Source: Escherichia phage mobillu
DNA length: 64,000 nt
Sequence record: MN850622.1
Reading direction: 5' to 3' (one strand)
Of the stretch, positions 1-64,000 are shown one piece after another. The position numbers were made by a program, and so were the translations under genes. The notes beneath the pieces were generated by a model. That model saw only the letters and a program-made list of their open reading frames with translations, was not told the origin of the DNA and made no database searches. The number at the start of each line of letters is the position of its first letter. Positions within the stretch are counted from its first letter, which is position 1.

Positions 1-374
1 CCACAATTACTACCCATACCACCTGAAACACCAGCCATTCCTAAAAGGAAATCAGTGAACCATGGATAAGTTGCATTACCATCCATTGAAGTAATAGAGC
101 CAACATTTGTTCTTATAATTCTTGTTACGGCAAATACGTTAGAACCACGCATATCAAATACGCCGTGACGGTATTTTTCTTCGTCATCAACAAAAAATAC
201 ATGGAAACCTTTATTCAACCCGTCAAAATGGTATTCGCCATAAAGTTCTAACGCTCGTGAAATACAATCATAAATTTGGTCTGTAGTTAATTCAACATTT
301 ACAATAGGAGCGCCTAAACGACGTAATATTACGTCCTTTAATTCTTTAGGGTTTTGTGCATTATAACCTGACAT
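1..374 (-). CDS. 13: neck protein gp13, N-terminal part; gene runs off the window start
   Basis: Minus-strand ATG at 374; translation [52 protein letters not shown]... matches recalled T4 gp13; no stop before edge; position downstream of wac as in T4. Confidence 0.85.
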
Positions 375-381
375 ATAAATC

Positions 382-404
382 CTTTAGGGCCCGAAGGCCC
401 TTTT
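382..404. other. GC-rich hairpin GGGCC-CGAA-GGCCC plus TTTT in wac-13 intergenic region
   Basis: Perfect inverted repeat with CGAA loop; T-run follows on plus strand, A-run precedes on minus strand, so orientation and function ambiguous. Confidence 0.4.
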
Positions 405-406
405 CA

Positions 407-1855
407 TTAAGCTGTAGGAAGTTCAACCCATGCACCATCTTTGCGAACATAGAATTTACCGTCTGAAGGAGCATCTTCAATATATCCAGCGTCCTTAAGA
501 GTTTGGATTTCAGCTTCTGCAGCGGCCAAATCAGTTTCAAGAGTAGCAATTCTAGAAGTTAAACCATTAATTGTCATATCATGACTTTTAACTGTAGGCA
601 ATATACCGCGTTCTTCAACAGTCGAACCATTTGGGTTGGTGCCATTTATAAGAGTATTTAATGTGTGTACAGAACCCTTAATTCCTGTGCTATTAGTCCC
701 AACATCAGTTTGAATGTTCTGAATGTCATTACTCATCCCACTGATAGTTCCTTCAAGCTCTCGAGTACGATAAAGCAAAGAGCCGTCTGGTTCCGGTTTC
801 CCACCTGAAGCGTCAACACCAACTACGTTATTTAACCATGACACATTAAAACGCAGTCCTGACGAAGAATCAGAGCCGACAACAGTGTTCAATGCTCCGA
901 TAGCATCAGTATTGAGTTTAATACGTCCTTGGATTGTAGTAGGCAAATCATCGGCGCCAATGGCAGTTTCTACTGTAGTCAAACGAGGTTTAATACCACC
1001 TGATTGATTGAGCTCAAGATTAATGTCGTTTATTGCTGAACTATTTGCATTAGTGGTAGTAATAATAGAAGTCGTATTAGGATACCCAATAGACTGTTTA
1101 ATGCCATCCAAGTCAGCATTTTGACGCGACAAAGTTAAATCAATACTGGAAAGACGACTAAACACCGGAGTAGTGAAAGAAGTACGAGGCCCCATTTCTT
1201 CGCGCAAGTGTTCGACTTCAATAGTTAAAGAGCCAACGTCAGAATCAGCAAATTTAGTTTCTAAATCAGTTAATCGAACACCGTGGTCAACAATTACGGA
1301 GCTATTAGTCATAATACGGCGTTTCATACCAGTGCTATCATTTCCTGGAGTAGGAACCCCATTAATATCTTGACCAGTATATTGTCCTAATTCATTTTTA
1401 ATCCAAAGCAGGTCGTTACGAACAGTTCTATAAACTGAATCTGTTTCCTGATTATAAACACCAATATCATCAGTATTCGCATCAATATGTTCATTCAAAT
1501 CGTTCAATTCACTAGCATGGGTTTGAACTGTGACTTTAATGACATCAATATCTTGGGTGTTCTGGCCTATCTGTGCAAGAGCATCAACATCCCCAGAAAC
1601 ATCTAAAATACCTTGAATAACTTTGATATCTTCATTGGCTGTATTCAAAGAAGATGCTATAGTTTTAATATTAACATCTAACGCTTCTACGTTACGTTGA
1701 ACTTCAACAATAGGACGGTTCATTACACCTTCAGAACCGTATTTTGTGTCAGCACCTGTTATTTCTTCATCGTTTTTAATCCATTCAATACGACTCTGAC
1801 CCGCGTCTGGCGGGCCGTCAACATATGGTAAATCTACCAGAGTTATATCAGCCAT
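407..1855 (-). CDS. wac: fibritin (whisker antigen control) with C-terminal foldon
   Basis: 482 aa; N-term [28 protein letters not shown] and C-term GYIEDAPSDGKFYVRKDGAWVELPTA match recalled T4 fibritin/foldon. Confidence 0.95.
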   Translation of the reverse strand: MADITLVDLPYVDGPPDAGQSRIEWIKNDEEITGADTKYGSEGVMNRPIVEVQRNVEALDVNIKTIASSLNTANEDIKVIQGILDVSGDVDALAQIGQNTQDIDVIKVTVQTHASELNDLNEHIDANTDDIGVYNQETDSVYRTVRNDLLWIKNELGQYTGQDINGVPTPGNDSTGMKRRIMTNSSVIVDHGVRLTDLETKFADSDVGSLTIEVEHLREEMGPRTSFTTPVFSRLSSIDLTLSRQNADLDGIKQSIGYPNTTSIITTTNANSSAINDINLELNQSGGIKPRLTTVETAIGADDLPTTIQGRIKLNTDAIGALNTVVGSDSSSGLRFNVSWLNNVVGVDASGGKPEPDGSLLYRTRELEGTISGMSNDIQNIQTDVGTNSTGIKGSVHTLNTLINGTNPNGSTVEERGILPTVKSHDMTINGLTSRIATLETDLAAAEAEIQTLKDAGYIEDAPSDGKFYVRKDGAWVELPTA

Positions 1856-3438
1856 TATTTTACCTTAATGATATAGTTTAAAGAAATATTCCATGGGCGA
1901 GTTTCATTTCCAATTAATTCTGGACGATTCATGGTATATTTAGAGTTACGCTGAGACGCTGGATCAATTTCATATCCTTCGTTAGTAAAATATGAACGGT
2001 TATCCCAGTCAAGTCCTTTACGAGTACCAACAAAGTTTGAACGACGAGTATTACCAAATGCACCGGAATCGTCATGTTCACCAAAACCGCCAGCATGCTT
2101 ATGATATGACATCTGTTGTTTTTGCACTTCACCAACATATCCACCGGTACAACCTACCGCCAGACGAGGTTTACCGAATTGGTCATTACCATTAACATTA
2201 GGGTTAGTTAAATGGTTACCACGACCCGAGCCGCGAACAAATAAACCGCGCATATCAGGCAAGCCTGGGTTAGAAGAACTACCACCATATCGTGTCCCAA
2301 TTCTAGAAGCATATACCGGACATTCTGAAGCAGAAACGGTCCCACCGTGACAGAAGCGCCAGTCAGAACTCGGTAAACTATCTGCAGCCCACATTGTAAT
2401 AGCGCCAACTGGAAGAATTCGGTCTAATTCATTTTGAGTCACAATACGATTGCCTTGAATATAACCACCGGTCATATTGACATTACCCGTTATATTAGCT
2501 CCACCAGAACCAACCGTCAACGTATTATTAATGCGAAGCGTGCCATTAATAGTTTGTCCACCTCGTTGGTGGATAACATCAGCATTCCAAGCAAGGGCAG
2601 AAGAACCATCACCACCTGATTGGCTACCAGCTTGTGTAGTTAAACGAACAACTCCACGTAAAGAAGTTGTAGCCCCTCGCCCGTTTAATGTTGCGCCGGT
2701 CACTACAACTGAAGAGTTGTTACTATTTACTTCAGTCTGTGTCCCTAGTTTAACGACACCTTTATTAGTTTCTGATGCTACTGAATTCATAAAGGTATAA
2801 GGTGAAATTGCATAGCCTTCACGCAGGGTGCCTTGTTGTGCTTGAGCAACTGTAGCCAAACGAACAACACCGGTAATAGATTCGGTGGCGTCACCATTAT
2901 TTGGAGCAATTTGTGAAATAAGTTTAATTGCTAATTGTTGTGTTTTTAACGGGGTCATTGCCGTTGTATCGTCAGAACCAGCTAATGCCGCAGCAGAAGT
3001 TGAAATTTTAATTACACCATTTGTTGCTTCTGTTGATACTTTTGTCTGGAATACATTGTCTATTTTTTGATTCAATTTAAGCGGAGTAATTGATGCATCG
3101 TCAATAGTTCCTGTTACTGCTTCATCTTCAGTAGCATAACGAGTTAAGCCATATTGAGTTTCGGTTGCATTAGGATATTGTAGACGAGCATTCAGTGTTG
3201 CCGGAGTAACAGCTTTACTATTATCTAATCCATCAATAACTTCTTGTGGAGTAGCTATTTGAATAATTCCTGGTGTAGTAGTTGTTGCTTCCGGTACACC
3301 ATTAACACCTGAAGGAGAAATAGCAGCTAATGCGGCTTGGACATTAGTGACTGTATCTGGAAAATTCGACCCCGTAGGGTCGAATTCAACGTAAATGGAT
3401 TCGTTTGAAACGTGTTGGTATGTATTGTTATTACTCAT
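1855..3438 (-). CDS. 12: short tail fibre protein gp12
   Basis: 527 aa, near-identical over long stretches to recalled T4 gp12 (e.g. [28 protein letters not shown]...[11 protein letters not shown]). Confidence 0.95.
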
Positions 3439-4094
3439 GAGGCTCTCACAAAGTGGTAGAAAACGGTAGGAGTATCATGGTTATCAAGAGTAACCGTTTG
3501 GGCACCCAATAAATTCCATGTTCCGTATCCGGATTTTGCTTCAGACAAAATTTCTTGCGAAATTGTTACACCAAACGAAGCATATGTTGGCAACACATGA
3601 CGTTGGTTATCTAAATATGTCACCTGAAGTTTATTACCTTCAGACGGATGGTCTTTATAAGAAGAAATAGCAATTTGATTAGCAATGGCTTCTTGTAAAG
3701 CTATACGAACTTGTGCCGTTAATTCGTTATCAGTCATACCGATTGTTGCTTTAACAGCAAGTCCAAATACGTTAATAACGACCGGCGTTCCATGGGCCAA
3801 AGTATCGTCGAGAACATCACCAGAAAAAGTCCAATAATCAACTTGTGCTGTACCTTCAGGCGATACGCCTGAAGTGTTTGTGACAACAGTACCAATATCA
3901 GCTCGTGCCATATTATGGACATCATTTATTGCAGATTCTACGTTAGCATCATAAAAACCGCGAGCTAACTGAGAAATAGTCACGGAACCTACAGCTTGGT
4001 TGTTTAAAACATCAATTTGAGCTGGATTTTTTCTGTAATTCAAAAAATCAGCATGACGGGAAATAACTCCCGCCTTTGTATTAAGTACAGTCAT
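3435..4094 (-). CDS. 11: baseplate wedge protein gp11
   Basis: Track ORF 3435..4112 begins at a non-ATG codon; internal ATG gives [13 protein letters not shown]..., 219 aa, matching T4 gp11; start overlaps gene 10 stop. Confidence 0.9.
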
Positions 4095-5899
4095 TATGCA
4101 ATCCTTACCCAACGGTATACAGTTATAGATGGCTGAATATTAGTTATAGAACGCGCTGGAACATGAGATCCATTAGTCTTTGCATGGTCTTCACGATATT
4201 TAGTGTAAATAGGACCTTCTTCATCCGGGTCATATTGGCAACCGCCTATAATTACTGTACCATTATCATCAGAAATAAGAACCTTTTCATCGGTTTGTGT
4301 AGCTGGTAAATCAGCATTTTCTAATGTGATGGTTGTTACACCAACGGTACCACCTGCGGTATGAGTAGGGTTACCATTGACGTCAAGGTCATTATTATTT
4401 AATGCAAAATTAGGATCCGACGCGTCGTCATTCCAACCTGCTAATACTTTGCCTTGTCCCCAAATTTTCCACGAACCAAAACCTAAATAAGTGGCCGGAT
4501 TATTAGGGTTAACCGCATTTTCGTAAATAGTCCCGACAGGATAAATTGTATCAAATATTGCTGAGATAGTCGAGAATTCACGTTCATACTTAGGAACAGG
4601 TTCTACATTAGGCCATCCAATTTTATCGAAATCGGTTAATGCAACGTCACCAGTAATTTCAATGTTAGACCCTTGAGAAACATATTTCTCATCAGCGACA
4701 TCAAGGATTTCTTCCATTTCAAGAAGAGTTCCTAAATCGTTATTAAACCATGTGATGGTAATAATGTCTTGGTCTTCAAATTGGCGGTCAAACAGAATTG
4801 CGCTAGGGATATTATCAGTATATTCAATCGCATAATCTGTATACGATTGAGTCCATGTCCCACCGAGATTAGCGCATGACTCTTCAGAATCAGCATCCAC
4901 ACCTTCACAGCGGAAAATAGGAGTTCCAACAGTACCAGCTAATTCTTGGAGAATACCATTGAAGCGAACTTCTAATGAATTCGGGTTAGGTGGTTCTGTA
5001 GGATTAATACCAAATGCTGTAAATGGAATAGACCTGAATGTACTCAAATCAGTGACGTAAATACTTCCATCAATAGACTTTTTAGCAGTTAATTTACTAT
5101 CTAAAATGCGAACTTGGCGACGAGTATATGAACTACGCCACTGAGAAACACCATCTAGGAATGTCTCAATTTGTACAGTGTCCCCAACATTACATGGTTG
5201 GCGTAATCTAATATTAAATCCATCAAGTGCAACCAGTTCACCAGGATTAGCGCCTGGAGAACCAAAATCGCTATTATCACTGAATACATCACCATAATAC
5301 AATTCGTTGCCACGATGTTTTACGCGAATATTGTTAACGTTATAAGAGGTACCGTTAAAAACATCCATGAAATCGGTCTGACCTTGGGTTTCAACCAGAT
5401 ATTCTCTACGAGCAACATTACTAATGTCAGAGCTAACTATTTTATCAATTTGTTTGTTCTTGATGTATTCCCAACGACCAGGAGCACAATAAACTAATTC
5501 TAAATCAGAGAACTGAACGTTAATTTCTACCGGAGATGAAGAACCTTTAATCGTGTCCCCGTTTGCCGGAATTAAAGTAACAGGGTTAATGTTCCAAGTT
5601 GCAAATACGTCACGAGCACGAATAACTTTATTATAGTCTGCAATTGTACCTTTAGGAAGATTTACCGAAACTCGCCCAGAAGTAGTATTAATTGCATAAG
5701 ATTTACCCCAAGCGGCCTTAAGATTAAGACCATCAGCCGCATCATAAGTCTTCCATGCGCCAGCGGCATAAGGAACTTCACCATCACCTAATTCATAATA
5801 GATTTCGTCAAAGTTCTCATTTATTTTTTCACCACCTCGACGAAGGTAATCGCCTTGTCCGTCATCAACGACGTTACCAATTTTAATATTTTGTTTCAT
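4094..5899 (-). CDS. 10: baseplate wedge protein gp10
   Basis: 601 aa; [23 protein letters not shown]... matches recalled T4 gp10; synteny. Confidence 0.95.
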
Positions 5900-6771
5900 T
5901 ATTGAGCGACCCCAATTTTCTGAGTTGAGATAATTTTAACTGCTGAACGTAATCCAATAATATCGGATGTAATCGTCATAGTAGCAAAGTTGTTAATAAT
6001 ACTAAAGCTAATATTAGCAATCTCGTCGGTTTCATCTACATTACCAACTCGCATTACTGCAAATTCGGTAGAAAGAACTTCTGAGTTAATTGTATCTATT
6101 AGAATATTTATTTCGCATGTTTTTATTTTTCTACCGTCGGCGGATTGACATGTAACAAGCAATTTAGCCATATTATAATCTGTGCGATAAAACAGAGGAA
6201 TAGAAACTGTGTTTCCTGTAAGACTCCAAGTCCCATCGACAGGAGATTCTTTCTGCCCAAACATGCTATCAGTAGAATAATTCCATACTGAAGTTGGCCC
6301 ATTAAGTTCAATACAACGAAGAACAACATGGGTATAAGGGGTGGAAATAACAAGATTATTAAGAACACCTTTAATTGAACCATCAGTTACTTGGATACTT
6401 AAAGGATTGTTAACAGAAATAGACCCATTAGAGTTTATGAATTCTACAGAGTCACCTAATTCAGGGCGGTCAATAATAACAATCACACCGCCATCAGAAG
6501 CATCAATATCATGCATAGTGCCTGGTTTAATAGGAGTTTGATAATCGATCGCCTTTCCTTTTTGATAATAACCTGTGGCATGAATAGTTTGACCTGTAGG
6601 TCCGGTTCCATCTGCTACGGCCATTTTACGTTGATCGCCAAATGCATTGTAAATAGCGTTGATATCGTCATTTATTTTATTACCACCGTCGAATAAGATA
6701 TCACCTGTTGAGGCATTACCAATTTCGCCGGTATCGATTAATTGTTTAGGAGTTTGCTTAAAAAATGCCAT
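5899..6771 (-). CDS. 9: baseplate wedge / long-tail-fibre socket protein gp9
   Basis: 290 aa ORF between genes 8 and 10; size and position as T4 gp9. Confidence 0.88.
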   Translation of the reverse strand: MAFFKQTPKQLIDTGEIGNASTGDILFDGGNKINDDINAIYNAFGDQRKMAVADGTGPTGQTIHATGYYQKGKAIDYQTPIKPGTMHDIDASDGGVIVIIDRPELGDSVEFINSNGSISVNNPLSIQVTDGSIKGVLNNLVISTPYTHVVLRCIELNGPTSVWNYSTDSMFGQKESPVDGTWSLTGNTVSIPLFYRTDYNMAKLLVTCQSADGRKIKTCEINILIDTINSEVLSTEFAVMRVGNVDETDEIANISFSIINNFATMTITSDIIGLRSAVKIISTQKIGVAQ

Positions 6772-6803
6772 AATTCTGCCTTTTGTTGTCCGATATTATA
6801 TTC

Positions 6804-6811
6804 TATTTATA
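6804..6811 (-). promoter_or_regulatory. T4 late promoter box TATAAATA upstream of gene 9
   Basis: Plus-strand TATTTATA is TATAAATA on the minus strand, about 30 nt upstream of the gene 9 ATG. Confidence 0.6.
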
Positions 6812-6813
6812 GA

Positions 6814-6840
6814 TACAAAAATGGGAGCCCGAAGGCTCCC
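6814..6840 (-). terminator. intrinsic terminator after gene 8
   Basis: Hairpin GGGAGCC-(CGAA loop)-GGCTCCC followed by T-run on minus strand. Confidence 0.6.
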
Positions 6841-6843
6841 TAA

Positions 6844-7848
6844 TTAAAACATAAACAAAATGTTAATTTCTTCTGTTTGGTCCATTGCCATAATAACAGG
6901 TGGTCGGTTTTCCATATAAATCATTTCACCAGAATGACGTTGCAGGTCTCTAGGGTCGTAATAATCCTTTTCTGCTTTAACATTAGGGTCATTTGGATTT
7001 TTCTTAGCTTCTAATGGGTTTGCGATAATTGATATCTGTCTAAAACCCTTGTTACCAGGCAAAGCTGCCTCAGGGAAATAAACAGAATCAAAATATGCTT
7101 TAAACCGCATCGTATTAGCTTTAACACGGTAAATCAAACCGTAGTCATCTTGTTGCCAAGTTAAGTTATTTTCATATCCCCAACGGGTGGGGTCTTCTTT
7201 AATTTCTTCCGGCCATGGAACTACAAGATATTCGTTAGTGCAACGGTTAATTGACACATCGGCAGGAATCTCATAAAGATATTCCCAAATATATCCATCA
7301 CCGGTTTCGATAACCCCATTAGCATCGCCTCTGCCTTCAGGAGGAGACATAGAACGAACAGACGGAGTCCATTTACCACCTAATTTAAGACATTCATCTT
7401 TATTATCTAAAGATTCTATTGAACAGAGCCCTACGTCAGGGACATCTAAACAACGGTAAATTAACCAACCGGCCCCAACTTCTGTCGCGTTGTACGGAGC
7501 AGTATTACATGCGACTATATCGTTAATTCTAAACGTGTAAGGGTCCGGATATCGCACATCTCCCCAATCACGTCTAGGAATAACAGAATCTAACATTGAA
7601 GGTAAAACTTTAACGGTACCCATCATATGGGTCCACATATCAGTAACACCAAGAACAGAATCTGTAGGATAAGGTGGGGCGAAGCCCACCTCATTTTCAT
7701 TTGACGCCCAAGGCTCTGAACGTCCAAACGTAATATAAATGGAGTTCTTATCATCTCCATCCCCAACTGAATTATAAAAATTCAGCATTTTCTCTGTTCT
7801 AAATTTTGATGTAACTATTGCACGATAGATAACACTTGAATCATTCAT
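6844..7848 (-). CDS. 8: baseplate wedge protein gp8
   Basis: 334 aa; MNDSSVIYRAIVTSKFRTEKMLNFYNS... matches recalled T4 gp8. Confidence 0.95.
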   Translation of the reverse strand: MNDSSVIYRAIVTSKFRTEKMLNFYNSVGDGDDKNSIYITFGRSEPWASNENEVGFAPPYPTDSVLGVTDMWTHMMGTVKVLPSMLDSVIPRRDWGDVRYPDPYTFRINDIVACNTAPYNATEVGAGWLIYRCLDVPDVGLCSIESLDNKDECLKLGGKWTPSVRSMSPPEGRGDANGVIETGDGYIWEYLYEIPADVSINRCTNEYLVVPWPEEIKEDPTRWGYENNLTWQQDDYGLIYRVKANTMRFKAYFDSVYFPEAALPGNKGFRQISIIANPLEAKKNPNDPNVKAEKDYYDPRDLQRHSGEMIYMENRPPVIMAMDQTEEINILFMF

Positions 7849-10800
7849 CTAATTTAACCTGTGGTGGATTCACGGGGTCTCTTGGATTTCCTACATTATC
7901 GATTAACCGTTGTTCAACCAAATCTCTAAATCTAGAGAATGTTGTTCCGGACGCATCAAATAATGGGCTCATCAGTTTACGTCGTTCCGATGGAAGTTGA
8001 CCTTGAAATATGGAGTTATTGTTTTCAGCGTTATAATCTTCAGGCAATGGATAATCTTGACCAGCCATAGGGCCTATTTCATATATCGCTTTACCTGTAA
8101 TAGGGTCAAACTCAACATTTCCTTGTGGGTCTAATTTAGCCACTCGGTCTGCATATTTAGTCGGTAATCCAGAATCCCACTTATAGTTTTTGTATTTATT
8201 AATAATGGTTTCAACATGTTTAAGTGTTAATCCGGTGTTAATAAACATTGTGAGAAGGGTAATTGCGATAAATCCAAATCCAACCGGATGAACAAAACGT
8301 AATACGTCTGATTTCCAACGAGATGATGGAAGTTTAGATTTAATCTTCATTACGTAGTATGCTCTACCACGATTTATGTAATCGATGTTGTTCTGAGAAA
8401 GCTCTTTACCTTTAATACCACGAACAATTTCACCTTCAAAACCAGGGAGTCTTTCAGCTTTAACTTCCTGTCCTTGGATTAAACGTCCTAAGAGGTTGTG
8501 AATTGTTACAGTCCATTGTAATTTACCTTTAGAGTAACTTCTCTCGATATACGTCACATTACAACGTCCTGTCGCGGTGTATATGGTTTGTCCGACCAAA
8601 TCTTCTGTCAACGAATCAGATTCAATGATGATATCATATTCGGTCCCGGAACTAGATTCAATTTCAATTTCAACATCTTCGTTATAAAGCACTTTAAACA
8701 AGAATTTATATGACGCTTCGGTTCCTTTAGTTGAATAGAAGTCATAACTTCTTGATTCAAAGAAACGAGACACTAAATCGCGTTTTTCGGCGTTTAAGTA
8801 AATGTTTCGTTTATAAATCTCGGACCATAAATATTCCCACGCATGTTCTTCTCGCGGATATTGATTTTTAATAAGATTTAAAAGGTTGTTATAATGGGTC
8901 CCATAACCGTCAGAAAGATACTGAATATAAGCCTCGCAGAATGCTTCGAAGTTTGTATTATCTAAAAGATAAGACTCCGGCATCATTGTAGTGAGCAATG
9001 GTCGTAAATCTGGGTCTGCAATACCGTTCTCTTCTACAGGAGTCCATGTGGTATCTTTTTCTTGGTTTTGTAACGATGCTGTTAAGAATATATTAGTAGG
9101 CTTCCAAATTATAGAAACATTATCTCTAACACGATAACTAAAATCATAATAAGAAATAATCTCACCCGATGCTTTATAGAAAATCATGCCGGATGCATAT
9201 TTTTTAAATCCGGTGAAATCTACGTTAGGCATCACTATTGTACAGTCACCGTCCTTCCAATATTCATGAACTTCACGGTCTGAAGAACTAAGTGGATGAT
9301 TCTCAATAACCTTAGTGTAAAGTAAATCAGAATAAATTACAACGGCCTTGTCCGAGTTATTAATCCAACAACGAGTACCAGACTTTCTAGAATAACTAAA
9401 GAATGGCTCAGCATAGTATTCCATTGGTTGTGGAGTGAACGATTCCCATTGAGAGTCTTCAGTTGAAATAAATGACATCATATGATAATGTTTATCAGCC
9501 AACCATTCGCGAGGATACTCATATTTAACAGCACCGATTAAACCGTACTTGACTTGTGTTTTTGGGTCATCAACAATATCCGATTCTAGAAATTTAAAAT
9601 TACTAGATGAAATAGATAACTCAACACCATCAGTAGACATACTGGTGTACCCAGGTTCAATACGACGGCGTTCTTCTTCAGTATTACCAAACACACGTTT
9701 AAATGTGCCAGCATCATGGTCTAGAACGTAAACGCCCTTATCAGCAGAATCAACAATAGGAGTGGTCCTCGGGTCGTCATTAAGATTAACAACTTCGCCG
9801 ATAATCAGTGCAAATATTTTACCGCCAACAGAATCCATTTTATAGCAAACTGCCTTAGGGTTACCTGTGATGTTAAATGTTTCTTGTTCAAACAAACGTT
9901 CGGAATATGTCGGAGATAACGGGTCTGAATCAATAGGGGCATTACTAGTTTTAATAAAACGAACTTTATCTCGAGCAGCAACGTATACATAATCGTCGTT
10001 GCAAACGATAGCTTCTGCAATACGTGATACGTTAGCAGGTAATGATGCGTAGTTACCAAATATTTCTACATCAAATCCTAAATTTAACTGGTCACCAATT
10101 TTAGCAAATGTTATATCTTGAGAACTAAATCTCACATCATCAGCAGACCAACGAACGTCAGTTGATTTACGGCCGTAAAATAATTTATCATACCCAAGAA
10201 CATACGTGGTATAACCTGTCTGGTAATACACTGTTCTTGATACAGGGTACCCTACACGGTCATTAAACAATTTAACCGATTTCCAGGTTTGTCCCTTATC
10301 ATTAGAGACTTTAACCACAGGCTGATATCGTTCAAACAAATAAAGAATTCCTTCGGATTCCATCAAATAAACACGGTTTATATCATGACATACCTGTTGA
10401 ATCGAACCTTGAATTTCATGATACTCATTTTCGCCAATAATGAAATTTTTAATAGATGAAATATCCGCATAAGCAGGGCTAAATTGGAACGATTCATTCA
10501 TTAGAGCTGCCATTATAGTGTCGTTATTAAAATCGACATAAGACATGTTGTTATTTGTAAATTTTTCTCTAATAAAAGTGTTAGCCAATTGCATTTCAAT
10601 CATATGTTGAAATGTATACGCGTTAGTCTGAAATGATTCAAATATTTCGGTATATACCCAATCAGATCTCTCGAAGCCTTCGGCGGCAGTTGATACACGA
10701 ATAATATAAGAAGTTAATGGGTCTAAGCTACTTTCGAACCAGTTGCTATTAGGAGTATATCCTAAATTTATCCATCTGTAGCTGGCAGGTGGAATTATTT

Positions 10801-10939
10801 CCCCGTCTGCCGTTTTAGTCTCAGCGATTTCTACGAAATAGTAGAAATTAGCACCAACGTCATCCCAGCGTATTTGAACTTGGTTAGCGGACAACTTGGA
10901 TATTCTGAGACTTGTGACTGCTGGCGCTTTTACTGTCAT
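7841..10939 (-). CDS. 7: baseplate wedge initiator gp7
   Basis: 1032 aa, same length as T4 gp7; position between 6 and 8. Confidence 0.93.
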   Translation of the reverse strand: MTVKAPAVTSLRISKLSANQVQIRWDDVGANFYYFVEIAETKTADGEIIPPASYRWINLGYTPNSNWFESSLDPLTSYIIRVSTAAEGFERSDWVYTEIFESFQTNAYTFQHMIEMQLANTFIREKFTNNNMSYVDFNNDTIMAALMNESFQFSPAYADISSIKNFIIGENEYHEIQGSIQQVCHDINRVYLMESEGILYLFERYQPVVKVSNDKGQTWKSVKLFNDRVGYPVSRTVYYQTGYTTYVLGYDKLFYGRKSTDVRWSADDVRFSSQDITFAKIGDQLNLGFDVEIFGNYASLPANVSRIAEAIVCNDDYVYVAARDKVRFIKTSNAPIDSDPLSPTYSERLFEQETFNITGNPKAVCYKMDSVGGKIFALIIGEVVNLNDDPRTTPIVDSADKGVYVLDHDAGTFKRVFGNTEEERRRIEPGYTSMSTDGVELSISSSNFKFLESDIVDDPKTQVKYGLIGAVKYEYPREWLADKHYHMMSFISTEDSQWESFTPQPMEYYAEPFFSYSRKSGTRCWINNSDKAVVIYSDLLYTKVIENHPLSSSDREVHEYWKDGDCTIVMPNVDFTGFKKYASGMIFYKASGEIISYYDFSYRVRDNVSIIWKPTNIFLTASLQNQEKDTTWTPVEENGIADPDLRPLLTTMMPESYLLDNTNFEAFCEAYIQYLSDGYGTHYNNLLNLIKNQYPREEHAWEYLWSEIYKRNIYLNAEKRDLVSRFFESRSYDFYSTKGTEASYKFLFKVLYNEDVEIEIESSSGTEYDIIIESDSLTEDLVGQTIYTATGRCNVTYIERSYSKGKLQWTVTIHNLLGRLIQGQEVKAERLPGFEGEIVRGIKGKELSQNNIDYINRGRAYYVMKIKSKLPSSRWKSDVLRFVHPVGFGFIAITLLTMFINTGLTLKHVETIINKYKNYKWDSGLPTKYADRVAKLDPQGNVEFDPITGKAIYEIGPMAGQDYPLPEDYNAENNNSIFQGQLPSERRKLMSPLFDASGTTFSRFRDLVEQRLIDNVGNPRDPVNPPQVKLDE

Positions 10940-12909
10940 TGTGAAATAGGCTCCAAATCTATAGTTAAGTACTGAGGACGTAAGTCATTTTCGAATACGA
11001 TTAAAGAACCATCCTTTGTAAAAATAATATCATCTGCAGGGTCGGAATAAAGTTCAATTGTTTGAACTTCAAAACGGTCTGAAGTGAGGTCAATTTTAGC
11101 AATGTTCCAATAAATCGAATCGGCAGGATAATTCACTTCACCAATTGAATAGTATTTGTTTCGTCCGTCAGTAACAGTAAGTTTATTAAAATCATTACCT
11201 GTATAAGGTTGTATATTTTCGTTTTCAACAACATCACCATCTGCAAATGGACCAATAATAACTTGACCTATGCCACGGTCATTACGGTCAGAAGATACTA
11301 TGCGAACACCGTATTTAATAGTTTCGTTTGCATTTTCTGGATTAGGTCTGTGCGAATCAAACGAGAATATATTAGATTCCATCGATCTATCTTTAATCTG
11401 ATTATTGTATTTAATACCGGCCTCAGGCGTTTTATAGAAGTTTTGTACTTCTCGAACCATTTGAATGGTAGCTGAAGAACCAATAATAGAAATATCTGCA
11501 TCATCGACATAAGTTAGCATTTTAGATTTTGCAAACGATGAGTTAAAAATTTCTACATCTTCAATATAATAACGGTCTATTTTATTAATAATCTGCCCTT
11601 CAAGATATTGTTCTGATTCTTGGAGTTTATTCAACGCGTATGTAACTTTGATATTCATTTTGATAAACAAATAATCAGGCGAAATAACAACAGGTGTAAT
11701 AGTCCCTAAGTTATAATCATTCAAATAGTTTTTGATATCATCACGTTGAACAGAAGTCAAATACAATCCAGATTTAGGCTTAGCAGCAATATATGCGTAC
11801 CCTGGTTTAGATGAATCTGTGAATGTTTGAACCGCTTGAATAATAGAACCAAACCGCTCAGAGACGAATGTGTCATAGTCGGAAGCGGTTACACAACGTT
11901 GTTGAGTTTCGCGTTTAATTGTGCCTAATTCTCGAATACGTTCAATATCTTCAGGGTCGCCACCACCGTCAGCCCCGACAAAGTCTGGGTTATTGCTAGG
12001 GTTCTCGTTAATATCGATTACCGTGATATTAGCTAATGTATCAGCATAAGAAAATCCTACAGCACCGTTAGCATCTGCACCATTAGTAGAAATATACTCA
12101 ATTACGATTTTAGAACCCTGAACAGGTTTAAGGCCACCAATATAGTTAGATGTTAACGCACCTTCTGACGTGTTAATAGAGATTTCGCCTTCACCAAAAT
12201 AAAATTCGGTGTTCCCGTCAACTGTTTCACGCATATAATAGATTGTTGACGTAGAACCAGCGTGAACCATCGACTTACGAGTCCAGTTAATCCATTCTGC
12301 TCCGTCAACATACAACTTAACCAAATTACGGTCAATATTCTTATCACGAATAATGATAGGTTTTAATTTGTCAAATGTTAATTCAGTGCGAACAATACGT
12401 CCTTGAGCTAATCGAAGACGTGGAAAATATTGATTATTTTTGTCTTTAACTACAATGACATCTTCAGTAGAAACAAAGTTATACGGGTTAACAGAAGTAT
12501 CTTTAGCGTATGCTAAGAAACGAGTGCCACGTGGAATGGTGATATAGTTTCTATTTAATGCATCCGTACATGTGAGCATAATTTCTGTTTGTGCTGCTGA
12601 TTTAGATGAAGGCAGATATCCGTTATCTTGAGCCGCTTGTACAACAGAACTACGCAAGTTTGCAGTACGCATAAAACTTTCATACACTGCACTATTACTG
12701 AACTGTTGGATGTAAAGAGTGTTATATGCTAAAAGGTCGCACAATACGTTTAAGCGTGAACCTTCAAAATCATAATCAAGAAATTCATTCTGTCCATTAA
12801 GCCATTCGATAATGTTCTGTTTGATTTCGGCAAATGTGCCCCCGATAAAAATCTCGGGAATAGCATTCGCTGTTCGGGTTAATTGATAATTTACAGGAGT
12901 GTTTGCCAT
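10936..12909 (-). CDS. 6: baseplate wedge protein gp6
   Basis: Track ORF extends to 12966; internal ATG gives MANTPVNYQLTRTANAIPEIFIGG... matching T4 gp6 N-terminus. Confidence 0.9.
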   Translation of the reverse strand: MANTPVNYQLTRTANAIPEIFIGGTFAEIKQNIIEWLNGQNEFLDYDFEGSRLNVLCDLLAYNTLYIQQFSNSAVYESFMRTANLRSSVVQAAQDNGYLPSSKSAAQTEIMLTCTDALNRNYITIPRGTRFLAYAKDTSVNPYNFVSTEDVIVVKDKNNQYFPRLRLAQGRIVRTELTFDKLKPIIIRDKNIDRNLVKLYVDGAEWINWTRKSMVHAGSTSTIYYMRETVDGNTEFYFGEGEISINTSEGALTSNYIGGLKPVQGSKIVIEYISTNGADANGAVGFSYADTLANITVIDINENPSNNPDFVGADGGGDPEDIERIRELGTIKRETQQRCVTASDYDTFVSERFGSIIQAVQTFTDSSKPGYAYIAAKPKSGLYLTSVQRDDIKNYLNDYNLGTITPVVISPDYLFIKMNIKVTYALNKLQESEQYLEGQIINKIDRYYIEDVEIFNSSFAKSKMLTYVDDADISIIGSSATIQMVREVQNFYKTPEAGIKYNNQIKDRSMESNIFSFDSHRPNPENANETIKYGVRIVSSDRNDRGIGQVIIGPFADGDVVENENIQPYTGNDFNKLTVTDGRNKYYSIGEVNYPADSIYWNIAKIDLTSDRFEVQTIELYSDPADDIIFTKDGSLIVFENDLRPQYLTIDLEPISQ

Positions 12910-12917
12910 TTTAATTC

Positions 12918-13211
12918 CTATTTTATAAAGACTTTTGACGAGGCCTGAGAAACAGTATCCCCGCATGAAATTGGGTCAGCCATTTGAACGGCCTTTTTAC
13001 CGGTGACGTATACTTTAGATGTACGAGGTTCAGTAACACCTCCATGAGTCTCGTATGGTTTTTTAATTTCTGTATGAGGTGTTATTTGGTCTCCTGCTAC
13101 AAGAACAGGAATACCGCCGGTGAACACTTTAGATTGGGAAGCATTTATTACAGTAGGAGGCCATGCTTCATGACCTGTTGTAACGCACTTGTCGTAACTT
13201 AAGCCAGACAT
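12918..13211 (-). CDS. 5.4: PAAR-repeat spike-tip protein gp5.4
   Basis: Internal ATG gives 97 aa [30 protein letters not shown]..., near-identical to recalled T4 gp5.4. Confidence 0.88.
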
Positions 13212-13213
13212 TT

Positions 13214-13729
13214 TCATGGCCTCACATAAACATAGTTTCGTAATTGATGAGCCCATTTGCTCCAATTTCCTACTATAGTTTTTGTATAAACCTTAGTAAG
13301 AGTTTTTTGTATTGGAGCCGGTGGAGGTTCTGTACCAGAGTCACTTCTAGAACCGCCTGATGAACTTTCTTCTTGGTAGTTATAAATCATTTCAACCGTA
13401 TAACTAAACACTTTACGAAGATTCTGAGGAGCTCTCCACAAATATAACTGTGTGGACTCATCTTTTGGTAAATCATCCCATGAAGATGCGGTTTCAAAAT
13501 CATCATTTAATCGGTATTTCAATGCATCCGAAGAAAAGCTAAACACACTTTCATATGTTCCATATAAACGATTACCATCTACCGTAATGCCTTGTGTCGG
13601 TTCATAATCTGTTATATTTATTGACACTAAAGTTTCGGTTGTTTCTAACTGTGGAGTAAAAAGGACGTCAATAGACGCCCCTTCCATGTCTTCTCCTAAG
13701 TCGGTATTTAAAGGAAGTATTTGTGCCAT
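13214..13729 (-). CDS. 5.1: conserved hypothetical protein gp5.1
   Basis: 171 aa ORF between 5 and 5.4 as in T4. Confidence 0.7.
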
Positions 13730-13732
13730 ATA

Positions 13733-15466
13733 TTACCCAATATCAATACGAGATCCGTCAACAGTGTATTGTCCTGAAGCTACTGAGCTCATTGTAGACA
13801 TTGTTTCTGCCCAATCCCCGGCAACAGTCATATCAACATTACCATTAACAGTCCATTTAACGTTTCCGTTGACGGTGTAATCATGATTCCCTTCGACCTG
13901 AGTTTTAGCATCACCTTTAACAAGAATATCTGCATTTCCGTCAACAACTATTTTGATATTACCCTTAACGTAAAGAGTTCCATCGCCTTCAACAGTTTTA
14001 GTTTGGTTACCACGAATAAAGATTGTGTCATTGCCGTCTATTTGATGGAGGCGGTCTGCCATGTTATAATATATTTCATTAGCACCAACGTTAACAAGCT
14101 TATCGCCAGAAATCAAGAAGTTCCCATCGCCATTAGTGATGTCAAAAAGGTCTTCTACAGTTTTACGAGTACGACGCCCAGACGGAGAAACTTCCTCATA
14201 TGACCCTGTTGGATGAACTAAGCGATAACGTTCATTACCTGGAGTATCGTCAAATTCTTGGATATGACCACTTTCTGTTTCCATAGCATGAACATATGGG
14301 TACTCACCACGATAACTTGATTCCGGTTCTTTAAAAAGGATGCGTGAATCTAATGGGACAGGAGGACCAGCCGGGTCTTCTGAATCGGTATTTCTAGTAA
14401 CTAAATCAGCACCAACTCCTGGTGAAGGCGGTGTTTTAACAGGAACACCGTATGATTCCATGTTACCGGTTAAAATAATTGTTGTTACACGTGAAGCGCG
14501 TCCTTTAGTCTGTTGGAACCATAATGAATCGCGTCCAGATTTGTATGCAGTTTTCCAATCACCTTCGGCCATTGCTTTAAGCATAGTATTGAATTTTGCT
14601 ACACCACCAACGCCCATTTGGAAGCACATGTTTTCTAATGCCATTTGGCGAGATCTGTTCATTTTAGCATAAACAGGACCTACTTTAGAATTAGAACGAA
14701 TGTCTTTCTGCATCTTAGCAAGGTCTTTCTCAAATAATGCTGTTGCTTCTTCTAATGTAATAGTTCCCGGATTTCCTGTTACTTCACGCCCTACTTGATC
14801 AGATAGCAATTTATTAATTCGAGACATATCTCGGGTCTTTTCCATTACGATAAGGTGTCCAATACCTACGGTAGGATATCCGAGATGGTCCCAATACACT
14901 TTATCACGAAGACCTTCGTCACGACGTAACATTTCTGTTATTGTAAAATTAGGGTCGTCATCTTCTGGAATATTTGCTAAATCTGTATCATCTGGGTTTA
15001 TACCATAATCCAAGTTGTTATCTTGAATTACGTTAGAGTTTGAATAATAACCAGCTTCACCACCTTGGTTTAATACGTTCGTATCATTACCTAAACGTCG
15101 CGGATACTGGCCTGTCGGGTCTGAAAAACCTTCAAGTCTATTAGGCTTTTCACGTACTATTCCGCCGTATGTACCAAGTACAATCCCGTTTGTTTTCCAT
15201 TTGTCTAAGAAATGACCATATACTCGAGTTCCTTCAACAGGACCTGTAACAGAACCACCAATACCTGACATTGATGCAGACGTAATAGGTTGAATAACAG
15301 TCATCCATGGAAGTTTTTCTGTAGGAATACCCTGCACATCGCCTTGTACTCTCTGTGCGGGATGAAGCCCAACTACTCGAACTCGAACTCGCCCTTGTTT
15401 TAATGGGTCCATTCTGTCCTCGACAACACCCACGAACCAATTAAGGCTACTGCTAATCATTTCCAT
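13733..15466 (-). CDS. 5: baseplate hub / cell-puncturing device with lysozyme domain gp5
   Basis: 577 aa; MEMISSSLNWFVGVVEDRMDPLKQGRVRVRVVGLHP...; lysozyme-like segment and C-terminal VxGxxxx beta-helix repeats. Confidence 0.95.
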   Translation of the reverse strand: MEMISSSLNWFVGVVEDRMDPLKQGRVRVRVVGLHPAQRVQGDVQGIPTEKLPWMTVIQPITSASMSGIGGSVTGPVEGTRVYGHFLDKWKTNGIVLGTYGGIVREKPNRLEGFSDPTGQYPRRLGNDTNVLNQGGEAGYYSNSNVIQDNNLDYGINPDDTDLANIPEDDDPNFTITEMLRRDEGLRDKVYWDHLGYPTVGIGHLIVMEKTRDMSRINKLLSDQVGREVTGNPGTITLEEATALFEKDLAKMQKDIRSNSKVGPVYAKMNRSRQMALENMCFQMGVGGVAKFNTMLKAMAEGDWKTAYKSGRDSLWFQQTKGRASRVTTIILTGNMESYGVPVKTPPSPGVGADLVTRNTDSEDPAGPPVPLDSRILFKEPESSYRGEYPYVHAMETESGHIQEFDDTPGNERYRLVHPTGSYEEVSPSGRRTRKTVEDLFDITNGDGNFLISGDKLVNVGANEIYYNMADRLHQIDGNDTIFIRGNQTKTVEGDGTLYVKGNIKIVVDGNADILVKGDAKTQVEGNHDYTVNGNVKWTVNGNVDMTVAGDWAETMSTMSSVASGQYTVDGSRIDIG

Positions 15467-16041
15467 TATGCAATCTCCATCTCACGAATCAAATCTGTGA
15501 TAAACGAGTTTATATCTTCTTTTGCAACAATTTTTATTTTACGAAGCTTTTCATTATCTAATACTGCCGCTTCATAAGTATCTACTGCAGCTAAAGGTCC
15601 TTTATATTGCGGATACTTACGAGCTTCATCACCTTTATCGTACCACACTAAAGGCTCATCAGGATATGAAACCAAATTGTAAAATTTCTCACGGTTCTCG
15701 TTAATATGATAAAGAATTTGGTCGCCGCCTGCATTAGCATATTTCTGAATAGAAGCTTGATACGCTGCTTCCTGAGATGTAATCCAACCATAATACGGGT
15801 CGTAGTTATCGTTGCACATCAAAAGAACCCAGTATAATTGCGGGTTGCCATAAATGATATTCGCTAGTTCTTCAGGACGCGGAGAGCCTTTAATATAATA
15901 AGAACGTAATCTATAATTGGCAGCAACACGCTTAAAGTACTCTTTATAGTTACGAAATATGTCTGTCATAGGAATAGTAGGTGCATTCTTATCAACTGTT
16001 TTAGCACTATATCCTATTGGGTCGAAGAATGTAAATAACAA
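15466..16041 (-). CDS. 53: baseplate wedge protein gp53
   Basis: 191 aa; MLFTFFDPIGYSAKTVDKNAPTIPMTDIFRNYKEYF... matches recalled T4 gp53. Confidence 0.9.
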   Translation of the reverse strand: MLFTFFDPIGYSAKTVDKNAPTIPMTDIFRNYKEYFKRVAANYRLRSYYIKGSPRPEELANIIYGNPQLYWVLLMCNDNYDPYYGWITSQEAAYQASIQKYANAGGDQILYHINENREKFYNLVSYPDEPLVWYDKGDEARKYPQYKGPLAAVDTYEAAVLDNEKLRKIKIVAKEDINSFITDLIREMEIA

Positions 16042-16068
16042 GATAGTCTCCTTCCAATATGAAATTGG

Positions 16069-16076
16069 TATAAATA
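16069..16076 (+). promoter_or_regulatory. late promoter TATAAATA for gene 4
   Basis: Exact TATAAATA about 27 nt upstream of the gene 4 ATG in the divergent 53/4 intergenic region. Confidence 0.65.
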
Positions 16077-16083
16077 ATAATAC

Positions 16084-16091
16084 TATTTATA
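16084..16091 (-). promoter_or_regulatory. late promoter TATAAATA for gene 53 (divergent)
   Basis: Plus-strand TATTTATA is TATAAATA on minus strand, upstream of gene 53 start at 16041. Confidence 0.6.
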
Positions 16092-16102
16092 AGGAGGACA
16101 AC

Positions 16103-16552
16103 ATGGCCTACTCTGGTAAATGGGTCCCAAAAAATTTAAAAAAATACCGTGGAGACCATACCAAAATAACGTATCGTTCAAACTGGGAAAAATTCTTTTT
16201 CGAATGGTTGGATAAAAATCCAGAAATTATTGCATGGGGTAGTGAAACAGCAGTAATTCCATATTTTTGTAATGCTGAAGGTAAGAAACGTCGATACTAT
16301 ATGGACATATGGATGAAAGATGCATCAGGTCAAGAGTTCTTTGTAGAAATAAAACCAAAGAAAGAAACTCAACCACCTATTAAGCCTGCAAATCTTACTA
16401 CCGCAGCAAAGAAACGTTATATGAATGAAATATATACATGGTCTGTGAACTGCGACAAATGGAAAGCTGCCTCAGCTGTTGCTGAAAAGAGAAATATAAA
16501 ATTTCGAGTTCTAACCGAAGATGGTCTTAGAAAACTCGGATACAAGGGGTAA
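16103..16552 (+). CDS. 4: head completion protein gp4
   Basis: ATG with AAGGAGG SD; [48 protein letters not shown]... near-identical to recalled T4 gp4; the track N-terminal extension is antisense to gene 53. Confidence 0.92.
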
Positions 16553-16554
16553 TT

Positions 16555-17376
16555 ATGAGCATATTCCAAATTATATCTGAAGGCGTACAAGCCCCTAAGA
16601 TTGCTCAGTCTATGAATGAAAGAAAATGGATTGAGATAGGATTAGAATACAAGAAAGCTAAAGAGAAAGGAATCACTGCAAAAGCATTTGCAGAATCAAA
16701 AGGAATAAAATACTCGTCGTTTACATCTGCAATGTCTAGATATGCATCATCTATTAAGACTGCACAGAAAATTGAAACGCTTGAATCTAAACCTAAAAAT
16801 AAACTCAATAAGCAAGAACGTCAACTTCTGATGATAAACTCGTTTCGCAGTTCAATACGAGAAAAGATTAGAAATGAAGGCGCAGCAGTAAACAACAAAT
16901 CATCTAAGTGGTTTGCTGAAACAATTAAGAAAAGTGTAAAAGGTCATAAAGTAGTCAAGCCTACGCCAGGCAAAATTTATACTTACGTGTATGATGCTAA
17001 ACATAAAGATACTCTGCCATACTGGGACAGATATCCTTTGATTATTTATTTAGGATTAGGTAAACATAATTTGATGTATGGGTTAAACTTGCACTATATC
17101 CCACCTAAAGCACGACAACAGTTTCTTGAAGAATTGCTGAAGCAATATGCTAGCACAACTACTATTACTAATAACACAAAGTTGAAGATAGACTGGAGCA
17201 AGGTGAAAGGATTTCAAGGTGCTGACAAAATGATTAAAGCATACCTGCCAGGCCACATTAGAGGAACAATAACAGAAATAGCTCCTAAAGACTGGGCTAA
17301 CATAATCATGTTACCTACTCAGCAGTTTATGTCAAAAGGAAAACGTTTCTCTGCGAATACTGTTTGGAAATCTTAA
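16555..17376 (+). CDS. 2: DNA end protector protein gp2
   Basis: 273 aa basic protein at the T4 gene 2 position (T4 gp2 about 274 aa). Confidence 0.8.
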
Positions 17377-17478
17377 TTCTATTCTCTTCCGTTCTTCTGA
17401 TATTCTGTTGAACCGGATTAATGGAAGAGACCTAAAACCATTATACTGCATTTTTATTAAAGCGTTTTTGAGGTGCTT

Positions 17479-18063
17479 ATGACTCGTCCAGCGAGACAGA
17501 TTTTTAACCAAACAAATATAACAAACTTTGTTGTGGATATCCCGGATAGTACACGAACTTCAGGTTTTGTGCTTAATGCTCAAACGGCTCCATTACCTGG
17601 TGTGAGAATTCCTGTTGTTGAAACTGTGACGGGCACAATGGGGTTAGGACGTGCAATGCGCGCAGGCACTACATTTGAATATGACCCTTTTATTGTACGC
17701 TTTATAGTTGATGAAGACATGACGTCCTGGATGAACATGTATAAATGGATGCTCAGCACTAATAACTATATAACCGGTCATAATACAGCCCACTCCGATG
17801 GTCCTGAGTTTGTTACTTTGCACATTTTAAACAACAATAAGACTGAAGTAGTTTTGACGGCGAATTTCTATAAACCATGGATTTCTGATTTGAGTGAAAT
17901 TGAATTTAGTTACACTGAAGACTCTGACCCTGCCGTTACATGCGTAGCAACTATTCACTATGCGTATATGACGATAGAAAAGGATGGTGAAGTCATTGTA
18001 TCTCAACAACCACGTCAAGCAGTCGAATCTAAATCCATTTCTAGACACCCTTCCTTGCGTTAA
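17479..18063 (+). CDS. 3: tail completion / sheath stabiliser gp3
   Basis: ATG after GAGGTG SD (track used upstream GTG); position between 2 and 1. Confidence 0.8.
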   Translation: MTRPARQIFNQTNITNFVVDIPDSTRTSGFVLNAQTAPLPGVRIPVVETVTGTMGLGRAMRAGTTFEYDPFIVRFIVDEDMTSWMNMYKWMLSTNNYITGHNTAHSDGPEFVTLHILNNNKTEVVLTANFYKPWISDLSEIEFSYTEDSDPAVTCVATIHYAYMTIEKDGEVIVSQQPRQAVESKSISRHPSLR

Positions 18064-18116
18064 TCGCTTCTAGCTCCGTATGTTATAATCACTCATAAAT
18101 TATATGAGGAAAACCT

Positions 18117-18851
18117 ATGGAGCTAATCTTTTTAAGTGGCATCAAACGTAGTGGCAAAGATACTACTGCTGATTACATCAATTCAAACTTTAAATCTGTA
18201 AAATATCAATTAGCATATCCAATTAAAGACGCATTGGCAATCGCATGGGGTCGTAAACATGCTGAAAACCCTGATGTATTCACCGAGTTGAAATACGAAT
18301 ACTTTGAAGGCATTGGATACGACCGTGAAACACCATTAAATCTCAATAAGTTGGATGTTATTGAATTATTGGAAGAAGCGCTAATTTATTTGCAAAGTCA
18401 TTATTTACCGATTAATAATGTTAAAGTATTATCATCGTTAGAAGGTGGATATTCGTATCTAGATATTAAACCATATGAAGCCCTGCGTGAAGCTATAAAT
18501 AATATCAACGACACATGGTCAGTCCGCCGTCTTATGCAAGCCCTCGGTACGGATGTTGTCGTTAATTTATTTGACCGTATGTATTGGGTTAAACTTTTTG
18601 CATTAAACTATATGGATTATATTGGAAGTGATTTCGATTACTATGTTGTAACCGATACACGCCAAGTCCATGAAATGGAAACCGCTAGAGCGATGGGTGC
18701 TACAGTTATTCATGTGGTTCGCTCTGGTACGGAATCCACCGATAAACATATTACAGAAGCTGGGTTGCCTATTGAAGAAGGCGATTTAGTTATTACAAAC
18801 GACGGCTCTTTAGAAGAGCTTTATTCTAAAATTGAAACAATCTTAAGGTAA
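18117..18851 (+). CDS. 1: deoxynucleoside monophosphate kinase gp1
   Basis: 244 aa; MELIFLSGIKRSGKDTTADYI (P-loop) ...WSVRRLMQALGTD...RAMGATVIHVVR... matches recalled T4 gp1. Confidence 0.92.
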   Translation: MELIFLSGIKRSGKDTTADYINSNFKSVKYQLAYPIKDALAIAWGRKHAENPDVFTELKYEYFEGIGYDRETPLNLNKLDVIELLEEALIYLQSHYLPINNVKVLSSLEGGYSYLDIKPYEALREAINNINDTWSVRRLMQALGTDVVVNLFDRMYWVKLFALNYMDYIGSDFDYYVVTDTRQVHEMETARAMGATVIHVVRSGTESTDKHITEAGLPIEEGDLVITNDGSLEELYSKIETILR

Positions 18852-18855
18852 TAAA

Positions 18856-19541
<686 letters not shown>

Positions 19542-19555
19542 TTTTCACAAAACAG

Positions 19556-19595
19556 TTTACATAAGGATGATGGTGTGTTACTATCATCCTATCAA
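19556..19595 (+). promoter_or_regulatory. T4-type early promoter in stem-loop (PeSL-like) upstream of ipI
   Basis: GTTTACA -35 box, about 17-bp spacer, -10 TACTAT inside inverted repeat AGGATGAT/ATCATCCT. Confidence 0.6.
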
Positions 19596-19618
19596 ATAAA
19601 TAACCTCAAGGAAATAAA

Positions 19619-19906
19619 ATGAAAACCTATAAAGAATTTATATCACCTTTTGCTAACGTTTCTACTCTGACCGAAGCAACCCTTACTTCCGAAGTTATTA
19701 AAGCAAATAAAGGACGTGAGGGTAAACCAATGATTAGCCTGGTTGACGGCGAAGAAGTAAAAGGTACTGTTTACTTAGGGGATGGATGGTCTGCTAAGAA
19801 AGACGGCGCTACTATTGTTATCTCTCCGGCAGAAGAGACTGCATTGTTTAAAGCTAAGCATATTTCTGTAGCTCAGCTTAAAATTATTGCAAAAACTCTT
19901 CTGTAA
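19619..19906 (+). CDS. ipI: internal protein I (capsid-targeted, injected; anti-GmrSD in T4)
   Basis: 95 aa; N-terminal capsid targeting sequence MKTYKEFISPFANVSTLTE then ATLTSEVIKANKGREGKPMISLVDGEE... matching recalled T4 IPI; 19-aa propeptide ending LTE. Confidence 0.88.
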   Translation: MKTYKEFISPFANVSTLTEATLTSEVIKANKGREGKPMISLVDGEEVKGTVYLGDGWSAKKDGATIVISPAEETALFKAKHISVAQLKIIAKTLL

Positions 19907-19909
19907 GTA

Positions 19910-19948
19910 GTTTACATCTTGATAGGACTATGTTATAGTAGTCCTATC
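19910..19948 (+). promoter_or_regulatory. PeSL-like early promoter
   Basis: GTTTACA, 17-bp spacer, TATAGT inside perfect 10-bp inverted repeat GATAGGACTA/TAGTCCTATC. Confidence 0.65.
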
Positions 19949-19976
19949 AAAACAAATGAGTAAATGGAGAAATAAA

Positions 19977-20162
19977 ATGAAACGCGCTGAACTGATTCGT
20001 AATGTTGCTGTAGTAATTGCTTCAATGGCTTTTAGTTTTTCGATGTTTGTAGGATTCATTTGCGGACTACTGACAACAACTGAAAATTCTATCTCATTGG
20101 TAGTAGCATTTCTAATCGGTTTAATCGCTATCGTTATGGATAAAATTGCAAAAGGTGAGTAA
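19977..20162 (+). CDS. small hydrophobic (membrane) protein
   Basis: ATG preceded by GGAG SD; hydrophobic core; the upstream in-frame ATG at 19956 lacks an SD. Confidence 0.5.
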   Translation: MKRAELIRNVAVVIASMAFSFSMFVGFICGLLTTTENSISLVVAFLIGLIAIVMDKIAKGE

Positions 20163-20163
20163 A

Positions 20164-20526
20164 ATGAAATATCACGTATATGCGGATTTTGAAGCAAATC
20201 CTTCTAAAGACCCTGATTGTCGTTTGATACGCAAACCATTTGATTCAGCAGCTCAAGCATGGACTTGGATTAAATCTAAATCGCCTGGTTATATGTTCTT
20301 TGAAGTAGTCGATGACAATGGTACACTGCATCCAGAACCTACAGAAACTATTAATTTCCTTATGTTTGCTGGTTACGACTGTTATCCTCTTGGCGGTATT
20401 GACGACCTTGTTGCTACAGGAAAAACTGTTGAGGCTCTTCGCGAAATTTATAAAAACGCAGAAGAAAATTTTGACTGGTATCATATTGTTGATGCTCATA
20501 CCTTTGAAATGGTGGAACATTCATGA
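20164..20526 (+). CDS. hypothetical protein
   Basis: ORF with AGGTGAG SD before the internal ATG; tightly packed with neighbours. Confidence 0.55.
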   Translation: MKYHVYADFEANPSKDPDCRLIRKPFDSAAQAWTWIKSKSPGYMFFEVVDDNGTLHPEPTETINFLMFAGYDCYPLGGIDDLVATGKTVEALREIYKNAEENFDWYHIVDAHTFEMVEHS

Positions 20527-20813
20527 TTCTTTATGCTAAAGTATCGTCCATTGAGAATGGATACGAAAGCGATCAACGTGCAGCTAAAGCACTAGTCGAT
20601 GACTACGGTATTCTGACTAACTTTGAGGTTGAAAAGGTTTATATCGACCGTTCATCTTCGCAAGTTAAATTACTCTGTGAAGACGGTAAATTTAACACAG
20701 TTAACTTTGATTTCTTTATTGAAACAGAAAAAGGCCCTCTTGAATATGATATTTTCAAGAATCCTTTGAAATTACGTTGCATTGAATATAATTACATTAA
20801 TATGGTACGGTGA
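20523..20813 (+). CDS. hypothetical protein
   Basis: ORF with ATGA start/stop overlap. Confidence 0.55.
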   Translation: MILYAKVSSIENGYESDQRAAKALVDDYGILTNFEVEKVYIDRSSSQVKLLCEDGKFNTVNFDFFIETEKGPLEYDIFKNPLKLRCIEYNYINMVR

Positions 20814-20817
20814 GTAA

Positions 20818-21333
20818 ATGAATATTTGTTTAGGCAGTACAATTCCTAAGGGTTACGTAATTGATGTCACTACTTGGGAAAATGACGGCGACAACTATAA
20901 AACTAAAACGTTGTTTGGTGTAGAAGAGCATGAGCTCCAACAGTTTAAATATCTCTTGAAGAAATTTAAGAGCCGTCATTCTAGCACCAAAGCCGAACGT
21001 TATTGCGGTAATACACCATTCAGTGATTGCTCGCTTTTAATCTATGAATACCTGGTTGAAGGACTGTTCTCAGACCAACTCCATCCGGAATTTATTAAAA
21101 AGGTCTTTGGTGTCGAAGTAGACCTTGGTGATAAATCTGAAGAAGACGAAGCCCGTGTATTCGACCTGTTCTTTGTGAAAGGCGATGAGATATCTCAAGG
21201 ACTTATTGATATTCTTGGCTATGCTTCTGAATATTATGATTACGATTTCTTGCGTGTAGTTGAACGTGTCGAATTTGCTTATATTGAAAAAGAAATTGTT
21301 TTGCCAACCGTTAAAATGGTTGATTTGCTTTAA
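20818..21333 (+). CDS. hypothetical protein
   Basis: 171 aa ORF, acidic, phage-typical codon usage. Confidence 0.6.
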   Translation: MNICLGSTIPKGYVIDVTTWENDGDNYKTKTLFGVEEHELQQFKYLLKKFKSRHSSTKAERYCGNTPFSDCSLLIYEYLVEGLFSDQLHPEFIKKVFGVEVDLGDKSEEDEARVFDLFFVKGDEISQGLIDILGYASEYYDYDFLRVVERVEFAYIEKEIVLPTVKMVDLL

Positions 21334-21412
21334 GAATTATGTGTTATTATTAATTCATACCCTCTATTACCAAAGGTGCTCTAAAGTGCCTTTCATAATA
21401 GAAAGTTATTAA

Positions 21413-21487
21413 GGCCCTGTAGCTCAATGGGAGAGCTGTCAGCTCATAACTGATAGGTAGCTGGATCGAAACCAGCCAGGGCCACCA
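21413..21487 (+). tRNA. tRNA with CAU anticodon (Met or lysidine-type Ile; T4 synteny suggests Ile)
   Basis: Cloverleaf by hand: acceptor GGCCCTG/CAGGGCC, D arm GCTC-AATGGGA-GAGC, anticodon arm GTCAG-CTCATAA-CTGAT, T arm GCTGG-ATCGAAA-CCAGC, encoded CCA. Confidence 0.75.
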
Positions 21488-21490
21488 ATC

Positions 21491-21567
<77 letters not shown>

Positions 21568-21585
21568 ACTTCAAGTGAGGAAAAT

Positions 21586-21930
21586 ATGAAAGGCAATATT
21601 TATCTGGTAGTTCATGACTTAACGTTTTATTTTAACGAACGTGAAACAGTTATTTCCGATAGGTTAATTAATTCATTATATCAACATGCTGATTATGTTT
21701 ATTTTCAAAATGAATTCGGACATTGGAAGTTTCTTAAAAACCGTTCAGGGTTAACTAGTTTTGAATACTTTGACCGTAAAGACCTTTTAAACGAAATTCC
21801 ATTACAACATCGGTTCCAGAAACGCGAATCACTATACTATTGTCGTCATATACCAAATGCTGAATGTGTTAATGAAGCGATTAATCTATGGCGTCGGCGT
21901 CGAGAGCAAATTGATGATATGCCAAAATAA
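21586..21930 (+). CDS. hypothetical protein between tRNAs and stable-RNA candidate
   Basis: ATG MKGNIYLVVHDL... with GAGG SD; the track's upstream extension overlaps tRNA-Arg. Confidence 0.55.
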   Translation: MKGNIYLVVHDLTFYFNERETVISDRLINSLYQHADYVYFQNEFGHWKFLKNRSGLTSFEYFDRKDLLNEIPLQHRFQKRESLYYCRHIPNAECVNEAINLWRRRREQIDDMPK

Positions 21931-22039
21931 GAAGCCGGGTCGCTACCGGCAAGTCGTCGGACTGATGTTCCCTGAGTAAGGACTGGTCTTAATAAATCTT
22001 TACGATTTGTTAATATCCCCTTACATCACAGCAGAAACG

Positions 22040-22190
22040 GCGCACCGAATTATCGATTCGAGGAAATATCTTTGCCGTAAGCCGAGTAGCGTTTTTGACG
22101 GAACGTTCGGATATGGTCGAGATATGGCCTTTTAAAAATATTGAGTAGCGTCAACTGCTTAATAACCGGGTTCGAATCCCGGCGTTTCGT
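22040..22190 (+). ncRNA. candidate small stable RNA with tRNA-like 3' domain (possible counterpart of T4 species 1/2 RNAs)
   Basis: GC-rich non-coding stretch; canonical T arm CCGGG-TTCGAAT-CCCGG (22165-22181) followed by acceptor-like CGTTTCG able to pair with CGGAACG at 22098; a full cloverleaf could not be folded by hand. Confidence 0.35.
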
Positions 22191-22242
22191 ACAAACACTC
22201 GCCTTAGCAGGTGGAACCCCGACAAGGTTGCCGCAAGGCTTA

Positions 22243-22269
22243 GCCCCTTCCGAAAGGTCGGGGCTTTTT
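22243..22269 (+). terminator. intrinsic terminator
   Basis: AGCCCC-TTCCGAAAGG-TCGGGGCT hairpin followed by TTTTT. Confidence 0.7.
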
Positions 22270-22276
22270 GGCATAA

Positions 22277-22285
22277 TAATAAATA
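22277..22285 (+). promoter_or_regulatory. late-promoter-like box TAATAAATA
   Basis: One mismatch to TATAAATA; same 9-mer recurs before e and gene 49; followed by palindrome AAGTTAATTAACTT. Confidence 0.4.
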
Positions 22286-22314
22286 GATAAGTTAATTAAC
22301 TTAGGAAAAGCAAC

Positions 22315-22779
22315 ATGAAATCATACGCTGAATTTTTGACTGAACAATCTAGTTCAGATGTAAAAGCCGCTGCGATTGCAGCAATTCAAGCAGGTAAATA
22401 TTCTTACAAAGACGCCTCTGATGAAGAACGTTTCCGTTTTATTAGAGATTTTAAAGCCGAAGGTTTTACTAATGCTAATACTGTTAGCCGAGTTTTTAAA
22501 AGCCTAGCTGCATCAGGTGAATTGTTCCAGAAAGCTACAGGTAAAGCACCTGCGCCAAAAACAGACCCTAAAGCAGCTCAAGAAAAAAATATCGCCAAAG
22601 GAATTATTTCTAAGTATGAAGCAATTCTTAAAGAGCTTTTAGTAATCAAAACAGAAGGCCAGAAACTGGCACGAGCACATAGCTTCAAAGATAATCCTCA
22701 CGCTCATAGCCTTGAGTATGTTGAAGATATCCAAAAACTTATTAAAGACCGTATCTGGTCTGCTAAACAAATTAAATAA
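22315..22779 (+). CDS. internal-protein-like, capsid-targeting sequence at N-terminus
   Basis: 154 aa; N-terminus MKSYAEFLTE matches the IP capsid targeting sequence consensus (MKTYQEFI.E) with LTE cleavage motif. Confidence 0.65.
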   Translation: MKSYAEFLTEQSSSDVKAAAIAAIQAGKYSYKDASDEERFRFIRDFKAEGFTNANTVSRVFKSLAASGELFQKATGKAPAPKTDPKAAQEKNIAKGIISKYEAILKELLVIKTEGQKLARAHSFKDNPHAHSLEYVEDIQKLIKDRIWSAKQIK

Positions 22780-22785
22780 TAGAAT

Positions 22786-22812
22786 GCCCCTTCCTTATGG
22801 TTGGGGCCTTTT
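22786..22812 (+). terminator. intrinsic terminator
   Basis: GCCCC-TTCCTTATGGTT-GGGGC hairpin then CTTTTGG. Confidence 0.6.
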
Positions 22813-22845
22813 GGTATCTAGGGCATAAAAATATTTCATAAAGAT

Positions 22846-22892
22846 GTTTACTTCTTCTAAGGACATGATACTATAGACTTATCAACCATAGA
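22846..22892 (+). promoter_or_regulatory. PeSL-like early promoter
   Basis: GTTTAC, -10 TACTAT, partial inverted repeat reaching the SD. Confidence 0.55.
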
Positions 22893-22902
22893 GGAAAATG
22901 TT

Positions 22903-23406
22903 ATGAGTCTTTACACTGAACTGAATAAAAAATCTGAAGAATCTGCTGAAACTATTTTTAAAAACGTGCAAAAGCGTATTTTGGAAAAGATGTACGATGC
23001 AGCATCTAAAGGTGAAAAATCTTGCCGGTTTCCGATGAGGTGTTCTTCTGATTTATGCGCAAATACTATTGAATGGCTGGAAAGTGAAGGTCTTACGGTA
23101 GAGAAAAACCCGGCGACTTCTATTGACGGCGAATCATATATTAGTATTTCTTGGGATAAATCAAGGGTAGAAGAGAAAGATGGTGATTGGGTTGTAGATG
23201 TTAAAACTTCTGATGGTGGACGTTCTGTTGAAGTTTCGGCTGTAGTTAAAGGTACCCACGAACAAAGGACTTGGGGTTGGGGTGGTGAAGAAAAAGAAAT
23301 TGTTCTTAGTGTGATTGCCAGGTCAACTAGTAATAAAATTGCACAAAGCATCATTGACGCTGCAATTGCTGAAGCAGAAAAAATTTGCAAAATTAAAAAT
23401 AAATGA
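22903..23406 (+). CDS. hypothetical protein
   Basis: 167 aa charged protein after GAGGAAAA SD; fully antisense ORF 22911..23420 judged artefactual. Confidence 0.6.
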   Translation: MSLYTELNKKSEESAETIFKNVQKRILEKMYDAASKGEKSCRFPMRCSSDLCANTIEWLESEGLTVEKNPATSIDGESYISISWDKSRVEEKDGDWVVDVKTSDGGRSVEVSAVVKGTHEQRTWGWGGEEKEIVLSVIARSTSNKIAQSIIDAAIAEAEKICKIKNK

Positions 23407-23455
23407 TGTACAAACGCCAAGGATGGTGGTACTATAGACTTATCAACTACAGAGG
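23406..23455 (+). promoter_or_regulatory. PeSL-like early promoter
   Basis: TGTACA -35 variant, 17-bp spacer, TACTAT; downstream arm contains GAGGAG SD. Confidence 0.55.
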
Positions 23456-23464
23456 AGTAACAAA

Positions 23465-23629
23465 ATGACTACTTTAATTATTTGGTTCGATGAAAATGAA
23501 GAAACATACTGTGTGAATATTGATGAAAGTCCAATGCCTGAATTTGAATCCTCGGATAAAAACTCTGTTGTATCTTGGGCTGAAGGTTATAAAGCAGCTA
23601 AAGGTGACGTTGAAATAATTTACATCTAA
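23465..23629 (+). CDS. small hypothetical protein (54 aa)
   Basis: ATG 8 nt after GAGGAG; below the 60-aa track cutoff. Confidence 0.4.
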   Translation: MTTLIIWFDENEETYCVNIDESPMPEFESSDKNSVVSWAEGYKAAKGDVEIIYI

Positions 23630-23660
23630 GTAAGTTTATGTTATAGTAGTCCTATCAAAT
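23617..23660 (+). promoter_or_regulatory. PeSL-like early promoter
   Basis: TTTACA, 17-bp spacer, TATAGT, right arm TAGTCCTATC. Confidence 0.55.
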
Positions 23661-23675
23661 CAAGAGGAAAACAAA

Positions 23676-23903
23676 ATGGCTAAAGTTAGTATTGATGTCG
23701 TTGATTATGAATACACAGAAGAAGTTATTCGCAACCGCCACCCTGAAGTTCGTATCGATTCAGTCCAAGATTCCAAGTTCTGGACAACTGAGCTTAATCT
23801 GAGTGGTCCTTATGAAGCTGTTAAGAAGTTCATGGTTGAAGAATACTGCGAAGGCATGCACCCCGAAGACGCCAAGTTTTATGTCAATTTGATTAAAAAA
23901 TAA
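23676..23903 (+). CDS. hypothetical protein
   Basis: 75 aa ORF after AGAGGAAAA SD. Confidence 0.55.
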   Translation: MAKVSIDVVDYEYTEEVIRNRHPEVRIDSVQDSKFWTTELNLSGPYEAVKKFMVEEYCEGMHPEDAKFYVNLIKK

Positions 23904-23945
23904 TTTACAAACTCTTGAGAGCAGAGTATAATGCTCTCGTTGGAT
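23903..23945 (+). promoter_or_regulatory. PeSL-like early promoter (near-identical copy at 53513)
   Basis: TTTACA, 17 bp, TATAAT flanked by inverted repeat GAGAGC/GCTCTC. Confidence 0.6.
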
Positions 23946-23973
23946 AATAAACCACCAATTGAAAGGTAATAAT

Positions 23974-24567
23974 ATGAACACACTGAAGAAACTTGTTGAA
24001 TTCATCCGCACTAAACTGGGTACTGCTATGGCTAAAAATCTGACTGTCGAAGAACAGTATAACGCAGCTGCAGATAAGTTGATTACCCAAATCAAAGAAC
24101 TAAAAACGGCTTCTGTTAAATCTATTAATGAAGAAAAACGTATTCGCGAACTTGTTAATGAAAAGAACAAGCAAGCCGCTTCTAAGGAACGTGAAATTCG
24201 TAAGCTCCTGGCTGAAGGACAAGATGTTACCATGCATGCTAAGCTTGGTCTTCTGTATCGTCGAACTGCCGAACAACTTAATACAAAAGCTGACGGGTAT
24301 GCCGCTATGCGAATTGAAATTGCTCGTAAGGTGGTTGAACTTGATGATGCTCGTCAGAATCTGGCAATCAAACTCGAATACATTCGTGAAACTCGAGCAG
24401 CCAATGCCCTTGGTATCTCTACGGCTGATGATGTAATTGAAATCGCTGCACTGACTAAGGTTGATATCGAAGACACTCTGACTCGTGTTGAAACGTTCAA
24501 TGGCACTCCAGCCGGCGTCGAAACCACTTCTGCTGATGTACAAGAATATATTAACTCTTTGAAATAA
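23974..24567 (+). CDS. coiled-coil protein, possibly PspA/IM30-like
   Basis: Internal [19 protein letters not shown]... with AAAGGTAA SD; long heptad-like helical sequence; family call is weak. Confidence 0.55.
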
Positions 24568-24575
24568 AATAATAC

Positions 24576-24597
24576 GGAGGACTCCGGTCCTCCTTTT
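24576..24597 (+). terminator. intrinsic terminator
   Basis: GGAGGACT-CC-GGTCCTCC hairpin then TTTT. Confidence 0.7.
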
Positions 24598-24616
24598 GGA
24601 TAATAAAGGAGTTAAC

Positions 24617-25219
24617 ATGCGAAACCAAAATAATGATATTGACTCAATGTTCGAAGAGTTCCGAGATAAGGTAAATCCACCTACGTCTTTAGTTGATTCA
24701 TTACGATATGTTGCAACCGGACGTAAATGGTACTGGTCGTCTTCTTATGAGACCACCGAGAAAACGGCTAGCCATAGCAGAAAATCTTTATTAGCCCCAG
24801 GTATTATGATTCATGATATCGGAGCTATTGCTAAACTAGTTGCAGACCATGATATTAGATTCACTGATTTCGTTGCTCCTACGTGGTCTGTTTGTTGTTT
24901 AAACACTGAATGGGAATATATCAGCGAACGCTCTGAAGATTATTATGGCTTTAGAGATAAGCTTCTGAGGTCTAATATGTTTTATATCGATACAGAAGTT
25001 CTAGTCGATAATAAAAAATATTACTTTACGTTAATCATCGATTCTGAAACTATGTATGAAGGCAAGCCTTTGCTTAAAAGAGTTGATGCTTTAAGTGCTA
25101 TTGATGCGCTTTATGAAACTATGGTTGTTAGTCCTAATTTCACTAACAATTTAATCCTTGAGCAATTTATTATGGAATGTAGAGAATATGTCAAAGCCAA
25201 CCCTATACATGCCAAGTAA
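24617..25219 (+). CDS. hypothetical protein
   Basis: ATG MRNQNNDIDSMFEEF... after AAGGAG SD. Confidence 0.6.
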   Translation: MRNQNNDIDSMFEEFRDKVNPPTSLVDSLRYVATGRKWYWSSSYETTEKTASHSRKSLLAPGIMIHDIGAIAKLVADHDIRFTDFVAPTWSVCCLNTEWEYISERSEDYYGFRDKLLRSNMFYIDTEVLVDNKKYYFTLIIDSETMYEGKPLLKRVDALSAIDALYETMVVSPNFTNNLILEQFIMECREYVKANPIHAK

Positions 25220-25583
25220 GCCCTGGGCGTATGAATACAAGCGTAAATTAATCCCAAATGAAGTACTATTTGGCCCTATTTTAGCTTTAGCATTTTTAAT
25301 CTTTATGATTATAGGAGCTGTTTTAGATTCTAGTGAAGTTATATCGTCTGATGCAGCATTTTCATTAATGTTCGTCGCACCACTTATTGTACCGTTTTTA
25401 TTAATGCCTATTAATTGGGTAGGATATTGGCACCAAGGCCGTCATCACAGAGCCCGATTAAGAGAATGGAAAGTTCAGTGCGCAAAAGCCCAAGCTCAGT
25501 ATGATGAAGCTGTTAAAAAGTATGAATATGAAGAAGCTATGGAATTCGTTAAGGAAATAAGATGCAAAAGCCTCAACTCTTAA
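25188..25583 (+). CDS. small membrane protein, C-terminal ...EFVKEIR family
   Basis: Hydrophobic segments; start uncertain (overlaps upstream gene). Confidence 0.45.
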   Translation: MSKPTLYMPSKPWAYEYKRKLIPNEVLFGPILALAFLIFMIIGAVLDSSEVISSDAAFSLMFVAPLIVPFLLMPINWVGYWHQGRHHRARLREWKVQCAKAQAQYDEAVKKYEYEEAMEFVKEIRCKSLNS

Positions 25584-25921
25584 CCGTATGGCCTTCTCTT
25601 GGTGAGAACATTCTAATTTTTATTATGAGTATTGGCATGGGATTTGCCTTTGGATTAGTTGGATTTCTTATTGACGGCGTTGTGTTAGGATTTATAGGGA
25701 ACACTGGTGGATTCACAGACCAATGGCAGGACTTACGGTATACCCAAGCCTTTGCATCCATCGCATCATTTTGTACTGTAGTCTATTTTTACTACGATTT
25801 TATAAACCATAACAAGAAAAATAAAAAGATTTACGCTTCTCAAATGATTAGTTATAATGAACTTCTAGCTAAACGTGAAAATGAAACAATCGAAAACTTT
25901 ATTAAGGAATGTAGAAAATGA
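25562..25921 (+). CDS. small membrane protein, C-terminal ENFIKECR family
   Basis: ATG after AGGAAATAAG; two predicted TM stretches; conserved C-terminus shared with 28339 and 29540 ORFs. Confidence 0.55.
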   Translation: MQKPQLLTVWPSLGENILIFIMSIGMGFAFGLVGFLIDGVVLGFIGNTGGFTDQWQDLRYTQAFASIASFCTVVYFYYDFINHNKKNKKIYASQMISYNELLAKRENETIENFIKECRK

Positions 25922-26223
25922 GTAAGATTATTGAAATTAAAGTACCAGAGTTTAATGATGCCAAATCCGCTTCAGATGCAATTTATAAACTTCTGAATCA
26001 AGCTGAACGTATCGAAGAAGAAGCAACAAAGATCGCAGACCAATATGCCGTATCATTTTCTGTAGGTGATTATGGTAGCGGTCGTACTTATTATCCTAAG
26101 GGTGAAATCGTATCCCAGTGGATGAAAGATGAAATTGAAAATAATGGTGGCGATGTTAAGCGTGAAGGTAATGGTTACGTTATTACTGAAGGTGCTTGGG
26201 TTTCGTCTTCTGCGTTGTGCTAA
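25918..26223 (+). CDS. small protein, tandem paralogue 1 (C-terminal GWVSSS..C)
   Basis: 101 aa; C-terminus EGAWVSSSALC; ATGA overlap with upstream gene. Confidence 0.6.
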   Translation: MSKIIEIKVPEFNDAKSASDAIYKLLNQAERIEEEATKIADQYAVSFSVGDYGSGRTYYPKGEIVSQWMKDEIENNGGDVKREGNGYVITEGAWVSSSALC

Positions 26224-26232
26224 GGAATCGTT

Positions 26233-26505
26233 ATGTCTAAAGAACAAACCGAACTGGCTGAAGCTGTAGCAAAAATCTATGCAGCTATTGAGGCTGCCAA
26301 AGAAATTGCTGATAAACAAAACACAACATTCAACTTGTACCCAGCTTATGGTATGGGTGGAACCTATCATTCACCCGGACATCTTAAAGCCGATCTTGAA
26401 CGTTGTACAAAAAACGGCTATGCTGAATGGGCTGACGTTTACCAATACGACTACAACCTGAGCCTCGAAACCGGTGGTTGGGTCGCATCTTCTCACACTT
26501 GCTAA
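26233..26505 (+). CDS. small protein, tandem paralogue 2
   Basis: 90 aa; C-terminus GGWVASSHTC; junction TGCTAAGGAA shared with paralogue 1. Confidence 0.6.
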   Translation: MSKEQTELAEAVAKIYAAIEAAKEIADKQNTTFNLYPAYGMGGTYHSPGHLKADLERCTKNGYAEWADVYQYDYNLSLETGGWVASSHTC

Positions 26506-26514
26506 GGAAACAAT

Positions 26515-26712
26515 ATGTCTCGTGAATTAGATTGTGCTGTACGTACGGCAGTAGCTGCTCTGGAAAACCTGTTCCAAATTGCAACAGAAGAACGCGAAGA
26601 AGTTACATTATGGATTGAAGATAACGCAGGTCTGAATCTCCAGGACGCGATCTCATTATCCCACAATAGTATCACTGTTCAAGGCTGGGTATCATCTAGT
26701 TATTCTTGCTAA
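26515..26712 (+). CDS. small protein, tandem paralogue 3
   Basis: 65 aa; C-terminus QGWVSSSYSC. Confidence 0.55.
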   Translation: MSRELDCAVRTAVAALENLFQIATEEREEVTLWIEDNAGLNLQDAISLSHNSITVQGWVSSSYSC

Positions 26713-26715
26713 AAC

Positions 26716-26756
26716 AGTTTACAACAAGATAGGGCTATGTTATAGTAGTCCTATCA
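26716..26756 (+). promoter_or_regulatory. PeSL-like early promoter
   Basis: GTTTACA, TATAGT, inverted repeat GATAGGGCTA/TAGTCCTATC. Confidence 0.6.
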
Positions 26757-26774
26757 AAACAAATGGAGTCCACA

Positions 26775-27014
26775 ATGATTTATTACGAAAGTATCGGAAC
26801 CAAAGTGGTTGGTAAAACCATTACTCGTGAAAAGTTTGCAAAGATATTCGATATGCGTTATAAAAAATCTGAACACAAAGGCATCCGATTCGAAGATGCG
26901 CACTGTACAATTTGCCCTTATAATGAAGACATAAACGGTACAATCGTTCCATTGGTAGAGGCTTCACATGATGACCTCTGGGATGAATATAATATCGCAT
27001 GTCGTGAAATTTAA
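26775..27014 (+). CDS. hypothetical protein (Cys/His-containing)
   Basis: ATG MIYYESIG... 7 nt after GGAG. Confidence 0.5.
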   Translation: MIYYESIGTKVVGKTITREKFAKIFDMRYKKSEHKGIRFEDAHCTICPYNEDINGTIVPLVEASHDDLWDEYNIACREI

Positions 27015-27042
27015 GTTAATGAATTAATCCGAGGAAAATATT

Positions 27043-27999
27043 ATGTTGTTAGTTATTGGTTCTCGTGCACTTCACTATCACGGTCTTATTGATTCTAGCG
27101 CTATTAAAAATAGTGATTGGGACTTTATTGCGGACCAAGGTTCTTGGAATGCATTCAAAAATCAAATGATGGGTGTATATGTTCACCAAGATAACCCTGA
27201 TGTCCAAGTTTTCAAATGCTTCCATAATGGACGCGAAACTCATTTTGAAGCATACATCGTTCCGGCTATCACTAACGTTCGCGAACTAGTCGGTGAACTC
27301 ACTCCTGAAGATTTCACGTCTTCTTATGACCTTTTAAAATACGCCAAGAAAAATTTGGCTAAAGACCGTTTGAACGGGTTTTACTGGGCAACTCCTGAGA
27401 TATGTCTTGCAATTAAGATGTCTCATCGTTTCAAGAAAAATAATCCATTCTTTTTAAAGACTATGAACCATATTCAGTATCTTCGTGGTAAAGGTGTTAC
27501 ACTGAACGATGAACTTACTGAAATTATGCTGAAACGCCAGAAAGAAACCTTGAATTATGCTCACCCAGTTCTTGACACTTCTAAAAGTGCGTTCTTTAAA
27601 GATGACATCTATACGTATGACCATGATACTATCCATGAAGCCATTGCACTAACTGACCAGCCTGCTTATAAGTTTTATATGAAAGAAGGCTCAGAAGTTA
27701 TGACATCACGCGAGAAGTTCGAATCATTACCAGAAATGGTTAAATTAGCCGGTGTATATGAAGAAGCTTGTGTATTAGCTCTTGAACGTTCACAGATTCC
27801 TAACGACTTTAAAATCCATCCACGTGATAGTTTTATGATGGCCCTTGAAAAGGTCTGTACATCAATCACATCAGGATGGTTCCGTGAGTTCGCTTGGGAA
27901 AATTATAGCAAAGTAGTAAGTATGTACCAAAGCTTAGGACACGACGATTACGTCAAGCGTTTCAAACAAAACTTTCATATGGTAAAACCTTTCAAATAA
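27043..27999 (+). CDS. hypothetical protein with nucleotidyltransferase-like N-terminal motif
   Basis: 318 aa; N-terminus VIGSRALHYHGLIDSSAIKNSDWDF resembles the G-S...D-x-D Pol-beta NTase signature (spacing longer than typical). Confidence 0.6.
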   Translation: MLLVIGSRALHYHGLIDSSAIKNSDWDFIADQGSWNAFKNQMMGVYVHQDNPDVQVFKCFHNGRETHFEAYIVPAITNVRELVGELTPEDFTSSYDLLKYAKKNLAKDRLNGFYWATPEICLAIKMSHRFKKNNPFFLKTMNHIQYLRGKGVTLNDELTEIMLKRQKETLNYAHPVLDTSKSAFFKDDIYTYDHDTIHEAIALTDQPAYKFYMKEGSEVMTSREKFESLPEMVKLAGVYEEACVLALERSQIPNDFKIHPRDSFMMALEKVCTSITSGWFREFAWENYSKVVSMYQSLGHDDYVKRFKQNFHMVKPFK

Positions 28000-28011
28000 T
28001 TTCACAAAACA

Positions 28012-28050
28012 GTTTACAAGGTCTGTAGTTGTTGATACTATAGACCTATC
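28012..28050 (+). promoter_or_regulatory. PeSL-like early promoter
   Basis: GTTTACA, 17 bp, TACTAT, inverted repeat around -10. Confidence 0.6.
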
Positions 28051-28079
28051 AAAACAAATGAGTGAATGGAGATATAAAA

Positions 28080-28280
28080 ATGACTACTTTGAATAAACGT
28101 TTCGGTAAAGCTAAACCTGGTTGTGCAGCAGAACGTCGTTATGTTTTCGCTCAGTTAGAAGATGTAGAGTATCAGATTAATCAAGTTCACATTACTGGTA
28201 TCGAGCCTATGTGTGGCCTTGAAGCTCTTCGTGAAGTTCGTGATGGGTATCGTCGTGACATCGAAGAAATGTCAAAATAA
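28080..28280 (+). CDS. hypothetical protein
   Basis: ATG MTTLNKRFGKAKPG... after TGGAGA SD. Confidence 0.5.
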   Translation: MTTLNKRFGKAKPGCAAERRYVFAQLEDVEYQINQVHITGIEPMCGLEALREVRDGYRRDIEEMSK

Positions 28281-28320
28281 GTGTACAAACTGATAGGACT
28301 ATGTTATAGTAGTCCTATTA
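28281..28320 (+). promoter_or_regulatory. PeSL-like early promoter
   Basis: TGTACA, TATAGT, inverted repeat GATAGGACTA/TAGTCCTAT. Confidence 0.6.
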
Positions 28321-28338
28321 AAACATGAGGAGAATATT

Positions 28339-28644
28339 ATGAAATTAGGCGAAACCAACCGAATTGGTCTTTTAACAATATTTGTATCACTTTTTTACGC
28401 AGCTCTTTCTGTTGCAGTATTACAAAAGGCTTACAGTATGGATGGTGTTCCTGGTTTTGTATTCTTATCGCCGTTTTTGCTATTCGTTGGAGCATTGTTA
28501 TTATATGCCACGACTAGTTTCGACCATAACGTCTGGGTCAATTATAAATGTAAATTGTCTGAAGAAGAACACGCAGAAGCTCGTAAAAAAGCTATTGAAT
28601 CTACCAATCTAGAAAATTTCATTAAAGAATGTCGAGGAAAATAA
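28339..28644 (+). CDS. small membrane protein, C-terminal ENFIKECR family
   Basis: 101 aa, two hydrophobic helices, C-terminus NLENFIKECRGK. Confidence 0.6.
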   Translation: MKLGETNRIGLLTIFVSLFYAALSVAVLQKAYSMDGVPGFVFLSPFLLFVGALLLYATTSFDHNVWVNYKCKLSEEEHAEARKKAIESTNLENFIKECRGK

Positions 28645-28645
28645 T

Positions 28646-29332
28646 ATGAATAGTTCTAAAGTGTTTAATAGTCAAGCTCGTGCAGTTGGTAGTTTTGCAC
28701 ATAACGTACAAAATGACCGAATCAAAAATGAACCAATGTTCTTTAATTGTGATTTGGGTTTTGCTTGGGATAATGGTGGCTCAATCACTCGTAGCTTTAT
28801 TGCCAATCTCCCAATTGATTGGACTAATCAACATGTTGTATTTGATTCTCGGGTTCATATGCTGATGCCTGGGTGGTATCCTGCTATCCCTGGATACCAC
28901 CATGACGATGTTCCTCGCCCTGATATTCCAGTTGGTCAACACTTTATTACTGCAGGACAACCTGACTATGACAACCCTCGTTACCATTCTGAACATATTC
29001 TTGGTCTTGTTAACGCTGACGTGTGTCCTACTCATTTTGCAACAGGAACTGCAGAGTTCAGTCAGATTCCTGATGGCGAACTTATCTATCGCCAGTGGCA
29101 CAAAGAAGTCCTCGAAAAAATTGAAAAAGGTGAACTAGAGAAATGGGAAGCTCCAGACCGTACTCTTCTTCAGTTTGATTGGCAAACATGGCACACTGGT
29201 TCTCGTGCAATTAGTAATGGATGGCGTTGGTTCGGACGTGTATCTCGTAATACAGACCGAGTTAAAAAGATTACCAATGAAATTCGTGTCAACGCTCAAG
29301 TTTATCTGGAATTCCCTATGGAAGGCTGGTAA
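28646..29332 (+). CDS. hypothetical protein; candidate 2OG-Fe(II) oxygenase fold
   Basis: 228 aa; GYHHDDVP (HxD-like) and WHTGSRAISNGWRWFGRVS (His then R-x-S about 12-15 residues later); motif-level only. Confidence 0.6.
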   Translation: MNSSKVFNSQARAVGSFAHNVQNDRIKNEPMFFNCDLGFAWDNGGSITRSFIANLPIDWTNQHVVFDSRVHMLMPGWYPAIPGYHHDDVPRPDIPVGQHFITAGQPDYDNPRYHSEHILGLVNADVCPTHFATGTAEFSQIPDGELIYRQWHKEVLEKIEKGELEKWEAPDRTLLQFDWQTWHTGSRAISNGWRWFGRVSRNTDRVKKITNEIRVNAQVYLEFPMEGW

Positions 29333-29613
29333 TGATTAACAAAACATATTGGTCTAATATAGACGACGGCAATAAAGGTATTTCATACTATTCAATAGAT
29401 TGGACAGGATGTCCATCCTACTTAGTTAAACGTATTTGCCAAGAATTTAAAATCGACCAGCCAGCAGGTATTATCGTGAACAGATACATTAACGGTTATC
29501 AACCTATCGATGAAGTAATACGAACAACTCAAGCTGATCTTGAAAAGTTTTTCAATAAGTGCCAATGGATCGCAGGATGGATTATATTTGTACCATCGGT
29601 ATGGTTTTTTTAG
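29332..29613 (+). CDS. hypothetical protein with hydrophobic C-terminus
   Basis: 93 aa; ends at a T7 homopolymer overlapping the next reading frame. Confidence 0.55.
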   Translation: MINKTYWSNIDDGNKGISYYSIDWTGCPSYLVKRICQEFKIDQPAGIIVNRYINGYQPIDEVIRTTQADLEKFFNKCQWIAGWIIFVPSVWFF

Positions 29614-29824
29614 TACTAAGGTGAGTTCTTTCGGTTTTGTTGATATTATTGCTATCTTATTAGCATCTACTATCGTAAGTATTATTGGTGGCATCATTGG
29701 CGGCGGCACTGTCGCTATCATTATTAATCTTATTAAAAGTAGTTTACAAGAACATAAAGACAAGATAAAAGCCAAGAATAATGAAGTTGAACGTTTTATT
29801 ACCGAATGCAGGAATTTGAGATGA
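29540..29824 (+). CDS. ENFIKECR-family C-terminal module; start undefined (possible frameshift fusion with 29332 ORF)
   Basis: Frame has TM segment and C-terminus NNEVERFITECRNLR but no ATG near the previous gene's stop; GTG at 29621 possible. Confidence 0.4.
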   Translation: MKSFSISANGSQDGLYLYHRYGFFSTKVSSFGFVDIIAILLASTIVSIIGGIIGGGTVAIIINLIKSSLQEHKDKIKAKNNEVERFITECRNLR

Positions 29825-30057
29825 GTATAGCAATTTACATTAAATCAGAATCATGTGATAGTTATCTGTACACATACGATAAAGATGTGTCAGAAGAAAA
29901 AATCAAAGACGACCTTAATATGGACCTTGATATGTTCTGTCCTATTGCAGATTACAAACTTGCGGTCTCTAATAGTGAAAGTCCATCTAAAGAAACGCGC
30001 ATTGAAGAATTTATGTCCGAATTAATGGCCAAATCATGGGACCGAGTTGATGAGTAA
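29821..30057 (+). CDS. hypothetical acidic protein
   Basis: ATG MSIAIYIKSES... with ATGA overlap. Confidence 0.5.
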   Translation: MSIAIYIKSESCDSYLYTYDKDVSEEKIKDDLNMDLDMFCPIADYKLAVSNSESPSKETRIEEFMSELMAKSWDRVDE

Positions 30058-30505
30058 GAAAAATAAAGTGAAAGAACTATCAGCCGGTATTATTTTCCTT
30101 ACCGAAGATAAAGAATTATTCATGGGGCGTGTAACTGGTTCTCGTCCTAAAGGTGCATTAACTCATCGGTGGGATATTCCTAAAGGACGTGTCGAACCTG
30201 GCGAATCTCCTATTGAAGCCGCTATTCGTGAATGCGAAGAAGAAACTGGGTTTACACAATATGACCCTGCCTTCCTGAAAGACCTAGGTGAACATCATTA
30301 CTCAGACAATAAGAATATTCATCTGTTCCTATATACCATCCCTGTAGAGCACGAGCAATTCAGAAACAGTGTTTGTAATTCATATCATACATTCCCAGAC
30401 GGACGACAGATTCCTGAATTTGATGCATTCGCTTTAATTAAACCTTCTCAATGGGAATATGTAATGGGCAAATCATTATATAAGGTGCTCACTACACTCC
30501 TATAA
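30047..30505 (+). CDS. nudE: Nudix hydrolase
   Basis: 152 aa; Nudix box GRVEPGESPIEAAIRECEEETGF; position next to e as in T4. Confidence 0.9.
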   Translation: MMSKKNKVKELSAGIIFLTEDKELFMGRVTGSRPKGALTHRWDIPKGRVEPGESPIEAAIRECEEETGFTQYDPAFLKDLGEHHYSDNKNIHLFLYTIPVEHEQFRNSVCNSYHTFPDGRQIPEFDAFALIKPSQWEYVMGKSLYKVLTTLL

Positions 30506-30506
30506 G

Positions 30507-30537
30507 TAATAAATACCTCCTATAAACGTGGGAGGTA
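30507..30537 (+). promoter_or_regulatory. late-promoter-like TAATAAATA plus SD-sequestering hairpin upstream of e
   Basis: TACCTCC-(TATAAACGTG loop)-GGAGGTA stem-loop encloses the GGAGG SD of the lysozyme gene, as in the known T4 e regulation. Confidence 0.65.
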
Positions 30538-30539
30538 TT

Positions 30540-31028
30540 ATGAATATATTTGAAATGCTTCGTAATGACGAAGGTCTTAGACTGACTTTATACAAAGACA
30601 CTGAAGGCTTTTGGACGATTGGCATAGGCCATTTAGTAACAAAGAACCCGTCTTTAGCCGTAGCTAAAGCTGAACTTGACAGAATGATCGGTCGTAAATG
30701 CAACGGTACAATTACCCTTGATGAGGCTGAAAAGCTATTTAATGAAGACGTTGATAAAGCCGTCCGCGGAATCTTGGGTAATGCTAAACTTAAACCGGTA
30801 TATGATTCTTTAGATGCAGTTCGTCGGTGTGCATTGGTCAATATGGTCTTCCAAATGGGTGTAGCAGGCGTCGCTGGTTTTACTAATTCTCTTCGTATGC
30901 TTCAACAGAAACGTTGGGATGAAGCGGCAGTAAATCTAGCCCAATCTAAATGGTATCGTCAGACACCTAATCGCGCGAAACGCGTAATCTCAACATTTAA
31001 AACAGGAACTTGGAAAGCGTATATATGA
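30540..31028 (+). CDS. e: endolysin (T4 lysozyme)
   Basis: [39 protein letters not shown]... near-identical to recalled T4 lysozyme. Confidence 0.96.
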
Positions 31029-31306
31029 AAACATATAGTGAATTTTTATCAGAATCTATTCTTAACGAAGCTACTGACACATTTGCAACTAAGCTAGGTG
31101 CAGCTTTGGTTGAAGCCGAAAGTCTATTAGCACGTATTTCTGAACTTGCTAGTAAGATAGATACTCGCAAATTTGAACGTACCAGCGATATCGCTAAGCT
31201 TGAAGCCTTGTTACGTATGTGCGATAAACCGGAAGAAATCGCTAAGAACGGCTCGCTAATGAAACAACGTCTTGAAAAATATATTTCAGGCGCTTCAGAA
31301 AAATAG
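31025..31306 (+). CDS. internal-protein-like, capsid-targeting sequence at N-terminus
   Basis: 93 aa; N-terminus [10 protein letters not shown]; ATGA overlap with e stop. Confidence 0.65.
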
Positions 31307-31307
31307 T

Positions 31308-31362
31308 GTTTACTTCCTCCAAGGACTTTGATACTATACATTCATCAACTACTTGGAGGAAA
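31308..31362 (+). promoter_or_regulatory. PeSL-like early promoter upstream of denV
   Basis: GTTTAC, TACTAT, long inverted repeat ACTTCCTCCAAGG/CCTTGGAGGAA whose right arm is the SD. Confidence 0.65.
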
Positions 31363-31364
31363 TT

Positions 31365-31778
31365 ATGACCCGTATCAATTTAACACTTGTTTCTGAACTG
31401 GCCGTCCAACATCTTATGGCTGAGTATCGTGAATTACCACGCGTATTTGGTGCAGTCCGTAAACATGTTCAAAATGGTAAACGTGTAAAGGATTTTAAAA
31501 TCTCTCCAACATTTATCTTAGGCACAGGTCACGTAACATTCTTTTACGACAAACTCGAATTTTTACGTTTACGTCAAATCGAGCTAATCACTGAATGCTT
31601 GAAACGTGGTTTCAAAATCAAGGACACGACTGTCCAGGATATTTCCGACATCCCTGCCGAATTTCGTAATAATTATGTCCCGTCCGAAGCGTCCATTGCG
31701 ATAAGTCAAGCACGCTTAGATGAAAAAATTGCTCAACGGCCGTCTTGGTACAAATATTATGGCAAATCAATTTACTAA
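31365..31778 (+). CDS. denV: endonuclease V (pyrimidine-dimer DNA glycosylase)
   Basis: [35 protein letters not shown]... near-identical to recalled T4 DenV. Confidence 0.96.
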
Positions 31779-31793
31779 CTAATGGACATAAAA

Positions 31794-32054
31794 ATGAAAA
31801 CGTATCAAGAATTTATCACAGAAGCAGTCGTTAAAGGCCCTAAATTTAAAGTTAAAGCATTCGCAGGTGATGCTGAAGACTTTGGCTCATTAAAACGTAA
31901 TGGATATTCTTTCTTAGGTGGTGACGGTAAAGAAATCAATACCTATGCAAAGCGCCGCGAAATCGCATACATCGTAGCGGGACCTAAAGTGGATGCTGAT
32001 GATATTGAATACGATTTTGATAACTTTGGAATTGTTTCTGGTGGTAAAGCTTAA
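31794..32054 (+). CDS. internal-protein-like, capsid-targeting sequence at N-terminus
   Basis: 86 aa; N-terminus MKTYQEFITEA (IP consensus). Confidence 0.65.
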   Translation: MKTYQEFITEAVVKGPKFKVKAFAGDAEDFGSLKRNGYSFLGGDGKEINTYAKRREIAYIVAGPKVDADDIEYDFDNFGIVSGGKA

Positions 32055-32164
32055 ATAATTCCTGTCTAATAAAGGGGAACGCAACCTCTCCTCATGAACG
32101 TCGAGTCCTCTGAGTGATGTACCTTTTCCAACCTGTAATAAGGTCGAGCGCAATGCGGTAATGG

Positions 32165-32194
32165 GTTTACATAGCGAGTCGAAGGACCTAACAT
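32165..32194 (+). promoter_or_regulatory. early-promoter-like GTTTACA / TAACAT
   Basis: GTTTACA with 17-bp spacer to TAACAT, about 35 nt upstream of next ATG. Confidence 0.4.
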
Positions 32195-32230
32195 GTGCCA
32201 CGGAATGGCCCAAACCTTAAGAGAAATAAT

Positions 32231-32770
32231 ATGAGAACATTTTTAACTGGACCTTATCTATCCCTGATGAATGCTTTTACACACCATTCTGATGCTAGAG
32301 TAGAAGAAATTTGTAAGAACGGTTATGTCCCACCGTTTGAAGACGTACTCAAGCAGTACTGTACACTTCGTTTAGACGGTGGCCGACAATCAGGTAAATC
32401 AATTGCTGTGACTAACTTTGCTGCTAATTGGCTGTATGATGGTGGAACGGTTATTGTTCTTTCTAATACTTCAGCTTATGCTAAAATTTCTGCTGGCAAC
32501 ATTGAAAAAGAATTTTCTCGTTATTCTAGCGACGATATTCGATTCCGTTTATTTACTGATTCTGTTCGTAGTTTTATTGGCAATGAAGGTTCTAAATTCC
32601 GTGGATTAACGCTTTCTCGTATTCTGTATATAATTGACGAGCCTATTAAAGCTCCTGATATGGATAAGATTTACAATGTACATATTAAAACAGTCCAACA
32701 CTGTTGCAAAAACAAATATTGCAACGGCGGTATTGCTCGTCCTCAATTTTTTGTGATTGGAATGCAATGA
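32231..32770 (+). CDS. P-loop NTPase-like protein
   Basis: Walker A-like GGRQSGKS and Walker B-like LYIIDE. Confidence 0.6.
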   Translation: MRTFLTGPYLSLMNAFTHHSDARVEEICKNGYVPPFEDVLKQYCTLRLDGGRQSGKSIAVTNFAANWLYDGGTVIVLSNTSAYAKISAGNIEKEFSRYSSDDIRFRLFTDSVRSFIGNEGSKFRGLTLSRILYIIDEPIKAPDMDKIYNVHIKTVQHCCKNKYCNGGIARPQFFVIGMQ

Positions 32771-33075
32771 TGACCACTATTGAAGTTTTTGAATATTGTT
32801 ATAATAGCCCGGTATGCAATAAAAGGGCTCTTGTAGAAAATTATGAGATTTACCATTTTAAACCTAAACGATATCGTTTGACTAAAGGTCCGTTCGCAGG
32901 TCAGCAGGTTCTTTGTACTGCTCCTAATGCACGGTTGATGACTAGTATTCCACATTTCAAAATGGAATTTATTGATGGGCCATTTAAGGGATTAATCACT
33001 CAAAGTTTAATGGCGTTTAATTCCAACCCATTTTTGATTAAAGAAAAAACTTGGATAAATTTATTTTCTAATTGA
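32767..33075 (+). CDS. hypothetical protein
   Basis: 102 aa, ATG overlapping previous stop. Confidence 0.55.
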   Translation: MMTTIEVFEYCYNSPVCNKRALVENYEIYHFKPKRYRLTKGPFAGQQVLCTAPNARLMTSIPHFKMEFIDGPFKGLITQSLMAFNSNPFLIKEKTWINLFSN

Positions 33076-33081
33076 GGTTAT

Positions 33082-33444
33082 ATGAAAGCATATCAAATTC
33101 TTGAAGGCACACACAAAGGCACTATTTATTTTGAAGACGGTACTCAAGCCCGGATTATTGTCTCTAAGACTTTTAAAGAAGACGCTATTGTAGACCCAGA
33201 AATTTTCTACGGTTTGAATGCCCGTGAAATTGAAATTGAACATCAACCTAAAGTTAAAATTGAAGGTGGTCAACATCTGAACGTTAACGTTCTGCGTCGT
33301 GAAACTCTGGAAGATGCAGTTAAGCATCCGGAAAAATATCCGCAGCTGACCATCCGTGTATCCGGTTATGCAGTTCGCTTTAACTCTCTGACTCTGGAAC
33401 AGCAGCGTGACGTTATCGCTCGCACCTTTACTGAGAGTCTATAA
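33082..33444 (+). CDS. autonomous glycyl-radical cofactor (GrcA/YfiD-like; T4 Y06I-type)
   Basis: C-terminal [60 protein letters not shown] contains the RVSGYA glycyl-radical motif; host-like codon usage in this tract. Confidence 0.85.
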
Positions 33445-33668
33445 TGGCTAAATTGATTATAGAAGGGTCTGAAGATGTTTTAAAATGTTTTGCCGCCTGG
33501 TTTAGTTGCTCAGGCGAGCAATCATTCATTGAATCATTTAGAATGGGTGATATTACTGGAAACTATCCGACAACTGATATCACTGTACGTGGATATGGTA
33601 TTAATGAGCCTATCCAATTGGTCGAATATGACCTTGCCGCCGATGAGGAAATTCCTTATGTCGATTGA
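33444..33668 (+). CDS. hypothetical protein
   Basis: 74 aa ORF, ATGA coupling. Confidence 0.5.
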   Translation: MAKLIIEGSEDVLKCFAAWFSCSGEQSFIESFRMGDITGNYPTTDITVRGYGINEPIQLVEYDLAADEEIPYVD

Positions 33669-33924
33669 AGATATTAAAGGCTACAAGCCACATACCGACG
33701 ATAAAATTGGTAAAGTGAACGCTATTAAAGATGCAGAAGTCCGTCTTGGATTGTTGTTTGATGCTCTGATTGAAGAAGCATATATCTTGAAAGAAAATGA
33801 AACAGAGCAACAAACCAAAGAAGATATGGATGCAGTACAGGCTCTTAAGTATGCTAAGCAACATCTAAAAGAAGCCAGCATGTGGGCCTGTCGTGCAGTA
33901 TTTCGACCTGAGGAAAAATACTAA
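33658..33924 (+). CDS. hypothetical helical protein
   Basis: [15 protein letters not shown]...; the long track ORF from 33490 is an out-of-context extension. Confidence 0.5.
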
Positions 33925-34223
33925 TGGCTCAAATCCTATCAGGCTTTGGAACTCATTATGAAGCGTCTAGACGCATAACTGAAAGCAATCCTTTTGGCCT
34001 TGTTCCGAAGCACAAGAAAATTCAAAGCCTTGATGACTTTGAGAACCGCCTATGGGCCCTCTTTAATGAGTACAAGGCATATCTGAAAGAAGACGCTGAC
34101 GATTGTCTTGAAGAAGATGAGATTGCGTATTACGAACAACGCCTTGAACAGCTAAAGAACTTCCATCAGGTTCGTGACGAAGTATCTAAAGCAGTTAAAA
34201 AGTTAATTCCTTTCAAAGAGTAG
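33924..34223 (+). CDS. hypothetical helical protein
   Basis: 99 aa, immediately upstream of regB. Confidence 0.55.
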
Positions 34224-34273
34224 TTTACTTCTCCTCTAGTTGTGTTACTATAGACTTGTCAACTAGAGGAGAA
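34223..34273 (+). promoter_or_regulatory. PeSL-like early promoter upstream of regB
   Basis: GTTTAC, TACTAT, 14-bp inverted repeat TTCTCCTCTAGTTG/CAACTAGAGGAGAA with SD in right arm. Confidence 0.65.
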
Positions 34274-34279
34274 ATCAAA

Positions 34280-34738
34280 ATGACTATCAATTCGGAAGTT
34301 TTTATCCGCCGTAATAAACTCCGTCGAATCTTTGAAACGGAGTTCCGCAAAATAAATGCCGGTATAAAAGATGCTGCAAAGTCTCTTGGACTACCAGGCT
34401 TTCATATCAAGTATTCTCAACATCTCTTAGATCGTGCCATCCAGAGAGAAATAGATGAGAATTACGTTTTTGAATTATTTCATAAAGTAAAAAATCACGT
34501 TAAAGAAGTTGCAGAATTTTTATCAATGCCGGCACGTCCGGATGTTGATGAAGATTTTGTCGAAGGTGTCGAATATCGCCCAGGCCGTTTAGAAATAACT
34601 GACGGAAATCTTTGGTTAGGACTTACAGTTTGTCGCGAAAATCCGGCATTCAAAATGAAGACTCTTCAATGCAGAATGGCTATTATTAACAGTAAACGAC
34701 TACCAGGAAAAGCTTCTAAAGCAGTGATTAAAATCTAG
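34280..34738 (+). CDS. regB: RegB site-specific endoribonuclease
   Basis: MTINSEVFIRRNKLRRIFETEFRKIN...LQCRMAIINSKRLPGKASKAVIK matches recalled T4 RegB. Confidence 0.92.
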   Translation: MTINSEVFIRRNKLRRIFETEFRKINAGIKDAAKSLGLPGFHIKYSQHLLDRAIQREIDENYVFELFHKVKNHVKEVAEFLSMPARPDVDEDFVEGVEYRPGRLEITDGNLWLGLTVCRENPAFKMKTLQCRMAIINSKRLPGKASKAVIKI

Positions 34739-34746
34739 AGGTAAAC

Positions 34747-35289
34747 ATGAGAAAAGCACTACTCGCTGGTCTATTTGCTCTTTCATTATCAGCACATAGC
34801 TCCGAGCATACTTTTAGTAATGTCCAACTCGATAACTTGAATTATGCTTATCAGTTTGGGGAACAGTTTTCTAAGGACGGAAAATTTAAAACGCATGAAA
34901 ATATGCATAAGAAAGGGCTTGGATACATAATGGCCGCAATACTATGGCAGGAATCATCCGCCGGTATTAATTTTAAAGATAAGAAAGGTCACCATGCGTA
35001 TGGAATGTTCCAAAATTATCTACCAACAATGAGGGCAAGAATTAACCAGCTTGGTTATAATATGACTGATGCCCAAATTAAGAAAATGCTATCTAAGCGG
35101 TCTAATTCAGCCAGATGGGCTTATATCGAATTTTCTTATTGGTTAAATATACATAACGGGGATATAAGAAAAGCTATATCCTCATATAATGCGGGATGGA
35201 AGACAAGTGCTGGAAGTAAATATGCTTCTGAAGTCCTAGAAAAGGCTAATTACCTTAAATCAAATAAACTACTGGAAATAAAAGAATGA
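34747..35289 (+). CDS. secreted lytic-transglycosylase-like (SLT-type) protein
   Basis: N-terminal signal peptide MRKALLAGLFALSLSAHS; ILWQESSAG resembles the SLT catalytic E-S motif. Confidence 0.6.
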   Translation: MRKALLAGLFALSLSAHSSEHTFSNVQLDNLNYAYQFGEQFSKDGKFKTHENMHKKGLGYIMAAILWQESSAGINFKDKKGHHAYGMFQNYLPTMRARINQLGYNMTDAQIKKMLSKRSNSARWAYIEFSYWLNIHNGDIRKAISSYNAGWKTSAGSKYASEVLEKANYLKSNKLLEIKE

Positions 35290-35633
35290 CCAAAATGTTG
35301 GCTTTAATAGTTAGCTTGGTTTCATTTAACGCTCTTGCTAATACTACATATACTGATGTAACGGAGTATACAAACAGAACGGCGTCTGATTATTGTGGTA
35401 AAAGTCAAGAGTGTAAAGTAGATTTTTCACAAAAATTGTTATACGCGTATAAAGACGGAGAAAAAGATGGGGCGTCTAGTAGGTTCAAGGCGTCTACCTT
35501 AATTAAAAGATACTATAAAAAATGGCAAATATTAGAATGCTCGGTGGCGGAACCTAAAGATAAGGCAGCATGCAATTCTATGGTGGACCGTCTAGTTGAC
35601 TCTTATAATAGAGGACTTGCAGCAAGTGATTAA
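35286..35633 (+). CDS. small secreted protein
   Basis: Signal peptide MTKMLALIVSLVSFNALA; four Cys. Confidence 0.6.
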   Translation: MTKMLALIVSLVSFNALANTTYTDVTEYTNRTASDYCGKSQECKVDFSQKLLYAYKDGEKDGASSRFKASTLIKRYYKKWQILECSVAEPKDKAACNSMVDRLVDSYNRGLAASD

Positions 35634-36093
35634 AAACTATATCAAGGGCGATATTGTCGCCCTGTTTTCTAAAGGTAATAATATTGCTCATGGGTGTAAT
35701 TGTTTTCATACAATGGGCGCCGGTGTAGCAGGACAATTAGCAAAGGCTTATCCAAAAATTCTTGAAGCAGATAAACTTCAAACCGAATTCGGAGACAAGT
35801 CTAAACTCGGGACTTATTCGGTTTATGAAAAATATTTTAAGACCCATAAAGCTTATTGCTTTAATCTTTATACACAGTTTGAGCCGGGACCTAATTTTGA
35901 GTACTCTGCTTTAATGAATTGTATAATAGAATTAAATGAATTCGGAAAGAATAAGATAACAAAGCCTGTAATTTATATGCCAAGAATTGGTGCAGGTATT
36001 GGTGGTGGAAACTGGGATGTCATCGAAGAGATTTTAGATACGTATTCTACTAAACTAGAAATTGTGATTGTTGATTGGGAACCGTTATTATGA
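35626..36093 (+). CDS. macro-domain-like protein (candidate ADP-ribose binding/processing)
   Basis: GTG start 10 nt after GAGGA SD; GDIV...HGCNCFHTMGAGVAGQLAKA and PRIGAGIGGG resemble macro-domain glycine-rich loops; no ATG in the N-terminal region. Confidence 0.5.
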   Translation: MIKNYIKGDIVALFSKGNNIAHGCNCFHTMGAGVAGQLAKAYPKILEADKLQTEFGDKSKLGTYSVYEKYFKTHKAYCFNLYTQFEPGPNFEYSALMNCIIELNEFGKNKITKPVIYMPRIGAGIGGGNWDVIEEILDTYSTKLEIVIVDWEPLL

Positions 36094-36302
36094 ATATACA
36101 TTATCCACATCCATATGACCCAAAGAATAAGGCAGTAATTATTCGTCAATGGGAACGCATTTGTCGTACCAAATGTCCAATTAATAGTCCACATGATGTA
36201 GATAAAGACTACATCGGAACATTCGTTGAATATACCTTTATTGATAAGAAAGGCCGTAAACAACATGTAGAAGAATATTGCTTAAAGGTGACATGGCTAT
36301 GA
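36090..36302 (+). CDS. hypothetical protein
   Basis: 70 aa ORF, ATGA coupling. Confidence 0.5.
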   Translation: MNIHYPHPYDPKNKAVIIRQWERICRTKCPINSPHDVDKDYIGTFVEYTFIDKKGRKQHVEEYCLKVTWL

Positions 36303-36505
36303 GTCAAACAAAAATTCTTACAGGTGCTAAATGCGAAAAATGCGAATGGCCTGTAGTTTTTGCTTTATGCAATGACGAAATGGCTTGTGATTTTGATTAT
36401 TGGTGTTACTGTTCGAACAAAGGTTGTAGCAATCATAAAGGTGAAGGGTTTTACTCAGGATTTTACCCTTACCCAGATTTCGTTAAAGAAGGTGAACCTA
36501 AATGA
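36299..36505 (+). CDS. Cys-rich small protein (zinc-ribbon-like)
   Basis: CEKCEW...CNDEMACDFDYWCYCSNKGC. Confidence 0.5.
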   Translation: MSQTKILTGAKCEKCEWPVVFALCNDEMACDFDYWCYCSNKGCSNHKGEGFYSGFYPYPDFVKEGEPK

Positions 36506-36684
36506 AATTGACTAAAGAAGAGAAAACTAAACTGTTTGAACTTATCCATGACCTATTGGATGAGCAAGCAGCCACCAATGCGTATGATGAATATGCTCCT
36601 TTGACGGACGAAGAATATCAAGCATTGTTGGAATCATTTGACAGGAAAGAACAAGAACTCATTGACTACGTGAATTCACTATAA
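36502..36684 (+). CDS. hypothetical acidic protein
   Basis: 60 aa ORF coupled to neighbours. Confidence 0.5.
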   Translation: MKLTKEEKTKLFELIHDLLDEQAATNAYDEYAPLTDEEYQALLESFDRKEQELIDYVNSL

Positions 36685-36693
36685 GGGACTCTT

Positions 36694-37275
36694 ATGGCTA
36701 GTTTAATTTTTACCTATGCCGCTATGAACGCTGGTAAGTCTGCTTCATTACTTACTGCCGCACATAACTATAAAGAACGCGGCATGGGTGTATTAGTTCT
36801 TAAACCGGCTATTGATACTCGCGATTCAAAAGGTGAAATAGTCTCTCGTATTGGTATTCGTCAGGACGCCAATATAATTACAAAAGACATGGATATCTTT
36901 GAATTCTATAAATGGGCTGCAGCACAAAAGGATATTCACTGCGTATTTGTTGACGAAGCTCAGTTCTTAACTACTGAAAAGGTGTATCAACTTAGTCGTA
37001 TTGTTGACGTATACAATGTGCCGGTAATGGCATATGGACTACGAACAGATTTTAAAGGTAATCTATTTGAAGGTTCTCAAGCATTAATGGCTATTGCCGA
37101 TAAGCTTGTTGAACTTAAAGGTGTCTGTCATTGTGGTAAAAAGGCCACAATGGTAGCTAGAGTCACGGAAGACGGACTTCCAATTACAGATGGCAGTCAA
37201 ATTGAAATTGGTGATACCGATAGATATGTGTCATTATGCCGGAAGCATTGGAACGATTTGACAGGGTTGTTATAA
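36694..37275 (+). CDS. tk: thymidine kinase
   Basis: 193 aa; P-loop AAMNAGKS, FVDEAQF, C-terminal CHCGKKATMVARV...SLCRKHW zinc motif. Confidence 0.95.
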   Translation: MASLIFTYAAMNAGKSASLLTAAHNYKERGMGVLVLKPAIDTRDSKGEIVSRIGIRQDANIITKDMDIFEFYKWAAAQKDIHCVFVDEAQFLTTEKVYQLSRIVDVYNVPVMAYGLRTDFKGNLFEGSQALMAIADKLVELKGVCHCGKKATMVARVTEDGLPITDGSQIEIGDTDRYVSLCRKHWNDLTGLL

Positions 37276-37278
37276 ATA
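37271..37278 (+). promoter_or_regulatory. late promoter TATAAATA
   Basis: Exact TATAAATA about 25 nt upstream of ATG 37303, just inside the tk 3' end. Confidence 0.5.
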
Positions 37279-37302
37279 CTAATATCTAACCAAGAGGTAT
37301 AT

Positions 37303-37515
37303 ATGCAGCAATTAAACGAAAGACAACTTCGTAATCTTACTGTAACCCAATTGGATGAAATCCGAAGAGAATTAGGACATTCTATTTCTCATTTAAACGA
37401 GGATATCCGTCAAACTGGTTCTAAAGCTGATTATACACGCAAGCGCAAGCTGGAAAAATACCTCGCAGATGTTAAGGCCGTCCAAAGGCGAAAAATAAAT
37501 ACTGGCCAAAATTAA
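37303..37515 (+). CDS. hypothetical protein
   Basis: 70 aa after GAGG SD. Confidence 0.55.
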
Positions 37516-37527
37516 CAGGAGGCCTAT

Positions 37528-37830
37528 ATGGCCTTAAGAGCGATAGCTGTCATAGCGATGCTGGGGTTTTTTGCAGCAACAACTCCTATCGTTGGTACTG
37601 CAAATATCGACCCATATTTTGATAACTTTATGGAATCAGGGATTAAAAACGTATATACTTTGTTTGAAATTCAAAATGTCGAGAATTCTGAAAAATTCTA
37701 TAAGTATATGGCAAAGCATTACAAAAATAGCCCCTGTGATGATGCATTTGAATGTCATGAACAAGGCATAAAAACTGCCAGACAATTTGCCGAGTTCATG
37801 AAAATAAAATTAGAGCCTACATCTATCTAA
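37528..37830 (+). CDS. rI: lysis inhibition regulator RI
   Basis: MALRAIAVIAMLGFFAATTPIVGTANIDPYFDNFMESGIKNVYTLFEIQ... matches recalled T4 RI (N-terminal signal anchor). Confidence 0.85.
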   Translation: MALRAIAVIAMLGFFAATTPIVGTANIDPYFDNFMESGIKNVYTLFEIQNVENSEKFYKYMAKHYKNSPCDDAFECHEQGIKTARQFAEFMKIKLEPTSI

Positions 37831-37836
37831 TTTACT

Positions 37837-37864
37837 AGCCCCTTCCGAAAGGTTGGGGCTTTTT
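37837..37864 (+). terminator. intrinsic terminator (near-identical to 22243 copy)
   Basis: AGCCCC-TTCCGAAAGG-TTGGGGCT then TTTT. Confidence 0.7.
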
Positions 37865-37875
37865 GGCATCTATCA

Positions 37876-37928
37876 GTTTACTTCTCCTCAGGTTGTGTTA
37901 TAGTAAACCTTACTTACTAGAGGAGAAC
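37876..37928 (+). promoter_or_regulatory. PeSL-like early promoter
   Basis: GTTTAC, TATAGT, inverted repeat TTCTCCTC.../...GAGGAGAA. Confidence 0.6.
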
Positions 37929-37931
37929 GTT

Positions 37932-38111
37932 ATGTCACGTAAAGAAAAAATTTCTAAGTTAATGTTTTTGATTGAAGAGTACGCTAATGCGGTATCTGAT
38001 TGGGAAAATGCTCATGGTTGCGAAGATGGAGACATCGACATTAACAGAGCTATGAAAAAGATGGCTGACGCCCACACCGAATTGCAAATGTATGTTAACG
38101 AGATTATGTGA
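37932..38111 (+). CDS. hypothetical protein
   Basis: ATG MSRKEKISKLMFL... after GAGGAGAA. Confidence 0.5.
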   Translation: MSRKEKISKLMFLIEEYANAVSDWENAHGCEDGDIDINRAMKKMADAHTELQMYVNEIM

Positions 38112-38118
38112 GGATATT

Positions 38119-38325
38119 ATGCTTTACGATTATACTGGAAAATCTGAAGACGGTGTACTTGAGCTTTTACCTGAAAGCGCTGAAGATGATGATATGGTGG
38201 TGATGTTTTGTAAAAATGGACCTGGGGATAAGGGATGGATTTATCTTCGTCAAGAAAATGACTTAATTGTTTTGGACCCTAAACAAGTTGAAGAACTTTA
38301 TCAACATTTAAAACACAATCGGTAG
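38119..38325 (+). CDS. hypothetical acidic protein
   Basis: ATG MLYDYTGKSEDG... after GTGAGGA. Confidence 0.5.
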   Translation: MLYDYTGKSEDGVLELLPESAEDDDMVVMFCKNGPGDKGWIYLRQENDLIVLDPKQVEELYQHLKHNR

Positions 38326-38363
38326 TTTACATCTTGGTAGGACTATGTTATAGTAGTCCTATC
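38325..38363 (+). promoter_or_regulatory. PeSL-like early promoter
   Basis: GTTTACA, TATAGT, inverted repeat GGTAGGACTA/TAGTCCTATC. Confidence 0.6.
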
Positions 38364-38382
38364 AAAACAAACGGAGAACAAA

Positions 38383-38493
38383 ATGAAACTTTTGCTTATC
38401 GCTTATGTTGTAGTACAATACAATTATCCGATGTTTACTTATAACATGGTAAACGGCATAGTGAATCTTATTGAAACGAGTATGGTAAAATGA
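38383..38493 (+). CDS. very small hydrophobic peptide (36 aa)
   Basis: ATG after ACGGAGAA; MKLLLIAYVVVQYNYPMFTY...; below track cutoff. Confidence 0.3.
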   Translation: MKLLLIAYVVVQYNYPMFTYNMVNGIVNLIETSMVK

Positions 38494-38669
38494 CCCGTGA
38501 ACAAGCTAATAAATTGATGGACCTTATCCGTGACTTACGTGAAGCCGATTCAGATTTGAATGATGTAGCTTATCATGCGGTAAATGATAACGAAGACTTT
38601 TATGAAAATCAGGTTGATGCTTGTCTGAATGATTTGGTGAATTTTGTTGAAACTTTAATTGGTGAATAA
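38490..38669 (+). CDS. small acidic protein (59 aa)
   Basis: ATGA overlap; MTREQANKLMDLIRDLREADSDLNDVAYH... Confidence 0.45.
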   Translation: MTREQANKLMDLIRDLREADSDLNDVAYHAVNDNEDFYENQVDACLNDLVNFVETLIGE

Positions 38670-38670
38670 T

Positions 38671-39201
38671 ATGAAAACTGTAATTGAAACAACCGAGTTG
38701 TTTGGCGATTTATGTATCGAAAAACGTGGTTATGCTTACGTTCTGACACAAGAAGATGATGCTGTTACTATTCTTCCTATGGAACTGGACAAGATTTTGA
38801 AACTCAATCCGCCCGGCCATGCATCTGTAATTAACATTGATGAAGACCTTCAAGTTCGTTTTTATCACGGTCTTTATAGTGGGGTTAATATCGAAACAGA
38901 AGATGAATGCCTTTCTATCAATAATTGGAAAACATTCGTCACTAAGGTGAAAGAATTCATAGAATCTGAAACTGCCAAAAAGGCCAAACTTCAATGGGCT
39001 AAATGCCGTAATGCTTTTATTACAAATCAGGACCACCCTGACTATACAACAGTCCTAGGCGTTAATCCTTCTTATGAAGACGGTGATGTCGTAGTTATTC
39101 GCCAAATTGATGACCTTCGTCAGCATATCATTACATTAGACAAAGATGAAGCAGTTGCTCTTAAAGCTTATCTCGATTCTATTATCCCAACTTTGAAATA
39201 A
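38671..39201 (+). CDS. hypothetical protein
   Basis: 176 aa from ATG MKTVIETTELFGDL... Confidence 0.6.
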   Translation: MKTVIETTELFGDLCIEKRGYAYVLTQEDDAVTILPMELDKILKLNPPGHASVINIDEDLQVRFYHGLYSGVNIETEDECLSINNWKTFVTKVKEFIESETAKKAKLQWAKCRNAFITNQDHPDYTTVLGVNPSYEDGDVVVIRQIDDLRQHIITLDKDEAVALKAYLDSIIPTLK

Positions 39202-39210
39202 GGAATTATT

Positions 39211-39684
39211 ATGATTATCAATGAAAACTCTTGGCACTTTAAAATTTATGCCGCGTTCAATAGTACATGGAATCGCCCGAAAACGTTGTGTGCTTATTTT
39301 TGGAAAACGTTAATCCCGGTATTGGCTGTTTCAATTATTGGATTTGCGATTTTAGCAGCAGTCACAATTATTGGCCAGGAAATTTTAACTAAATTCTTTG
39401 TTTTTAGCAGTCTATGGACATTAGTTCCGGCCTCAATTGGCGTAGGCATTTTAATGGTAGCAGTCATGGCTTTTATTGCTACCGGGTTGGTAATTGGTCC
39501 GTCTTGGTTGTTAGACAAATATAACGACAGAAAATATTATAAAGAAATTGAGTTCATTGCACAAAACCAAGAACGAATTAAAAATGGACTTGAACCTATT
39601 GAACGTAAGAAATCATTAATAGGTGAATACCTTAAAGCTCGTAAAGAAAAAGTCTGTCCTACTCTTGAATATAAGGCTAAATGA
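39211..39684 (+). CDS. membrane protein (3-4 predicted TM helices)
   Basis: 157 aa with long hydrophobic stretches; stop overlaps next ATG. Confidence 0.6.
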   Translation: MIINENSWHFKIYAAFNSTWNRPKTLCAYFWKTLIPVLAVSIIGFAILAAVTIIGQEILTKFFVFSSLWTLVPASIGVGILMVAVMAFIATGLVIGPSWLLDKYNDRKYYKEIEFIAQNQERIKNGLEPIERKKSLIGEYLKARKEKVCPTLEYKAK

Positions 39685-40670
39685 TGAAAACGATTGTTAA
39701 GGCTTACTTTGGTAGCCACCTTTATGGAACGTCTACTCCTGAATCTGACGTCGATTTTAAAGAAATTTATGTCCCTCATGCTCGTGATATCTTGACCGGT
39801 AACGTTAAAGAACACATGAGCAAGAACACGAATAACACATCTTCTAAGAACACAAAAGACGACGTGGACCATGAGTTGTATAGTCTCAAATATTTCTTTA
39901 AACTAGCTGCGGATGGTGAAACCGTCGCATTAGATATGCTTCACACTCCACAAAGTCTAGTAGTTAAATCTGATTTGCCTGATGTATGGAAGTATATTCA
40001 AGATAACAGGTCTCGTTTCTATACCACTAACATGAAATCTTATTTAGGGTATGTCCGTAAGCAAGCTTCTAAATACGGTGTCAAGGGTTCTCGACTGGCT
40101 GTTCTTCGTCAAGCCCTTAAACGTTCTAATGAATGGGGACAATACTTTGATAATGGTGCAGTAATTCGTTTATCACATATGAAGAATGTTCTGCCTGTAG
40201 GTGAATTTGCTTCATGGGTTGAAACCGAAAACGAGAAAACAGGTAAGCAAACATTCTATAATCTGTTAGACCGTAAATTCCAAGACACATTAACCAATAA
40301 AGAGTTCAATGCCATCCTGGTTAAACTGGAAGAGAACTATGGTGAACGTGCTCGTAAGGCAGAAGCCAACGAAGGTATTGACTGGAAAGCATTGAGTCAT
40401 GCATGTCGTGGTGGACTTCAACTATTGGAAATTTACAAAACCGGCGACCTGGTTTACCCACTTCAGGATGCTCCATTTATTCTCGATGTTAAGCTTGGTA
40501 AACATACGTTTAAAACTGTACAAGAATTCCTAGAAGATATCGTTGACCAAGTTGAACATGCGTCAGAACAAGCCGCTAAGAACGGTATGCAACAAAAAGT
40601 AGATATGAGTTTCTGGGATGATTTCCTTGAGCAAGTCTATCTCGAAAATCATAATTCTTACTATAAATAA
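39681..40670 (+). CDS. Pol-beta superfamily nucleotidyltransferase
   Basis: 329 aa; N-terminal FGSHLYGTSTPESDVDF fits G-S-x(9-13)-D-x-D NTase signature; later acidic residue (ALDML). Confidence 0.7.
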   Translation: MMKTIVKAYFGSHLYGTSTPESDVDFKEIYVPHARDILTGNVKEHMSKNTNNTSSKNTKDDVDHELYSLKYFFKLAADGETVALDMLHTPQSLVVKSDLPDVWKYIQDNRSRFYTTNMKSYLGYVRKQASKYGVKGSRLAVLRQALKRSNEWGQYFDNGAVIRLSHMKNVLPVGEFASWVETENEKTGKQTFYNLLDRKFQDTLTNKEFNAILVKLEENYGERARKAEANEGIDWKALSHACRGGLQLLEIYKTGDLVYPLQDAPFILDVKLGKHTFKTVQEFLEDIVDQVEHASEQAAKNGMQQKVDMSFWDDFLEQVYLENHNSYYK

Positions 40671-40701
40671 ATAGATAAATAACCATTAACTTGAGGTAAA
40701 T

Positions 40702-40968
40702 ATGAAAAAATTAGTAATTGGTTTATTCGCTGTAATGATGGCATTCTCTGTTGGTGCTACCACGGGCGCAGGAGCTGATGGTAACCAGTCTTCTGGGCCT
40801 TCTAACGGTTCGGTAAATGCATCACATTCTCAGGGTATTGAGAATATCAAATCAAGCTATATTAATAGCACGGCCGGACAAGCAACTGAAGCATGGTCAA
40901 AGGGTCGAGTAGTTACTCGCTCTGTATTCTGTGATATGCCTAATTATGTTGCTAAGTGTGATAAGTAA
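40702..40968 (+). CDS. small secreted protein
   Basis: Signal peptide MKKLVIGLFAVMMAFSVGA; Gly/Ser-rich mature part. Confidence 0.6.
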   Translation: MKKLVIGLFAVMMAFSVGATTGAGADGNQSSGPSNGSVNASHSQGIENIKSSYINSTAGQATEAWSKGRVVTRSVFCDMPNYVAKCDK

Positions 40969-40972
40969 ATGT

Positions 40973-40993
40973 GGGGACCTTCGGGTCCCTTTA
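40973..40993 (+). terminator. intrinsic terminator
   Basis: GGGACC-TTCG-GGTCCC then TTTA. Confidence 0.65.
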
Positions 40994-41019
40994 GGGGGTT
41001 AAAATATTTTTAAAAAGTA

Positions 41020-41058
41020 GTGTACATGCTTTTAGGATATGATACTATAGACCTATCG
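41020..41058 (+). promoter_or_regulatory. PeSL-like early promoter
   Basis: TGTACA, TACTAT, inverted repeat around -10; leader nearly identical to the 19948 and 28050 leaders. Confidence 0.6.
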
Positions 41059-41086
41059 AAACGAAATGAGTAAATTGGAGAATAAA

Positions 41087-42067
41087 ATGTTCAACGTTCA
41101 AATCAAAAAAGGTATCTATCGTAATAACGAAATCTCTGGTTCTTATGTTGCCACAAAGACCTGGTTCCCGGCAAAGCTTAATCCTGAATGTTCCCACTTA
41201 GGTGATGGTAAAATTTTCGTTATGATTGATGGATCTGAACGTGGAGTATGGGTCTTCAAATCAGACATCGTAATGGAAGGAGTTGAGACGTCACCAGTTG
41301 CAGTTGTTGAAAGCACTGAAGATATGAAAACTCGTATCAACAAACGCTTTAAAGTAATGAACATGATGACGAATGGCATTATCGATGGCAAAATTCGTTC
41401 ACTCATTATTTCAGGTGCAGCTGGTATTGGTAAGACGTATTCTCTGGATAAAGCACTTAATAATGCTAATGATAATGGTTTCATCAAATACAAAAGCATT
41501 AATGGTAAAATCTCTGGTATTGACCTTTACGAACAACTTTGGCTCAACCGTGATGCAGACAGCGTTCTCTTAATCGATGACGTTGACGTATTCTCAGATA
41601 TGGACATCCTGAACCTTCTTAAAGCAGCATTAGATACCGGAGATAAACGCAAAGTTTGTTGGAGCACTGCGTCATCTTATCTCGAGGATAAGGGTATTGA
41701 TAAAGAATTTGAGTTTGAAGGTACTATCGTTTTCATTACAAACGTTGATATCGATAAAGAGTTAGAACGGGGTTCGAAACTTGCTCCACACCTTCAAGCT
41801 TTAGTATCTCGTTCAGTGTATCTCGACCTTGGAGTACACTCTAATGAAGAGATTATGGTTCGAGTTGAAGATGTAATATTATCTACTGACATGATGCAGA
41901 AACGTGGTCTGACGGATGCAGAAACGTATAAAGCATTGTCCTGGATGAAGGCTAACGTATCTCGTCTTCGCAATGTATCATTACGTACGGCTCTTTATGT
42001 AGCAGATTTTATTTCAACTGATAAAGATGGTTGGGAAGAAATCTCGGAAGTTACTTTACTGAAATAA
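41087..42067 (+). CDS. AAA+/P-loop ATPase
   Basis: Walker A GAAGIGKTY and Walker B VLLIDDVD; about 100-aa N-terminal domain. Confidence 0.7.
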   Translation: MFNVQIKKGIYRNNEISGSYVATKTWFPAKLNPECSHLGDGKIFVMIDGSERGVWVFKSDIVMEGVETSPVAVVESTEDMKTRINKRFKVMNMMTNGIIDGKIRSLIISGAAGIGKTYSLDKALNNANDNGFIKYKSINGKISGIDLYEQLWLNRDADSVLLIDDVDVFSDMDILNLLKAALDTGDKRKVCWSTASSYLEDKGIDKEFEFEGTIVFITNVDIDKELERGSKLAPHLQALVSRSVYLDLGVHSNEEIMVRVEDVILSTDMMQKRGLTDAETYKALSWMKANVSRLRNVSLRTALYVADFISTDKDGWEEISEVTLLK

Positions 42068-42205
42068 GCTTATAGGAAGTTCTGAGGTAACAAAAGCCAT
42101 AAAGATGAATAATCATATGGCTTACCTCAAAGAAGGACACCAGGAACCTACTGAGGGCATAGAAATATTTAAAAATAATGATGTACAAATCAAAGAGGAT
42201 ATGTT

Positions 42206-42493
42206 ATGGATTTTATGCAAAAAATTAAAGCCGCAGTCGAACTCTATGCTCATCGTATGGTTAGTTCTACAATGCAATATAGCGAGGAGGTTCGCCAGGA
42301 CTCTTCCTTGAAAGGAAAAACTAAAGCCTTAATTACCTTAGATCGTTTGCAAAAGAATGCCATAGAGATGCTCCAGTACGACAAGGGTGTATATAAGAAA
42401 GAACAGGAAGAGAAACTTAAATCTGAAAAATTAAAGAAAATCCCGAAGTCGGTTTGGTTCAGTGGAAAAAATACCGAAAAAAGTTTCTTTTAG
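42206..42493 (+). CDS. hypothetical protein
   Basis: 95 aa after AGAGGA SD. Confidence 0.5.
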   Translation: MDFMQKIKAAVELYAHRMVSSTMQYSEEVRQDSSLKGKTKALITLDRLQKNAIEMLQYDKGVYKKEQEEKLKSEKLKKIPKSVWFSGKNTEKSFF

Positions 42494-42495
42494 TT

Positions 42496-42540
42496 GTTTA
42501 CAAGGTCTATGGTTATGTTATTATAGACCTATCAACTACT
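42496..42540 (+). promoter_or_regulatory. PeSL-like early promoter
   Basis: GTTTACA, 17 bp, TATTAT, inverted repeat GGTCTAT/ATAGACC. Confidence 0.55.
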
Positions 42541-42551
42541 GGAGGTAAAAC

Positions 42552-43079
42552 ATGAACGCTAAAGATATTTTCAACCTGGTGAATTATAACGACGGTAAAT
42601 TTAAATCTGAAGCACAAAGCAAGTTCTTTAATGACGTTGCTTATGGTAACGAGATTACCGTGGACGGAGGTCAGATTTTCAAATCTCGCTGGAATTGGAT
42701 TGTTATCATCGATTCAGTTGGAATTGTGGAAGTCTACAAAAACACTAACAAAAAACGTACATTATTCTGGTCTCGTGAAACTAACGAGCAGTACAAAAAG
42801 GATAAAGCATCTCGTTTATCCAAAGTAACCCAGGAAGATATCGAGTTTATCAAGAAAGATATCGAGATGTACGAAAATTTAATTGCTGAAGACCAGGCAG
42901 TACTCGATAAGTTTGATGAAATTAAAGCTTCTCGTGAAATCCCTGACTTCATGAAAGAAACAGTAAACGAACGATACGCTCTCACTTCAGAACGTATTGC
43001 AAACTATACAAAACAGAAAGCAGAACGTATTAGTACTCTTCGGAAATTTGAAGAACGTTTAAAGACGGTTCACGCATAA
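42552..43079 (+). CDS. hypothetical protein with C-terminal coiled coil
   Basis: 175 aa after GGAGG SD. Confidence 0.6.
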   Translation: MNAKDIFNLVNYNDGKFKSEAQSKFFNDVAYGNEITVDGGQIFKSRWNWIVIIDSVGIVEVYKNTNKKRTLFWSRETNEQYKKDKASRLSKVTQEDIEFIKKDIEMYENLIAEDQAVLDKFDEIKASREIPDFMKETVNERYALTSERIANYTKQKAERISTLRKFEERLKTVHA

Positions 43080-43080
43080 A

Positions 43081-43106
43081 CGCTTTACCCAAGGACGGGT
43101 TATAAT
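43081..43106 (+). promoter_or_regulatory. middle-promoter-like (MotA-box-like CGCTTTA + TATAAT)
   Basis: GCTTTA core 13 bp upstream of TATAAT; same CATAAACGCTTTA context as 59205. Confidence 0.45.
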
Positions 43107-43141
43107 GGTTTTGAGTTCCAATTCAATCTGAGGAAATAGTT

Positions 43142-44137
43142 ATGAGCATTACATCTGATGCGGTAAAACATGAAATTAACGGTTTATGTGCTTCACAGAT
43201 TAAAGTGTGGTTTAAAGACCATAACGATCGCAGAGCACTTAATTATGAACAAATTGCTATCCAAGTTCATCAATTACTGGTTAGTAAATTTGATTTTCAT
43301 ATGCCGTCTGAAATCTATACTAATCTGCCGCGAGCACTTATTAAAGCGTGTAAAGGTTATGGAAAATCAATGGCTGATGGAATCTTCAGCGCGCTGAATA
43401 AACTTAACGTTCTGTCGATGATTAACTCTAACAACATCCTGCGTAATCTAGGACGTACTGATTTGTTCGGCCGTGAACAGTGTAAAATGCCTTTGAAATG
43501 GATTGTTGCTCATCTTAACGAGAACCAAACACGTTTTATGGCCGTAACAGCACGCTTACAAATGGGCCTAGATCGTCAGATGAACTTTAAAACTCATCCA
43601 CGTTATTCAGGTTCAACTGACTTTTATAAATGTGAGCTTCAAAAGGTCGGTGGCAAAACCGTCTTAGTAGTTCGTGTAACGTTTGAAGGACGACGTCAAG
43701 GATATTTTGACATAATCGGCTCTGGACTTAAACATTGTGGATTTATCGACGAAGTTGATATCAAGCGAGACGGCGTTGGATACCGTATTGGGTATGTTTG
43801 TACTCTTAAAGAAGAGATTTCAGGACCAGCTCCAGGACTAAAAGACGTTAGATATAAAGACGAGCTCGTTGAAGAAATAAAAGAAGTTGAATATGATATC
43901 AACCAAGAAGATGCTCTTAAAGACCTTATTGATGAACTGAACCAAGACGTTATTCCGGTTCAGAAATTTGAATCAAAACATGCTGAGCAAATCAAATACT
44001 TTGAAGCTTTGATTAACGAACTTAATGTAACTATTCAACAGACTGACGATGAAATCTCACGATTAGCAGGCTTAAACGGTAAAAATAAAACAGAACGAGC
44101 TAATCTTATTCAAGTAGTAAAACTTCTTAAGGAATGA
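43142..44137 (+). CDS. hypothetical protein (about 330 aa, C-terminal coiled coil)
   Basis: ATG after GAGG; first of three tandem, similarly sized genes. Confidence 0.65.
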   Translation: MSITSDAVKHEINGLCASQIKVWFKDHNDRRALNYEQIAIQVHQLLVSKFDFHMPSEIYTNLPRALIKACKGYGKSMADGIFSALNKLNVLSMINSNNILRNLGRTDLFGREQCKMPLKWIVAHLNENQTRFMAVTARLQMGLDRQMNFKTHPRYSGSTDFYKCELQKVGGKTVLVVRVTFEGRRQGYFDIIGSGLKHCGFIDEVDIKRDGVGYRIGYVCTLKEEISGPAPGLKDVRYKDELVEEIKEVEYDINQEDALKDLIDELNQDVIPVQKFESKHAEQIKYFEALINELNVTIQQTDDEISRLAGLNGKNKTERANLIQVVKLLKE

Positions 44138-44166
44138 TGTACAACCAAGGATGGTTGGAGTATAAT
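44137..44166 (+). promoter_or_regulatory. early promoter (repeat copy A)
   Basis: TGTACAACCAAGGATGGTTGGAGTATAAT; palindrome CCAAGGATGGTTGG in spacer. Confidence 0.55.
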
Positions 44167-44192
44167 AAATTTTTCAACATGAGGAATATAAA

Positions 44193-45152
44193 ATGGCTTT
44201 TATTACACGTAGAGAACTTATCAAAGAATTTACCTCGAACGCATATACTCCAGGACCTAATCCTATCCGTATGCCTGTAAAGACTCCTGAAGAGATTGAG
44301 GAAATCTGTTCATATTATGGGATTACTTCTCGTAAGTTTACTCAATTTGAATGCGTTACTAACACACCCGTTAAAGAGTTCATTAAAAATGGCGAGTTCA
44401 GCCGTTTATTGGCCAAACAGAAACTTCGTAATTTTTGTATTGGCGGTGAAGGACAATATTTCGCTAAGCAGTTCCGGAATAACCTTAACAATCTGATGGC
44501 CATTGCTTCTCGTATTCGTCCTCAAGCAATTAACATGAAACATTTGAAATATACTTACGATAAGTTGGAAATCATGGTTATCAGTGAGAACGAGTTCACT
44601 CTCACGTATAAACCTAAGAATGATAACGTTGCTCGTGTATTCCACCAAGCGTTGGAAGTGTTAGGTGATAATATTCACCAGATTAAAGCAATTTATTCTC
44701 GTGAGCTTAATATTATCAACCCTATCAAGAATAAGGGCCATATCGCTATCCAGGCTCGTGTATCTATTGGTAAAAAGGTTCCTGCGCCATGGTGGCACAA
44801 AGACTCCGAATATTATCAAAATCTTAAAAAGGAAAATGCATTGTTTGAAGCATCGCTTACTGGGACCCCAATTGAACAGGCCGAAGTCCTAAGTGCTTAT
44901 TCTACTTCGGGTAAATCAATGTTTAAAGGTTTGCCAAATGTGTGCAAACTGTCTGCAGTAAAACTAAATGTTTCTAATGACCTTCTTCCGGTCGAAGATT
45001 ACCATTACAATCAAATCAAGGCCACTATGGACCAACTGTCTGTTGAACTTGACAAAGCACAAGCTAAGCTTCGTGATGCTCAAAGTGTTGTAACGAATCT
45101 CCAGTTGCAGTATTCTAAACTTTTTAACGCAATGAATGCGTTAAAATCATAA
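44193..45152 (+). CDS. hypothetical protein (319 aa, C-terminal coiled coil)
   Basis: ATG after GAGGAA. Confidence 0.65.
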   Translation: MAFITRRELIKEFTSNAYTPGPNPIRMPVKTPEEIEEICSYYGITSRKFTQFECVTNTPVKEFIKNGEFSRLLAKQKLRNFCIGGEGQYFAKQFRNNLNNLMAIASRIRPQAINMKHLKYTYDKLEIMVISENEFTLTYKPKNDNVARVFHQALEVLGDNIHQIKAIYSRELNIINPIKNKGHIAIQARVSIGKKVPAPWWHKDSEYYQNLKKENALFEASLTGTPIEQAEVLSAYSTSGKSMFKGLPNVCKLSAVKLNVSNDLLPVEDYHYNQIKATMDQLSVELDKAQAKLRDAQSVVTNLQLQYSKLFNAMNALKS

Positions 45153-45156
45153 ATCA

Positions 45157-45186
45157 GTTTACAACCAAGGATGGTTGGAGTATAAT
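45157..45186 (+). promoter_or_regulatory. early promoter (repeat copy B)
   Basis: GTTTACAACCAAGGATGGTTGGAGTATAAT, near-identical to 44137 copy. Confidence 0.6.
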
Positions 45187-45214
45187 GAATTTATCTTAAC
45201 GAGAGGAAAATATT

Positions 45215-46165
45215 ATGACACGTTCACATTACATTGAATACTTTGCAGGTCTTATCGCTAACGTTCATGCCCAACGTGCTTCTGGTGTACTAGGATTTGA
45301 TGTTCCACACCGAGATGTAGTAAGTGGTATTCTTCGAGATTTTGGTACATACGTAGGCCAAGAAAATCATATCTGTAAAGATACTCAAAATGCATATTCT
45401 CATTCATTAGGGACACTGCTTCAATGGTTCAAACGTTCTCGTTTATTATCTTCTACTGTAGCTCGCGATAACATTAAAAACTTTATGAAGCCGAGCTTTA
45501 TTAAATCTGTGACATCTAAAACCGATTTGGTTGAATTCACTATTGTTAATGATGTTAAAAAGACTCATTTGGCTGATTGGTTAACTACCATTCCTGAAAC
45601 TAAATTTGCCGATAAATTTGCTTGTGAATTCAATAACCAAGTGAATATGCTTTTTAAACATTCTCGTAAATTATTCACAGGCGGCGATTCTCGTACAAAT
45701 ACAGTTCATGCTAAAGATTGGGTTACTGCAGTGTTCAAACCAACCGGTAATGGTACCGCATCATTATCAATTGATATTCAGGTTCCTTATTATCACTCAC
45801 GTAATCTCGGCACCATGAAAGCTGAAGAAATTAAGAAGCACAATAAAACCATTCGTTCGCTGTCTTATAAACTTCGCATGATGTTAAGAATCATGGACGT
45901 GGTAGAAATGTATGATGAAACCGAAGATAATGGTTCAATGTTATACAGTTCTCGCATTCAAATTAAGTTGAAGAACCCTAACGAGTATAAGCCTAAGCCT
46001 ATTAAAGAGCCTAAAGCAGAAAAAGTTGATAACTTAAGAGAAGAACGCGAATATCTCAAATCTCGTCTGAAAGAAGTCGAAGCCCAGATTGCAGAACAAA
46101 CTAAATCGTTAAAAGCTCTGAATGCGAAAGCGGATGGTTTACGAAATGCCATTGAGGTGTTATAA
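45215..46165 (+). CDS. hypothetical protein (316 aa, C-terminal coiled coil)
   Basis: ATG after AGAGGAAAA. Confidence 0.65.
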   Translation: MTRSHYIEYFAGLIANVHAQRASGVLGFDVPHRDVVSGILRDFGTYVGQENHICKDTQNAYSHSLGTLLQWFKRSRLLSSTVARDNIKNFMKPSFIKSVTSKTDLVEFTIVNDVKKTHLADWLTTIPETKFADKFACEFNNQVNMLFKHSRKLFTGGDSRTNTVHAKDWVTAVFKPTGNGTASLSIDIQVPYYHSRNLGTMKAEEIKKHNKTIRSLSYKLRMMLRIMDVVEMYDETEDNGSMLYSSRIQIKLKNPNEYKPKPIKEPKAEKVDNLREEREYLKSRLKEVEAQIAEQTKSLKALNAKADGLRNAIEVL

Positions 46166-46470
46166 TGAAACTACGTCTTTTAGAGGATATTGATATGAGC
46201 ACTAATCATGGCTTGGTTAAGTTTATTGACGATAGTTCAAAGATTGAATTTGTTCAGCGAGATAAAATCCACGGTGAAGAAGAGTTTGTTCCTCCGGCAT
46301 GGAACGAAATAATGAAAATGGTTGAACGACGTGAAAATGCTGCCAAATCGGCAGCAAAACATCCATGCCCGGAATGTGGAACTATCCAAGTCCAACTGGT
46401 TAACTGGACAACTGATAACTTGAAATTGAAATGCCGTAAATGCTTCCACAAATTTGAGAGAACATTATAA
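46165..46470 (+). CDS. zinc-ribbon protein
   Basis: CPECG...CRKC pairs; ATGA coupling. Confidence 0.6.
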   Translation: MKLRLLEDIDMSTNHGLVKFIDDSSKIEFVQRDKIHGEEEFVPPAWNEIMKMVERRENAAKSAAKHPCPECGTIQVQLVNWTTDNLKLKCRKCFHKFERTL

Positions 46471-46883
46471 TGAGATATAGCCTTCATTGTTTTATCGCAG
46501 CTTTAGTTTTTGCCATCATTCCATTCATTTGGAACAGCCAGAATACTTACATGGAAACTAAAGTAATTCCTGTGGAGGTAGTGGAATTAATCTCAGGTCA
46601 ATCTACAGGAAAATATTCTAAATTAGAATTTATTGCCGTCTATAAAGATGAGCAAGGACGAGTTTTTGACAGGCGTGTATCGCCATCGTTTTATACGCTT
46701 CTGAATAAAGGTGATACGATAGCTATAGAAATTCGTGAGATGGATATCAAACAAACTACTAAAGATAACTTGATTTGGTTCTTTGGTATGGTGTTGTTGG
46801 TTTCTATCTGTATCACAGGTTTTATTACATGTATTGTATTTGGCGTTGCATATTTAATCGATGAAAGGAAAAATAATGTTTAA
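46470..46883 (+). CDS. membrane protein
   Basis: N- and C-terminal hydrophobic helices. Confidence 0.6.
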   Translation: MRYSLHCFIAALVFAIIPFIWNSQNTYMETKVIPVEVVELISGQSTGKYSKLEFIAVYKDEQGRVFDRRVSPSFYTLLNKGDTIAIEIREMDIKQTTKDNLIWFFGMVLLVSICITGFITCIVFGVAYLIDERKNNV

Positions 46884-47139
46884 AGTGTACGGGTATGACT
46901 CTACTATTCATAAATGCATTTATTGTGATAATGCGAAACGATTGCTGACTGTTAAGAAACAGCCATTCGAATTCATTAATGTTATGCCAGAAAAAGGTGT
47001 TTTTGATGATGAGAAAATTGCTGAGCTTCTGGTTAAGCTTGGACGTGAATCACAAGTCGGATTGACTATGCCTCAAGTGTTTGCTCCTGACGGAAGTCAC
47101 ATTGGTGGATTTGATCAACTGCGAGAATATTTTAAATGA
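46876..47139 (+). CDS. nrdC: glutaredoxin/thioredoxin NrdC
   Basis: MFKVYGYDSTIHKCIYCDNAKRLL...GGFDQLREYFK matches recalled T4 NrdC (87 aa). Confidence 0.92.
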   Translation: MFKVYGYDSTIHKCIYCDNAKRLLTVKKQPFEFINVMPEKGVFDDEKIAELLVKLGRESQVGLTMPQVFAPDGSHIGGFDQLREYFK

Positions 47140-47351
47140 TGCTTGAAGGAACTGATTATATCCATGACTACCGTGGAAACGCGGTATATGTAGGTGATGA
47201 AGTTGCAGTTTACTATGGGTATGGAACTTTGATGACAGCCAAGGTTATTCAAATTAAAAATAATCGTGCTAAACTCGAAGTTTATTATTCTAATGGCGAA
47301 AAGTCTATTTCTAAATGGAAATACGGCGATTGCATGGTCAAACTGGGGTAA
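47136..47351 (+). CDS. hypothetical protein
   Basis: 71 aa coupled ORF. Confidence 0.55.
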   Translation: MMLEGTDYIHDYRGNAVYVGDEVAVYYGYGTLMTAKVIQIKNNRAKLEVYYSNGEKSISKWKYGDCMVKLG

Positions 47352-47353
47352 AT

Positions 47354-47524
47354 ATGATTTACGATATTAGTGCAGCAAGAGCTCCATCAATGGTTACTAT
47401 TCCTGTTGAAGAATTAGATCGTCTTCAGAAAATTGAAGAGCTTCTTTGGGAAATTGAATCAGCTTTGCCGTCCGGACTAGAATCCTGGATTGATTATGAA
47501 GAGCTCAATAAACTCCGGGGTTAA
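47354..47524 (+). CDS. small hypothetical protein
   Basis: ATG MIYDISAARAPS... Confidence 0.45.
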   Translation: MIYDISAARAPSMVTIPVEELDRLQKIEELLWEIESALPSGLESWIDYEELNKLRG

Positions 47525-47652
47525 ACCATGGTATTCGGCTCGATGGGAAACTGTCGAGCCAGACGTCGAAACAGTTTACAACGACGAAGAAACGTGTTAT
47601 GATGAACCTACAGTAAACGATATGATTGATTTGGAAATGGGAAGAGATTATT

Positions 47653-47823
47653 ATGCAAGTTAAATTGTTATACCGTTTATTAAAAAGTGGCGAACACGAT
47701 TGGTATGTGTTGATTAAAACTGAACCAAATTTTTTCTCCGGACGACCATTTACGGTTCGACCAACTAAACGTCAGCTTCGCAAAGCGAAACGCACGCATC
47801 GCAACTTTTATAGAGGATATTGA
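47653..47823 (+). CDS. small basic protein
   Basis: ATG MQVKLLYRLLKSGEHDWYV... Confidence 0.45.
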   Translation: MQVKLLYRLLKSGEHDWYVLIKTEPNFFSGRPFTVRPTKRQLRKAKRTHRNFYRGY

Positions 47824-47824
47824 T

Positions 47825-48250
47825 ATGAATATTTCTGACACACGTGGTAAGTGGTTCAAGATTGTTAAAGATGACGAAGAACTCCAAGATAAGTTTCCTG
47901 AATTAAAGAAAGATACAATCATCAAGGTAATTGGTACTACGACCGAAGATGGTTATGGCGACCATGGCATTATTGAAGTGATGTTGAACACTGGTGAGAA
48001 ACTTTGCATCTATGACCGTGATACTTCTCTTTGGTGCTTCTGGGAATCACATTCAATAGATGAACTCGAAGAAATTGATTCGGCTGATATTGCGGATGTG
48101 CTAGGTAGTAAACTTGGTGAATTCGAAGGTGAACGAATTTCTTATGCATTAGCTAAATTAGCCGGACAAGAAAATAACGACGGCTATGAAGGTAACCTGA
48201 TGCAAGCAGCCGCAGAATACATTGAATATTTAGAAAGACGTTTAAGTTAA
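47825..48250 (+). CDS. hypothetical acidic protein
   Basis: 141 aa ORF upstream of gene 49. Confidence 0.6.
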   Translation: MNISDTRGKWFKIVKDDEELQDKFPELKKDTIIKVIGTTTEDGYGDHGIIEVMLNTGEKLCIYDRDTSLWCFWESHSIDELEEIDSADIADVLGSKLGEFEGERISYALAKLAGQENNDGYEGNLMQAAAEYIEYLERRLS

Positions 48251-48280
48251 TAAATACCCTTATCTATTTAAGGTAAGGGT
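48248..48280 (+). promoter_or_regulatory. TAATAAATA box plus SD-sequestering hairpin upstream of gene 49
   Basis: ACCCTTA-(11-nt loop)-TAAGGGT stem encloses the AAGGG SD 8 nt before the gene 49 ATG; same arrangement as described for T4 gene 49. Confidence 0.6.
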
Positions 48281-48285
48281 TTATC

Positions 48286-48759
48286 ATGTTATTATCAGGC
48301 GCAAAATATAAAGAAGAAAAACAAAAATTTTATGATGCACAGAATGGTAAGTGTCCTATTTGCCACCGTGAATTAGACCCTGATGTTCAAGGTAACCATC
48401 TTGACCACGACCACGAATTAAACGGGCCAAAAGCCGGTAGAGTTCGTGGATTACTCTGTAATCTGTGCAACGCAGCAGAAGGCCAAATGAAGCATAAGTT
48501 CAATCGTTCCGGTCTTAAAGGACGTGATGTTGACTACCTCGAATGGCTTGAAGCTCTTCTTGCTTATTTGAAACAAGATTATTCTGATAATAATATCCAT
48601 CCTAATTTTGTTCCAGACAAAACTAAAGAGTTCTCAAGACTAGGTAAAGAGGAAATGATGGCTGAGATGCTTCAAAGAGGATTTGAATATAATGAATCTG
48701 ACACCAAAACACAGTTAATAGCTTCATTTAAGAAGCAGCTTAGAAAGAGTTTAAAATGA
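48286..48759 (+). CDS. 49: recombination endonuclease VII (Holliday junction resolvase)
   Basis: 157 aa; MLLSGAKYKEEKQKFYDAQNGKCPICHREL...HLDHDHELNGPKAGRVRGLLCNLCNAAEG near-identical to recalled T4 EndoVII. Confidence 0.96.
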   Translation: MLLSGAKYKEEKQKFYDAQNGKCPICHRELDPDVQGNHLDHDHELNGPKAGRVRGLLCNLCNAAEGQMKHKFNRSGLKGRDVDYLEWLEALLAYLKQDYSDNNIHPNFVPDKTKEFSRLGKEEMMAEMLQRGFEYNESDTKTQLIASFKKQLRKSLK

Positions 48760-50573
48760 CAATTGAAAAAGAAATTGAAGGATTGATTCATAAAACTAAT
48801 AAAGACCTTTTAAACGAGAATGCTAATAAAGATTCTCGTGTTTTTCCAACTCAACGGGACCTTATGGCCGGTATTGTGTCTAAACACATTGCCAAAAATA
48901 TGGTCCCGTCTTTTATTATGAAAGCGCATGAAAGCGGAATTATTCATTTCCACGATATTGATTATTCCCCTGCTCTTCCATTTACTAATTGCTGTTTAGT
49001 AGATTTAAAAGGAATGCTTGAAAACGGATTTAAGCTAGGTAATGCACAGATTGAAACTCCTAAATCAATTGGCGTTGCTACTGCAATTATGGCACAAATT
49101 ACTGCACAAGTTGCTTCCCATCAATACGGCGGAACGACTTTTGCTAATGTAGATAAAGTACTTTCTTCTTATGTTAAACGCACCTATGCAAAACATATTG
49201 AGGATGCAGAAAAATGGCAAATCGCTGATGCGTTGAATTATGCTCAATCTAAAACAGAAAAAGACGTATACGATGCATTCCAAGCTTATGAATATGAAGT
49301 AAATACTCTCTTTAGTTCAAACGGACAAACTCCTTTTGTAACAATTACATTTGGTACGGGAACTGACTGGACTGAACGAATGATTCAGAAAGCAATTCTG
49401 AAAAATCGTATTAAAGGTCTTGGTCGTGATGGAATAACTCCTATTTTCCCTAAGCTTGTTATGTTCGTTGAAGAAGGCGTTAATCTTTATAAAGACGATC
49501 CGAACTATGATATTAAGCAGCTTGCTCTAGAGTGTGCAAGCAAAAGAATGTATCCTGACATTATTTCGGTTAAGAATAATAAAGCTATTACCGGTTCTTC
49601 AGTTCCTGTTTCTCCAATGGGTTGCCGTAGTTTCTTGAGCGTATGGAAAGATTCAACCGGTAATGAAATTCTTGATGGTCGCAATAATCTTGGTGTTGTA
49701 ACATTGAATCTTCCTCGTATCGCGTTAGATTCTTATATTGGAACACAGTTCAATGAACAGAAATTTGTTGAGCTATTTAATGAACGAATGGATCTGTGTT
49801 TTGAAGCCTTGATGTGTAGAATTAGTTCCTTAAAAGGAGTTAAAGCAACTGTTGCTCCTATTCTTTACCAAGAAGGTGCATTAGGGGTTCGTCTTAAACC
49901 TGATGACGATATAATTGAGTTATTTAAAAACGGTAGAAGTTCAGTGTCTTTGGGATACATTGGTATTCACGAATTGAATATTCTTGTCGGTCGTGATATT
50001 GGGCAAGAAATTTTAACTAAAATGAATGCTCATCTTAAACAGTGGACTGAAAGAACCGGATTTGCTTTTAGTTTATATTCGACTCCTGCTGAAAACCTTT
50101 GTTATCGCTTCTGTAAACTTGATACAGAAAAATATGGAAGTGTAAAGGATGTCACTGATAAAGGCTGGTACACTAATAGTTTCCATGTTTCAGTAGAAGA
50201 AAATATTACTCCGTTTGAAAAGATTTCTCGTGAAGCGCCATATCATTTCATTGCGACAGGTGGTCACATTTCTTATGTTGAACTTCCTGATATGAAAAAT
50301 AACTTAAAGGGTCTTGAGGCCGTGTGGGATTATGCTGCACAACATTTAGATTATTTTGGTGTTAATATGCCAGTGGATAAATGTTTTACATGCGGAAGTA
50401 CTCATGAAATGACTCCCACTGAAAACGGATTTGTTTGTTCAGTTTGTGGAGAAAGTGATCCTAAAAAGATGAACACCATAAGAAGAACATGCGGTTATTT
50501 GGGAAATCCGAACGAACGAGGATTTAATCTCGGTAAAAATAAAGAAATCATGCATAGGGTTAAACACCAATGA
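48756..50573 (+). CDS. nrdD: anaerobic ribonucleoside-triphosphate reductase, intronless
   Basis: 605 aa continuous ORF; C-terminal Cys cluster CFTCGSTHE...CSVCGE and glycyl-radical region. Confidence 0.95.
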   Translation: MTIEKEIEGLIHKTNKDLLNENANKDSRVFPTQRDLMAGIVSKHIAKNMVPSFIMKAHESGIIHFHDIDYSPALPFTNCCLVDLKGMLENGFKLGNAQIETPKSIGVATAIMAQITAQVASHQYGGTTFANVDKVLSSYVKRTYAKHIEDAEKWQIADALNYAQSKTEKDVYDAFQAYEYEVNTLFSSNGQTPFVTITFGTGTDWTERMIQKAILKNRIKGLGRDGITPIFPKLVMFVEEGVNLYKDDPNYDIKQLALECASKRMYPDIISVKNNKAITGSSVPVSPMGCRSFLSVWKDSTGNEILDGRNNLGVVTLNLPRIALDSYIGTQFNEQKFVELFNERMDLCFEALMCRISSLKGVKATVAPILYQEGALGVRLKPDDDIIELFKNGRSSVSLGYIGIHELNILVGRDIGQEILTKMNAHLKQWTERTGFAFSLYSTPAENLCYRFCKLDTEKYGSVKDVTDKGWYTNSFHVSVEENITPFEKISREAPYHFIATGGHISYVELPDMKNNLKGLEAVWDYAAQHLDYFGVNMPVDKCFTCGSTHEMTPTENGFVCSVCGESDPKKMNTIRRTCGYLGNPNERGFNLGKNKEIMHRVKHQ

Positions 50574-51040
50574 ATTATGATAGATTTTATCCTTGCGATT
50601 TTGTGAATGGCCCTGGTTGCAGGGTCGTTCTTTTCGTTACAGGTTGTTTGCATAAATGTGAAGGGTGTTATAATAAATCAACATGGAATGCTAGAAATGG
50701 TATTCCATTCACTGGTGAAACACTAGAACAATTAATTGAATGTTTGAATAATGATTATATAGAAGGATTGACTATAACCGGAGGAGACCCTCTCTATCCT
50801 GACAACCGAGATGTTATTCATTGCATTGCTCAAACAGTAAAAAATCTTTATCCCAATAAAAGCATTTGGTTGTGGACAGGATATAAGTTTGAAGATATTA
50901 AACAGCTAGAAATGCTTAAATATGTTGATGTTATTATTGATGGGAAGTATGAGAAAAATCTTCCGACCAAAAAACTGTGGCGAGGATCAGATAATCAGCG
51001 ACTTTGGTCAAATACCGATGGGGTGTGGAAACATGATTAA
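50570..51040 (+). CDS. nrdG: anaerobic RNR activating protein (radical SAM)
   Basis: CxxxCxxC radical-SAM cluster motif GCLHKCEGCYN; coupled to nrdD. Confidence 0.9.
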   Translation: MNYDRFYPCDFVNGPGCRVVLFVTGCLHKCEGCYNKSTWNARNGIPFTGETLEQLIECLNNDYIEGLTITGGDPLYPDNRDVIHCIAQTVKNLYPNKSIWLWTGYKFEDIKQLEMLKYVDVIIDGKYEKNLPTKKLWRGSDNQRLWSNTDGVWKHD

Positions 51041-51150
51041 ATTGAATTACATTATGGATACTATAAATGATATGATTTTTCGTTTTGGTCCAGAATTTTA
51101 TTCGCAATATAGTTTAATGATTATCAATGCTTAGTTAATTAAGGGTAAAT

Positions 51151-51366
51151 ATGTACAAATTTCGTAAAGGTTTAGCTGATTTTCTTACAACTGTAACGTT
51201 CTTTTTGTTTATGGCAGTTGGAGCTATTTTTCTTATTCCTTTTACTGGTGTATTTTTCGTGATTAGTTTAATTTCTCCAGAAAAGGGTTTATCCTCCAGC
51301 GAATTCAATGAACGTTTGGACAAAATTACTAATAAACTGAATTCTGTTCTTGATAAAAAGGCTTAA
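51151..51366 (+). CDS. small membrane protein
   Basis: 71 aa, hydrophobic core. Confidence 0.5.
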   Translation: MYKFRKGLADFLTTVTFFLFMAVGAIFLIPFTGVFFVISLISPEKGLSSSEFNERLDKITNKLNSVLDKKA

Positions 51367-51368
51367 TT

Positions 51369-51686
51369 ATGATTAGTTTTGAGCGGTATGTAGTAGAGAG
51401 TTGGAATGGTTTTGATATGTTCGGTAATGACTATTATTTCTATGAATGTAGTCTGAACCCAAGCTTCTGGGCTGGACGTGAACAAGACCTCGAAGAAATC
51501 AACGCTCGTGCCGATTTGTTAGGTGAACTGCCTACGGTTTATTTTACCTTTGATGAATCCGGCTTCGTTATCCAGGTTTATTTTCCTGAAGAAAACTCTG
51601 GTGAGGATTCTGTTAATCCTCCTTATTGGGCTTACCAAGGAATTATTTCTCGTGGAACAAAACTCGAACTTAAAGAACAAGATTGA
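51369..51686 (+). CDS. hypothetical protein
   Basis: 105 aa ORF; its stop overlaps the start region of the glutaredoxin-like frame. Confidence 0.55.
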   Translation: MISFERYVVESWNGFDMFGNDYYFYECSLNPSFWAGREQDLEEINARADLLGELPTVYFTFDESGFVIQVYFPEENSGEDSVNPPYWAYQGIISRGTKLELKEQD

Positions 51687-51975
51687 AATTTATGGCATCC
51701 CTGAAGAAGTTGGACGTTGTCCAGGATGTTATACTGTTACAAAACTTTTAAAGGAGCTCAATGCTCCTTATACATTTTATAAAGTCCTCACTAATAATGG
51801 TAAGATTGAATATGACCGTCCTTTAATCGTATCTCTTGCTAAACGTGCAGGATTCACTTCACTTAATATTCGTTATCCTGTCATATTTTTAAATGATAAG
51901 AAACAAAAGAATATTGCAGAGTTTAAAAAGTCCTTGATTTCATTAGGATATGACTCTGATATCATAGAAGATTGA
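51682..51975 (+). CDS. glutaredoxin-like protein (NrdH-type), start codon uncertain
   Basis: IEIYGIPEEVGRCPGCY has a CxxC redox motif; no in-frame ATG near the N-terminus (ATT/TTG candidates only). Confidence 0.5.
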   Translation: MEIYGIPEEVGRCPGCYTVTKLLKELNAPYTFYKVLTNNGKIEYDRPLIVSLAKRAGFTSLNIRYPVIFLNDKKQKNIAEFKKSLISLGYDSDIIED

Positions 51976-52084
51976 CCAGGTGCCGCCTGGTCTTCTTTAT
52001 CTCATTTCTAATATAATCCATTGGAATCTTCACTTCACTATCTCCTTGTGCCCCTCTCAAATCAAAAAATATTTTCATAAAACA

Positions 52085-52135
52085 GTTTACATCCTCAATA
52101 AATGTGTTAAGATTAAACCATCTACTATAGAGGAA
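52085..52135 (+). promoter_or_regulatory. early promoter (PeSL-like, weaker stem)
   Basis: GTTTACA, about 16-17 bp, TAAGAT; downstream GAGGAAAA SD. Confidence 0.45.
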
Positions 52136-52141
52136 AATAAA

Positions 52142-52324
52142 ATGACAATTGAAGATAAAGAAATTAAGGTTGACCAGTACTATTCTGTCAATGGTAATGC
52201 AGTACAGATAACCAGAGTTTCAAGCCTGGATGTTTGGTACCGTTCAATCAAATATCCAGAAATTGGCGAAATGCTTTGTGACCGTGGTATCTTCTGTTCA
52301 ATTGCGAAGGAAATTAAGCTATGA
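52142..52324 (+). CDS. hypothetical protein
   Basis: ATG MTIEDKEIKVDQYY... after AGAGGAAAA. Confidence 0.5.
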   Translation: MTIEDKEIKVDQYYSVNGNAVQITRVSSLDVWYRSIKYPEIGEMLCDRGIFCSIAKEIKL

Positions 52325-52569
52325 TTAGTTTAGATTCAAAGAAAGTTGTTCTAACCCTTAAAGTTAATGACGAGCGACCGGTATTCGTTACCATTTCCGA
52401 TTTGCATGTTGAAATTGCTAATGGCGTCCGTACTTATCAAACGTCTAAAACACATTGGGACTATATCCCGATGTTGACGCTTACTCAGCGTTTAGAATCA
52501 ATCGGTCTTAAAGACCTTTCAGTAAGTGAAGTGAATTTTATCAAACGCATTGTATCAATCAACCTCTGA
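52321..52569 (+). CDS. hypothetical protein
   Basis: 82 aa, ATGA coupling. Confidence 0.55.
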   Translation: MISLDSKKVVLTLKVNDERPVFVTISDLHVEIANGVRTYQTSKTHWDYIPMLTLTQRLESIGLKDLSVSEVNFIKRIVSINL

Positions 52570-52576
52570 GGTACTT

Positions 52577-52870
52577 ATGGGTAAAACGTATCGTCGTAAA
52601 GATTTGAAAGTTCGTGATTATGACTATTTTGGTAAACGTAAAGCTCCTGACGGTGTTAGCCACAAAGACATGGTTGAAAACATTTTCCGCTCAGATAAAT
52701 GGAAACGTATGAAAGGCGTTGATTCCGAAGTCAAGAATGAAATGAATCGACAACTCCGCAAAGAAGTTCGTAAGTTGAAAAAAGATGTTTACAGTAAAGA
52801 AGATTATGATTATAATACTTCTCATACTGAAGCCAAACGTAAAGCTAACGAATGTTATCGTTACAGTTGA
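52577..52870 (+). CDS. hypothetical basic protein
   Basis: ATG MGKTYRRKDLKV... after GAGG. Confidence 0.55.
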   Translation: MGKTYRRKDLKVRDYDYFGKRKAPDGVSHKDMVENIFRSDKWKRMKGVDSEVKNEMNRQLRKEVRKLKKDVYSKEDYDYNTSHTEAKRKANECYRYS

Positions 52871-52877
52871 GGAAATT

Positions 52878-53012
52878 ATGAATATCAAACGAATGCTTTT
52901 TAAGCAGGGATTATATACTTTAAATGTTAATCCAAAGGGTGATACAACTAAATGGTCCGTAAATGACTGGATTAAGTTCATCGATGAAAATGGGGCCTGG
53001 AACACAAAATGA
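52878..53012 (+). CDS. small hypothetical protein (44 aa)
   Basis: ATG after GAGGAAA. Confidence 0.4.
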   Translation: MNIKRMLFKQGLYTLNVNPKGDTTKWSVNDWIKFIDENGAWNTK

Positions 53013-53209
53013 ATCCTGAATCTATGTTATCGCAAAAGCTTCGTGAAGAACGTGCCGAATTCTTTGCCAATATGAAACTCAACGGCGTTGAGGATGAAGA
53101 CTTCTTACGCTGGTTCTGGATTTACAAATACAAAGAATGCCAGCACGCTGTACTACTGACTTGTGCAGTTATGTACGAAGGCTGGAAAGGCGCTAAAAAG
53201 TTCGGTTAA
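53009..53209 (+). CDS. hypothetical protein
   Basis: 66 aa, ATGA coupling. Confidence 0.5.
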   Translation: MNPESMLSQKLREERAEFFANMKLNGVEDEDFLRWFWIYKYKECQHAVLLTCAVMYEGWKGAKKFG

Positions 53210-53211
53210 TA

Positions 53212-53250
53212 ATGTACAACGATAGGAAGACATGTTATTATCTTCCTATC
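53212..53250 (+). promoter_or_regulatory. PeSL-like early promoter
   Basis: TGTACA, 17 bp, TATTAT inside perfect inverted repeat GATAGGAAGA/TCTTCCTATC. Confidence 0.6.
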
Positions 53251-53272
53251 GTCTTAAAATGAGGAAAATATC

Positions 53273-53512
53273 ATGGCCCAAGAATTAGATTTTATCAAAT
53301 TCAAAAAACACCTCGACGTTAAAATTGGGGATTCAATTGTTAGGATTGAGTATGACATTTTAACAGATGCTATTACTATTAGTTGTGATGGAAATAGTTT
53401 CAGCTTCGATACAACCGAAAACAAATACCCAATCTATAAAGGCATCTTTGATATGGGTGTTGATATTACTCCACGTGATACAAATTACTTACTTTTCATG
53501 CTTAAAAAATAG
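53273..53512 (+). CDS. hypothetical protein
   Basis: 79 aa after TGAGGAAAA. Confidence 0.55.
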   Translation: MAQELDFIKFKKHLDVKIGDSIVRIEYDILTDAITISCDGNSFSFDTTENKYPIYKGIFDMGVDITPRDTNYLLFMLKK

Positions 53513-53550
53513 TATACAAACTCTTGAGAGATGAGTATAATTCTCTCGTT
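53513..53550 (+). promoter_or_regulatory. PeSL-like early promoter (near-identical copy of 23903)
   Basis: TATACAAACTCTTGAGAGATGAGTATAATTCTCTCGTTGGATAATAAA. Confidence 0.6.
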
Positions 53551-53578
53551 GGATAATAAAATAACCGAGGAAAATAAT

Positions 53579-53911
53579 ATGTCTACTAAAATCAAAAACG
53601 TAGTTAATTCTTTCGCTTTCGATAAAGTTGTTGCTCTTCTGGAATCTGGCAATATTGTTACTCCTCAAGTTCTTGACGCATGGGAATTCCGTCTTTATGA
53701 AATCATGCAAAAACACAACCAGAAAATTGGACGTAATTCTATTCGTGAAATTCTAGTGCAATATATTCTTTCTGAATTTGACGTTGCTGCGTTTGGTGTT
53801 GAATCTAAAGCTTATCAGAAACATGAAATCTCTGAAAAGACTATCCGTCGTATGAAAAATCAACGTAAGAAAAAATTCGTTGACCTGAAAATTGTTAAGG
53901 CGGCAAAATGA
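53579..53911 (+). CDS. hypothetical protein
   Basis: ATG MSTKIKNVVNSFAF... after CCGAGGAAAA. Confidence 0.55.
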   Translation: MSTKIKNVVNSFAFDKVVALLESGNIVTPQVLDAWEFRLYEIMQKHNQKIGRNSIREILVQYILSEFDVAAFGVESKAYQKHEISEKTIRRMKNQRKKKFVDLKIVKAAK

Positions 53912-54135
53912 GTGTATTAACAGAAACTTTGATTAATGACCTGCGTCTAGCTGGTTACGAAGTTGGTACAAATAGCCTAGGTCTTCCTCAGATTGAAGGT
54001 CCTGGATTTATTCTAGAATACGAATTCAAACAATGGTGGTTATATGCTACGGTTGACGATGCGTTGAATATTGATTTCGTTGACCAATTTGATTCGCTGG
54101 ATGCTGCTCTTGAAGCAGCAAAGGAACTAGAATGA
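53908..54135 (+). CDS. hypothetical acidic protein
   Basis: 75 aa, ATGA coupling. Confidence 0.5.
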   Translation: MSVLTETLINDLRLAGYEVGTNSLGLPQIEGPGFILEYEFKQWWLYATVDDALNIDFVDQFDSLDAALEAAKELE

Positions 54136-54401
54136 AATTAACTCGAATCAGTATAACTGAAGAAAAGCTGGGCGAATTTTATGTTGACGAATACATGAAA
54201 GTCACGTATTTTCCATTCGTTAAAGGTGTTGGTTTTTGGGAAACTCATGTATCTCAATTAAACGAAGGCGACTATAACGAAACACATGAGAACTTTTTAG
54301 ATTTTCTTTATAATGCCGGTCTTACTGAGCTTTATATCGATATCCATGAGTTCAAACGTTTAATGGAAAAAGTGTTTCAGGCTTATTGTTTGCTCCGATA
54401 G
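54132..54401 (+). CDS. hypothetical protein
   Basis: 89 aa, ATGA coupling. Confidence 0.55.
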   Translation: MKLTRISITEEKLGEFYVDEYMKVTYFPFVKGVGFWETHVSQLNEGDYNETHENFLDFLYNAGLTELYIDIHEFKRLMEKVFQAYCLLR

Positions 54402-54408
54402 TATCTCG

Positions 54409-54444
54409 TGCTTTAAGATAGGTCTCTAAATATTATGATATAAT
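54409..54444 (+). promoter_or_regulatory. promoter region upstream of gene 55 (MotA-box TGCTTTA, inverted repeat, TATAAT)
   Basis: Exact TGCTTTA; inverted repeat ATAGGTCTCT/ATAGACCTAT; TATAAT at about 54439. Confidence 0.5.
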
Positions 54445-54473
54445 AGACCTATGAATTGAGCCAAGAGGTACTT

Positions 54474-55031
54474 ATGACTGAACAAAAACCTAAAAATAAC
54501 TATGTGAATAATAAAGAGCTTCTCGCCGCTATAATCGAGTGGAAAAAGGAGCTCTTAAATAATAAAGACCCAAACAAAATTATTCGTCAGAATGATACCA
54601 TCGGTTTAGCAATTATGCTTATCGCCGAAGGCCTGTCCAAACGTTTCAACTTTTCAGGATATACCCAGTCTTGGAAGCAGGAGATGATTGCAGATGGGAT
54701 TGAAGCCTCTATTAAGGGACTTCATAATTTCGACGAAACTAAGTACAATAACCCACATGCATACATAACTCGAGCTTGTTTTAATGCTTTTGTCCAACGT
54801 ATCAAAAAAGAACGTAAGGAAGTTGCAAAGAAATATAGTTACTTCGTTCATAATGTCTACGACAGTCATGACGATGATATGGTAGCGTTGGTAGATGAAA
54901 CGTTTATTCAAGACATCTACGATAAAATGACGCATTATGAAGAATCCGCTTATAAAGCTCCTGGGGCTGAAAAGAAGGAAGTTGTTAGCGATTCGCCTAG
55001 TTTGGATTTTTTATATGAGGATGACAATTGA
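54474..55031 (+). CDS. 55: late-transcription sigma factor gp55
   Basis: [28 protein letters not shown]... after AGAGG; near-identical to recalled T4 gp55 (185 aa). Confidence 0.93.
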
Positions 55032-55230
55032 CATCTCTAACTACTTAGAAGAACCTTTTGACGAAGCAATCCCTTATTTGGTAAAACTGTTGGGTCGAGA
55101 ATTTAAAATTAATTTTGACATCGACCCTTTGAACCCACATGACGTGTCATTTTCGATAAATGGGACCCCAGTTGAATATGAGTTCTGTATTGAAGAGGAT
55201 GGGCGTTTTTATTTTAATTTAATGAGATAA
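55021..55230 (+). CDS. hypothetical protein
   Basis: [16 protein letters not shown]... overlapping gene 55 stop. Confidence 0.5.
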
Positions 55231-55231
55231 T

Positions 55232-55555
55232 ATGACTACCGAGATTATTGAAAATAAAGAAGCAGAAGATGCAGTAGCTAAAATGCTACAAGAAATCCAA
55301 AAGAAAAATGAAGCTGAAGCACGTAAAAAATCTGAAAAGATTCTTAAAAAGAATCGTTTTGAACTAAACCGTCTTTATGCTCATGCTCAAGAAGCAGCAA
55401 TTCAAAACAACTTCGAAGCTTATGAATATGCTATTAAGAAATCTCGGGATATTCTACGACAACCATATAATGACAAGTTAATTAAAATCCAGTGGATTAC
55501 TACTCGTCAGGCTATTGAGGACATCATTAATGGCGCTAGTTCAAACAAAGTTTAA
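55232..55555 (+). CDS. hypothetical coiled-coil protein
   Basis: 107 aa Lys/Glu-rich. Confidence 0.55.
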   Translation: MTTEIIENKEAEDAVAKMLQEIQKKNEAEARKKSEKILKKNRFELNRLYAHAQEAAIQNNFEAYEYAIKKSRDILRQPYNDKLIKIQWITTRQAIEDIINGASSNKV

Positions 55556-55736
55556 ACGTCTGAAGCTGAACGCAGGGTTCACCATTAAATTGGGTGGTCC
55601 TCTTTGTGTTAAAATTTCCGAAAAGGAATATCACGACGGTTCTATTACAGAAATTTGTCCGCCTATTGTAAAGGCAGACCCAAAACAACTCGTGTGGGTT
55701 GATTCATTCCAAGTTAAGAAATGGTGGAAACGATGA
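55530..55736 (+). CDS. hypothetical protein (start uncertain)
   Basis: Frame overlapping 55232 ORF end. Confidence 0.4.
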   Translation: MALVQTKFKRLKLNAGFTIKLGGPLCVKISEKEYHDGSITEICPPIVKADPKQLVWVDSFQVKKWWKR

Positions 55737-55775
55737 GAGAAATCGATTTAGGCATTTTCTGAGAGGTGCTTATGC

Positions 55776-55949
55776 ATGACGAACATCCCGACTTCTGAAA
55801 ATTTTGATAAAATCCGTAAAGGCAAAGCAGAAAGAATGAGACGTTTTAAAGAGTCTTATGATAAAGCTAAAGCCGAAGGAACTATTACGTACAAGCCCAT
55901 TCGATTTAAAAGTTCAAATGAGCCTCTGTACGGTGTACTATGTGGATAG
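55776..55949 (+). CDS. small hypothetical protein (57 aa)
   Basis: ATG after GAGAGGTG; followed directly by a terminator. Confidence 0.4.
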   Translation: MTNIPTSENFDKIRKGKAERMRRFKESYDKAKAEGTITYKPIRFKSSNEPLYGVLCG

Positions 55950-55972
55950 GAACTCTTCGGAGTTCCTTTTTT
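55949..55972 (+). terminator. intrinsic terminator
   Basis: GGAACTC-TTCG-GAGTTCC then TTTTTT. Confidence 0.75.
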
Positions 55973-55976
55973 GCTT

Positions 55977-56000
55977 TATAAACGGATGATAGAATGAATT
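55977..56000 (+). promoter_or_regulatory. middle promoter (MotA box TGCTTTA + TAGAAT) for gene 47
   Basis: Exact MotA-box consensus core, 11-bp gap, -10-like TAGAAT, 19 nt before gene 47 ATG. Confidence 0.55.
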
Positions 56001-56018
56001 AACTAATGAGGAAATAAT

Positions 56019-57038
56019 ATGAAAATTTTGCACTTAGGCGACTTCCATATCGGAGTCAAACAAGACGACCCATGGGTTCAAGATATTCAACGTGATGGTA
56101 TTCAACAAGCAATTGAATACTCTAAGAAACACGGGATTAAAACTTGGATTCAGTACGGTGATTGGTTTGACGTCCGTAAAGCAATAACACATCGTACAAT
56201 GGAATTCAATCGTGAAATCGTTGATATGATTTCTAAAGCAGGCATTCACGTTCATGTCACGATAGGAAACCATGACATGGCGTTTAAGAATACAATAACA
56301 CCTAACACTGTTTCTGAATTGTTAACTCAATTTGAAAACTTTACTATTTACGAACATCCAACTACTGTAGATTTTGACGGATGTCTGATTGATATCGTTC
56401 CATGGATGTGTGAAGAAAATACAGGTGAAATCTTAGAGCACATCAAGACTTCTTCCGCCGCGTATTGTGTTGGGCACTGGGAATTAAATGGCTTTTATTT
56501 CTATAAAGGAATGAAGTCTCATGGGCTTGAACCTGATTTCTTAAAGACCTATAAACAAGTCTGGTCTGGCCACTTCCACACAATCTCTGAAGCTGCTAAC
56601 GTCAAATATATTGGGACACCATGGACCCTTACTGCAGGCGATGAGAACGACCCGCGCGGATTCTGGGTATTTGACACTGATGTTGAACGTATGGAATTTA
56701 TTCCTAATGAAACAACATGGCATCGACGAATCACTTATCCGTTTAAAGGCAAAATTAATTATTCTGATTATACTAATCTAGCCGTACGTGTTATAGTATC
56801 AGAAATTGATTCAGAGTTGACTAAGTTTGAATCTGAACTTGAAAAAGTAGTTCACTCTCTTCGTATGGTTTCTAAAGTTGATAACAGTGTTGAATCTGAT
56901 GACGACCAGGAAATCGAGATTAAATCACTTCAAGATATCATTAAAGAATATATTGACGCGATTCCAGATATCTCAGACGAAGACAGAGAAGCGCTGGTCA
57001 AATATTCCAACGAACTTTATATTGAGGCAACACAATGA
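56019..57038 (+). CDS. 47: recombination nuclease subunit gp47 (Mre11-like)
   Basis: 339 aa; phosphoesterase motifs LHLGDFHIG, GNHD; matches recalled T4 gp47. Confidence 0.95.
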   Translation: MKILHLGDFHIGVKQDDPWVQDIQRDGIQQAIEYSKKHGIKTWIQYGDWFDVRKAITHRTMEFNREIVDMISKAGIHVHVTIGNHDMAFKNTITPNTVSELLTQFENFTIYEHPTTVDFDGCLIDIVPWMCEENTGEILEHIKTSSAAYCVGHWELNGFYFYKGMKSHGLEPDFLKTYKQVWSGHFHTISEAANVKYIGTPWTLTAGDENDPRGFWVFDTDVERMEFIPNETTWHRRITYPFKGKINYSDYTNLAVRVIVSEIDSELTKFESELEKVVHSLRMVSKVDNSVESDDDQEIEIKSLQDIIKEYIDAIPDISDEDREALVKYSNELYIEATQ

Positions 57039-57292
57039 CTTTAGATGAATTTAACAATGCTGGTCTCAGGCTTGAAGTTGAAATGGACGTTAAAGACGAT
57101 GATGGATTCGAGGACACTATCAAGTATTGGATTGAGCCATTACGCGTTGAAGGCAATGAAGTTAAAGCAGTTCATGTCTGCACCGACTGGGCTATTGAAT
57201 TTAGCTTTAATATAATGGACAACGATACTCCCGGCTCTATTCTTAAAATGGCTGAAGCGTGTATTGAGGATGCGTATAATGACGAAGACTGA
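57035..57292 (+). CDS. hypothetical protein (46.x position)
   Basis: 85 aa acidic, ATGA coupling to gene 47. Confidence 0.55.
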   Translation: MTLDEFNNAGLRLEVEMDVKDDDGFEDTIKYWIEPLRVEGNEVKAVHVCTDWAIEFSFNIMDNDTPGSILKMAEACIEDAYNDED

Positions 57293-57518
57293 TTATGAAA
57301 TCCATCGTCATGAATTTAGTATTGGTGACGGTTATATTGGTATCGTTGAATGGACTGAGAATTACGAGGAATCAACTCCTCGTTTCTTTGGAACAATGTA
57401 TGTTACCTGTGAGTACGCACCAGGTGTTGTTATGTATGCAGAACTAGATGAATATTTTGCTGATAGAGATGGCATGTTAAAATATGTAGAGGACTTCATT
57501 CGAAGAGAATACATATGA
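57270..57518 (+). CDS. hypothetical protein (46.x position)
   Basis: ORF overlapping the previous gene's end; first ATG in frame. Confidence 0.5.
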   Translation: MRIMTKTDYEIHRHEFSIGDGYIGIVEWTENYEESTPRFFGTMYVTCEYAPGVVMYAELDEYFADRDGMLKYVEDFIRREYI

Positions 57519-59203
57519 AATCATTTAAATTAAATCGTGTTCGTTATCAAAACATCATGTCTGTAGGTGGGAATCCTATTGATATCCAATTAGATAAAGT
57601 CCAAAAGACCTTAATCACCGGTAAAAATGGCGGTGGTAAATCTACGATGTTAGAAGCCATTACTTTCGGACTTTTCGGTAAACCATTTCGTGATGTTAAG
57701 AAAGGACAAATCATTAATAGCACGAACAAGAAAGAGCTCTTAGTTGAGCTTTGGATGGAATTCGATGATAAAAAATACTTCATTAAACGTGGCCAAAAGC
57801 CCAATATTTTCGAAATCTCCGTTGACGGTGTTCGTCTCGATGAATCTGCCAGCAGTCGTGACTTCCAAGAAGAATTTGAACGTAGCATCGGAATGTCATA
57901 CGCGTCTTTTAAACAGATCGTTGTGCTTGGGACGGCAGGGTATACCCCTTTCATGGCTCTTAGCACCCCTGCTCGTAGAAAACTTGTCGAAGACCTTTTA
58001 GAAGTCGGCACACTCGCTGAAATGGATAAAATCAATAAGTCTCAAGTTCGAGAACTTAATTCCCAGGGACAAGTTCTCGATGCCAAGAAAGATGGTATTA
58101 TCCAACAAATTAAGATTTATAACGAGAATATCGAACGTCAAAAGAAATTATCTGGTGATAATGTAGCGCGTCTACAGAATATGTATGACGACCTAGCCAA
58201 AGAAGCTCGTTCATTAAAAGCAGAAATCGAAGAAGCTAATGAGCGACTACTTAATATCGTTCTTGATGAAGACCCTACTGAGGCATTCAACAAGATAGGA
58301 CAAGAAGCATTCTTGATTAAATCTAAAATCGACTCATATAACAAAGTTATTAAGATGTATCATGATGGCGGTACATGTCCTACTTGTGCATCACAGTTGC
58401 ACCAGGGTGATCCTATTGTCTCTAAGATTACCGATAAGCTTCATGAATGTAATCACTCATTCGAGCAACTTACATGTCACAGAGATAATCTGAGTGTCCT
58501 AGTGGACGAATATAGAGCTAATGTTAAGACTAAACAGGACCTTGCATCTGATATTCGTACCAAGAAACAAGCAATGATTGCCACTATTGATAAAGCTAAG
58601 AAAGTTAAAGCTGCAATAGAGCAAGCCTCAGCAGAATTTATCGACCATGCCGATGAGATAGCTTTGCTTCAAAAAGAACTTGATAAAATCATTAAAACAA
58701 AATCAGATATCGTTCTTGAAAAATACCATCGTGGTATTATCACAGATATGTTAAAAGATTCTGGTATTAAAGGTGCTATCATTAAAAAATATGTGCCTCT
58801 GTTCAACAAGCAGATTAACCATTATCTTAAAATCATGGAAGCTGATTACGTGTTTTCTATTGACGAAGAATTCAATGAATCTATAAAATCACGTGGTCGT
58901 GAAGATTTTAGTTATGCTTCATTTAGTCAAGGTGAAAAGGCACGTATCGATATCGCATTGTTGTTTACATGGCGAGATATTGCTGAAAAGGTCTCTGGTG
59001 TTAAAATCAACACTCTGATTCTTGATGAGGTTTTTGATGGTGCTGTTGATTCTGAGGCTGTTAAGGCTATAGATACCATTCTTGGAAGTTTACAAAATAC
59101 TAATGTGTTCATTATCTCTCATCGAGACCATGACCCTCAACGTTATGGACAACATCTTCAAATGAGCAAAGTTGGACGATTTACGGTAATGACTGTTTCA
59201 TAA
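57515..59203 (+). CDS. 46: recombination nuclease subunit gp46 (Rad50/SbcC-like ATPase)
   Basis: 562 aa; Walker A GKNGGGKST, long coiled coil, C-terminal LILDEVFDGAVD. Confidence 0.95.
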   Translation: MKSFKLNRVRYQNIMSVGGNPIDIQLDKVQKTLITGKNGGGKSTMLEAITFGLFGKPFRDVKKGQIINSTNKKELLVELWMEFDDKKYFIKRGQKPNIFEISVDGVRLDESASSRDFQEEFERSIGMSYASFKQIVVLGTAGYTPFMALSTPARRKLVEDLLEVGTLAEMDKINKSQVRELNSQGQVLDAKKDGIIQQIKIYNENIERQKKLSGDNVARLQNMYDDLAKEARSLKAEIEEANERLLNIVLDEDPTEAFNKIGQEAFLIKSKIDSYNKVIKMYHDGGTCPTCASQLHQGDPIVSKITDKLHECNHSFEQLTCHRDNLSVLVDEYRANVKTKQDLASDIRTKKQAMIATIDKAKKVKAAIEQASAEFIDHADEIALLQKELDKIIKTKSDIVLEKYHRGIITDMLKDSGIKGAIIKKYVPLFNKQINHYLKIMEADYVFSIDEEFNESIKSRGREDFSYASFSQGEKARIDIALLFTWRDIAEKVSGVKINTLILDEVFDGAVDSEAVKAIDTILGSLQNTNVFIISHRDHDPQRYGQHLQMSKVGRFTVMTVS

Positions 59204-59204
59204 A

Positions 59205-59229
59205 CGCTTTAACACGATGTGGTTATAAT
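59205..59229 (+). promoter_or_regulatory. middle-promoter-like (CGCTTTA + TATAAT)
   Basis: GCTTTA core 12 bp upstream of TATAAT; inverted repeat GATGTGGT/ACCACATC around -10. Confidence 0.45.
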
Positions 59230-59257
59230 GACCACATCAAATTAAATGGAGAACAAC

Positions 59258-59446
59258 ATGGAGTATTCAACTGGCCAACATCTTCTCGTTGTCCCTGAAA
59301 TTAAAAAATATGTTTTGACCAATACGTTTTCAGGTGAAGAACATATTGTTACTGAACAAATGCTCAAATCTGCTTTTAAAGATGAGTATAATAAAATAAT
59401 GTCTAATCGCAATTCCGCATGGACAGTTACCGACTTCTACGAATAA
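59258..59446 (+). CDS. hypothetical protein (45.2 position)
   Basis: ATG MEYSTGQHLLVVPE... 8 nt after GGAG. Confidence 0.55.
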   Translation: MEYSTGQHLLVVPEIKKYVLTNTFSGEEHIVTEQMLKSAFKDEYNKIMSNRNSAWTVTDFYE

Positions 59447-59458
59447 GAGAGAAATAAT

Positions 59459-59875
59459 ATGTTTACTACTGCTAAAGGTTTTACCGCTGCTGATCTGAAA
59501 GTTACTTCTATCCGTACTGACGCTAACCCGCATAACCATAATCGTGTTCGTAAAGCATGGGTCCTGCATTGTGATGACGCAAGTGCTAAAAAACTCCAAT
59601 CTTTGCCACAAGAAACTCGTTTTATGATTTATGGTTTTATTGATAACGATGTATCTGATATGTGGATTCATCTGATGCGTAAGCACTATAAAGATTCTAT
59701 CGAAGCAGGTGCTAAAATCGTTCTTGATAAAGACGGTTCTGAACGCCTTGAAGATTTTTACTGTGTTGATGCCGACGAACAACTAATTGCAGCTGGCGAA
59801 ATTGTTGCTTCTAAAATTCCAGAATATATTGAATCACTGCCTGAAGCTATTAAAAAGCAGATGGTTGCTGCATAA
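59459..59875 (+). CDS. rpbA: RNA polymerase-binding protein RpbA
   Basis: 138 aa at the T4 rpbA position between 46 and 45. Confidence 0.8.
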   Translation: MFTTAKGFTAADLKVTSIRTDANPHNHNRVRKAWVLHCDDASAKKLQSLPQETRFMIYGFIDNDVSDMWIHLMRKHYKDSIEAGAKIVLDKDGSERLEDFYCVDADEQLIAAGEIVASKIPEYIESLPEAIKKQMVAA

Positions 59876-59917
59876 TAAATTTGTTATAAACTTTGAATTG
59901 TCTTGAAAGGAAATAAA

Positions 59918-60604
59918 ATGAAACTGTCTAAAGATACTATCGCTATTCTGAAAAACTTTGCCTCTATTAACTCTGGCATTCTGCTGAGTCAAGGTAAATT
60001 TATTATGACTCGTGCAGTTAATGGCACCACTTATGCGGAAGCAAATATCTCTGATGAAATTGATTTTGACGTAGCACTTTATGATTTGAATAGCTTCTTA
60101 AGCATTTTGAGTCTAGTGTCTGATGATGCCGAAATTTCAATGCATACTGATGGCAATATTAAAATTGCAGATACACGTTCCACAGTTTATTGGCCTGCTG
60201 CCGACAAGAGCACCATTGTTTTTCCTAATAAGCCAATTCAATTCCCAGTGGCTTCTGTGATTACTGAAATTAAAGCTGAAGACCTTCAACAATTGCTTCG
60301 AGTTTCACGTGGTCTTCAGATTGATACAATTGCTATTACAAATAAAGACGGTAAAATTGTTATCAATGGCTATAATAAAGTTGAAGATTCAGGACTAACT
60401 CGTCCTAAGTATTCTTTGACTCTTACTGATTATGACGGTTCTAATAACTTTAACTTCGTAATCAATATGGCTAATATGAAAATCCAGCCAGGTAACTATA
60501 AAGTAATGTTGTGGGGAGCTGGTGATAAAGTTGCAGCCAAGTTTGAAAGCTCTCAAGTAAGTTATGTTATTGCGATGGAAGCCGATTCTACCCACGACTT
60601 CTAA
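59918..60604 (+). CDS. 45: sliding clamp gp45
   Basis: ATG MKLSKDTIAILKNFASINSGILLSQGKFIM... 228 aa, near-identical to recalled T4 gp45. Confidence 0.96.
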   Translation: MKLSKDTIAILKNFASINSGILLSQGKFIMTRAVNGTTYAEANISDEIDFDVALYDLNSFLSILSLVSDDAEISMHTDGNIKIADTRSTVYWPAADKSTIVFPNKPIQFPVASVITEIKAEDLQQLLRVSRGLQIDTIAITNKDGKIVINGYNKVEDSGLTRPKYSLTLTDYDGSNNFNFVINMANMKIQPGNYKVMLWGAGDKVAAKFESSQVSYVIAMEADSTHDF

Positions 60605-60610
60605 GTCAAA

Positions 60611-60634
60611 GCTTTACGTTTATTGTGATACGAT
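60611..60634 (+). promoter_or_regulatory. middle-promoter-like (GCTTTA + TACGAT) upstream of gene 44
   Basis: AAAGCTTTAC then 11 bp then TACGAT; followed by hairpin GGAGGA-GAAA-TCCTCC (60638-60653). Confidence 0.45.
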
Positions 60635-60679
60635 TATGGAGGAGAAATCCTCCAGTTTAATGATAATGAGGAAAATTAC

Positions 60680-61642
60680 ATGATTACTATCAATTCCAAA
60701 GAACACATTCTAGAACAGAAATATCGTCCTTCTTCCATTGACGAATGTATTCTGCCTGCGTATGACCATGAAACATTCAAGTCTTTAGTATCTAAAGGAA
60801 AACTTCCTCATATTATTTTACACTCTCCATCTCCTGGTACCGGTAAAACAACCGTAGCAAAAGCATTATGTAATGATATCAATGCCGAAATGATGTTCGT
60901 CAACGGTTCTGATTGTAAGATTGATTTTGTGCGTGGTCCATTAACTGCATTCGCTCGTTCAGTCTCAATGGAAGGCAAGCCTAAAGTTATTGTTATTGAT
61001 GAATTTGACCGTAGTGGCCTCGCTGAATCACAACGTCACCTTCGTACATTCATGGAAGAATTCTCTAGTAACTGTTCTATTATTATTACTGCCAACAACA
61101 TCGATGGAATTATCGAACCGTTACGTAGTCGTTGTCGAGTTATCGAATTCGGACGTCCAACCGAAGAAGATAAAATCTCAATGATGAAGAAAATGATTCA
61201 TCGCATGGTTGAAATCTGTAAGAACGAAAATATCGAAATCGCTGATATGAAAGTTGTTGCAGCTCTGGTTAAAAAGAACTTCCCGGACTTTCGACGTACA
61301 ATTGGTCAATTAGACCAGTACTCATCTAAAGGTGTTCTTGATGCAGGTATTTTGTCGATTGTAACCAATGATCGTGGCACGGTAGATGATGTCATAGAAG
61401 CAATGAAAAATAAAGATATCAAACAGCTTCGTGCGTTAGCTCCAAAATATGCCGCTGATTATTCATGGTTCATCGATAAATTAGTTTCTGAGTGTTATGA
61501 CAAAGTTGCACCAGGTAAAAGTATTATTTCGCTTTATGAAATTGCAGGCGAAAATAATAAGTTTCATGGATTAGCAAGTAATATTGAATTACATGTTATG
61601 TATATGCTTCTTCAACTGACCTGCGAACTGACTTGGAAATAA
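60680..61642 (+). CDS. 44: clamp loader large subunit gp44
   Basis: 320 aa; Walker [11 protein letters not shown], Walker B VIVIDEFD; matches recalled T4 gp44. Confidence 0.95.
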
Positions 61643-61643
61643 T

Positions 61644-62207
61644 ATGAACTTATTTGATGATGCCGTCCAACTTAACGAGCACCAAATTGCATGGAAGTCT
61701 AACGACGCTGATGCGATTCAAAAATGTGCTGACATGTTTAAAGAAAAACCTGAGAATGAATTCTTTAAAATCATTAATGCTATTAATGAAAAGAAATCTA
61801 TGTCAATTGCTCAGGTCGACTACTCAAAATTTATGGTTGAGAACTCATTATCCCAGTTCCCAGAATGTATGCCAGCTGTTTACATGATGAACTTAGTCGG
61901 TTCTGAATTAAGTGATGAAGCGCACTTCAACTATATGATGGCAGCAATTCCGCGTGGTCGTCGATTCTCTAAATGGGCTAAACTAGTCGAAGACACTTCA
62001 GAGTTACTAGTTATCAAACTGTTGATGAAACGTTACACAATCAACATGAATGATGCTACCGAGTATAAGCGGCTCCTTGAAAAAAATAACAAGTTGCCAA
62101 TAGTCCTTAAAGAACTGAAGGCCATGGTCACTGATGAGTTTCTCAAAGAAGTTACAAAAAATGTGAAAGAACAAAAACAATTTAAAAAATTAGCATTGGA
62201 ATGGTAA
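61644..62207 (+). CDS. 62: clamp loader small subunit gp62
   Basis: 187 aa; ...[34 protein letters not shown]... matches recalled T4 gp62. Confidence 0.92.
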
Positions 62208-62209
62208 AA

Positions 62210-62578
62210 ATGATTGAAATTAAATTGAAGAACCCTGAAGATTTTCTGAAAGTCAAAGAGACTTTGACCCGTATGGGCATCGCTAATAACAAGGATAAAG
62301 TTCTTTATCAGTCCTGTCATATCCTCCAAAAGCAAGGTAAATACTACATCGTCCACTTTAAAGAAATGTTGCGTATGGATGGACGTCAGGTTGATATTGA
62401 TGGTGAAGACTATCAGCGACGTGATTCGATTGCTCAGTTGCTTGAAGACTGGGGATTGATTGTTATTGAAGACTCTGCTCGTGAAGATCTGTTTGGCCTT
62501 ACTAATAACTTCCGTGTTATCTCTTTTAAACAGAAAGATGACTGGACTTTGAAAGCAAAATATACAATTGGTAATTAA
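62210..62578 (+). CDS. regA: translational repressor RegA
   Basis: ATG MIEIKLKNPEDFLKVKETLTRMGIANNKDKVLYQSCHIL... 122 aa, matches recalled T4 RegA. Confidence 0.92.
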   Translation: MIEIKLKNPEDFLKVKETLTRMGIANNKDKVLYQSCHILQKQGKYYIVHFKEMLRMDGRQVDIDGEDYQRRDSIAQLLEDWGLIVIEDSAREDLFGLTNNFRVISFKQKDDWTLKAKYTIGN

Positions 62579-62582
62579 AGCA

Positions 62583-62602
62583 ATGGGACTTCGGTCCCAT
62601 TT
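62583..62602 (+). terminator. hairpin after regA (terminator-like, weak T-run)
   Basis: ATGGGAC-TTCG-GTCCCAT followed by TT. Confidence 0.4.
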
Positions 62603-62631
62603 GGAGTATAATAAGTTCATCAACAAACAAA

Positions 62632-62647
62632 AGACAATAACTCGTCT
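62632..62647 (+). promoter_or_regulatory. gene 43 autogenous translational operator hairpin
   Basis: AGAC-(AATAACTC)-GTCT: the 8-nt loop AAUAACUC is the wild-type gp43 operator loop known from T4; lies just 5' of the AAGGA SD of gene 43. Confidence 0.7.
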
Positions 62648-62659
62648 AAAGGAAATTAA

Positions 62660-64000
62660 ATGAAAGAATTTTACTTAACGGTTGAACAGATTGGTGATTC
62701 AATTTTTGAACGTTACATCGATTCTAATGGCCGTGAACGTACTCGCGAAGTAGAATATAAACCATCACTGTTTGCTCATTGTCCAGAAAGTCAGGCTACG
62801 AAATATTTCGATATCTACGGTAAGCCGTGTACTCGTAAATTGTTCGCTAATATGCGTGATGCCTCCCAATGGATTAAACGCATGGAAGATATCGGACTTG
62901 AAGCACTTGGCATGGACGATTTCAAATTGGCGTATTTGTCTGACACTTATAACTATGAAATCAAATACGACCATACAAAAATTCGTGTGGCTAACTTCGA
63001 CATCGAAGTAACATCTCCGGACGGGTTCCCTGAGCCGTCACAAGCAAAACATCCGATTGATGCTATCACCCATTATGACTCAATTGACGACAGGTTCTAC
63101 GTATTTGATCTATTGAATTCTCCATATGGTAATGTGGAAGAATGGTCTATCGAAATTGCGGCTAAGCTTCAAGAACAAGGCGGTGATGAAGTTCCATCCG
63201 AAATTATCGATAAAATCATTTATATGCCGTTTGATAATGAAAAAGAATTATTGATGGAATATCTCAACTTCTGGCAACAGAAAACTCCTGTCATTTTGAC
63301 TGGATGGAACGTTGAGTCATTTGATATTCCATATGTGTATAACCGAATCAAGAATATTTTTGGCGAATCTACTGCGAAACGTTTATCGCCACATCGTAAA
63401 ACTCGTGTTAAAGTTATCGAAAACATGTATGGTTCTCGTGAAATCATTACATTGTTCGGTATCTCTGTTCTTGATTACATTGACCTTTACAAAAAATTCT
63501 CTTTTACCAATCAACCGTCGTATTCTCTGGATTACATTTCAGAATTTGAATTGAACGTTGGTAAACTGAAATATGACGGCCCTATTTCTAAGCTTCGTGA
63601 AAGCAATCACCAACGATATATTTCTTATAACATTATCGACGTGTATCGTGTATTGCAAATTGATTCTAAGCGTCAGTTCATCAACTTGAGCTTGGACATG
63701 GGTTATTATGCTAAAATTCAGATTCAATCTGTGTTTAGCCCAATTAAAACATGGGATGCTATTATTTTTAATAGCCTTAAAGAGCAGAACAAGGTGATTC
63801 CACAAGGTCGTTCTCACCCGGTTCAACCTTATCCTGGCGCTTTTGTTAAGGAACCTATTCCAAATCGATACAAATATGTAATGAGTTTCGACCTTACATC
63901 TCTGTATCCAAGTATTATTCGCCAAGTGAATATTAGCCCTGAAACAATAGCAGGAACGTTTAAAGTAGCTCCACTGCATGATTATATTAACGCAATCGCT
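62660..64000 (+). CDS. 43: DNA polymerase gp43, N-terminal part (3'-5' exonuclease domain onward); runs off window end
   Basis: MKEFYLTVEQIGDSIFERYIDSNGRERTREVEYKPSLFAHC...; exo motif FDIEV; ...SFDLTSLYPSIIRQVNISPET; near-identical to recalled T4 gp43; no stop before edge. Confidence 0.96.
   Translation, partial: MKEFYLTVEQIGDSIFERYIDSNGRERTREVEYKPSLFAHCPESQATKYFDIYGKPCTRKLFANMRDASQWIKRMEDIGLEALGMDDFKLAYLSDTYNYEIKYDHTKIRVANFDIEVTSPDGFPEPSQAKHPIDAITHYDSIDDRFYVFDLLNSPYGNVEEWSIEIAAKLQEQGGDEVPSEIIDKIIYMPFDNEKELLMEYLNFWQQKTPVILTGWNVESFDIPYVYNRIKNIFGESTAKRLSPHRKTRVKVIENMYGSREIITLFGISVLDYIDLYKKFSFTNQPSYSLDYISEFELNVGKLKYDGPISKLRESNHQRYISYNIIDVYRVLQIDSKRQFINLSLDMGYYAKIQIQSVFSPIKTWDAIIFNSLKEQNKVIPQGRSHPVQPYPGAFVKEPIPNRYKYVMSFDLTSLYPSIIRQVNISPETIAGTFKVAPLHDYINAIA

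Follow-up and report, generated by a model that had tools for sequence, protein, structure and literature searches.

In the 64-kb stretch of phage DNA that was analysed (the window), three consecutive ORFs encode small acidic proteins whose termini all end in Cys, with the lengths and termini that the original prediction had described. ORF1 (25918–26223, + strand; small acidic protein type 1) encodes 101 aa with a pI of 4.6, matches PHROG 899 (E=1.3e-22) and comprises a long N-terminal helix, a DYGSGRTYYP hairpin and the tail GAWVSSSALC directly before the stop, so that the protein ends in EGAWVSSSALC. ORF2 (26233–26505, +; type 2) encodes 90 aa with a pI of 5.0, also matches PHROG 899 (E=5e-19), and carries an AYGMGGTYH motif and the tail GGWVASSHTC-stop. 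ORF3 (26515–26712, +; type 3) encodes 65 aa with a pI of 4.2, matches PHROG 4882 (E=7.7e-37), and has an N-terminal helix, no YGxG motif and the tail QGWVSSSYSC-stop. ORF1 (YGSGRTYY) and ORF2 (YGMGGTYH) have the hairpin motif YG[M/S]G[G/R]TY[Y/H], which ORF3 lacks, while all three proteins end in the family tail, W-x-[S/A/P]-S-S-x-x-C at the end of a protein of 65–175 aa. A six-frame scan of the window for ORFs ending in W-[VIL]-[ASTG]-S-[ST]-x(2-5)-C-stop returned these three places only.

The start codon of ORF1 overlaps the stop of the upstream gene (ATGA), which lies directly 5' and encodes an e.3-like small predicted membrane protein (25562–25921, +). Junction 1 (26218–26227, +) and junction 2 (26500–26509, +) are identical, TGCTAAGGAA, and consist of TGC (Cys), TAA (stop) and GGAA (SD); at both, the gap from the stop to the next ATG is 9 nt, and the spacing is equal in the Dhakavirus array. 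This string occurs exactly twice in the window against a shuffle expectation of 0.14 matches, and 0 of 100 shuffles reach two, which bears out the claim that the first two junctions share one nucleotide string of stop plus SD. Its sharing is explained by the conserved Cys codon, stop and SD of a translationally coupled array. Additionally, a repeat finder reported the 30 nt coding for the tail as a three-copy direct repeat (67–73% identity) and the 25 nt coding for YGxGxTY as a two-copy repeat (76% identity).

A promoter-like site is located inside the e.3-like gene about 60 nt 5' of ORF1 (25835–25858, +; TTTACG-17-TATAAT at 25830–25858) and corresponds to an annotated T4 middle-type promoter in the near-identical, annotated phage SA35RD (L001 6436–6459; offset 19399). 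A second promoter-like site (TTTACA-17-TATAGT) and a hairpin occupy the intergenic interval between ORF3 and the next gene (26718–26763, +), and the hairpin region is annotated in SA35RD as a rho-independent terminator (L001 7331–7364). The next gene is an 83-aa ORF (26763–27014, +; PHROG 3723) between the triplet and a gene (27043–27999, +; Pfam DUF7277 and DUF7275) that starts 330 bp downstream of ORF3 and is co-oriented. This gene encodes a 318-aa predicted nucleotidyltransferase (NTase) of the Pol-beta fold, the proposed enzyme partner of the small proteins.

The region 25400–27100 is 99.8% identical to Escherichia phage vB_EcoM_G53, and about 150 other Mosigvirus (RB69-like, T4-type) genomes match it at an identity of 95% or more. 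In SA35RD, the equivalents of the three ORFs are annotated as 'hypothetical proteins', RB69ORF139c to RB69ORF136c, and lie 3' of e.5/e.4/e.3-like genes, between the tRNA cluster and nudE/e. In T4, e.3 is followed directly by e.2 and nudE. Because neither a tail-Cys ORF nor the 318-aa gene is found on either strand of the T4 e.3–e.2 interval, the block between e.3 and e.2 (25918–29540; compare T4 67652–68319, L173) is an insertion relative to T4. Besides the three tail-Cys genes and the NTase gene, it contains another e.3-like gene and ORFs of 83, 72, 228 and 93 aa. No Rfam families were found in 23500–30500, and the nearest tRNA genes (21413–21567) are ~4.4 kb upstream of the three ORFs, with none closer than ~4 kb.

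In an AF2 model of ORF1 (pLDDT 89.9), the long helix packs against a small sheet, and the final residue block has a pLDDT of 59. Based on a dN/dS of 0.22–0.38 for the three ORFs against their Dhakavirus and Marfavirus orthologues, with dS near saturation, the three genes are real, old, protein-coding and under selection. Pfam, NCBIfam and PADLOC searches with the three small proteins gave sub-threshold noise only, a Foldseek search with a small protein against BFVD returned only uncharacterised members of its own family and no HEPN or PII fold, and profile searches of PDB sequences with the small-protein and NTase families found no match.

Kinship and age of the three ORFs

BLASTP aligned ORF1 with ORF2 at E=2e-4 over 54 columns that include the YG.G.TY motif, ORF1 with ORF3 at E=1e-3, and ORF2 with ORF3 at E=3e-4. 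Since ORF1 and ORF2 both match PHROG 899 and, besides this alignment, have the YG.G.TY hairpin and the N-terminal helix in common, they are clear paralogues. Between the ORF3 type and the ORF1/2 type, the hhalign probability is 93.6% at full length and 1.9% without the last 10 residues of both profiles. Because of this fall after trimming, homology of ORF3 outside the tail is not independently demonstrable, and ORF3 is then a paralogue that has diverged very far, or else a distinct small helical protein with the same tail module.

Each ORF of the window best matches the positionally equivalent gene in Dhakavirus MN04, Marfavirus F48 and Kanagawavirus Q7622, at 51–65% identity, whereas the paralogues within the window share ~30% identity over partial lengths. 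As the orthologues are this similar and in the same order, the set is older than these genera, and the duplication is ancient and not a recent local event. The local tandem duplication proposed in the original prediction is thus upheld insofar as ORF1 and ORF2 are paralogues; recency conflicts with these identities, and the kinship of ORF3 is that of the tail alone. The objection that the similarity might be confined to the stop and SD nucleotides can be set aside, as the C-terminal motif is shared at the protein level (for ORF3, in the tail only), and the copy-number variation to be sought among related phages was found, with 0 to 6 tail-Cys genes.

Two copies among related phages are defective. 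The RB69 reference copy of ORF1 (RB69ORF139c, P0013) ends early at 71 aa (...VSQWYEK) with the tail missing, and the mar005P1 copy of ORF2 (P0012, 75 aa) is frameshifted (...ERCTKTAMLNGLTFTNTTTT). These defects are either natural inactivations or sequencing errors.

The tail-Cys family and its linkage to the NTase gene

Mosigvirus, Dhakavirus, Enterobacter and Klebsiella phages, Aeromonas phage CC2 and 361–371 kb contigs all yielded relatives in a word-indexed search. When 1.84 billion representatives were searched exhaustively with a profile, 653 clusters matched at E<=1e-3 and 99 at E<=1e-10 (small-protein clusters counted at 50% identity), and the ORF1 (type-1) query alone gave 484 records at E<=1. 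Nearly all profile-search matches are 65–175 aa long, and the end of the profile is the last residue of the protein. The family consensus runs from an N-terminal helix through [S/D]F.F..YGMGGTYYP and an acidic linker to [D/E]-G-G-W-x-[S/A/P]-S-S-x-x-C-stop. Among the 145 small representatives listed, 137 end in Cys; in these, W(-8) and S(-5) are invariant, S(-4) is present in 135, the YGxG hairpin motif in 129 and an extra internal W-x-S-S-like motif in 29, and the median net charge is −8. A minority of family members have 1–3 residues beyond the Cys. Moreover, a type 5 paralogue of about 74–77 aa, absent from the window, has an internal DW[L/N][N/S]SSCYGE and ends in W-x-[P/S]-S-S-C without the two-residue spacer. 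Collectively, these results identify the near-invariant C-terminal tail G-W-x-[S/A/P]-S-S-x-x-C-COOH as the element that defines the family, and the terminal Cys is a plausible candidate modification site.

Type 5 occurs in loci L011–L045 (for example, L012 3893–4117) and brings the total to five tail-Cys genes in Dhakavirus phages. The largest array (L123, IMGVR_UViG_3300044693_000036; 9089–6081, − strand) has six family matches around one NTase gene, one of them downstream of it, and several degenerate tails (...GWEGSAC, ...GWQPSAGTC). Acinetobacter phage KARL-1 has three tail-Cys copies. The long top-scoring matches (2289–4549 aa, with 9–17 stretches) were rejected as cadherin-repeat proteins in which summed 'DDGSGNTY' hairpins give a spurious score. 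In the cadherin/RTX giants P0058, P0064, P0074 and P0132, a 'VDDGSGNTY' in each repeat mimics SF.VGDYGSGRTYY, which is a false-positive trap in HMM building.

The family is almost obligately linked to the predicted NTase gene, a context that the original prediction had missed. In the nine annotated phage loci inspected first, from Mosigvirus, Dhakavirus, Kanagawavirus, Tulanevirus and Tegunavirus (five Straboviridae genera), Marfavirus, Otagovirus and Phapecoctavirus, one to four tail-Cys ORFs lie just 5' of the homologue of 27043–27999 (9/9). For a forward test, the 318-aa protein alone was used to retrieve 80 viral contigs, and 71 of them have one or more strict-motif ORFs. The family HMM gave 150 matches among 6868 ORFs (six frames, 80 loci), 149 of them ending in Cys; all 150 are upstream of and co-oriented with the NTase gene, and the internal control, the reverse strand and downstream 5 kb of the same loci, gave zero HMM matches. 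The number of HMM copies per locus was 0 in 11, 1 in 25, 2 in 23, 3 in 5 and 4 in 16, and several zero-copy loci carry variant tails such as ...SSWVQSSC and ...NWDSSTC. The reverse test used a degenerate DNA pattern for YGMGGTY, which had 73 matches; 32 without a family ORF (chance or truncated loci) were left out. The NTase gene is on the same strand in 30 of the 41 loci with a family ORF, and the remaining 11 have less than 1.5 kb of downstream sequence, with no counter-example. Furthermore, unbiased clustering of the + strand ORFs of the 80 loci showed that only the tail-Cys and NTase families are common throughout. Of about 50,700 deposited phage genomes, 734 carry the NTase family; a search of 185,579 bacterial and archaeal species genomes gave only five MAG contigs with it, each having tail-Cys ORFs upstream. 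Collectively, these results show that the module is phage-restricted and that the linkage is near-obligate in both directions.

We therefore propose, at a probability of roughly 45%, that the three ORFs belong to a phage-restricted family of small and highly acidic, predicted cytoplasmic proteins, within which they diverged long ago, and form a two-component module with the NTase (27043–27999), the tail being the element that the NTase recognises. This module reading is weakened by the hairpin, the promoter-like site and the unrelated 83-aa ORF that lie between the triplet and the NTase gene here; the 83-aa ORF has a homologue in 12 of the 80 loci and is not a conserved part of the module. It is also weakened by NTase homologues without upstream tail-Cys ORFs, both distant (Streptomyces, Gordonia, Vibrio K460 and Stenotrophomonas phages) and closer (L050, L052 and L075), because of which the NTase can evidently exist without tail-Cys proteins. 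The separation of the genes in this phage and these unaccompanied homologues would suit an absence of functional coupling, in which the small proteins act independently (in metal or cofactor binding, as DNA mimics or through a C-terminal degron) and adjacency reflects shared early regulation or co-transfer. However, the linkage persists across phage groups that have no other neighbourhood gene in common, it holds in both directions wherever the sequence suffices, and every HMM match has the same position and orientation relative to the NTase gene, which makes such independence very unlikely.

The entries of PHROG 899, PHROG 4882, DUF7277 and DUF7275 give no function. A link between PHROG 899 and PHROG 4882 through the tail, and with DUF7275, is not recorded in the searched libraries or literature, and the literature searches found nothing relevant on the loci, the DUFs, the motif or phage NTases and AMPylation. 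The module has no name and its small proteins have no Pfam entry, and it has likely been overlooked because the syntenic e.3–e.2 interval of the model phage T4 is without it. Among its carriers are many coliphages and many phages of Klebsiella, Enterobacter, Acinetobacter and Aeromonas under consideration for therapy.

Roles proposed for the tail and the enzyme

The 318-aa protein matches DUF7275 with 264 bits and DUF7277 with 95 bits (cut-off 27 each). In 32 homologues (46–74% identity to the query), G6, S7, D25, D27 and E69 are invariant; G6/S7 are located at the turn between strand 1 and the helix, D25/D27 at the start of strand 2 and E69 on a later strand, which is the catalytic arrangement of Pol-beta enzymes. 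The signature hG[GS]...Dh[DE]h and a third carboxylate are present, with a GS-to-D spacing of 17 residues; in the textbook Pol-beta NTase motif, this spacing is 9–13 residues. A permissive GS...DxD pattern is kept in 79 of the 80 loci, and the predicted structure has the NTase fold, with MenT1 as the best structural match. Searches of NCBIfam, PADLOC and PDB sequences with the 318-aa protein gave no match, and a PDB profile search found no MenT. When the 32 homologues were compared with Pfam at E<=1, no family besides DUF7275/DUF7277 was matched by more than two, and AbiEii/DUF1814 was not among the matches. Collectively, the NTase has an intact catalytic signature within a predicted NTase fold, and the case for a two-component module with a predicted active NTase is strong. 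Three identities of the enzyme were rejected: AbiEii/DUF1814 membership, with no sequence match to the profile; RlaP, with no Pfam match and a nearby RNA ligase gene only in a distant Streptomyces phage locus; and a CCA-adding enzyme, with no sequence support.

The nearest described kind of system is an NTase with a small upstream partner, as in MenAT1 and MntA-HepT, from which the present module is set apart by being phage-restricted and multi-copy and by its invariant Cys-terminated tail. MntA-HepT is a type VII toxin–antitoxin (TA) system in which the NTase poly-AMPylates a Tyr of its small partner, and in GlnD-PII the NTase uridylylates a Tyr of the small partner. Similar to these two, the module pairs a Pol-beta NTase with a small cognate protein, and a hydroxyl side chain is the proposed acceptor. 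In contrast, the proposed acceptor here is a Ser (or the Cys) in a C-terminal tail, and the partner families are unrelated, with no HEPN or PII fold.

With MenA1-MenT1 and other MenAT/AbiE (DUF1814) systems, the module has the Pol-beta-type fold in common, and as in MenA1-MenT1, the NTase gene is immediately preceded by a gene for a small, helix-rich protein. MenA1, the partner of MenT1, has 68 aa, and its C-terminal residues are dispensable for antitoxicity (PMC10435456); no W-x-S-S-x-x-C tail has been described for it, whereas the tail is invariant here. MenAT/AbiE systems are bacterial and have one partner, whereas the phage module has 1–6 divergent partners. In MenT toxins, a phospho-acceptor lies two residues before the catalytic Asp (MenT3 S78/D80, MenT1 T39/D41; PMC7450476, PMC10435456), and the tRNA-binding surfaces are electropositive (PMC7450476). 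In contrast, D25-W-D27 places a canonical DxD at the phospho-acceptor position (a register taken from the motif, not from structural superposition), the NTase family has a median net charge of −5.5, and a DUF1814/AbiEii sequence match is absent.

The main rival explanation is antitoxin-like: the NTase would be a toxic tRNA-modifying enzyme of the MenT/AbiEii kind, acting for example in host shut-off, and the small proteins would bind it and, as MenA1 does with MenT1, hold it inactive or time its activity, with the tail as a pseudo-substrate plug. The gene order, the long helix and the MenT-like fold all support inhibition of the MenA1 kind. Nevertheless, we consider it unlikely, since bacterial genomes essentially lack the module, in contrast to TA and Abi systems, and since 2–6 divergent types persist in a conserved order from genus to genus where a single inhibitor would be enough. 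Moreover, the canonical D-x-D stands where MenT1 and MenT3 carry T/S-x-D in the motif register, the NTase family is net acidic rather than electropositive, and no other Pfam family is matched at E<=1, AbiEii/DUF1814 included.

For the two-component module that we favour, the exposed tail would be recognised by the NTase with the Trp as an anchor, and the Ser pair (-5, -4), possibly together with the terminal Cys, would enter the active site as a nucleotidyl/phosphoryl acceptor or as a pseudo-substrate. The divergent bodies (types 1–3 here and up to six per phage elsewhere) would provide a separate target or role for each modified protein, and the modified proteins would act in early to middle infection. 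The physical interaction, the covalent modification and any downstream target are what we infer. The tail is favoured as the active-site element because its invariant residues, apart from the Trp anchor, are all nucleophiles, and because it is terminal, less confidently modelled than the rest and sometimes repeated internally. With several divergent bodies beside one enzyme, 'one enzyme, several clients' fits better than 'one enzyme, one inhibitor'. Several observations weaken this proposal. The spacing between the Ser pair and the Cys is variable (as in type 5), and a minority have residues after the Cys; the closest structural relatives, the MenT enzymes, act on tRNA 3' ends and not on proteins; and both partners are acidic (median net charge −5.5 for the NTase family and −8 for the small proteins).

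The shared terminal peptide on divergent bodies is also the classical signature of a common docking site. The small proteins could be adaptor or specificity subunits whose variable bodies bind different host or phage targets and whose common tail docks on the NTase, so that the targets, and not the tail, are nucleotidylylated. The ORF3 type, which has only the tail in common with types 1 and 2, and the several types that accompany one enzyme per phage would agree with this. However, an invariant Ser-Ser and Cys are seldom required for docking, there are no known candidate targets, and the internal tail repeats (in 29 of the 137 representatives, and in type 5) fit multiple acceptor sites better than a single dock; adaptors are accordingly quite unlikely.

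Ribosomally synthesized and post-translationally modified peptide (RiPP) clusters, such as those of the prochlorosins, have several tandem precursor genes and one modifying enzyme, and S-x-x-C C-termini form lanthionine or AviCys rings, as in epidermin. The module resembles them in its multiple tandem small genes beside a single enzyme gene and in its Ser and Cys at i/i+3 at the extreme C-terminus. It differs in that, in a reversal of the pattern of most RiPPs, a conserved C-terminal 'core' follows a variable, folded body, and in that the Ser/Cys spacing varies in type 5. Among known dehydratases, cyclases, decarboxylases, proteases and exporters, none is conserved near the family, where only the NTase is conserved, and membership among RiPP precursors was rejected, as the neighbours have no RiPP-enzyme Pfam or NCBIfam match. 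A doubtful extension of the tail-acceptor proposal is a phage post-translational maturation system, in which the NTase would nucleotidylylate or phosphorylate the tail Ser pair of up to six small acidic proteins. Elimination and then attack by the terminal Cys might yield a lanthionine- or AviCys-like C-terminal ring, and the products might be chemically armed effectors that act on different host targets in early infection. If true, both the protein-modification chemistry and the class of phage factors for host takeover or counter-defence would be new, and hundreds of T4-like, jumbo and other phages would carry them, although T4 itself does not. More generally, the near-invariant Trp/Ser-Ser/Cys tail and its dedicated enzyme are a concrete and cheap experimental handle that could expose a new protein modification or a new control of MenT-like nucleotidyltransferases.

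Neighbourhood of the module

The e.3-like gene upstream of ORF1 is not conserved with the module outside T4-like phages. As possible third components, the e.3/e.4/e.5-like genes, the 83-aa ORF and the 228-aa ORF were rejected, as none is conserved with the module beyond T4-like phages. The 228-aa ORF (28646–29332, +) ends in ...EFPMEGW, has no Pfam match and overlaps the start of the next ORF with its stop; 23 of the 80 loci have a homologue 3' of the NTase gene.

Three e.3/e.2-like small predicted membrane proteins bracket the module (25562–25921, 28339–28644 and 29540–29824, all +) and share a C-terminal motif (...ENFIKECRK, ...ENFIKECRGK and ...ERFITECRNLR). Among the 80 related loci, 27 have ORFs that end in F-[ILVM]-x-x-C-R, as often 5' as 3' of the NTase gene. 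The e.3/e.2-like proteins are a second paralogue family with a conserved Cys-containing C-terminus in the same neighbourhood.

In the distant loci with shorter NTase homologues (Streptomyces, Gordonia and Vibrio K460), an ORF of 96–112 aa lies immediately 3' of the NTase gene (L169 4130–4468, L170 4100–4390 and L171 4114–4422), and some of these ORFs have aromatic and acidic motifs (...GYYDSWDSTYWDG...); they may encode a different partner. Finally, in Aeromonas, Vibrio K460 and Stenotrophomonas phages, nicotinamide phosphoribosyltransferase genes are located 0.7–3.5 kb upstream of the NTase homologue (L006 1–440, L171 1–2663 and L172 1–170), and K460 additionally has ribose-phosphate pyrophosphokinase and phosphatase genes. 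The early genes may have clustered by coincidence, or the proximity may reflect a connection with NAD metabolism.

What the first reader, a model, noticed from the sequence alone, without database searches (positions are those of the whole stretch)
27043..27999. Second nucleotidyltransferase-like protein
The N-terminus VIGSRALHYHGLIDSSAIKNSDWDF resembles the minimal nucleotidyltransferase G-S...(S)D-x-D signature, though the spacing is longer than canonical. With the 39681 NTase this gives two candidate NTases within 13 kb of accessory DNA.
Basis: inference. Interest (0 to 1): 0.45.

Follow-up and report, generated by a model that had tools for sequence, protein, structure and literature searches.

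The report
Phage nucleotidyltransferase with tail-tagged partner proteins
The gene encodes a real, probably active nucleotide-transferring enzyme found almost only in viruses. In nearly every phage that has it, it sits just downstream of one to five small acidic proteins that all end in the same tail, Trp-x-x-Ser-Ser-x-x-Cys, which points to an undescribed enzyme-plus-tagged-protein system.

Summary
ORF 27043..27999 (+, 318 aa) is a conserved gene of an RB69-like T4-type phage (RB69ORF134c equivalent).

By sequence it belongs only to two Pfam domains of unknown function, DUF7277 and DUF7275. The DUF7275 helical domain has no structural match in the PDB. The family is large (about 1,600 clusters at 50% identity) and essentially virus-only.

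The main new result concerns the neighbours. In 80 of 88 loci (20 of 22 lineages) the gene is preceded on the same strand by 1-5 small acidic ORFs. Each ends exactly in W-x(1-2)-S-S-x(0-2)-C-stop. There are 213 such ORFs in the upstream zone and 8 elsewhere. The window has three, at 25918-26712, and none anywhere else in its 64 kb. Searches seeded from the small proteins find the NTase downstream in 27 of 27 informative cases.

The best reading is that the enzyme acts on this tail, most likely by nucleotidylylating a serine. That chemistry is inferred, not shown. There is no HEPN partner and no CD-NTase features, and I found no literature on the family.

The parts
27043..27999 (+). Nucleotidyltransferase gene (318 aa; DUF7277 + DUF7275; equivalent to RB69ORF134c)
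27043..27357 (+). N-terminal Pol-beta-type NTase core, aa 1-105: strand 2-5, helix 6-12, strand 26-31, helix 32-41, strands 45-47, 54-61 and 64-73, then two helices
   Evidence: Secondary structure of the model. The best PDB matches are all NTases.
27058..27063 (+). G6-S7, the hG[GS] motif at the strand 1 / helix 1 junction
   Evidence: G 100%, S 97% in 150 representatives.
27115..27123 (+). D25-W-D27, the metal-binding D-x-D at the start of strand 2
   Evidence: D25 99% (otherwise E), D27 100%. Position in the model.
27247..27249 (+). E69, candidate third catalytic carboxylate on strand 64-73
   Evidence: E 87%, D 11%. Strand assignment.
27358..27996 (+). C-terminal all-helical DUF7275 domain (aa 106-318). 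Invariant polar residues: K125, H128, K139, H194, D195, H198, E240, E241, E248, R249, S277, G278, R281
25918..26223 (+). Tail-tagged small protein A (101 aa, pI 4.6), ending ...GAWVSSSALC-stop
   Evidence: PHROG 899. Annotated CDS G53_00134.
26233..26505 (+). Tail-tagged small protein B (90 aa, pI 5.0), ending ...GGWVASSHTC-stop; RB69ORF137c
   Evidence: PHROG 899.
26515..26712 (+). Tail-tagged small protein C (65 aa, pI 4.2), ending ...QGWVSSSYSC-stop; RB69ORF136c
   Evidence: PHROG 4882.
26711..26762 (+). Early-promoter-like site (TTTACA-17-TATAGT at 26718-26746) whose -10 element lies inside an inverted repeat (GATAGGGCTA...TAGTCCTATC). Related copies occur at 28013-28060 and 28275-28363. 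It probably drives ORF 26763 and the NTase.
   Evidence: Promoter scan. 89-nt and 20-nt direct repeats D1 and D4. Sequence.
26763..27014 (+). Intervening 83-aa ORF (PHROG 3723, RB69ORF135c). It is not part of the module outside T4-like phages.
   Evidence: No multi-lineage neighbour cluster apart from the tail proteins.
28646..29332 (+). 228-aa ORF of PHROG 1843 (function unknown); a possible accessory neighbour, present in a minority of loci
   Evidence: PHROG 1843 matches both this ORF (5.5e-96) and the gene next to the NTase of phage DSS3_VP1 (7.8e-26). Found in 27 of 88 loci and 3 lineages. No Pfam or PDB match.

Best explanation
ORF 27043..27999 encodes a catalytically intact Pol-beta-fold nucleotidyltransferase. 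It belongs to an uncharacterised, essentially virus-only family (DUF7277 NTase core fused to the novel DUF7275 helical domain). It works as a module with the small acidic proteins encoded immediately upstream (three here, 25918..26712). All of these carry the invariant C-terminal tag W-x-x-S-S-x-x-C-COOH. Proposed mechanism: the N-terminal core binds NTP and Mg2+ through G6-S7, D25, D27 and E69. The highly conserved DUF7275 domain forms the other wall of the cleft and docks the tail. The enzyme then transfers a nucleotidyl group, possibly several, to a serine hydroxyl of the tail, which matures or switches a family of diversified small phage effector proteins early in infection. What is shown: the fold, the conserved catalytic residues and the reciprocal gene linkage. 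What is inferred: the direct enzyme-tail interaction, serine as the acceptor, and the biological role.
For: 2. Linkage. A BLAST cluster of 148 small ORFs lies upstream on the same strand in 16 of 22 lineages. The strict tail pattern W..SS..C-stop gives 172 hits in 1.64 Mb read in six frames, and 164 of them are within 3.5 kb upstream of the NTase on its strand. The relaxed pattern gives 213 upstream against 8 elsewhere (0.70 versus 0.0027 per kb), in 80 of 88 loci and 20 of 22 lineages, with 1-5 copies per locus. The window has exactly three hits in all 64 kb, all directly upstream.
3. Reciprocity. Three of three contig look-ups started from tail proteins show the PF23942+PF23940 gene 0.7-1.1 kb downstream. 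An IMG/VR scan seeded only with tail-protein sequence gave 26 loci. In 24 the NTase lies just downstream; the other two contigs end right after the tail ORFs.
4. Nothing else in the surrounding gene content is conserved across most lineages.
5. The tail is selected at the protein level. Both serine positions use all six codons, with 24-30% AGY; Cys uses TGC and TGT; all three stop codons occur.
6. Precedents. The minimal NTase MntA adenylylates its neighbour-encoded partner HepT (PMC7641770, abstract seen). MenT1 can transfer phosphate to a protein Thr in its own active site when bound by the small upstream-encoded MenA1 (PMC11375011). An NTase-like enzyme tailors the phosphorylated C-terminal Ser of a lasso peptide (PMC9266682).
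Against: Gene linkage does not say which partner is the substrate. The closest structural relatives (MenT) act on tRNA 3' ends and ANT/Lnu on small molecules, not on proteins. The spacing between S-S and the terminal Cys varies from 0 to 2 residues, and is 4 in one case, so the role of the invariant Cys and Trp is unexplained. Eight of 88 loci have no tail ORF within reach, including the two most divergent members tested (DSS3_VP1 and Gordonia phage Cucurbita). The invariant His/Asp/Glu cluster of DUF7275 may indicate a second, unknown chemistry.
Confidence: 0.45

Rival explanations
1. MenT-like RNA-end NTase controlled or targeted by the small proteins. The enzyme adds nucleotides to RNA 3' ends (for example tRNA acceptor stems), either to shut off host translation or to repair phage or host tRNAs. 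The tail-tagged proteins would be MenA1-like inhibitors or pseudosubstrates, or specificity adaptors that dock through the conserved tail.
Against: The AbiEii/DUF1814 sequence model does not match. tRNA genes lie within 10 kb only in the Tevenvirinae lineage and 4 other IMG/VR loci (plus Gordonia phage Cucurbita), so that linkage is inherited synteny rather than a general feature. The most conserved feature of the small proteins is the extreme C-terminal tag, not the helix. One to five ancient paralogues per phage is unusual for an antitoxin. The family is absent from bacterial genomes, where toxin-antitoxin systems reside.
Confidence: 0.25
2. RiPP-like maturation. The NTase activates a tail serine as Ser-O-NMP. 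DUF7275 then eliminates or cross-links it, for example dehydroalanine followed by a thioether with the terminal Cys, or a Trp-Cys link. Alternatively, a short tail peptide is released as a peptide-nucleotide.
For: Several tandem precursor-like genes precede one modifying enzyme. Trp, Ser-Ser and a carboxy-terminal Cys are invariant. S-x-x-C-COOH resembles the motifs that form aminovinyl-cysteine in epidermin-type peptides (from my own knowledge, not tested here). DUF7275 is a novel domain with an invariant His/Asp/Glu cluster that is unnecessary for simple nucleotidyl transfer.
Against: No dehydratase, cyclase, decarboxylase, protease or exporter gene is consistently linked. The Ser-to-Cys spacing varies from 0 to 2, which is awkward for one defined ring. 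The proteins are 60-150 aa with conserved bodies, so they look like folded proteins rather than a leader plus core. The Gly-Gly before Trp is not conserved.
Confidence: 0.12
3. Stand-alone NTase acting on a small molecule (ANT(2'')/Lnu-like, for example inactivating an antiphage metabolite) or on nucleic acid, with the upstream small ORFs functionally unrelated passengers.
Against: Enrichment of the tail ORFs is about 260-fold and reciprocal, across lineages whose other neighbours differ. No aminoglycoside or lincosamide NTase sequence model matches.
Confidence: 0.07

Closest known systems
MenT1 / MenT3 / MenT4 and AbiEii (DUF1814 nucleotidyltransferase toxins)
   Different: The Pfam AbiEii model gives no match, and identity in the structural alignments is about 8-11%. 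The C-terminal lobe is much larger and has no structural match. The family is viral rather than a bacterial toxin-antitoxin system. The partner proteins are 1-5 paralogues defined by a C-terminal W-x-x-S-S-x-x-C tag. tRNA activity is untested.
MntA-HepT (MNT-HEPN) type VII toxin-antitoxin system
   Same: A minimal Pol-beta NTase covalently nucleotidylylates the hydroxyl of a residue in a partner protein encoded next to it (PMC7641770). This is the closest mechanistic analogue of the proposed reaction.
   Different: The partner here is not a HEPN protein, the proposed acceptor would be Ser in a C-terminal tag rather than Tyr, the enzyme carries an extra 200-aa domain, and no MNT sequence model matches.
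ANT(2'')-Ia (AadB) and LnuA antibiotic nucleotidyltransferases
   Different: No sequence-model match. The context is a phage early region rather than a resistance cassette. A conserved protein partner is present.
PsmN, the NTase-like tailoring enzyme of the lasso peptide pseudomycoidin
   Same: An NTase-homologous enzyme that modifies the C-terminal serine region of a ribosomal peptide encoded in the same cluster (PMC9266682).
   Different: PsmN acts on an already phosphorylated Ser of a lasso peptide, in a bacterial cluster with a kinase and lasso machinery. None of that is present here.
CitX / MdcG (holo-ACP synthases of citrate lyase and malonate decarboxylase); comparison from my own knowledge, not tested here
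   Same: NTase-superfamily enzymes that attach a nucleotide-derived prosthetic group through a phosphodiester to a Ser of a small acidic carrier protein.
   Different: No sequence or structural hit was obtained here. The carrier proteins and metabolic context are unrelated.

Membership tests
Pol-beta-like nucleotidyltransferase superfamily | hG[GS] motif between the first strand and the following helix | tested here: met
   V-I-G6-S7 sits at the junction of strand 2-5 and helix 6-12. G is 100% and S 97% conserved.
Pol-beta-like nucleotidyltransferase superfamily | [DE]h[DE]h metal-binding pair on the second strand | tested here: met
   D25-W-D27-F lies at the start of strand 26-31. Conservation is 99% and 100%.
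Pol-beta-like nucleotidyltransferase superfamily | Third carboxylate on a later strand | tested here: met
   E69 lies on strand 64-73. It is E in 87% and D in 11% of representatives.
Pol-beta-like nucleotidyltransferase superfamily | Canonical spacing of 9-13 residues between G[GS] and the first Asp | tested here: not met
   The spacing is 17 residues in this protein and 13 in the shortest homologues of the alignment. The extra residues form a variable loop. This is a soft criterion.
Pol-beta-like nucleotidyltransferase superfamily | Alpha/beta core fold superimposable on solved NTases | tested here: met
Pfam DUF7277 + DUF7275 | Both models above the gathering threshold | tested here: met
   95.0 and 264.1 bits against a cut-off of 27.
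DUF1814 / AbiEii / MenT toxins | Match to the family sequence model | tested here: not met
   No Pfam family other than the two DUFs at E <= 1. No PDB sequence hit, even with a profile.
DUF1814 / AbiEii / MenT toxins | C-terminal motifs III and IV (for example MenT3 K189 and D211; PMC7450476) | tested here: inconclusive
   Invariant K125, H128 and R129 lie on the first C-domain helix, which aligns structurally to MenT3. Residue equivalence could not be checked without coordinates.
DUF1814 / AbiEii / MenT toxins | Bacterial toxin-antitoxin context with an AbiEi/MenA antitoxin | tested here: not met
   There is one locus in 185,579 prokaryotic species genomes, and it looks like a phage contig. 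No PADLOC match. The upstream partners have no known family.
DUF1814 / AbiEii / MenT toxins | Nucleotide addition to tRNA 3' ends | not testable with these tools
   Requires biochemistry.
MNT-HEPN (MntA/HepT) | Adjacent HEPN-domain partner | tested here: not met
   The neighbours have no Pfam HEPN hit. The only neighbour family recurrent across most lineages is the tail-tagged proteins.
CD-NTase (cGAS/DncV-like) | cGAS-like fold or sequence model, and a CBASS-type context | tested here: not met
Aminoglycoside/lincosamide NTases (ANT(2''), Lnu) | Family sequence model | tested here: not met
RiPP biosynthetic clusters | Precursor genes next to the modifying enzyme, plus known dehydratase, cyclase, protease or exporter components | tested here: inconclusive
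   The tandem small genes plus one enzyme are present. No known RiPP enzyme domain is linked.
RlaP NTase (applies to the other gene, 39681..40670) | Match to PF10127 above threshold | tested here: met
   49.5 bits against a cut-off of 23, E 5.9e-13. The family is described in PMC7824862.

The most novel reading that the evidence does not exclude
This would be a virus-exclusive 'tag-and-modify' post-translational system. A dedicated NTase-DUF7275 enzyme recognises a short C-terminal tag (W-x-x-S-S-x-x-C-COOH) shared by a diversified family of small acidic phage proteins. It covalently installs a nucleotide, an oligonucleotide or a nucleotide-derived cross-link on the tag, creating protein-nucleotide conjugates used in host takeover or counter-defence. 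It would be a new class of protein modification signal in phages, present in the model phage RB69.
Probability: 0.4. Interest if true: 0.85.

Novelty: new variant of a known kind. Interest (0 to 1): 0.7.

Why it matters
The enzyme fold is familiar, but the module appears undescribed. The family has about 1,600 clusters at 50% identity and occurs in 1.4% of sequenced phage genomes: T4-like phages, Phapecoctavirus, Otagovirus, Acinetobacter, Aeromonas and Vibrio phages, jumbo phages, a cyanophage-like contig, and giant-virus relatives. It is tied to small proteins that share an invariant C-terminal tag.

If the tag is the acceptor, this would be the first dedicated enzyme-plus-tag protein modification system known in lytic phages. 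It would also assign a function to two Pfam DUFs and at least three PHROGs (2141, 899, 4882).

It is directly testable in RB69 (ORF134c with ORF136c-139c) by co-expression and mass spectrometry. It may also reveal a new family of early host-takeover or anti-defence effectors.

Tried and rejected

2. Functional link to tRNA genes. tRNAs lie within 10 kb only in the Tevenvirinae lineage and 4 other IMG/VR loci, plus Gordonia phage Cucurbita. This is inherited synteny, not a general link.

3. HEPN partner, CD-NTase, or known defence system. No Pfam or PADLOC support.

4. Sequence relatives with solved structures. None, even with profiles, for the NTase or the tail proteins (only designed helical bundles).

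5. Bacterial homologues or toxin-antitoxin context. One phage-like MAG contig only.

6. Known domains in the tail proteins, including the larger 120-210 aa members. None.

7. Other conserved neighbours. Only generic early genes were found: ribonucleotide reductase, DNA ligase, NAMPT and glutaredoxin (identified by reading the sequences, not by a search). PHROG 1843 is linked in only 27 of 88 loci.

8. Literature. Nothing for DUF7275, DUF7277, PF23940, PF23942, phrog_2141, phrog_899 or RB69ORF137c, and nothing relevant for phage NTase plus C-terminal cysteine.

9. Foldseek against AFDB50 was unavailable. The tail-protein alignment A3 was too variable to seed a locus scan, so the narrower A4 was used instead.

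10. The sigma-70 promoter and terminator scans were not enriched enough to define the operon.

Full report
**The observation.** ORF 27043..27999 (+) is an intact 318-aa frame beginning MLLVIGSRALHYHGLIDSSAIKNSDWDF; the reverse strand is closed. The window comes from an RB69-like T4-type phage. The protein is 99.1% identical to a hypothetical protein of Mosigvirus phage vB_EcoM_G53 and corresponds to RB69ORF134c. It lies in a block of RB69-type ORFs downstream of T4-like e.6 to e.3 and upstream of nudE and lysozyme e. tblastn finds the gene in 733 of 50,697 phage records, mostly from Escherichia, Acinetobacter, Aeromonas, Pseudomonas, Vibrio, Enterobacter, Klebsiella, Gordonia and Streptomyces phages. 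Protein searches give 2,118 clusters at 90% identity and 1,579 at 50% identity, almost all about 300 aa long.

**Is it a nucleotidyltransferase?** By sequence it matches only two Pfam domains of unknown function: DUF7277 (aa 3-101) and DUF7275 (aa 120-305). It also matches PHROG 2141, function unknown. Nothing matches in PADLOC, NCBIfam or PDB sequences, even with a profile.

An AlphaFold2 model built on 37 homologues is confident (pLDDT 92.5, pTM 0.87). The N-terminal 105 residues form a strand-helix-strand-helix unit followed by three strands:
- G6-S7 sits at the first strand/helix junction.
- D25-x-D27 sits at the start of the second strand.
- E69 sits on the last strand.

Across 150 representatives at 50% identity:

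| Residue | Conservation |
|---|---|
| G6 | 100% |
| S7 | 97% (otherwise G) |
| D25 | 99% (otherwise E) |
| D27 | 100% |
| E69 | 87% E, 11% D |

**Surroundings: the main result.** I fetched 80 IMG/VR loci with 10-kb flanks, added seven phage records and the window, called ORFs and clustered them. One neighbour family stood out: 148 small ORFs on the NTase strand, with a median position about 0.85 kb upstream, in 16 of 22 NTase lineages. Their common feature is the extreme C-terminus, W-x-x-S-S-x-x-C followed by the stop codon.

| Test | Result |
|---|---|
| Strict pattern W..SS..C-stop, six frames, 1.64 Mb | 172 hits, 164 within 3.5 kb upstream on the NTase strand |
| Relaxed pattern W-x(1,2)-S-[SA]-x(0,2)-C-stop | 213 upstream against 8 elsewhere (0.70 versus 0.0027 per kb) |
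| Loci and lineages with at least one upstream tail ORF | 80 of 88 loci, 20 of 22 lineages, 1-5 copies per locus |
| Whole 64-kb window, both strands | exactly three hits |

The three window ORFs are 25918..26223 (...GAWVSSSALC), 26233..26505 (...GGWVASSHTC) and 26515..26712 (...QGWVSSSYSC). They are tandem, 9 nt apart, and each is followed by TAAGGAA-N5-ATG.

The conservation is at the amino-acid level. Both serine positions use all six Ser codons, with 24-30% AGY. Cys uses TGC and TGT, and all three stop codons occur.

The proteins are acidic (median pI 4.4, net charge -8, median length 93 aa). They share an N-terminal amphipathic helix ending in ...A-[DN]-E-x-G-[IL]-x-F, often a Y-G-x-G-G-x-Y-Y segment, a variable acidic loop, and then the tail. 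They have no Pfam family (PHROG 899 and 4882, function unknown) and no PDB relative. Even the larger members (120-210 aa) contain no known domain.

**Reciprocity and distribution.** Starting from tail proteins found in the 5.8-billion-protein collection, three of three contig look-ups show a PF23942+PF23940 gene 0.7-1.1 kb downstream on the same strand. An IMG/VR scan seeded only with a tail-protein alignment (pattern ...YGMGG) gave 26 loci. In 24, the NTase lies immediately downstream (hmmsearch E <= 1e-78). The other two contigs end just after the tail ORFs.

Other neighbours are not conserved across most lineages. In Acinetobacter phage Stupor the module sits between genes 41 and 61, and in other phages among unrelated small early genes. 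Recurrent neighbours are generic: ribonucleotide reductase, DNA ligase, NAMPT and glutaredoxin, identified by reading the sequences.

tRNA genes lie within 10 kb only in the Tevenvirinae lineage and a few other loci. A pattern scan of one genome from each of 185,579 prokaryotic species found a single locus. It is a 75-kb contig binned into a Thermosynechococcus MAG, and it carries two tail ORFs, the NTase and a DNA ligase, so it looks like a phage contig. The two most divergent members examined (DSS3_VP1, 26% identity; Gordonia phage Cucurbita) keep the catalytic residues but have no tail ORF nearby.

**How it most likely works.**
- Shown: the fold, the preserved catalytic residues, and a tight, reciprocal, lineage-independent linkage between this enzyme and proteins defined by a C-terminal tag.
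- Inferred: the enzyme binds NTP-Mg through the N-terminal core; the invariant DUF7275 surface docks the invariant tail; a nucleotidyl group is transferred to a tail serine hydroxyl.

Three precedents support the inference. MntA adenylylates its neighbour-encoded partner HepT (PMC7641770). MenT1, the best structural match, transfers phosphate to a protein Thr when its small upstream partner MenA1 binds (PMC11375011). An NTase-like enzyme tailors the C-terminal Ser of a lasso peptide (PMC9266682).

The rivals are:
- a MenT-like RNA-end transferase for which the small proteins are inhibitors or adaptors;
- a RiPP-like activation followed by cross-linking that involves the terminal Cys;
- a stand-alone enzyme with passenger neighbours.

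The variable Ser-to-Cys spacing and the unexplained invariant Trp, Cys and His/Asp/Glu cluster leave the chemistry open.

Expression is probably early. A T4-early-like promoter with its -10 element inside a stem-loop lies at 26711-26762, just upstream of ORF 26763 and the NTase. Related copies lie at 28013-28060 and 28275-28363.

**Comparison and novelty.** The protein is a member of the Pol-beta NTase superfamily by fold and motifs. It is not a member of DUF1814/AbiEii, MNT-HEPN, ANT/Lnu or CD-NTase by their sequence models or contexts. I found no publication mentioning the Pfam or PHROG identifiers, the RB69 ORF, or such a tail.

I rate it a new variant of a known kind: an NTase with a cognate protein partner. 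The partner type, a C-terminal tag shared by paralogous small proteins, and the accessory domain are both new.

Noticed in passing
window 26711-26799, 28013-28060, 28275-28363: Three related intergenic cassettes, each with a T4-early-like promoter (GTTTACA ... TATAGT) whose -10 element sits inside an inverted repeat (GATAGGGCTA / TAGTCCTATC), followed by a Shine-Dalgarno sequence. They bracket the ORF26763+NTase unit and the next two ORFs. They resemble the 'promoter-early stem-loop' shuffling cassettes described for T4-type phages (from my own knowledge).
   Followed up: partly
window 24596..25219, 25158..25583, 25562..25921, 28339..28644, 29540..29824: Five ORFs end with, or carry near their C-terminus, a similar motif: F-[IV]-x-E-[CI]-R (…QFIMECRE…, …FVKEIRCK…, …NFIKECRK, …NFIKECRGK, …RFITECRNLR). 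Three are T4 e.5/e.4/e.3-like and several look membrane-embedded. This is a second recurrent C-terminal motif in the same region, of unknown meaning.
   Followed up: no
window 28646..29332; L007 3099..3755: A 228-aa ORF of PHROG 1843 (function unknown, no Pfam or PDB match) lies 0.65 kb downstream of the NTase. A distant PHROG 1843 member lies next to the NTase of roseophage DSS3_VP1. It is present in 27 of 88 loci (T4-like phages, two Aeromonas phages, one other). It may be an accessory component or simply syntenic.
   Followed up: partly
window 39681..40670 and 41066..42067: The other NTase is an RlaP-family (RNA-ligase-associated Pol-beta) protein. It is followed by a 333-aa ORF with a Walker-A-like GAAGIGKT motif (read from the sequence, not searched).
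   Followed up: partly
L092 (RB69) 2185..2491: In the RB69 reference record the type-A tail protein is annotated as two overlapping short ORFs (ORF139c and ORF138c) instead of one of about 100 aa. This suggests a frameshift, a pseudogene or a sequencing error.
   Followed up: no
protein P0275 (134 aa, metagenomic): This looks like a read-through fusion of two tail-protein units. The first tail (…GWAASSQSC) is internal, and the second unit ends …CVWDHSGCAF, so it lacks the canonical terminal Cys.
   Followed up: no
L091 (JAGVDA010000266.1, 'Thermosynechococcus sp. WC_1' MAG): The only hit in prokaryotic genomes is a 75-kb contig carrying two tail ORFs, the NTase and an ATP-dependent DNA ligase-like gene. 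It is probably a phage contig binned into the MAG.
   Followed up: partly
BFVD hits A0A3G5AJ90 (Sylvanvirus), A0A3G5AE53 (Satyrvirus); J7I4W1; A0A142IE91: DUF7275 also occurs in longer (508-571 aa) giant-virus proteins. In some phages the two domains appear as separate short proteins (168-aa DUF7275 only; 117-aa DUF7277 only). One metagenomic protein (P0054) has DUF1190 in place of the N-terminal domain.
   Followed up: no

Follow-up and report, generated by a model that had tools for sequence, protein, structure and literature searches.

A seven-T tract in the e.2 membrane-protein gene of a Mosigvirus phage as a probable +1 slippage allele

Streisinger-type hot spots in T4, the A6 and T6 runs of rII and e, are 6-nt homopolymers in which the phage replisome recurrently adds or drops one nucleotide. 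A change of the same kind is found in gene e.2 of the phage DNA analyzed here, a stretch of 64 kb referred to below as the window. However, the classical hot spots were described in laboratory mutants, while the e.2 change is a standing polymorphism in field isolates and metagenomes that probably arose by slippage. A 2025 preprint reports that repeats of at least 6 nt in T2, T4 and T6 carry frameshift variants at about 3e-4, that their reversion is 1,000- to 10,000-fold faster than that of point mutations, and that the agt and rIIA repeats act as contingency loci with host-defence trade-offs (Gomez, Barrick & Waters, 10.1101/2025.10.21.683753). The e.2 locus resembles these in having a repeat of at least 6 nt in a T-even-type ORF with frameshift variants in populations, and it falls in the 'hypothetical' gene class that is enriched for such repeats (10.1101/2025.10.21.683753). 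Unlike them, e.2 is known as a variable locus from sequence variants alone, and its secondary lesions suggest decay.

In prfB (RF2), the P-site tRNA re-pairs in the +1 direction at CUU_UGA_C, next to an A-site stop. The known stimulator of such a shift is a Shine-Dalgarno (SD) sequence three bases upstream of the shift codon. The e.2 site offers a comparable re-pairing next to a stop, but lacks the SD 3 nt upstream, the autoregulatory logic and the conservation of prfB. Stops such as CCC_UGA are also shifty, and more than 1% frameshifting occurs in half of the E. coli genes ending with CCC_UGA (PMC5009743). In transcriptional slippage genes, for example T. thermophilus dnaX (A9) and the A/T runs of IS elements, an A/T homopolymer joins two frames as at e.2; however, those runs are conserved and 8-9 nt or longer, whereas the e.2 run is 7 nt long and a minority state. 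Selection against, or use of, A/T runs for transcriptional slippage is evident from about 9 nt in many bacteria (PMC1088944). In the 'savior indel' of herpes simplex TK (G7), as at e.2, a homopolymer indel knocks a gene out and rare slippage may give a trace of product (PMC5009743), but e.2 has no known selective agent or residual activity.

A homologous parallel is T4 e.2 (Y06M_BPT4), which is split at the end of TM1 and its loop by a 1-nt homopolymer change and whose N-terminal fragment is annotated as the gene. As annotated (NC_000866), T4 e.2 is 309 nt and 102 aa long and is followed by 161 'intergenic' bases before nudE, which still encode ...NNFITECRKLK* (the locus is 1092-1561, minus strand, of the extracted NC_000866 66400-69000). 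Phage T6 and vB_Eco-B1.1 have one 489-nt ORF (162 aa), as does the majority of the 516 Tequatrovirus records that match. T4 has gone from A6 to A5 in a run that starts two bases 3' of its own T6 run (TACTTTTTTAT-AAAAAT), whereas the Mosigvirus lesion is T6 to T7. A re-sequenced T4 clone does not have the additional T (TATCTAGGG) found in the older T4 reference. The annotated T4 e.2 is thus the N-terminal fragment of a 162-aa gene, and the type phage itself has its protein broken where the window has, by a lesion of the same kind.

The source phage of the window belongs to the T4-like genus Mosigvirus (RB69 group). Of the 239 GenBank phage records that match the 1.8 kb around the site, vB_Eco_NicPhage (NicPhage) ranks first, at 99.8%. 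The features of the site are as follows.

29332-29824, + strand: gene e.2 (RB69 e.2 homologue; phrog_2203; PF26896 Phage_T4_Y06M), 493 nt with a +1 frameshift inside, against 492 nt in the reference layout, which is the single CDS of NicPhage and Shigella phage Shf125875.
29332-29613, + strand: N-terminal fragment ORF, 93 aa, with a cytoplasmic N-domain and TM1, ending in ...PSVWFF*; identical to QHR72684.1 (mobillu).
29574-29581, + strand: SD-like AGGATGGA within e.2 codons (A-G-W-I), 6 nt upstream of TTG 29588.
29588-29824, + strand: C-terminal fragment ORF, 78 aa from TTG, with the loop, TM2 and the C-terminal helix containing FITECR; identical to QHR72685.1.
29605-29611, no strand assigned: T7 homopolymer and frameshift site, the ancestral T6 (Phe-Phe codons 92-93) plus one T.
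29611-29613, + strand: TAG stop that results from the insertion; UUU UAG could act here as a 'shifty stop' at which tRNA-Phe rarely re-pairs in the +1 frame, a mechanism we infer from known prfB-type sites (PMC5009743).
29621-29623, + strand: GTG without an SD, proposed as an alternative start in the initial annotation and used in the annotations of AV116 and HAX4052703.1.
29810-29823, + strand: AGGAA in the E-C-R-N codons and ATG 29821 (ATGA overlap), the ribosome-binding site and start of the next gene (RB69ORF130c homologue).

Read directly in the window, 29590-29625 is GTACCATCGGTATGG TTTTTTT AGTACTAAGGTGAG. In the frame of ATG 29332, the codons TGG (29602) TTT TTT TAG close the 93-aa ORF. 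The +1 frame has an ORF at 29540-29824 that is open across the seven T's, contains no ATG, and encodes a hydrophobic segment upstream of its end, ...ERFITECRNLR. Such runs are rare in this DNA: A/T homopolymers of at least 7 nt are strongly depleted window-wide, with 4 observed against 45.6 +/- 7.0 expected under a first-order Markov model. The e.2 run is the only T7 in the window, which has 52 A/T runs of exactly six.

The two ORFs are the halves of one protein. Against phrog_2203 ('membrane protein', 166 positions; PHROGs), the 93-aa ORF covers profile positions 1-97 (1.2e-30) and the downstream module positions 103-166 (2.2e-17), and only together do they match the e.2 family profile over its whole length. 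PF26896 (Phage_T4_Y06M) is recorded for both halves in precomputed Pfam annotations and appears there alone, as a local Pfam-A search with the fused protein gave no match. Removal of one T gives a 163-aa protein that is 100% identical to NicPhage e.2. The orthologues are single reading frames, of 492 nt in NicPhage, 492 nt in Shf125875 (annotated 'membrane protein, similar to RB69 e.2') and 480 nt in KAW3E185. The window therefore carries a disrupted member of the e.2 family, since the N-domain, the two TM helices and the C-terminal motif are all present but split over two frames, while they form single proteins in the relatives. The initial annotation had described a T7 run at the overlap of two frames, the upstream one ending in TGG TTT TTT TAG and the next one open across the run without an ATG, and had proposed that a fusion would give the architecture of other family members; all of this agrees with the sequence and with the comparison to NicPhage and the distant members.

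The e.2 family is small, with only 12 clusters at 50% identity in an exhaustive HMMER search. Its distant members are single polypeptides of 143-195 aa that are 24-30% identical to the first alignment row (P0001). They share an N-domain with invariant W7, D11, G16 and W24, two hydrophobic helices, and a C-terminal [FW]IxxCR[KN] motif with invariant I156, C159 and R160. The Phe-Phe at the position of the T-run is not kept in them. A structure model of moderate confidence (pLDDT 70), used solely for placing the break, gives a helical hairpin with helix 67-96, loop 97-101 and helix 102-161, and the T-run is predicted to fall at the end of helix 67-96 (TM1), just ahead of the short loop to TM2. 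Since the distant members are single polypeptides and the break lies at the loop, the one-gene architecture is ancestral and the window version is cut at the TM1-TM2 loop. A literature search on the function of T4 e.2 gave nothing usable.

Comparison of the orthologous locus, suggested in the initial annotation, shows that the two-ORF layout is not conserved. In about 124 of 128 GenBank relatives, T6 lies within a single uninterrupted ORF of 159-163 aa, and NicPhage, Shf125875, KAW3E185 and LF82-1 have six T's at the aligned position against seven in the window. To find +1 alleles, the window's contiguous +1-frame peptide across the run was used as a tblastn probe, which aligns in one piece only to +1 alleles. 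It matched 128 GenBank records, four of them in one piece, and T7 was confirmed in the DNA of all four. These are AV109, AV114 and AV116 from Danish pig waste, which are related to one another and count as one event, and vB_EcoM_G2285 (G2285) from German manure. No extra base was present in the 92 records matching an 80-nt probe (0/92), and trans-frame tblastn probes of the same kind found no -1 or +2 alleles in GenBank. Analogous control probes for the A6 runs of two neighbouring ORFs (29115 and 29897) gave 168 and 126 matching records, respectively, with not one +1 allele among them. As nearly all of these relatives have T6 in one ORF, and as NicPhage encodes the exact fusion, the T7 is a +1 insertion allele and not a conserved recoding site. 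It lies on a sequence block that otherwise hardly differs from the T6 block of NicPhage.

In a collection of 15 billion proteins, those with only the C-terminal module form a 13-member cluster, and their N-termini reveal variants of the tract. The T7 allele has at least five different left-flank haplotypes (MYHRYGFF, MYRRYGFF, MYRLYGFF, MYHQCGFF and MYRQCGFF) and at least three right-flank haplotypes. A T8 allele is found in 20 metagenome contigs (DNA checked in six), and a -1 allele, T4C, is derived from T5C, which is an in-frame synonymous variant; the natural tract states are then T4C, T5C, T6, T7 and T8. Repeated slippage seems more parsimonious than a single origin spread by recombination, because T7 carriers differ from one another in the sequence immediately 5' as well as immediately 3' of the run. 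Proteins with 'MVFSTKV' had been candidates for T5 alleles and were rejected, their DNA being T4C with the deletion in a T5C background. An IMG/VR scan with exact T7 and variable-length patterns returned only a pair of related contigs, which carry T6 and duplicate phages already in GenBank, and a JGI metagenome scan returned three contigs (T6, T6 and T5C), too few for a frequency estimate. As a separate observation, the zero frame of the T8 contigs (L022-L027) reads U_UUU_UUA, the -1 slippery heptamer of HIV-1 gag-pol, and a -1 shift there would restore e.2.

We consider it highly probable that the T7 run makes this copy of e.2, an accessory membrane-protein gene, a +1 frameshift allele that arose by slippage, is expressed mainly in two pieces, and recurs since the gene is dispensable. 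Slipped-strand mispairing during DNA replication at the in-frame T6 (TTT TTT, Phe92-Phe93 at the end of TM1) would add one T and place a TAG directly after the run, leaving e.2 to be expressed mainly as two pieces. The first would be the 93-aa fragment with the N-domain and TM1, and the second, possibly, the 78-aa fragment with TM2 and the FITECR helix from TTG 29588. Full-length e.2 would be only a minor by-product of +1 re-pairing of peptidyl-tRNA-Phe on UUU_UAG or, alternatively, of an RNA polymerase slip that drops one U, and no feature of the sequence is designed to favour either route. The T7 allele would persist and recur because e.2 is dispensable and is repeatedly lost or split in T-even phages.

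The lesions around the T-run bear on this dispensability. In an alignment of 18 related loci to 28281-30600, all 1-nt indels that break the frame, the T-run among them, fall in e.2 and none in nudE or the homologues of RB69ORF133c, 132c and 130c; the loci entered the set by way of their e.2 defects, which makes this contrast suggestive and not quantitative. LF82-1 has a -1 change at about 29354 plus a deletion, the locus L028 has a +T at about 29356, AV109/114 have a +G at about 29456, and in G2285 the start of e.2 is missing along with the ORF132c homologue. Forms truncated at the N-terminus, of 132 and 115 aa, are also common, while all variants seen keep the ORF of the C-terminal half intact. 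The locus thus shows what is expected of a frameshift pseudogene, namely an intact orthologue in close relatives, a single indel that explains the defect, and independent further disabling lesions in related lineages (AV109/114, L028, LF82-1, G2285 and T4). The extra lesions in the N-terminal half of several T7 lineages point to decay or loss of a dispensable e.2, and as the second lesions would not be rescued by a slip at the T-run, they argue against a required fusion product in those lineages. As opposed to simple decay, the intact C-terminal half and the persistence of frameshift alleles in diverged mosaic genomes could mean that the split form keeps a function or is selected. The last e.2 codons, GAA TGC AGG AA, carry the SD of the next gene, which begins with an ATG that overlaps the stop of e.2, and this embedded ribosome-binding site may explain why the 3' end is intact in all variants.

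The G2285 deletion (MK327933, at about 700-800 of locus L018) runs from just past the stop of the RB69ORF133c homologue to the first e.2 codons. It removes all 228 aa of the ORF132c homologue, so G2285 can do without this protein.

Several small ORFs of the window end in related ways. Those at 24596-25219, 25158-25583, 25562-25921, 28339-28644 and 29332-29824, mostly predicted membrane proteins, share a terminal [FV][IV]xE[CI]R motif. The codons of this motif (AAGGAATGTAGA, GAATGTCGAGGAAA and GAATGCAGGAA) contain the SD of the next gene, whose ATG follows about 5-12 nt on, so that protein motif and ribosome-binding site are superimposed. Three tandem ORFs at 25918-26223, 26233-26505 and 26515-26712 (101, 90 and 65 aa) share a terminal GWV(S/A)SSxxC motif and look like a local paralogue family.

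The alternative that survives best, although we regard it as unlikely, is that the T6/T7/T8 tract is kept for fast, reversible slippage that switches e.2 off and on, with T7 as the OFF state, as bet-hedging in the face of a host factor that either senses e.2 or depends on it. The locus has a simple repeat of at least 6 nt in its coding region, T6 in relatives and T7 here, and repeat-length variants from T4C to T8 among related genomes and populations. The five natural tract states with their many haplotypes, the near-identical sequence blocks that carry either T6 or T7, and the control A6 runs of neighbouring ORFs without +1 alleles are all consistent with such switching, as are the fast-mutating and reverting T-even repeats with their agt and rIIA trade-offs (10.1101/2025.10.21.683753). 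However, e.2 has no known phenotype or host factor, and the e.2 T6 run in T4 had 0 variant reads in 1,400-2,450 (10.1101/2025.10.21.683753). The irreversible second lesions in T7 lineages also look like decay and not like switching. Moreover, TTT is the preferred Phe codon in an AT-rich genome, so that a T6 needs no special explanation, and distant family members have no Phe-Phe at this position. It is therefore improbable that the Phe-Phe tract is a true contingency locus in which T6<->T7/T8 changes toggle between a fused and a split or null membrane protein under host-dependent selection. If it were, e.2 would harm the phage on some hosts, for example by triggering a defence system, and benefit it on others, and the A6-to-A5 split in T4 would be the same switch in its OFF state.

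A functional gene fission, in which the fragments are translated separately from ATG 29332 and TTG 29588 and either reassemble in the membrane or each work alone, depends on how the downstream module starts. TTG 29588 is preceded by AGGAUGGA (29574-81), with an anti-SD duplex of -6.5 kcal/mol and a spacing of 6. Genuine starts in the neighbourhood have -4.3 to -11.5 kcal/mol, and the 5th percentile of random positions is -5.9. The values are -2.2 kcal/mol for GTG 29621 and -0.4 kcal/mol for TTG 29540. TTG 29588 is also the annotated start in mobillu, AV109/114 and G2285. These values contradict the earlier view that the +1 frame has no SD, and with the GenBank annotation they overturn the claim that the module must start at GTG 29621, a codon that could only serve re-initiation, 8 nt after the TAG. 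The C-terminal fragment from TTG 29588 would be the most plausible independent translation unit. A fission would fit with this SD, which is as good as those of real genes, with the break exactly at the short loop between the TM1 and TM2 helices of the model, with the intact C-fragment ORF in all frameshift alleles, and with the 102-aa N-fragment ORF kept by T4. However, the SD-like string is probably fortuitous, because it is part of conserved TM1 codons in all alleles. Furthermore, the N-fragments have been secondarily destroyed in AV109/114, L028 and G2285, the C-terminal part in T4 is without a start and out of frame in the reference sequence, and the model that places the break has only moderate confidence. 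Taken with these points, a fission appears very unlikely.

Programmed recoding, as a prfB-like +1 shift at UUU_UAG or as RNA polymerase slippage, would make the slip the normal route to full-length e.2, as the initial annotation had proposed for either the ribosome or the polymerase. The re-pairing of tRNA-Phe one base 3' (UUU to UUU) is perfect and has a stop in the A site, and the fusion would be the exact wild-type protein. However, the site and its two-frame layout are not conserved, and neither kind of stimulatory element, an SD or a 3' stem-loop or pseudoknot, is present. The 20 nt including the run pair with the anti-SD at only -2.2 kcal/mol, so the SD stimulator for a +1 shift is absent, and the 69-109 nt downstream have no RNA structure beyond that of shuffled sequences (z = -0.26 to -0.03). 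For the polymerase, the 7-nt run is below the length for efficient transcriptional slippage, about 9 nt (8 in some bacteria), and in its minority state it is not the conserved, long-enough A/T run of a programmed site. With the second frameshifts in AV109/114 and L028 beyond rescue by any slip at the T-run, a programmed slip is scarcely credible. Trace amounts of full-length e.2 from unprogrammed leakage are nevertheless plausible, because tRNA-Phe can re-pair from UUU to UUU with UAG in the A site and comparable shifty stops leak.

That the T7 is a sequencing or assembly error in a phage with T6 is highly improbable, even though homopolymers are a classic site of indel errors and the e.2 of the closest relative differs by that base alone. 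Mobillu (MN850622) is the probable source genome, and its sequence comes from Illumina NextSeq reads that were put together with CLC and SPAdes (PMC7552041). An exact-sequence look-up identifies the 93-aa and 78-aa ORFs with its two proteins, both annotated 'putative membrane protein [Escherichia phage mobillu]'. In the 64-kb alignment to NicPhage, in which the first 19,955 bases of the window are gap-free, no lone 1-nt homopolymer indel other than the T7 falls in well-conserved coding DNA, so the sequence shows no general pattern of homopolymer errors. Independent assemblies of other samples carry an identical T7 (Logan SRR11871167, Logan SRR15410108, ENA ERZ10407628 with a contig of 169,948 bp at 22x coverage, and a TPA E. 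coli assembly, HAX4052704.1), and so do the Illumina-based isolates of two other laboratories (AV109/114/116 and G2285). The SRR11871167 contig is a different phage, 98.3% identical to the window over 6.3 kb without gaps. Between these two phages, the 2.2-kb block 27853-30046, which contains e.2 with its T7, has 2 mismatches while the flanks have dozens, and it is a mosaic recombination block. The T7 allele is thus real and heritable.

The alignment to NicPhage also shows a divergent region at 19900-23650, with tRNA-Met (21413-21487) and tRNA-Arg (21491-21567), where identity is 87-92% with many indels, against about 98.5% in the remainder. Unaligned gaps lie at about 22290-22786 and 23449-23639, and NicPhage has an additional 9-nt repeat unit (CCTACAGAA) at about 20347.

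Collectively, the T7 in e.2 is a textbook Streisinger-type homopolymer frameshift in a T-even-type phage that already stands in GenBank as two CDSs, and it adds no new recoding mechanism. The paired 'putative membrane protein' CDSs of this phage, AV109/114/116 and G2285 should be annotated as one frameshifted e.2, and the 102-aa 'e.2' of T4 together with the 'intergenic' DNA before nudE as a broken 162-aa gene. The e.2 tract is a homopolymer length polymorphism in natural populations, which fits the claim of repeat-driven standing frameshift diversity (10.1101/2025.10.21.683753). As a gene that is repeatedly discarded or split, e.2 is a candidate for host-defence panels.

Follow-up and report, generated by a model that had tools for sequence, protein, structure and literature searches.

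The window analyzed here is the whole 64,000-nucleotide stretch of Escherichia phage mobillu (sequence record MN850622.1), and its source is a Mosigvirus, an RB69-type T-even phage. An open reading frame of 120 codons at positions 33082 to 33444 of this window is the Mosigvirus orthologue of T4 vs.6 (Y06I, NP_049730), which encodes a small 'spare-part' protein. The features of the gene, its immediate neighbours and two further genes that provide context are as follows.

33082..33444, plus strand: vs.6/grcA open reading frame, 120 aa, from the ORF list
33074..33077, plus strand: GAGG, a Shine-Dalgarno-like motif 4 nt 5' of the ATG, read from the sequence
33073..33075: stop codon of the upstream vs.7-like ORF, overlapped by the GAGG motif
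33082..33261, plus strand: N-half (codons 1-60), a diverged homologue of the GrcA N-terminal region, of phage lineage and with phage codon usage
33262..33432, plus strand: core of the putatively host-derived tract, 57 codons, encoding the glycyl-radical domain; 167 of 171 nt are identical to E. coli grcA
33364..33366, plus strand: Gly95 codon within RVSGYAV, the predicted glycyl-radical site, from alignment to YfiD (6owr) and PflB (1h16)
33397..33399, plus strand: Pro106 to Leu (CCG to CTG), a private change within the tract
33433..33444, plus strand: last three codons and stop, GAG AGT CTA TAA, a phage-type 3' end that marks the 3' junction
33444..33668: vs.5-like ORF, whose ATG overlaps the TAA of vs.6
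33658..33921: vs.4 (Acb2/Tad1)
48756..50573, plus strand: nrdD, anaerobic class III ribonucleotide reductase (Pfam NRDD, 5.8e-171, and Gly_radical); context, outside the mosaic
50570..51040, plus strand: nrdG, the NrdD activase (Fer4_12 / Radical_SAM); context, outside the mosaic

The local gene order is denV, vs.8, vs.7, the vs.6/grcA ORF, vs.5, vs.4, regB, vs.1, vs, tk.4 and tk, which is the order found in T4. The closest record to the gene is that of the Mosigvirus Escherichia phage vB_EcoM_SCS57 (99.4%), where its annotation reads 'autonomous glycyl radical cofactor GrcA', and the position and neighbours of vs.6 in the window match those in both T4 and SCS57. At least 80% of the gene is covered in 804 phage records. 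Scanning for promoters and terminators across 31.0-35.5 kb returned sites no more common than in shuffled sequence; by analogy with T4, vs.6 is probably transcribed within the denV-vs-tk early unit.

The window protein is 93% identical to the T4 vs.6 protein, which is also 120 aa in length. It matches the Pfam Gly_radical family (PF01228) at aa 59-101 (E = 3.9e-18) and PHROG 1209 over its full length (208.9 bits, E = 3.6e-62, residues 1-120 of 121). A sequence-only reading of this DNA had proposed a GrcA/YfiD-like gene with T4 Y06I as its homologue; its coordinates prove exact, and both the domain match and the shared gene order bear out the assignment. Among solved structures the best match is E. 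coli YfiD/GrcA (PDB 6owr, residues 21-120, E = 5e-41); PflB comes next (residues 696-759, E = 4e-26), and there the module is ~80% identical. The match to the solved YfiD structure settles the predicted fold at the level of sequence. Gly95 aligns with Gly102 of GrcA and Gly734 of PflB. Over the C-terminal 60 residues the protein is identical to E. coli GrcA at 59 positions, with P106L as the sole difference. Pro106 is kept in SCS57, in T4, in all hosts and in the other close phages examined, with the exception of Jiaodavirus JD18, which has Ser. PflB has K at this site, the T5-like and jumbo-phage copies have R or K, and the leucine is probably tolerated.

As a small stand-alone protein that carries a PFL-type radical domain and the RVSGYAV motif, the window protein fits GrcA in every structural respect, and only its equivalog score falls short. 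The TIGR04365 model gives it 155.4 bits, compared with 233.9 for E. coli GrcA, which is under the 170-bit NCBIfam cutoff for the GrcA equivalog because the N-half has diverged. RefSeq nevertheless calls the T4 and related phage proteins GrcA.

For T4 Y06I, activation by PFL-AE and rescue of O2-cleaved PFL have been demonstrated biochemically (Wagner 2001, described in PMC8683613 and PMC13450708), and together with E. coli YfiD it makes up the only validated spare-part proteins, in both cases for PFL (PMC13450708). By analogy, we infer that the window protein works as Y06I does. The host activase PflA would install the radical on Gly95, and the radical domain would then dock into host PFL that has lost its own radical domain to O2 cleavage, so that PFL activity is restored. 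Rescue of this kind would keep acetyl-CoA, ATP and formate flowing during micro-oxic infection after host expression has been shut off, and the formate released by PFL could feed the phage NrdD as reductant. Class III RNR takes its hydrogen from formate (Mulliez 1995, cited in PMC13450708), and a metabolic connection between vs.6 and NrdD via formate is plausible.

A more direct connection would be that the vs.6 protein serves as a spare part for the phage NrdD and not for host PflB. NrdD is a glycyl-radical enzyme that is also cleaved by O2, its gene and nrdG lie within the same window, and in the jumbo phages 7t3 and pEa_SNUABM_47 a grcA-like ORF is found inside the nrdD-nrdG cluster; in T5 and a Vibrio jumbo phage the corresponding ORF lies outside that cluster. 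The sequence-only reading had noted nrdD/nrdG at about 15 kb with a hint of NrdD repair, and the distance is right (15.3 kb downstream), but the hint finds no support. BLASTP of the window protein against the window NrdD gives a best E of 7.6 and leaves the NrdD radical domain unaligned. The module is PFL-type, and all of its strong matches are PFL-class enzymes. Given also that the validated spare parts serve PFL, and that formate, at once a PFL product and a class III RNR substrate, explains the nrd linkage equally well, repair of NrdD by this protein is very unlikely.

At the nucleotide level the gene is a mosaic. E. coli grcA is matched by blastn in all 5426 complete E. coli genomes, over query bases 133-363 only (90%). 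When the 25-50 kb part of the window is compared by megablast with all E. coli genomes, 33260..33452 is the top match in every listed record, and pflB is the only other feature among the matches. When the gene is aligned codon by codon with E. coli grcA, nucleotide identity over the first 60 codons is ~53%; over the last 60 (33262..33441) the window has 7 mismatches in 180 nt and T4 has 3 in 180 nt. Identity of the window tract to E. coli grcA is therefore 96.1% over 180 nt, and it is 97.7% over the 171-nt core, defined as the tract minus its final three codons. The core has four differences from E. coli in the window (P106L included) and one in T4 (99.4% identity), and the IMG/VR phages L098 and L100 match at 171 of 171 nt.

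Both junctions of this tract are sharp, with flanks that are unrelated to the host. The maximum chi-square method places a breakpoint just before 33260 (chi2 = 85.8, 0 of 2000 permutations as high), identity being 53% upstream of it and 96% downstream, and the tract begins at the EGGQHL codon at 33262 (codon 61). At residues conserved between phage and host the same codon is used at 9 of 17 N-half positions and at 53 of 59 tract positions (p = 0.0018). The final 2-3 codons and the sequence after the stop are phage-type: the window ends in GAG AGT CTA where E. coli has GAA AGC CTG, and all phages differ from E. coli here. With a supported breakpoint and a host-like segment that extends to synonymous sites, the gene qualifies as an intragenic host-phage recombinant. 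The prediction of a mosaic formed with enterobacterial grcA, with a change at 33260, is thus upheld, and the tract is closer to E. coli grcA (96.1-97.7%) than the rest of the gene is to T4 vs.6 (90.6%).

The N-half follows the phage phylogeny. The window is 90.6% identical to T4 over this part of the gene, 75.6% to Karamvirus and 71.7% to Jiaodavirus, and a phage-type N-half is common to Tequatrovirus, Mosigvirus, Jiaodavirus, Karamvirus, Slopekvirus and Pseudotevenvirus, with the Straboviridae pattern MKAYQIL...GTIY...VSKT. Profile comparison of 10 phage N-halves with 20 host GrcA N-parts in hhalign yields a probability of 94.1% and E = 1.3e-7 over 45 columns with 33% identity, a weak but significant homology to the GrcA N-terminal region. 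The description of this half as phage-like accordingly holds for its codons and its phylogeny, but the half is a diverged grcA N-half and not unrelated sequence. In Karamvirus the same N-half is joined to a tract that is itself phage-like (GC3 0.30, dS 1.5 to E. coli), which indicates that a complete, ameliorated phage grcA predates the E. coli-like patch. The N-terminus of YfiD is disordered, aids radical installation and is dispensable afterwards (PMC13450708), and low constraint on the phage N-half fits this dispensability.

A full-length gene that was already present favours overwriting by gene conversion over either of two other routes to a mosaic. The first of these is that an illegitimately captured 3' fragment of grcA was fused to an unrelated phage ORF to form a new chimeric gene. 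Such a fusion would account for a 5' junction that coincides exactly with where the radical domain begins and for an N-half devoid of nucleotide similarity to host grcA. It is most improbable in view of the hhalign homology, of the TIGR04365 and 6owr alignments, which already start at residue 18-21, and of the Karamvirus-like sisters, in which the same N-half precedes an old tract with phage codons. The second route, unequal divergence of an ancient acquisition, depends on codon usage and on the distribution of the tract among hosts and phages.

Codon usage is measured against a host reference of 29 E. coli K-12 ribosomal-protein, rpoA and EF genes and a phage reference of the 105 other ORFs in the window. 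The last 60 codons of the gene have a CAI of 0.726 and a GC3 of 0.40, and the first 60 codons have 0.49 and 0.24. For the other 60-codon windows of the 64 kb (n = 1311), CAI is 0.403 ± 0.079 and GC3 is 0.267 ± 0.070. Within the 64 kb, no other 60-codon stretch is thus as host-like as the tract: none of the 1311 windows reaches its CAI (z = 4.1) or its host/phage codon log-likelihood ratio (z = 4.6). Base composition is no outlier: GC3 has z = 1.9, with 65 of 1311 windows equally high, and plain GC behaves likewise. Since the preferred codons of E. coli often end in T, the signal lies in codon choice and not in base composition. The host-type codons noted earlier in the C-terminal ~60 codons are therefore real and extreme, whereas the GC and GC3 profiles expected to accompany them are unremarkable. 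Among the 18 tract codons that are non-optimal in E. coli, 16 are kept in the window and 17 in T4.

The tract can be placed relative to the divergence of the host genera themselves, which differ by 7-16% over the same 180 nt. The E. coli tract has 92.8% identity to that of Citrobacter, 83.9% to Salmonella and 84-87% to two Klebsiella sp. loci (87.7% to K. pneumoniae over the 171-nt core), and only another Escherichia approaches it, at 98.9%. K. aerogenes LR134122 is excluded from the codon analysis owing to a frameshift in its grcA. Synonymous divergence over the 171-nt core (dS, NG86) from E. coli is as follows.

T4: 0.00
Escherichia sp. MOD1: 0.05
Window: 0.07
Citrobacter: 0.38
K. pneumoniae: 0.60
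Salmonella: 1.13

The shared non-optimal codons, the divergence among hosts and the low dS between phage and E. coli show descent and exclude convergence through a common codon optimisation. With core dS of 0.00-0.07 between phage and E. coli, compared with 0.38-1.13 among host genera, the source of the tract is placed in the genus Escherichia, and recently. The direction is from host to phage, because the tract has host high-expression codons and because the host tracts and N-parts follow the host tree. The evidence for recombination is comparative throughout, with the vs.6 tract judged from its sequence to be a probable host copy; recombination with host grcA is the best explanation of the mosaic.

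The sequence-only reading had described the mosaic in this phage. It is real, and it is also a fixed feature of the E. coli T-evens including T4, not special to the window phage. When the E. coli tract is compared with 50,697 phage records, the distribution of identities is bimodal, with 638 records at 95% or above, 8 at 90-95%, 300 at 80-90% and 564 at 60-80%. The copy in Nami (92.9%) has scattered and mostly private differences, which tell nothing of an alternative conversion endpoint; its C at tract position 39 is the K-12 allele. Differences of the core from E. coli are private or nearly so among the phage copies compared.

The age of the last exchange is indicated by fixed differences between four Mosigvirus-type and five Tequatrovirus-type copies. 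The N-half (180 nt) has 13, with seven synonymous codons among them, the tract core (171 nt) has 0 and the downstream 120 nt have 28; the contrast between N-half and core is significant (Fisher p = 2e-4). The phages L098 and L100, one from each genus, have identical cores and an N-half dS of 0.47, and the flanking genes have dS of 0.9-1.6 between the window and T4, with ~77% nucleotide identity for the neighbours. Since fixed differences are absent from the core while the N-half and flanks have diverged, the last homogenisation of the core is far younger than the split between Mosigvirus and Tequatrovirus. Independent conversions in the two genera cannot be distinguished from one recent capture followed by spread of the core from phage to phage.

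A second host genus is represented in the Klebsiella Jiaodaviruses (JD18, OU509536; ~138 records). Their core has 95.3% identity to K. pneumoniae grcA (dS ~0.2) and 87% to that of E. coli, which is the same distance as between the hosts E. coli and K. pneumoniae. The tract lies behind a Jiaodavirus N-half with the same two junctions as in the E. coli T-evens, and represents an independent host-derived replacement. In Slopekvirus KP27 the tract protein is of the K. pneumoniae type at 60 of 60 residues and in Pseudotevenvirus PF-CE2 it is of the E. coli type at 60 of 60, with DNA identities of 81-85% for both; these tracts look like the products of older events, with synonymous sites that have since decayed. 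The Salmonella grcA tract has no matched phage in the phage database (best ~84%), and Tequatroviruses from Yersinia, Salmonella or Citrobacter hosts still have the E. coli tract at 97-98%. Host-matching is for these reasons episodic and not universal.

Two groups of IMG/VR sequences were removed from the comparison. An apparent Yersinia-matched phage tract (L125, 91%) is host Yersinia grcA on a 'viral' contig and was discarded. Sequences L166-L176 were set aside, as their non-phage N-terminal sequence indicates that they are apparently host pflB 3' ends.

These distributions bear on the possibility that a whole grcA was acquired once, in the distant past, and that its halves then diverged unequally under purifying and optimal-codon selection with no later recombination. 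The radical-domain protein is extremely conserved across hosts and phages and the tract does use high-expression codons, as this history would require. However, it leaves the shared non-optimal codons of E. coli (16-17 of 18) unaccounted for, and between hosts subject to these very constraints the nucleotides differ by 7-16%, with dS of 0.4-1.1. Karamvirus, Slopekvirus and Pseudotevenvirus encode the same or nearly the same protein at only 74-85% nucleotide identity. The match is, moreover, specific to the host genus, E. coli in one set of phages and K. pneumoniae in the other, so that unequal divergence is already contradicted and its likelihood is close to negligible. Transfer in the reverse direction, from phage to host, or an artefact of assembly or contamination from host reads (considered since phage lysates contain host DNA, with no specific support) is extremely unlikely, being already contradicted by the host-type codon usage of the tract, by the host phylogeny shared by host tracts and N-parts, and by the same junctions in >600 independent phage genomes that include the T4 record X04567.1.

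We therefore regard it as highly probable that vs.6 is an old phage grcA, acting as a spare part for PflB, whose 3' part has been overwritten from the host, with an independent replacement in the Jiaodaviruses. Under the proposed mechanism, positions 33262 to ~33434 would have been overwritten by homologous recombination with chromosomal E. coli grcA as the template, as in gene conversion or marker rescue, at a time far more recent than the Mosigvirus-Tequatrovirus split. The Jiaodaviruses would have undergone the same replacement independently, with K. pneumoniae grcA as the template. The recombination would be of the T4 type, between replicating phage DNA and fragments of the host chromosome. 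T4 genetics makes standard use of marker rescue from cytosine-containing plasmid DNA. T-even phages also degrade cytosine-containing host DNA, as a result of which the template is expected to be scarce, and this argues against host-templated conversion.

A conversion patch would reach the limits of the homology between phage and host, which would explain why independent events share their junctions. Because these junctions are at once the edges of homology and the boundary of the domain, a tract shaped by selection for functional chimeras would look the same as one left by mechanical conversion alone.

A stronger form of this account is that the ~175-nt patch evolves in concert with the host chromosome and is re-copied repeatedly from the grcA of the current host, a proposal for which we judge the case evenly balanced. 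If true, it would represent natural and recurrent chromosomal marker rescue by phages that destroy that same chromosome. The patch would then also record, at the molecular level, which host was used recently, and matching of the spare part to host PflB/PflA could be adaptive.

The nearest known counterpart of the window gene is T4 vs.6, which has the same position in the denV-vs-regB-tk cluster, the same length, the same mosaic and the same two junctions. The two proteins differ at 8 residues, of which 6 are in the N-half and 2 in the radical domain. Relative to E. coli GrcA/YfiD (TIGR04365; 6OWR), the C-terminal DNA is 96-98% identical, the N-region is homologous and RVSGYAV is present in both, but the phage protein is shorter by 7 residues, with an N-half that is ~33% identical and has phage codons, and its expression would come from the early-gene cluster and not from the host grcA promoter. 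Karamvirus, Slopekvirus, Pseudotevenvirus, Krischvirus, T5-like Demerecviridae, jumbo phage 7t3 and Eneladusvirus also encode proteins of 120-138 aa with a PFL-type radical end. Tracts in these phages have 72-85% identity to any host grcA and are nearer to phage codons, as old or decayed copies, and in the T5-like and jumbo versions both the N-half and the genomic context are different.

Intragenic recombination between host and phage is already known for metabolic genes carried by phages. Cyanophage psbA is likewise a host-derived metabolic gene of T4-like phages with exchange of segments between host and phage and patchy GC (PMC3900582). The present case differs from psbA in that it concerns a virulent coliphage that degrades host DNA and a single domain-sized patch of 171-176 nt, which is up to 100% identical to the present-day host allele and has been replaced from two host genera. 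For T4 the gene and what it does biochemically are textbook knowledge, and its family is known as well, so that no new kind of system is represented. The recombination history appears to be unreported: neither the mosaic of grcA at the nucleotide level nor its recurrence matched to the host is described in the literature searched, whose coverage excludes key older papers.

A patch with 97-100% identity to the host, along with a Klebsiella version in a sister genus, is clean evidence from nature that gene conversion in T-even phages uses the host as template, and it may mark the recent host genus of uncultured T-even contigs. The similarity also has practical consequences, since pipelines for read mapping or decontamination may mis-assign the grcA patch. 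In qPCR, for which a 2026 study proposes grcA as the Straboviridae marker (PMC12845203), primers directed at the conserved 3' half would amplify the chromosomal grcA of E. coli or Klebsiella as well.

Divergence between the window and T4 is much lower in the phage-type N-terminal half of vs.6 (33082..33261; dS 0.35, 90.6% nucleotide identity) than in the flanking genes vs.7, vs.5 and vs.4 (32767..33075 and 33444..33924), where dS is about 1.0-1.5 and the vs.5 proteins share only 26% identity. The island of similarity to T4 comprises the entire vs.6 gene, with its 3' edge exactly at the vs.6 stop codon, and the gene was possibly exchanged from phage to phage as well. Two other short islands lie nearby, in surroundings whose identity to T4 averages about 77%. 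These islands and two further features of the region are as follows.

32218..32532, short T4-like island within the vs.8-like ORF, 90-98% identity to T4
33397..33399, Pro106 to Leu (CCG to CTG), private change in the radical domain of the window's vs.6
33658..33921, + strand, Acb2/Tad1-family ORF (PF24729, E = 4.4e-18)
36043..36267, short T4-like island near the tk.4/tk.3 region, 90-98% identity to T4

The Acb2/Tad1-family ORF is the second gene 3' of vs.6 and occupies the T4 vs.4 position, with a protein identity to T4 vs.4 of only 66%. The Pfam family PF24729 takes its name from the Acb2 and Tad1 proteins. These are anti-CBASS/anti-Thoeris sponges.

At position 39 of the grcA-like tract, E. 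coli strain 1190 has T and K-12 (L179:301-483) has C. The phages vary there too: most have T, phage Nami (L177:501-683) and locus L101 have C, and locus L097 has G. This variation gives a weak hint that the donors of the phage tracts were differing E. coli alleles. The Pro106 to Leu change is found neither in SCS57, whose gene is 99.4% identical, nor in any host.

The nrdD...nrdG cluster encloses a grcA-like ORF in two jumbo-phage lineages.

L092:221-583, grcA-like ORF of Salmonella phage 7t3, inside the nrdD...nrdG cluster
L181:2821-3183, grcA-like ORF of Erwinia phage pEa_SNUABM_47, inside the nrdD...nrdG cluster

In 7t3, the ORF is directly flanked by nrdD and nrdG and overlaps the nrdG start. 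This arrangement in the two lineages suggests that the ORF and the anaerobic ribonucleotide reductase are expressed together, and formate supply is perhaps what links them. The grcA-like ORF of T5 is located outside the cluster, in the tRNA region, and that of Vibrio phage 2.275.O is likewise outside it.

For typing Straboviridae by PCR/qPCR, a 2026 paper chose grcA as the marker gene (PMC12845203). Host DNA could yield false positives in such typing, because the conserved 3' half of phage grcA matches the E. coli chromosome at 96-100% identity and, in Jiaodaviruses, K. pneumoniae at about 95%. Chromosomal genes such as grcA-srmB are found in PLSDB on several 0.3-5 Mb records listed as 'plasmids' (L094, which is K. 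pneumoniae pVA126-339, L095 and L024). These appear to be pieces of a chromosome, or chromids, that were entered under the plasmid label. In the K. aerogenes record, grcA is frameshifted.
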